Assembly: GCA_019417145.1 (NCBI GenBank)
Contig: DXVY01000036.1
Span: 1 to 11,468 of the forward strand
Length of the DNA: 11,468 bases
Direction: 5' to 3'
Origin: Clostridiales bacterium
Lineage (GTDB): Bacteria > Bacillota > Clostridia > Oscillospirales > Acutalibacteraceae
The position numbers and the translations under genes are program-made. Every line of letters starts with the position of its first letter. Positions within the stretch are counted from its first letter, which is position 1. Below are positions 1 to 11,468 of the stretch, in pieces. The notes beneath the pieces are model-generated. The model did not search any database. It saw nothing but the letters and a program-made list of their open reading frames with translations, and had not been told where the DNA came from.

Positions 1-3000
1 CTTCCAGATCCGCGCTGTTCTCCAGGTTCGCCGCCTCTTCAATCTGTTCCTCTACCGCTTCTGCGGCTGCAAGCTTTTCCAGACGCGCATACTCGGCCTC
101 GGCCGCCGTCAGCTCGTCGGCGTTGATCACCTGAACCCGATTCTCTTCGGCTACCTCATTGTAGGCCGCCCGAGCCGCATCGATAGCCTCCTTGCAGGCG
201 CTGCTCAGCTCTACTGGCTGCGGTATGGCCGCTATGGCATTGATGGCCGCCAATACGGTTTCATCCATGTCCTCAAAGCTGTATTCTCCGCTCTTGGCAG
301 TGAGAACACCCTTTTCAAAGGTTTGCGAGGCAGAATCGCCGCTTATGATGGTATTGCCGGTGGGCGCGCCGGTTATGGCAAACCGTGCAGCCGCGTCGTT
401 TCCAAGGCTCATAAAGGCGTCATACGCGGCGCCGTTAATGTAATAGCAGCCTTCCGGCGTGCCGTCGTCAGCAGGTATGGCATCCAAAATGTCCTTACTG
501 CCGGCCATAATGGCGCGGCCCTGGGGACCTTCAAAGTCCTGATAATAGATGCCGTCCACCTGTTTTTGCACATCCTGGTAAGAGGGCATACCCAGTGTCA
601 TGCCATATTCGCTATCCCAATCGTACTTGGCATAGGTATACTGGAAGGCCATCTTGGCGCCGCCTTCCAGGCCCACGCCGGGACCGTAGCCCCAACCGTC
701 GATGCCTGTGGGCGACGAATCATTGATGGTGTACTCCTTGGCGTCCACCCGGCGCATGCCGCCGCCAAAGGTCATCTGCACAATCTTGCCGCCGTACTCA
801 AAGGCCTCGCCGATGGGCGTGCCGGCATCGCCGCCGCCCATGGCCATAGCGCCCACACGGGTAAAGGCCATGCCCACAAAGGGGCTGTATACCGCGTTCC
901 AGCGACGCAGTCCAGCCGTGGGTGTACCGTCTTCATTCCGGCCGTGGTTCCAGGGGCTGCCGATACTGTCGTTGTACGCTCCCTCGCTTGTGTCCTCCAG
1001 CTGCACCGCCAGCGCCCTGTTGGCGCCGTCGTTCATATACTGCATATCCACCGTGGCGCCGGGCTTTACGCCCATGCCGTAGGCGTCGTAGATCAGCTTT
1101 TCACGGACGGCCTTGACCATGGCGTCCCGAGTGGCCTGATACCCCTCCGGATCGTCCTTGAGCGCTGCCAGCCAGGGCGCGTTGTCAAAGGTAACGTCAA
1201 CCTTGATCTTTCCCTCGCCATCTGGATTATCCACCACCATCTGGGGCCAGTTATCATTGATGGTAAAGGTGAAATCATCCTGAATCTGCTGGAGGGTCGC
1301 CTCAGCGTCAATCAGACGCTGAATATTGTGCACCTGCGCCTGTTCCTCCTCGGACAGCGCGTCATAGGCCGCACGGACCTGCGTCAGTTCCTCCAGGCTC
1401 TTGTAAGTAATGGTATCGCTGATACCGGCAATCAGCTTCACAACATCTGTAATACGCGCAGGCACATAAGCCGCGTCCAGATCCAGATAGAAACCGGTGT
1501 CAAAGAAGGTGATATGGTCGGTATGACGATTGCTGTTGTTGAGCTTCAGGACCAACTGCTGCGCGCCTGCGGGAATATCAATGGCAAAGGCCGCATAGCC
1601 CTTATCGCCGCTCTCGTTGCCCTCGGCGCCGTCCTTCAGGAAAGGTCCTGCCTCGCCGGCCTTGATGCCGTCGATGTAAAACTCAACCCTGTTATCGTTA
1701 TTGTAATAACCATTTTGCAGGCCCTCGGTGCACATACCCACAATACCGCTGAAGGTTACGGCCTGATTGGGCACCTTCAGGTTAATGGTCATATAGCTGT
1801 TCTCCGGAGGCTCGCAGCCGAAGGAAGCGGTCTTGCCGGCAAAGGTATAGGTTTGATCGCAGTAGGCCTGGCCGACCTTAAAATCATTATAGACGCCGCC
1901 GGCCGCGTCCAAGGCCACGGGATCGAGGGTCTCAGCCGCAACATAGTTGCGGGGATCCGCCTCCTGGAGATTTTCGGCGGTAAGGGCCGCCACCTCCTCG
2001 GCGGAGAGAACCTTATCAAACACCCGGAAATCGGACATTTTTCCGTTCATACCGGGATCTACATCGCCCCACTCCTTAGTTGCCGCGCCGATAGCGGCCA
2101 TGCCGTCGTCGGGGAGATTGGCAAAGGACAATACGGATTTGGCCACCTGGTCCCAGCCGTCGCCGCTGGCGGTATAGGGGATGGCCTCGCCGTTAAAGTA
2201 CATGACGATTTCGCCGTCGGCCGAAAGGGTAAAGGTGAGCTGCACCCAGTTCTGCAGGGGCATCTTATACGGGCTGGCCGCATTGTACGCCTTATCCGCG
2301 ACCACATTGTCCACATAGAACTGCAAATTGTTTCCGCGGCCGCTAAAGAACGGCTGCCAGCGCATGAGATAGGCGCCTTCCCCAAATTCGCCGTTCATCT
2401 GATGACGGGAACCGGCCTGGAAGTAGGTGGCATAATCGCCCACATACTTATTTGCGTTGACCATCATGGAAACGGTAATATTCTCATGCTTGAGCGCGGC
2501 GATAGGAATACTGACGCGGTCAGAACGGCCGCCCTCGCTGAGAAATTCCACCATGCCGTCCTCGATTTTAATCTTATCGGTGGTAGTGGGGTTGTTATCG
2601 TAATTGACAATGGTGCCGTCGTAATCGCCGGCCACGTCCTCCACCTTGCCGTCGGCGGTCAGGCCGTCGAAGGTGTAGTGCAGCACGGAATCAGGAACTT
2701 GGGCGGTCACAGGCTCCTCTGCAGGAAGCGCCGCCTTGTTCTCCTGATACAGCTCCATAACCTCTGCATCCGACAGGACCCGATCGTACATCCGGAAATC
2801 GGCCATAACGCCCTTGAGGGTGGGATCGTTCATCCAAATGGCAGGACCGCCTACACTGGCCGCGCCGGAGGTGATCTCGTGCAGGCCACGGCCCTCGTAG
2901 GACTCGCCCTCCTGTCCGCCCACAATCAGGGTCGTATGCACCTTTTCGCCGTTGAGATAGAGGGCGGCGCTGTCGCCTTCCTTGGTAAAGGTAATTTCGG

Positions 3001-5512
3001 TCCATTCATGAATGTTCAAGGGTTTGTCGGCCATGAGACGGACGGTTTTCTGTTCATCCGTATCCCCCTTGCCGACGATAGTGAGGGCCAAACCGAGCCG
3101 TCCGCCCTCATCGCTTTGAGCCGAGATTTGAACCGCATTGTCGCCGTTCGGACCGGCTTCAAAGAGAGTGGTCCATTGCCGGATCTCACTGGCGCGGACC
3201 ATCATGCTGATGGTCTTGGCCTGAGATACGGTTTCAACCGGCATCTGCAGGTAACCGCCGCTAAGCTGGAGCAGACCGGCGGAAGTGCCGGCGGAACCCG
3301 TCAGCATACCGTTATAGCCGTTGCCCGAAACGTCCTTGGCGCCGGTTACAAAATCATAATGCACCAGGGTGCCGTCGCTGGCCATAGGTATGGTATGCAG
3401 GGGCACCAGGGTAATATCCTGTAAGATCAGAGTTCCCAAATCCTGCTGCAGCGTAAAGGTAATGTCCACCTTTCCTGCCTGGCCGATGTTGGCCACACCC
3501 ACCGGCGCTTCATAGTACATCTTGTGCTTGCGGGCATTGGTATCGCCGGAATTAGGCGCGTAACAATCCACAGGCTCTCCCACATTGGCGCCGTTGACTG
3601 CAACCTGCACCTTGCCGGAGGCCTGATAAGCCTTGTACTTGAAGTAGACCAGATAGTCGCCGGCCTCTTCCACATCGGCGGTGATCGAAACCTTGTCGCC
3701 CGCCTTGCCGTCATTAAACCAAACGGGATAGATGGTCCCCCAGGGCGAGGTTTCGTCCTTGGCGCCGGCGGCGGGCTTGACGATACTGCCGCTCGTAACG
3801 CCCTTCAAGCCGGAGGTAATAGCGATGGTCTGGGGATCGCCGTCTTCCACCTTCACCTGGATATTCTTATACCTGCCGGAGCCAGCCCAGGCGCGGAGGC
3901 CCACCTGACCGGAGGTTACCGCCTCGGGCGCTTGGTCGGTATAGGTGCCGACGGAAGAGCCGTTGACAAAAAACTCATAGAAGTTGGCCGTATACACAAC
4001 CTTCAGGTTTTCCCAGCCGGTGCCGGATGGCGTATAGGAGAAATCCTGCAGCTTGGTAAAGTTGTTGCGATGCCGACCCAGACGGATCACGGGCTGTTCG
4101 TTCTCCTTGGTAAAGCCAACCTCATAGCCGTCGAAGGCGTCGGCGCCGTAGTTCAAGTTGGCGCCCTTGATGACAAAGCCCACAGGCCCGGATCCGGTAA
4201 CCTGAACATCGGCTGAAAACTCGCCGGACGTAGAGGCCGTATCGGCAATCATCAATTTAGGGCCGTCGTTCTGCTCGGGCAGCTCCACATACCATTCGCC
4301 CTCGTCGGTAGCCCCGAAATCATACTGAATATCGCCGATGGGCTCAAAGCTGGCAACGTTCTTAACAGCCTCGTCCGCGCTAATATGCACGCTGGGAGCG
4401 GAAATGGGTTGGAGCTCAATATAGTCCAGCCGGATGTTCTTATCGCAGTTGGCCAAGCCGACCACCTCAACCGTGTCGGTGCCGGCCTGCAGCTCCACCT
4501 CAACCGTGAGCTTGGGAATCTGCCGGTTAAAGGCGTTGCGCTGGATGGTCTCATTGACAGCCGGATTGATGGAAGGACCGACCACGCGACTGTCTTCCTG
4601 CGCATAGTCCTTGGCCAGAGCCACCGTTGCGCTGTTTTCATGGGCCTTAAAGGCCGCCGATACCCGATACAGCCCGGTAGCCGGAATGCCATCCAGCTCA
4701 AAAATCGCATAATTGCCGGCGGCTTTCAGCCCAATATTCACGTAAGCGCCGCCGCTGGGGCTACCGGATACGCCGTCGGTAGCAGTCTTGCCAATCTCAA
4801 TCTCATCCGTGCTCTTACTGATCTTGCCGGTATCCTTCAAATCCTCCACCTCATAGCGGATGGGATCGTTGGAGAGCACATAACCGCTCAGGGCCAGCTC
4901 GGAAATCTGGAAAAAGCCCTCGTTTCCCCGATAGGCGGTGAAGGCGATTTTATAATAGGTATAGGCCCGTCCGCTATCTACCGCATAATCCTCCGGATAA
5001 TAGGTGCAATAATCCTCCGGAAATTTCTCGTTGAGCGTGGCGTTTTCCACCGTGTCGATAGGCGTGTACTCCGCACCATCGACCGACCCGTACAGGGTCC
5101 ACGATTTGGGATCGCGCCCCTCCGAATCATTGCCTCCCGCCAGGGTATAGTAGGTGAGGGCAACGGGCGTGGTCATTTTCCAGCTGACCTCAACCGTATC
5201 CTCGTTGCCCTGCTTGTTGATGCCCAGCTTGGTGGTGGTGTCTCCATCGAACAGCTTGCGCGGCCCTTCGGCGCCGGTATTGTCCGGCGGCTGGACATTA
5301 TGACTGCCGCTTTTGGCGCTGACCGAATCCAGATCCACATACTGGACCAACTGATTGGACGCAGTAGGACGGTCGGCATCCAGCGTGTCCTTGACGCCAG
5401 CCGCAGCCGAAGCGGTCAAAGCGCCCAATGGCAGCATGGACGCCAGCATACTGGCAGCCAACAGCGACGCCAGTATACGCCTGGATGATCTTGCCTGTGA
5501 TTTTTTGCGCAT
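1..5512 (-). CDS. Giant secreted multidomain carbohydrate-binding / cell-surface protein. The N-terminal 1,837 codons are present; the 3' end continues past window position 1.
   Basis: Reverse-complement reading from the ATG at 5512..5510 translates without stops to position 1. It starts MRKKSQARSSRRILASLLAASMLASMLPLGALTASAAAG, a basic n-region plus hydrophobic core typical of a signal peptide. An RBS AGGGGGGA sits 7 nt upstream (plus 5519..5526). Codon usage is GC3-rich, while the other five frames show Arg/Pro/Gly/His-rich nonsense typical of off-frame high-GC sequence. The ORF track did not list it because no stop codon lies inside the window. Domain calls rest on recognisable motifs only. 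Confidence 0.88.
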   Translation of the reverse strand, partial: MRKKSQARSSRRILASLLAASMLASMLPLGALTASAAAGVKDTLDADRPTASNQLVQYVDLDSVSAKSGSHNVQPPDNTGAEGPRKLFDGDTTTKLGINKQGNEDTVEVSWKMTTPVALTYYTLAGGNDSEGRDPKSWTLYGSVDGAEYTPIDTVENATLNEKFPEDYCTYYPEDYAVDSGRAYTYYKIAFTAYRGNEGFFQISELALSGYVLSNDPIRYEVEDLKDTGKISKSTDEIEIGKTATDGVSGSPSGGAYVNIGLKAAGNYAIFELDGIPATGLYRVSAAFKAHENSATVALAKDYAQEDSRVVGPSINPAVNETIQRNAFNRQIPKLTVEVELQAGTDTVEVVGLANCDKNIRLDYIELQPISAPSVHISADEAVKNVASFEPIGDIQYDFGATDEGEWYVELPEQNDGPKLMIADTASTSGEFSADVQVTGSGPVGFVIKGANLNYGADAFDGYEVGFTKENEQPVIRLGRHRNNFTKLQDFSYTPSGTGWENLKVVYTANFYEFFVNGSSVGTYTDQAPEAVTSGQVGLRAWAGSGRYKNIQVKVEDGDPQTIAITSGLKGVTSGSIVKPAAGAKDETSPWGTIYPVWFNDGKAGDKVSITADVEEAGDYLVYFKYKAYQASGKVQVAVNGANVGEPVDCYAPNSGDTNARKHKMYYEAPVGVANIGQAGKVDITFTLQQDLGTLILQDITLVPLHTIPMASDGTLVHYDFVTGAKDVSGNGYNGMLTGSAGTSAGLLQLSGGYLQMPVETVSQAKTISMMVRASEIRQWTTLFEAGPNGDNAVQISAQSDEGGRLGLALTIVGKGDTDEQKTVRLMADKPLNIHEWTEITFTKEGDSAALYLNGEKVHTTLIVGGQEGESYEGRGLHEITSGAASVGGPAIWMNDPTLKGVMADFRMYDRVLSDAEVMELYQENKAALPAEEPVTAQVPDSVLHYTFDGLTADGKVEDVAGDYDGTIVNYDNNPTTTDKIKIEDGMVEFLSEGGRSDRVSIPIAALKHENITVSMMVNANKYVGDYATYFQAGSRHQMNGEFGEGAYLMRWQPFFSGRGNNLQFYVDNVVADKAYNAASPYKMPLQNWVQLTFTLSADGEIVMYFNGEAIPYTASGDGWDQVAKSVLSFANLPDDGMAAIGAATKEWGDVDPGMNGKMSDFRVFDKVLSAEEVAALTAENLQEADPRNYVAAETLDPVALDAAGGVYNDFKVGQAYCDQTYTFAGKTASFGCEPPENSYMTINLKVPNQAVTFSGIVGMCTEGLQNGYYNNDNRVEFYIDGIKAGEAGPFLKDGAEGNESGDKGYAAFAIDIPAGAQQLVLKLNNSNRHTDHITFFDTGFYLDLDAAYVPARITDVVKLIAGISDTITYKSLEELTQVRAAYDALSEEEQAQVHNIQRLIDAEATLQQIQDDFTFTINDNWPQMVVDNPDGEGKIKVDVTFDNAPWLAALKDDPEGYQATRDAMVKAVREKLIYDAYGMGVKPGATVDMQYMNDGANRALAVQLEDTSEGAYNDSIGSPWNHGRNEDGTPTAGLRRWNAVYSPFVGMAFTRVGAMAMGGGDAGTPIGEAFEYGGKIVQMTFGGGMRRVDAKEYTINDSSPTGIDGWGYGPGVGLEGGAKMAFQYTYAKYDWDSEYGMTLGMPSYQDVQKQVDGIYYQDFEGPQGRAIMAGSKDILDAIPADDGTPEGCYYINGAAYDAFMSLGNDAAARFAITGAPTGNTIISGDSASQTFEKGVLTAKSGEYSFEDMDETVLAAINAIAAIPQPVELSSACKEAIDAARAAYNEVAEENRVQVINADELTAAEAEYARLEKLAAAEAVEEQIEEAANLENSADLE
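250..1275 (-). other. Region of about 340 aa with at least three LGFP-like repeats, of unknown function. It is flanked by helical FIVAR-like linker segments at about 1..250 and 1290..1470.
   Basis: Repeat-like units are GTPIGEAFEYGGKIVQMTFGGG, LGMPSYQDVQKQVDGIYYQDFEGPQGRAIMAGS and TGAPTGNTIISGDSASQTFEKGVLTAKSG. They fit the LGFP consensus (LGxP...G....QxFExGxi). Flanking Ala/Glu-rich helices such as LEELTQVRAAYDALSEEEQAQVHNIQRLIDAEATLQQIQ and ACKEAIDAARAAYNEVAEENRVQVINADELTAAEAEYARLEKL resemble FIVAR-type linker domains. Confidence 0.35.
1475..1895 (-). other. NPCBM/NEW2-like carbohydrate-binding module, approximate.
   Basis: YNDFKVGQAYCDQTYTFAGKTASFGCEPPENSYMTINLKVPNQAVTFSGIVGMCTEG...RVEFYIDGIKAGE...AAFAIDIPAGAQQLVLKLNNSNRHTDHITFFDTGFYLDLD. 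It matches the NPCBM pattern: 'known-class' input, a tabulated variable-combination block, then a terminal His/Asp block before 'a.a.L'. Confidence 0.45.
1990..2690 (-). other. Laminin-G_3 (concanavalin-A-like lectin) domain, copy 2, approximate.
   Basis: LHYTFDGLTADGKVEDVAGDYDGTIVNYDNN...ITVSMMVNANKY...WVQLTFTLSADGEIVMYFNGEAI...GKMSDFRVFDKVLSAEEVAALT. It has the same architecture and terminal motif as copy 1. Confidence 0.6.
2750..3370 (-). other. Laminin-G_3 (concanavalin-A-like lectin) domain, copy 1, approximate.
   Basis: LVHYDFVTGAKDVSGNGYNGMLTGSAG...LQMPVE...TISMMVRASEIRQWTTLFEAG...EWTEITFTKEGDSAALYLNGEKV...GVMADFRMYDRVLSDAEVMELY. The signature is a terminal 'F(R)xYxRxLSxxEV' motif. 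Confidence 0.6.
3840..4300 (-). other. DUF1080-like (3-keto-disaccharide-hydrolase / LamG-fold lectin) domain, approximate.
   Basis: GEWYVELPEQNDGPKLMIAD...GFVIKGANLN...YEVGF...ENLKVVYTANFYEFFVNGSSVGTYTD...SGQVGLRAWAGSGRYKNIQVKVE. The C-terminal G.R.WAG.G.YKNI.VK motif is characteristic of the DUF1080 jelly-roll family. Confidence 0.5.
4880..5290 (-). other. F5/8 type C (discoidin / CBM32-like) domain, approximate boundaries.
   Basis: Segment GAEGPRKLFDGDTTTKLGINKQG...SWTLYGSVDGAEYTPID...FFQISELALSGYVL. The motifs are KLFDGDTTTKW-like, then TLYGS.DG..YT, then a hydrophobic C-terminal strand, as in discoidin-fold carbohydrate-binding modules. Confidence 0.5.
5399..5512 (-). other. Signal peptide of the giant protein, ~38 aa (approximate cleavage after ASAAAG).
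   Basis: MRKKSQARSSRR is a positively charged n-region. ILASLLAASMLASMLPLGALT is a hydrophobic core. ASAAAG is an Ala-rich c-region. Confidence 0.6.
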
Positions 5513-5593
5513 AAATAGTCCCCCCTGTGTATCATTTTGTGAATACAATATTATTTTAACAAGTAAAAATGCAAAAAACAATAATCAATCTGC

Positions 5594-5621
5594 ATAATAT
5601 CATACACACGGCTATTGGCAA
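5594..5621 (-). promoter_or_regulatory. Putative sigma-70-type promoter of the giant protein gene.
   Basis: On the minus strand, TTGCCA (plus 5616..5621) is followed by a 16-nt spacer and then TATTAT (plus 5594..5599), preceded by TGa as an extended -10-like element. This sits in a locally AT-rich block. The predicted 5' UTR is about 75 nt, ending at the GGGGGG RBS. Confidence 0.3.
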
Positions 5622-5724
5622 ATTGCACAGTATTTCCGCATGAATTATTGTCGCACTTTGCAAATATGTGCAAAAGCTTTCTTTTCGCAATACGTATTGG
5701 GGTGCAGTATCCCGTCTGAAGCCC

Positions 5725-5760
5725 GTTCTCCCCGCCGGAGAACAGGCGCCTATGTTGTTT
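5725..5760 (+). terminator. Orphan terminator-like hairpin on the plus strand, with no plus-strand gene upstream.
   Basis: GTTCTCC (5725..5731), a CCGCC loop and GGAGAAC (5737..5743) form a 7-bp GC-rich stem. It is followed by aggcgccTATGTTGTTT, which is T-rich. A possible plus-strand -35/-10 (TTGCAC 5623..5628, 17 nt, TATTGT 5646..5651) lies about 100 nt upstream. Confidence 0.2.
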
Positions 5761-6028
5761 CTACCAAGTTTGACTTGCAAACGGCGAAAATGACCCGGAG
5801 GTCTGCCCGTCCTTGGAAGCTTCAAAAGCGGCGTGGCCGCCGATCCCATACCATTCCGTCTTAAGTTTTCCCATCCACCCGGGCCACAACCACAATCCGC
5901 TTATCGGCGACCCGGGCTGGCGAAGGCGCTAATGATTACCCGTGGGGTCACAGCGTTCCCCGACCGGATCCAGCCCAAAACCTAGACAGCGCAAGCCCAA
6001 AAGGATCATTGTTCCACATCTGCGCAAA

Positions 6029-6060
6029 GGCAGCCGTTTCCCCTTACAGAAACGGCTGCC
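6029..6060 (-). terminator. Rho-independent terminator of the nfeD-flotillin operon.
   Basis: A perfect 12-bp inverted repeat, GGCAGCCGTTTC (6029..6040) and GAAACGGCTGCC (6049..6060), surrounds an 8-nt loop. It lies 17 nt downstream of the flotillin stop (TAA, plus 6078..6080). On the minus strand it is followed by TTTGCGC. Confidence 0.6.
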
Positions 6061-6077
6061 TTGCAATTACATCCGGA

Positions 6078-7481
6078 TTATTCCGCCGTGGGCTGCGCCG
6101 ACTCGTCCGGCTTTGCCTCCTTGCCCAAAAACGCGGGGATCTGCATACCCGCCATCTTGAAGGTCTCGTTGAGCGGCGGGATAGATTTCATCAAGCTGGC
6201 CAGGAAATTAGAGGTGGTGGACGAACCGTCCTTACCTCCCATGGAATCCCAGACCGTAACCTTGTCAATATTCAGGTTCTTGACGGCCTCCACCTGGATC
6301 TTGACCAGCTCTTCGATTTTATCCACCAGCATAAGTTGGATGGCCGCGTTTGCGTCTCCACCGGCGGCGGCCACAATTTTCTTGAAGCCTTCGGCCTGCT
6401 TGGCCAGAATCTCCTGGATACCGCGGGCCTGGGCCTCCATGGTGGCGTAGGTGGCATCTGCCTCGCCCCTGGCCTTCCGGCGGATCTGCTCGGCCAGCGC
6501 CTCGGCCTCCAATTCCTTTTTCTCCTTGTCCACCCGGGCCTTGACGATAATATCGGCCTGCTGGGTGGCCAGTTCCCGCTCCGCACGGGCCTTTTCCGCT
6601 ACCTGTTGCGCCGCGTAGGCCTCCTCCAAAGCCTTGGCCTCGGCGATCTTTTCGGCGGTCACGGCGCGCCGCTGGGCCTCGGCTTCCTTTTCGCGGCGGG
6701 TAGCGTCCGACTGGGCAATGGCTGCCTTGGATTCGTTCTCACCGGCGATGGCCGTTGCATTGGCCTGGGCCACGCTGATACGCTGGTCTTTTACCGCTTG
6801 CGCCTCGCCCACCGAGCCGTCGCGGTTCTTTTCCGCAACCGTCTTCTTGGCGTCGTTGATAGCTTTTGCGGCCGCCTCTTTGCCCAGCGCCTCGATATAC
6901 CCCGACTCATCGGTGATATCGGTGACATTGACGTTGATCAGCCGCAGACCGATTTTCTTAAGCTCGGTCTCCACGTTGTGGGAGACAGCCTCCAGGAACT
7001 TATCCCGGTCGGTGTTAATCTCCTCGATGTCCATGGTGGCGATGACCAGGCGCAACTGACCGAAAATAATATCCTTGGCCAGCTCCTGTATCTCGCTGAG
7101 TTTAAGTCCCAGCAACCGCTCGGCCGCGTTCTGCATGATACCCGGCTCTACCGAGATGCCCACCGTAAACCGCGAGGGTACGTCAACCCGGATGTTTTGA
7201 TGAGACAGGGCATTGGCCAGATCCACGTTGATGGAAATGGGGGTCAGGTCCAGGTACTCATAGGCCTGAATCACCGGCCAGATAAAGGCGGCGCCGCCGT
7301 GGATACAGCGGGCCGATCGGGCCGTGCCGTCCTTGTTGGTGCCCACCTTACCATAAATGACCATCACCTTGTCGGACGGACAGCGGCGATAGCGAGCCAG
7401 TACGACCAGCAGCATGGAGAAAACCAATACCGCTATGACGACCAGCAGCACAATGACGCTTGTTGGCATGGAACCTTGCAT
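6078..7481 (-). CDS. floT: Flotillin / SPFH (band-7) family membrane-microdomain protein, FloT-like, 467 aa.
   Basis: The ORF in the track is 6078..7538. Its product has an N-terminal TM helix (SVIVLLVVIAVLVFSMLLVVL). An SPFH core follows (VMVIYGKVG...FIWPVIQAYEYLDLTPISINVD...IRVDVPSRFTVGI...ELAKDIIFGQLRLVIATMDIEEINTDRDKF). Then comes a long Ala/Glu/Lys-rich coiled coil (AEAQRRAVTAEKIAEAKALEEAYAAQQVAEKARAERE...) typical of flotillins. I place the start at the ATG at 7481..7479 (MQGSMPTS...) because a GGAGGAGG RBS lies 7 nt upstream. The in-frame TTG at 7538 has no RBS. Confidence 0.85.
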   Translation of the reverse strand: MQGSMPTSVIVLLVVIAVLVFSMLLVVLARYRRCPSDKVMVIYGKVGTNKDGTARSARCIHGGAAFIWPVIQAYEYLDLTPISINVDLANALSHQNIRVDVPSRFTVGISVEPGIMQNAAERLLGLKLSEIQELAKDIIFGQLRLVIATMDIEEINTDRDKFLEAVSHNVETELKKIGLRLINVNVTDITDESGYIEALGKEAAAKAINDAKKTVAEKNRDGSVGEAQAVKDQRISVAQANATAIAGENESKAAIAQSDATRREKEAEAQRRAVTAEKIAEAKALEEAYAAQQVAEKARAERELATQQADIIVKARVDKEKKELEAEALAEQIRRKARGEADATYATMEAQARGIQEILAKQAEGFKKIVAAAGGDANAAIQLMLVDKIEELVKIQVEAVKNLNIDKVTVWDSMGGKDGSSTTSNFLASLMKSIPPLNETFKMAGMQIPAFLGKEAKPDESAQPTAE

Positions 7482-7636
7482 ACATATTCCTCCTCCGTTT
7501 AATTTCAACCCCTTGCCGCGCATAGCGGTAAAGGCCAAGAGTCCGGCTGGTATCCGCCGGGTTCCCGCAATAAAATCCTGACCGGGCAGACAAAATCCAG
7601 GGCGCTCGCCTTGGGAATCATTTGCCGGCGCAGGGT

Positions 7637-8350
7637 CTACCGGCCTTTGTCTCCTAGAAGCAATGGCCGGACAACCAAGGTGTTTTCCGAGGCCAGGCCC
7701 ACCACCTGGATCTGTACACCCGCTTTAATAGGCTCCTCCCAGTCGGTAACGGCGTCCAGCTCCACCAGCTGCTCCTGCACCAGTACGGTCACCTTGCCGG
7801 TGCCCGTGCGTCGGGCAGGCACGGTGATATAGCAGCTGCCGGTATGGGCCACGGCATTGCGCAGAGAGAGGGTTCCGTTCTCCTGCAGCCGCAACGCCCA
7901 TTTAATGATAAAGGCCACCAGCAGCAGGGCCAGGAACCCGCCGGCCGCGCCCAGGGCCACCGCGCCTCCGGCCGGCAGTCCCAGATCGATCATGGCCAGC
8001 GCCAGCCAACCACCCACTGCAAAAAAGGCCACCAGTCCACGGACGGTGAGAATGCGTACACCCGCCGCATGGTGGGCCCCGTCGTGCCCTACCCCGGCAT
8101 CCTGTCCCGCCTCGGCTTCCTGACCGAGCTGAACGTCCACATCCCCCTCCGCCTGTCCATCGGCCGCCTCCGCCGTATCCGATAGGCCGGAGCTGTCTTC
8201 CAGCCCGCCATGGTCGGCCTCATGTCCGCCGGCGCTGAAAAGCAGCAAAATGGTCTGCAAAAGCAGGATGACGGTGGCCGGGATAGCAAAGCAGGCCAAA
8301 ACCTGCTGCAGGCCGGTCAGCGCCTGCCACCAATCGGTAAACCACTGCAT
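7637..8350 (-). CDS. nfeD: NfeD-family membrane protein (YuaF/NfeD2-like partner of flotillin), 237 aa.
   Basis: The N-terminus has hydrophobic helices (VLACFAIPATVILLLQTILLLFSA; LVAFFAVGGWLALAMIDLGL; AVALGAAGGFLALLLVAFIIKW). The C-terminal beta-rich segment GTGKVTVLVQEQLVELDAVTDWEEPIKAGVQIQVVGLASENTLVVRP is typical of the NfeD OB-fold. It sits immediately upstream of the flotillin gene, the conserved nfeD-flo arrangement. An RBS AGGAGG lies 8 nt upstream of ATG 8350. Confidence 0.75.
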   Translation of the reverse strand: MQWFTDWWQALTGLQQVLACFAIPATVILLLQTILLLFSAGGHEADHGGLEDSSGLSDTAEAADGQAEGDVDVQLGQEAEAGQDAGVGHDGAHHAAGVRILTVRGLVAFFAVGGWLALAMIDLGLPAGGAVALGAAGGFLALLLVAFIIKWALRLQENGTLSLRNAVAHTGSCYITVPARRTGTGKVTVLVQEQLVELDAVTDWEEPIKAGVQIQVVGLASENTLVVRPLLLGDKGR

Positions 8351-8379
8351 GGTATTCGCCTCCTTCTATTTAACTCCAA

Positions 8380-8408
8380 AGTATATTCTCTGCGCCCCGC
8401 GTCACAAT
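8380..8408 (-). promoter_or_regulatory. Possible sigma-70 promoter for nfeD-floT, in the 72-nt gap after the DUF1836 gene.
   Basis: On the minus strand, TTGTGA (plus 8403..8408) is followed by a 17-nt spacer and then TATACT (plus 8380..8385), about 22 nt upstream of the nfeD RBS. No terminator is evident between the DUF1836 gene and nfeD, so read-through is also possible. Confidence 0.25.
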
Positions 8409-8422
8409 GTTATAGGCGCGGT

Positions 8423-8983
8423 TCAGATCAGTTCGTGCAGCAACTCTTCGGCAAGATTCTTAATCCGCCCCGCCTGACAGGCCAACGCCATGACGGTCAG
8501 CGCCCGTTCCAGCCGCAGGCGCGAATCAGCCGTCGGGCCCTTGTAATCCGCCGTCTGCTCCTGCACCAGCCTACGGGTTCGCTCCAGGGAAAAGCCCTCC
8601 TCCGGGGCCATACGGCGCACCACCTCGCACAGATAGTCATACATCTGGCTTTCCCGGATGATATCGTCCGCCCGATCTTCCACCTCGCCGTTGATATAAG
8701 ACATGAGCCGGGCTATCTGCTCGATCTGCATACAATCCCGCAGCGCGCTGATAATAAGTATACGGGCCAGTTGGATTTCATTATACTTCTTGTGCACAGG
8801 CTTGGATACCCAGCCCCGCTTTACCCAGTTCTGGATAGTAGAGCCTTCTAAGCCGGTTACCGCCGACACCTGGGATAGGCTTAATCCCCCGGTGGCCGCC
8901 AGCAGCGGCTCGATCATGGAGAAGGCCGAACGGTTGCCACGAGTATCCGGCAGATTGGTGCCCGGTATATTTGTCTGCTGCAT
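8423..8983 (-). CDS. DUF1836-family protein with a helix-turn-helix-like segment; putative DNA-binding regulator. 186 aa.
   Basis: The product contains LSLSQVSAVTGLEGSTIQNWVKRGWVSKPVHKKYNEIQLARILIISALRDCMQIEQIARLMSYINGEVEDRADDIIRE. This matches the conserved core of Firmicutes DUF1836 proteins (…TG.s.STIQNW.K…, …YINGxxxDxxDDxI…). An RBS AGGAGG lies 8 nt upstream of ATG 8983. Confidence 0.7.
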   Translation of the reverse strand: MQQTNIPGTNLPDTRGNRSAFSMIEPLLAATGGLSLSQVSAVTGLEGSTIQNWVKRGWVSKPVHKKYNEIQLARILIISALRDCMQIEQIARLMSYINGEVEDRADDIIRESQMYDYLCEVVRRMAPEEGFSLERTRRLVQEQTADYKGPTADSRLRLERALTVMALACQAGRIKNLAEELLHELI

Positions 8984-9032
8984 CCTGTCTGCCTCCTTAC
9001 ATGTTCCTCATATCCCCTTTCAAGTTTATTTG

Positions 9033-9079
9033 ATTATATCACAGGTTCATATGAACCCCAAATCTCGATTTGGTCCCAT
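9033..9079 (-). promoter_or_regulatory. Promoter of the DUF1836 gene, with an extended -10 and an operator-like palindrome inside the spacer.
   Basis: On the minus strand: TTGGGG, 17 nt, then TGaTATAAT (TATAAT = plus 9033..9038). The 14-bp perfect palindrome GGTTCATATGAACC (plus 9044..9057) occupies the -35/-10 spacer, abutting the -10. It is directly abutted by a second perfect palindrome, CCAAATC-tc-GATTTGG (plus 9058..9073). Confidence 0.4.
9044..9073. promoter_or_regulatory. Tandem perfect palindromes; candidate operator sites.
   Basis: GGTTCATATGAACC (9044..9057) and CCAAATCTCGATTTGG (9058..9073) are contiguous. They overlap the DUF1836 promoter core in the divergent intergenic region. 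Confidence 0.4.
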
Positions 9080-9224
9080 CCCGTTTCCCACAGGTGCCCG
9101 AGAACAACCGCCCCCTATAATCTCTGTTTTTCGGCTATTTTCTTGTGTTTGCTCCTGTTTTCTTTGTCGCGGAATGGGGTTTGCCCGGTTGGCGGAAAAA
9201 ACCTGAGGAAATTTATGTTTGCGC

Positions 9225-9253
9225 TTCTCTTTTACCCTAATCTTTGGTATAAT
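9225..9253 (+). promoter_or_regulatory. Extended -10 promoter for the hydrolase / murF-like operon.
   Basis: tTGgTATAAT is present (TG at 9245..9246, TATAAT at 9248..9253) with a weak -35 (ttctct) 17 nt upstream. Two further perfect TATAAT hexamers exist at 9116..9121 and 9280..9285. The exact start site is uncertain. Confidence 0.35.
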
Positions 9254-9305
9254 ATATTGGTTAAATTATGCTGTGATATTATAATAGACACGGGGAGGGA
9301 ATCCC

Positions 9306-10079
9306 TTGGAGAATAAGCTGCGTTGCACTATAAACGGCCTATCCATACAATATACCGACGAGGGAGAGGGACAGACCATCCTGCTGCTCCACGGCTGGGG
9401 TTCGTCCATAGACGCCTGGGCCATGCTCCGCCGGGAATTTGCCGGCGGGTTTCGCCTTGTGGCGTTGGATTTTCCGGGATTTGGGGGAAGCGATATGCCG
9501 CCCGAGCCCTGGGCGGTGGAGGATTACGCCCGCTTCACCCTGGCCTTCATGGAAAAACTGGGCCTGCAGGACCCCATCTTGGTAGGGCATTCCTTCGGCG
9601 GGCGGGTCATCATGAAGTTGGCCGGCACCGGCCGGGTCCATCCGCCCAAGATTATTCTTATCGACGCCGCCGGCATCCAGCCCAAAAAGACCCTGCGGCA
9701 AAAAGCCCGCCAGCGGAGCTTCAAGATAACCAAATGGTTTCTCACTCTCCCCGGTCTGCGCAGCCACACGGACGCCCTTTTAGACAGGGCCCGCCGGCAC
9801 TACGGCTCGGCCGATTACAACAACGCGCCGGAGATTCTGCGCAAGACTCTGGTAAAGGTGGTCAACGAGGATCTTTCTCACCATCTGCCCCACATAGAGG
9901 TCCCCACCCTTTTGATCTACGGGGAAAATGACACCGCGACGCCAGTGGCCGACGCCAAAAAAATTGAGGGGCTGATCCCCGACGCGGGGCTCTGTATTAT
10001 CCAGGGGGCGGGGCATTTTTCCTTTGTAGAGCGTCCCTATCAGGTTCATCGGATTCTGCACAGTTTCTTGGGAGGCTGA
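9306..10079 (+). CDS. Alpha/beta-fold hydrolase (esterase / lipase / BioH-MenH-like superfamily), 257 aa, TTG start.
   Basis: LLLHGWGSS is an oxyanion-hole HGxG-type motif. GHSFGG (nt 9584..9601) is the Gly-X-Ser-X-Gly nucleophile elbow. ENDTATP may carry the acid residue. GAGHFSFVE, near the C-terminus, carries the catalytic His. An RBS GGGGAGGG lies 7 nt upstream of TTG 9306. Stop TGA is at 10077..10079. Confidence 0.85.
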   Translation: MENKLRCTINGLSIQYTDEGEGQTILLLHGWGSSIDAWAMLRREFAGGFRLVALDFPGFGGSDMPPEPWAVEDYARFTLAFMEKLGLQDPILVGHSFGGRVIMKLAGTGRVHPPKIILIDAAGIQPKKTLRQKARQRSFKITKWFLTLPGLRSHTDALLDRARRHYGSADYNNAPEILRKTLVKVVNEDLSHHLPHIEVPTLLIYGENDTATPVADAKKIEGLIPDAGLCIIQGAGHFSFVERPYQVHRILHSFLGG

Positions 10080-10082
10080 GAC

Positions 10083-11468
10083 CATGTATATCTTTTATAC
10101 CCTCGGGGGCGCGGCCGCGGCCGTAACCGCCCTTTTTGCCCTTACCCGCCAGATTCATATGTTCCAGCAGAATTCCTATTATCCCAGCCGTTATGCGGGC
10201 TGGCTGAAAACCGCAGGATATCTGCGGGCGGTCGGCGCAGGCCTGCTGACAGCCGGCGTCCTGCTGCTGCTCTGGCTTACGGGTCCCCTCCCCTTTAGCG
10301 GCGGCTGCCTGCTCATGGGGTTAATTCGGATTCCCGCGGCCATCTCCGGACAGCGACGGGCCATCAAGCGGCTTGTCTTCACGCCGCGGGTCCGGCGTTT
10401 GTATGTCACCGCCGCGCTTCTGCTGACGGCTCTGCTGCTTCTCTCGGCCCTTTTGCCGACGACCGCGGGACGTTTTGTCTTAACGGCGGTGCTCCTGTTG
10501 GGCTGGGGGACTCCTGTCCTGCTTTTGACAGCATACGCCGTCAATCAGCCTATTGAGAAATCCATTGCGCGCTGGTACGTCAACGATGCCAAGCGCATTT
10601 TACGTGGCTGTCGGGATCTTAAGGTTATCGGTATCACCGGCAGCTACGGCAAAACCAGCACCAAATATATCTTGGGCCGTCTACTGAGCGAACGATACAA
10701 TACGGTCATAACCCCGGAGAGCTATAATACGCCCATGGGCGTGGTCCGCACGGTCCGGGAGAAACTCCGTCCAAACACCCAGATTTTTGTGGCTGAAATG
10801 GGCGCGAAAAACGTGGGCGATATCAGGGAAATCTGTGAGATCGCCGACCCGGACATGGGTGTCATCACCTCCATAGGTCCCCAGCACCTGGAGACCTTCG
10901 GCTCTATTGAGAATGTGGCGGCCACCAAGTTCGAGCTGGCGGATCATGTGCTACAAAATCACGGAACGGTCTTCCTGAACACGGATAACCCCTATATCGC
11001 AGACAGGGCGAAAACCATGCCCGCTAGTTTCCAAAAAACCTATGGCATCCGGGCGGATAAATCCGCCCCCGCACCCGATCTTTACGCCGAAAATCTCTCC
11101 TATGGGCGAAACGGTTCGTCCTTCGATATTGTGGGAGACGGCCGGCGGATTTCGGTTTCCACCCGACTGCTGGGGCTGCATAACGTGCTCAATATCCTGG
11201 CGGCGGCATCGGTTGGCTTCCATTTGGGCCTGACCGACAGCGAGGTAAAATATGCCGTCTCCCAGTTAAAGCCGGTGGCCCACCGGCTGGAGCTCAAGCC
11301 CTTCATCGGCGGCGCCGTGCTTATTGACGACGCCTATAACGCCAATCCAGAGGGTTGTCTGGAAGCCGTACGCGTGCTGGGTAATTTTGACGGCATGAAA
11401 AAGATCATCGTTACCCCCGGTTTGGTGGAGCTAGGCGATCAGGAATACGACTGCAATTACCAATTAGG
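10083..11468 (+). CDS. murF: MurF-family Mur ligase (UDP-MurNAc-tripeptide--D-Ala-D-Ala ligase-like) with an N-terminal ~150-aa polytopic membrane domain in place of the canonical N-terminal domain. 3' end beyond the window.
   Basis: The open frame starts at ATG 10083, 3 nt after the hydrolase stop, with RBS GGGAGG 8 nt upstream, and continues to the window end. Residues 1..155 contain four hydrophobic helices: MYIFYTLGGAAAAVTALFAL; LRAVGAGLLTAGVLLLLWLTGPLPF; LYVTAALLLTALLLLSALLP; FVLTAVLLLGWGTPVLLLTAYAV. The rest aligns motif-by-motif with MurF. GITGSYGKTSTK (nt 10632..10664) is the P-loop. Others are NTPMGV, FVAEMGAKNVGDIREICEIADPDMGVITSIGPQHLETFGSIENVAATKFEL, LGLHNVLNILAAASV, LIDDAYNANPEG and TPGLVELGDQEYDCNYQLG. 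The last of these corresponds to E. coli GDMAELGAESEACHVQVG. The gene symbol is given as the family, not a proven orthologue. Confidence 0.8.

Follow-up and report, generated by a model that had tools for sequence, protein, structure and literature searches.

A MurF-type ligase with a membrane domain in place of the UDP-binding N-domain, encoded in a three-gene module with a serine hydrolase and a D-Ala-D-Ala ligase

Overview

The window, an 11,468-nucleotide stretch of DNA from a Clostridiales bacterium, ends with the first two members of an operon whose three genes move together. The order of this module is serine hydrolase, membrane MurF-type ligase and DdlA-type D-Ala-D-Ala ligase (Ddl), the last of which lies just past the edge of the window. 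In the MurF-type ligase, a membrane domain stands in place of the UDP-binding N-domain, and this is not a chance architecture. The module is carried by hundreds of bacterial species, including Oscillospiraceae, Lachnospiraceae, Clostridium, Caloramator, haloalkaliphilic Bacillaceae, Paenibacillus and Muribaculaceae. As the best overall explanation, to which a probability of about 0.5 is assigned from the sequence evidence, the membrane ligase may add the dipeptide made by its partner Ddl to a MurNAc-tripeptide-type acceptor, with the hydrolase serving as a partner in this process. No published work on a membrane-anchored MurF or on a hydrolase–ligase–Ddl operon was found in literature searches.

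Gene organization in the window

The first gene of the module (9306..10079, + strand) encodes an alpha/beta-fold serine hydrolase of 257 aa (Abhydrolase_1, E = 4.3e-30), which starts with TTG preceded by GGGGAGGG and ends with TGA at 10077-10079. The ligase gene opens at the ATG at 10084, leaving a spacer of 4 nt rather than the 3 nt given in an earlier note on this DNA, which had rightly placed the ligase's own ribosome-binding site over the 3' end of the hydrolase gene: the Shine-Dalgarno sequence GGGAGG (10070..10075, + strand) falls within the final codons of the hydrolase gene and precedes the ATG by 8 nt. Across other species, the distance from the hydrolase stop to the ligase start is estimated at a median of about 18 nt, and the two genes often overlap, as in locus L004 with its 4-nt overlap. 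The window end cuts the ligase gene, so that about 71 codons are missing; a full-length homologue (P0001, 532 aa) is 99% identical to the window ligase and carries PF02875.

The 322-nt spacer 5' of the hydrolase gene contains a weak candidate for a sigma-70-like promoter (9231..9258, + strand), which consists of TTTACC and TATATT separated by 16 nt, with 9/12 consensus matches. An Rfam search of the window for a riboswitch or T-box 5' of the hydrolase gene matched no family. On the other side of the spacer, a gene for a DUF1836/MerR-type HTH protein (8426..8983, - strand; Pfam DUF1836, 1.6e-14; MerR_1, 1.2e-06) is divergent from the hydrolase gene. The same layout is found in loci L004-L006, and the divergent gene is absent from most other module loci inspected; its product is a candidate local regulator whose membership of the module is uncertain. 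Elsewhere in the window, the + strand ORFs at 323-3424, 3524-4216 and 4385-5488 were rejected as genes, since all three are shadows, on the opposite strand, of a single giant minus-strand ORF.

Membrane domain of the ligase

The ligase membrane domain comprises aa 1-176 (10084..10611, + strand), as delimited by hydropathy and AlphaFold models. Kyte-Doolittle analysis and two AlphaFold models, both of which are confident in this region (pLDDT 89 and 94), agree on five hydrophobic segments at aa 2-21, 46-66, 68-88, 104-124 and 130-152, where the earlier note had counted four helices, and a short amphipathic helix is located at aa 34-43. An N-out, C-in topology agrees with the way the positive charges are distributed and would place the catalytic domain in the cytoplasm. 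Two loops on the predicted cytoplasmic side, aa 22-45 (TRQxxMxQxNSYYxSRYxxW) and aa 89-105 (IKxLVFTxRVKR), are invariant across the ligase family, in contrast to the membrane helices, which are poorly conserved. Poor conservation of the helices is equally compatible with a plain tether; because the two loops are invariant, however, the domain appears to be more than the bare anchor proposed in the earlier note.

The architecture is a property of the whole family. The best 120 homologues of the ligase are 515-567 aa long, nearly all of them align from a point within the first ~20 residues, over 95-100% of the query, and they lack PF01225, the Mur-ligase N-domain. An alternative downstream start that would restore a canonical N-domain is thereby set aside: homologues align from about residue 1, and neither Pfam nor NCBIfam models detect an N-domain. 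When the membrane domain alone was used as a query, 298 cluster representatives were retrieved among 1.84 billion; among the 150 matches listed, none exceeds 560 aa and the domain is fused to a MurF-type ligase only. No recognisable relative of the membrane domain was found outside the family.

Catalytic part and relation to canonical MurF

The remainder of the ligase in the window (10612..11468, + strand) consists of the MurF-type ATP-binding central domain and the start of the C-terminal domain (Mur_ligase_M, 2e-40), with the P-loop GITGSYGKTSTK at 10630-10665 (+ strand). The closest family is MurF by HMM, sequence and fold, with an E value of 1e-67 versus 2e-7 for cyanophycin synthetase. 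The P-loop Lys/Thr, the Mg/ATP ligands, E238, H268, R401, HRLE and DDAYNANP are conserved relative to canonical MurF (EC 6.3.2.10; TIGR01143), as is K282, the equivalent of its carbamylated Lys; the central ATP-binding and C-terminal domains and the catalytic residues are thus shared with canonical MurF.

In contrast, the N-terminal part differs entirely. The N-domain of Mur ligases binds the UDP-MurNAc-peptide (PMC10214165), whereas the 176-aa five-helix membrane domain takes its place here, and PF01225 gave no match to the window ligase in Pfam at E<=1. The TIGR01143 model aligns to the family ligases only from model position 66/72 to 403. Its curated NCBIfam cut-off for murF is 288.6 bits, and the family ligases fall below it (228.8 for P0001, 243.4 for Evansella P0337 and 237.1 for Bacteroidales L055), whereas canonical MurFs of Anoxybacillus (468.2) and Bacteroides finegoldii (386.1) score far above. 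The substrate-site motifs are altered as well: GNxNNxIGxP is replaced by SYNTPMGVV, LGDMxELG by TPGxxELG, and the basic KGS(R/H) of canonical MurF by the acidic END..LPD. In a neighbor-joining tree of the catalytic region, 81/81 membrane-type ligases form one clade outside the canonical MurFs of Bacilli and Bacteroides, so that they do not group with canonical MurFs of their own phylum. Judged from these comparisons, the family ligases represent an old, separate MurF paralogue clade and not canonical MurF, although databases and annotation pipelines name them plain MurF. The HMM matches, the missing PF01225 and the helices together bear out the central claim of the earlier note, namely that a MurF-like ligase carries a membrane domain instead of the UDP-binding N-domain.

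The three-gene module

The genetic linkage of the three genes was counted among 80 species loci. The hydrolase gene lies directly upstream of the ligase gene in 75/76 loci, and a gene for a DdlA-type ligase lies directly downstream in 71/77, which defines a three-gene module; a few Muribaculaceae loci lack an adjacent Ddl. Reciprocally, in metagenomic loci collected by way of the hydrolase, the ligase followed in 63/66 and the Ddl in 52/54. The linkage holds across phyla, and the pairwise identities of the three module proteins co-vary (r 0.87-0.91). The pairing of hydrolase and ligase proposed in the earlier note is thus confirmed. That note had also stated that its proposal would fall if this architecture were the ordinary, sole MurF of the clade with no hydrolase linkage; since the linkage is near-universal, this objection does not apply. 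The hydrolase is most likely an obligate partner of the ligase, as far as gene neighbourhoods can tell.

The hydrolase is predicted to be a cytoplasmic alpha/beta-fold enzyme with an intact Ser-Asp-His triad. It matches Abhydrolase_1 of Pfam with 105.6 bits versus a cut-off of 25.8 and possesses the nucleophile elbow, the acid and the His of alpha/beta-fold serine hydrolases. Among 77 homologues, the triad S96 (in GHSFGG), D209 and H237 and the oxyanion-hole motif HGW (29-31) are at least 95% conserved, and R100, K140, G167-S168-x-D170-Y171 and D189 are specific to the family. No equivalog model scored above its cut-off, the best being an EstV lipase model with 124 versus 300 bits, and the relatives found in the PDB are generic esterases, haloperoxidases and epoxide hydrolases only.

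The partner Ddl belongs to the D-Ala-D-Ala ligase subfamily, passing the cut-offs of both NF002528 (298-341 bits versus 262) and TIGR01205 (254-288 versus 245.65), and the omega-loop Lys-Tyr is kept, with DKY conserved. Against the VanA, VanG and VanC models, it reaches 140-247 bits versus cut-offs of 495-775 and fails all of them. On the other hand, the omega-loop region is altered by an insert with an invariant G-M, four residues are deleted after the PG motif, and the protein has a basic tail; on account of these features, the dipeptide could be other than D-Ala-D-Ala. Peptidases of the M15 (VanX/DdpX) family or of M19 adjoin the trio in Paenibacillus, Pseudalkalibacillus and Clostridium sp. 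JN-1, and most loci are without them; such lineage-specific dipeptidases fit a different dipeptide better than the addition of D-Ala-D-Ala. Occasional neighbours of the trio also include murI, a gene for a PBP2B-like protein and D-Ala-D-Ala dipeptidase genes.

Proposed function and comparison with known systems

In the preferred reading, the partner Ddl would make D-Ala-D-Ala or a close analogue. The membrane-bound ligase, whose active site would lie on the cytoplasmic side of the membrane, may activate the terminal carboxylate of the acceptor with ATP and could then join the dipeptide to a MurNAc-tripeptide-type acceptor. The two invariant basic/aromatic cytoplasmic loops may replace the lost N-domain and grip the acceptor by its diphosphate end. 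The hydrolase, whose synthesis is coupled to that of the ligase, could act on the same precursor by trimming, editing or substrate supply. We infer the substrates and the roles of the loops and the hydrolase from sequence. Within this scheme, the addition of a dipeptide to a muropeptide-type acceptor is the more secure part and is probable.

A precedent for such an enzyme at the membrane is MurT/GatD, in which a Mur ligase lacks an ordered UDP-binding N-domain, its N-terminal region being mobile and unseen in the crystal structure, and works with an operon-encoded hydrolase on lipid II and lipid I but leaves UDP-linked precursors alone (PMC6085368). The present pair resembles it in that a ligase of the Mur family lacks the ordered UDP-binding domain, shares an operon with a partner of the hydrolase type and would work at the membrane. 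However, MurT is soluble, has a Cys-rich insert and a DUF1727 C-domain and is supplied with ammonia by a class I glutaminase, whereas the present ligase is predicted to be integral to the membrane and its partner is an Abhydrolase_1 member with a Ser-Asp-His triad, not a class I glutaminase. MurT HMMs give the ligase only 33-36 bits versus a cut-off of 800, so the ligase is not a MurT. By analogy, the acceptor could be lipid-linked rather than UDP-linked, as the earlier note had suggested along with a possible editing role for the hydrolase, although a lipid-linked acceptor is on balance unlikely. In a lipid-level variant of the mechanism, D-Ala-D-Ala or a variant dipeptide from the module's own Ddl would be placed onto a lipid-linked MurNAc-tripeptide; the membrane domain would recognise an undecaprenyl-diphosphate-linked precursor, the stem peptide would be completed or repaired at lipid I/II, and the hydrolase would first trim a wrong or truncated terminus. 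Taken as a whole, this more specific version is doubtful.

Alternatively, the ligase could be an ordinary housekeeping MurF that is tethered near MraY, serves as the sole MurF in Clostridia and joins soluble UDP-MurNAc-tripeptide to D-Ala-D-Ala, with the hydrolase only loosely related to it. This account, which we consider possible but rather unlikely, would agree with the pipeline annotation as MurF, with the presence of all catalytic motifs checked, with the poor conservation of the helices and with the pairing of the housekeeping murF with ddl in Bacilli, where canonical ddl-murF-helicase loci exist in Anoxybacillus and Aerococcus. The housekeeping murF of B. subtilis lies outside the dcw cluster. 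In Oscillospiraceae and Lachnospiraceae, moreover, the trio occupies stable, family-specific sites among housekeeping genes (murI-argS-ruvX, pth-mfd-spoVT and ribosomal protein genes), and no canonical MurF N-domain was found in 2.1 Mb of DNA flanking the trio (10 kb on each side of the match). Second Mur-ligase matches in L052 and L086, examined as possible canonical MurFs, proved to be MurC and cyanophycin synthetase, respectively.

Against a tethered housekeeping MurF, the module is present in Bacillaceae, Paenibacillus and Bacteroidales as well, and relatives of these groups have canonical MurF, such as the 432-aa protein of Bacteroides finegoldii. The trio is flanked by unrelated genes in Evansella, Paenibacillus, Salipaludibacillus, Gracilibacillus and Clostridium sp. 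JN-1. In Bacillaceae, Paenibacillus and Bacteroidales, the module is therefore very probably an extra copy, and it is additional to canonical MurF in Bacilli and Bacteroidota with the same high likelihood; in the window's own Oscillospiraceae, the chances that it is additional are even. Furthermore, a plain tether explains neither the near-obligate reciprocal linkage with the hydrolase nor the invariant loops, and the family forms a separate clade with its own substrate-site motifs.

The preferred reading must also be weighed against a van-like pathway, in which the Ddl would make D-Ala-D-X, the ligase would install it, and the hydrolase, with or without an M15/M19 dipeptidase, would remove the normal dipeptide or terminus, so that the precursors evade a wall-targeting agent. 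Accessory MurF genes do lie next to D-Ala-D-X ligase genes in van clusters (PMC4790382, PMC4229326, PMC8698665): murF2 of Actinoplanes teichomyceticus, murFI of Desulfitobacterium hafniense and genes in many Actinobacteria accompany Van ligases, forming a self-contained cassette with a second MurF and sometimes a dipeptidase. A Streptomyces plasmid carries a ddl/murF/Mur-ligase cluster; among plasmids in PLSDB, no copy of the family ligase was found, all matches being canonical MurF with about 33% identity. The dipeptidases beside the trio in three lineages and the non-canonical incoming-substrate motifs of both ligases would also suit this pathway. However, those clusters contain Van-type ligases, VanX and VanRS, whereas the Ddl here passes the D-Ala-D-Ala subfamily cut-offs, falls far below the Van models and retains the omega-loop K-Y typical of dipeptide-forming Ddl, no VanH, VanT or VanRS was found in the loci inspected, and a dipeptidase is missing from most loci. 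The module thus does not match a van-type accessory MurF cassette, and neither the domain architecture of those accessory MurFs nor a fixed alpha/beta hydrolase partner is described in these papers (PMC4790382, PMC4229326, PMC8698665). The presence of the module in Gram-negative Muribaculaceae, out of the reach of glycopeptides, also speaks against a van-like role, which is improbable.

A role outside peptidoglycan, in which an ATP-grasp ligase, a Mur-type ligase and a hydrolase build or remodel another membrane peptide, polymer or lipid head group, is less plausible again. Cyanophycin synthetase is a fusion of ATP-grasp and Mur-ligase parts, and the enzyme set of cyanophycin metabolism is the same as that of the module; the divergent, acidic C-terminal motifs, the score below the murF cut-off and a membrane domain that has no recognisable relative would also be in keeping with such a role. 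PgsB/CapB poly-gamma-glutamate synthase is likewise a Mur-ligase-fold enzyme anchored in the membrane, but membrane-bound PgsB is anchored by just one N-terminal helix and acts together with PgsC and PgsA on a polymer other than a muropeptide. At E<=0.01, the ligase was matched by no PgsB/CapB model, the match to MurF is far above that to cyanophycin synthetase, the partner is a bona fide Ddl-subfamily protein, and the occasional neighbours named above are peptidoglycan genes. Finally, a gene-calling artefact, with the true start downstream and the hydrophobic N-terminus untranslated, has only the general risk of over-extended ORFs at 57% G+C in its favour and is hardly credible, given GGGAGG 8 nt before the ATG, an N-terminal region whose protein sequence, including the invariant loops, is conserved across hundreds of species, and a residual protein that would start a few residues before the P-loop and have no acceptor-binding domain.

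The preferred reading thus treats the ligase as a relative of canonical MurF that shares its central and C-terminal domains, its catalytic motifs and the pairing with ddl seen in Bacilli, and that differs from it in the membrane domain, the lower model score, the separate clade, the altered motifs and the fixed upstream alpha/beta hydrolase.

Significance

Textbook accounts place the steps catalyzed by MurF and Ddl, which are drug targets, entirely in the cytoplasm. A second kind of MurF, which is an integral membrane protein by prediction and comes with a hydrolase and its own Ddl, is encoded by a large share of gut Clostridia and by many Bacilli and Bacteroidales. If this ligase is the sole MurF in Clostridia, some of the most abundant bacteria of the human gut would have a membrane-bound last cytoplasmic precursor step, and that step would need a hydrolase that has gone unrecognised. 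If the ligase is instead part of an additional system, this system would constitute an uncharacterised pathway of precursor remodelling or repair, which would bear on D-cycloserine, on glycopeptides and on the design of MurF inhibitors. Should the lipid-linked reading be true, the enzyme would be the first integral-membrane Mur ligase and would perform a membrane-level editing step in peptidoglycan precursor synthesis, and this step would occur widely among gut Clostridia, Muribaculaceae and alkaliphilic Bacilli.

Architecture of the membrane-type ligase

The MurF-type ligase gene starts with an ATG at position 10084 and stays open to the end of the window over 461 codons, and because a 99%-identical database protein (P0001) comprises 532 aa, approximately 71 codons lie beyond the window. 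Pfam searches assigned ligase residues 184-377 to Mur_ligase_M (E 2e-40) and residues 400-444 to the start of Mur_ligase_C, and PF01225, the N-terminal Mur-ligase domain, was not found in the ligase even at E ≤1, in line with the absence of a canonical N-domain claimed in an earlier note made from the sequence. Every ligase motif quoted in that note is present, and murF TIGR01143 is the best NCBIfam model, with an alignment that starts only at model position 72. The proposed MurF-like protein with a membrane N-terminus was confirmed by Pfam, hydropathy and AlphaFold, but the helices number five, not four.

The hydrophobic segments (residues 2-21, 46-66, 68-88, 104-124 and 130-152) were all modelled as helices by AlphaFold (pLDDT 89 for the whole protein; pLDDT 94 and pTM 0.86 for residues 1-182 alone), together with a short amphipathic helix at residues 34-43; the last of the five continues into the catalytic domain. 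Clusters of Lys/Arg in loops 22-45 and 85-106 and beyond residue 155 predict an N-out, C-in topology, which puts the ATP-using domain on the cytoplasmic side. Comparisons of 37 and 19 homologues show weak conservation of the helices, whereas key positions of the two cytoplasmic loops do not vary, namely Q28, S31, Y32 and R36 in loop 1 (motif TRQxxMxQxNSYYxSRYxxW) and K95, T100, R102 and R105 in loop 2 (motif IKxLVFTxRVKR); P156 and D168, ahead of the P-loop, are also invariant. The mean pairwise identity is 28% in the membrane domain versus 50% in the catalytic part. Judged from its sequence, the membrane domain appears to be more than an anchor.

The membrane domain alone as a query retrieved 298 proteins among 1.84 billion cluster representatives. 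None of the 150 matches listed exceeds 560 aa, and the full-length ones measure 483-560 aa, mostly over 500 aa, so that among the matches listed the domain is seen only as a fusion to the membrane-type ligase. Five short members (P0447-P0449, P0464 and P0475), which are only 472-504 aa long yet cover 95-100% of the query, may have a reduced membrane domain. The best 120 database matches to the ligase (515-567 aa) lack PF01225, and in nearly all of them the alignment begins inside the first ~20 query residues.

Upstream hydrolase and surrounding genes

The 257-aa alpha/beta hydrolase gene (9306-10079, + strand; Abhydrolase_1, E 4e-30) starts with a TTG preceded by GGGGAGGG and stops with a TGA at 10077-10079. 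The GGGAGG of the ligase (10070-10075) lies inside the final hydrolase codons, as expected from the proposed coupling of the two genes, but the spacer between the hydrolase stop and the ligase ATG is 4 nt rather than 3. The HGW oxyanion motif, S96 (GHSFGG), D209 and H237 are kept in at least 95% of 77 homologues, and R100, K140, GSxDY (167-171) and D189 are conserved residues specific to this hydrolase family. In the PDB, the hydrolase matches generic esterases and haloperoxidases, and it reaches the cut-off of no NCBIfam equivalog model.

A DUF1836 / MerR-type HTH gene (8426-8983, - strand) is divergent from the hydrolase gene and recurs at 8468-9025 in the locus of a 52%-identity relative (L004); its product may regulate the operon in the lineage of the window. 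Further to the left on the - strand are a gene for a 237-aa protein (7640-8350) with only a weak Gly_rich_SFCGS match (0.037) and no family assigned, an SPFH/Band 7 gene (6081-7538, E 1e-25), and a giant ORF of at least 1837 aa (2-5512) that extends past the left window end and encodes a signal peptide, an F5/8 type C domain, a 3-keto-disaccharide-hydrolase-like domain and two Laminin_G_3 domains; its product is probably secreted and binds or degrades carbohydrate. Three ORFs on the + strand (323-3424, 3524-4216 and 4385-5488) match no family and were rejected as antisense shadows of the giant ORF, and the ORF at 6009-7502 (+) is spurious, being antisense to the SPFH/Band 7 gene.

Conserved three-gene module

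A scan of one genome per species located the membrane-type ligase in at least 589 species, and neighbours were counted in 80 retained species loci, scored only where flanking DNA sufficed. The hydrolase is directly upstream of the ligase in 75 of 76 loci, with an estimated median gap of ~18 nt and frequent overlap, and a Ddl (DdlA-type D-Ala-D-Ala ligase) immediately follows the ligase in 71 of 77. A Chitinophagales locus has neither neighbour, and several Muribaculaceae loci and one Oscillospiraceae locus lack the Ddl. The hydrolase-ligase pairing put forward in the earlier note is reciprocal, since metagenome contigs baited with the hydrolase carry the membrane-type ligase directly downstream in 63 of 66 loci, with Ddl next in 52 of 54. 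Pairwise identities among the three proteins co-vary (r 0.87-0.91). The unit is thus a module of three genes, linked to one another reciprocally across phyla, and larger than the pair first noticed. Rare exceptions on metagenome contigs are L153, without a ligase within 4 kb downstream of the hydrolase, and L113, where ~430 nt of extra sequence separates the two genes.

Two relatives with 52-59% identity show the order hydrolase, ligase, D-Ala-D-Ala ligase and cation-efflux protein. A cation-diffusion-facilitator (CDF) transporter gene follows ddl in 26 Oscillospirales loci (L001 12969-14135, L004 12788-13972, L080 7927-8895 and 23 more), and in one Muribaculaceae locus it directly follows the ligase.

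Carriers include haloalkaliphilic Bacillaceae (Pseudalkalibacillus, Evansella cellulosilytica, Salipaludibacillus, Alteribacillus, Salibacterium, Gracilibacillus and others), Paenibacillus, Caloramator, Thermoanaerobacterium, Caldanaerobacter, Clostridium sp. JN-1, Tissierellia, and MAGs labelled Synergistetes and Poribacteria. The trio is intact in unrelated neighbourhoods in Evansella, Paenibacillus, Salipaludibacillus, Gracilibacillus and Clostridium sp. JN-1. Its position is family-specific in Oscillospiraceae, where the CDF transporter comes next, and in Lachnospiraceae, where it lies between pth-mfd and spoVT. No copy of the membrane-type ligase was found in PLSDB plasmids. A contig labelled Muribaculaceae (L081) is probably mis-binned, as its ligase nests in the Lachnospiraceae clade and its pth-mfd ... 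spoVT synteny is that of Lachnospiraceae.

The module Ddl (390-404 aa) scores 298-341 bits on the D-Ala-D-Ala ligase subfamily model, above the cut-off of 262, and fails every Van model; among known structures, S. aureus Ddl is the nearest (224 bits). The Lys-Tyr of the omega loop is retained, with ILSYxDKY versus the canonical FYDYxxKY, and is followed by a 7-20-aa insert that includes an invariant Gly-Met. After the PG motif (PGSLAF-Y-LWE), 4 residues are missing relative to S. aureus Ddl, and a basic C-terminal tail is conserved. These features mark it as a distinct subtype (e.g., L001 11683-12891 and L004 11576-12769). An M15 (VanX/DdpX-family) dipeptidase gene follows Ddl in Paenibacillus and Pseudalkalibacillus, with a PBP2B-like gene next in the latter, and an M19 dipeptidase gene follows it in Clostridium sp. 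JN-1; these regions lie at L092 10795-11499, L049 13056-13778 and 14682-16757, and L095 13181-14158.

Comparison with canonical MurF

Canonical comparison genes were taken from Anoxybacillus (ddl-murF-(IS)-DEAD-box helicase), Aerococcus (ddl-murF-helicase-acpS), Bacteroides finegoldii (a 432-aa murF, alone) and a Streptomyces plasmid (a ddl/murF/Mur-ligase cluster). The last, on plasmid NZ_CP108559.1 of Streptomyces sp. NBC_01205 (L090, 2644-7459), comprises genes for a Thr/Ser dehydratase, ddl, murF and a second Mur-ligase-domain protein, and represents a further accessory cassette for peptidoglycan precursors. Over the full TIGR01143 model, canonical MurFs reach 386-468 bits, whereas three membrane-type ligases score 229-243 bits, under the 288.6 cut-off. 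A neighbour-joining tree built from the catalytic region groups all 81 membrane-type ligases in a single clade that lies apart from the canonical MurFs of Bacilli and Bacteroides, with the Bacteroidales members in their own subclade.

The P-loop Lys/Thr, E238, H268, K282 (the position of the carbamylated Lys in canonical MurF), R401 and DDAYNANP are retained. In contrast, TGSNGKTT, GNxNNxIGxPxT and LGDMxELG of canonical MurF correspond to TGSYGKT, TPxSYNTPMGVVRT and TPGxxELG in the membrane-type ligase, and the canonical K-G-S-(R/H)-G to an acidic C-terminus (L-x-E-N-D...L-P-D-N-Y). MAFFT lines up S31-R36 of loop 1 with the (S/T)xD(S/T)R motif of the canonical N-domain, which may be due to chance. 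At the level of primary structure, the membrane-type ligase is not a canonical MurF; pipelines name it 'UDP-N-acetylmuramoyl-tripeptide--D-alanyl-D-alanine ligase', 'Mur ligase family protein' or 'Mur ligase'.

Possible function of the module

In Mur ligases, the N-domain binds the UDP-MurNAc-peptide, the central domain ATP, and the C-domain the incoming amino acid or dipeptide (PMC10214165). MurT, a Mur ligase that lacks an ordered UDP-binding N-domain and is operon-paired with a hydrolase-type subunit, acts on lipid II and lipid I and not on UDP-linked precursors (PMC6085368). The conserved catalytic residues suggest that the membrane-type ligase is active. It would sit at the cytoplasmic face of the membrane and may add the product of the module's own Ddl to a MurNAc-tripeptide-type acceptor, and the invariant basic and aromatic loops could replace the contact of the N-domain with the diphosphate end of the acceptor. 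The tight coupling and invariant triad of the hydrolase suggest that it works with the ligase on a common substrate, which it may trim, edit or supply. The earlier interpretation is partly supported, as regards the MurF-like ligase with a membrane domain and its pairing with the hydrolase. Ligation onto a membrane-associated acceptor rather than a cytosolic UDP-precursor is a hypothesis; the weakly conserved helices fit a UDP-linked and an undecaprenyl-PP-linked acceptor alike.

Accessory genes of the MurF type are known beside D-Ala-D-X ligases, as murF2 with vanHAX in Actinoplanes teichomyceticus (PMC4790382), murFI in the Desulfitobacterium vanI cluster (PMC4229326) and murF-like genes near vanHAX in many Actinobacteria (PMC8698665); in contrast to the present family, neither a membrane domain nor a fixed hydrolase is mentioned for them. 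A full-text literature search found nothing on a membrane-anchored MurF or a hydrolase-ligase-Ddl operon.

Because canonical MurF is present in typical Bacilli and Bacteroides, and the trio is patchy in Bacilli and occurs in unrelated contexts, we infer with a probability of roughly 0.85 that the trio is a system additional to canonical MurF in Bacilli and Bacteroidota. In Clostridia, including the organism of the window, the ligase of the trio may instead be the sole MurF, as the trio occupies stable positions among housekeeping genes and housekeeping murF in Bacilli is likewise paired with ddl; in B. subtilis, the housekeeping murF lies outside the dcw cluster. The canonical N-domain is absent from 2.1 Mb of flanking DNA around module loci. 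However, a paralogue role is favoured by the distinct motifs of a family that forms a single clade, and by the constant presence of the hydrolase. The trio is a widespread, apparently uncharacterised module built on a MurF paralogue, which in Bacilli and Bacteroidota would operate in addition to canonical MurF.
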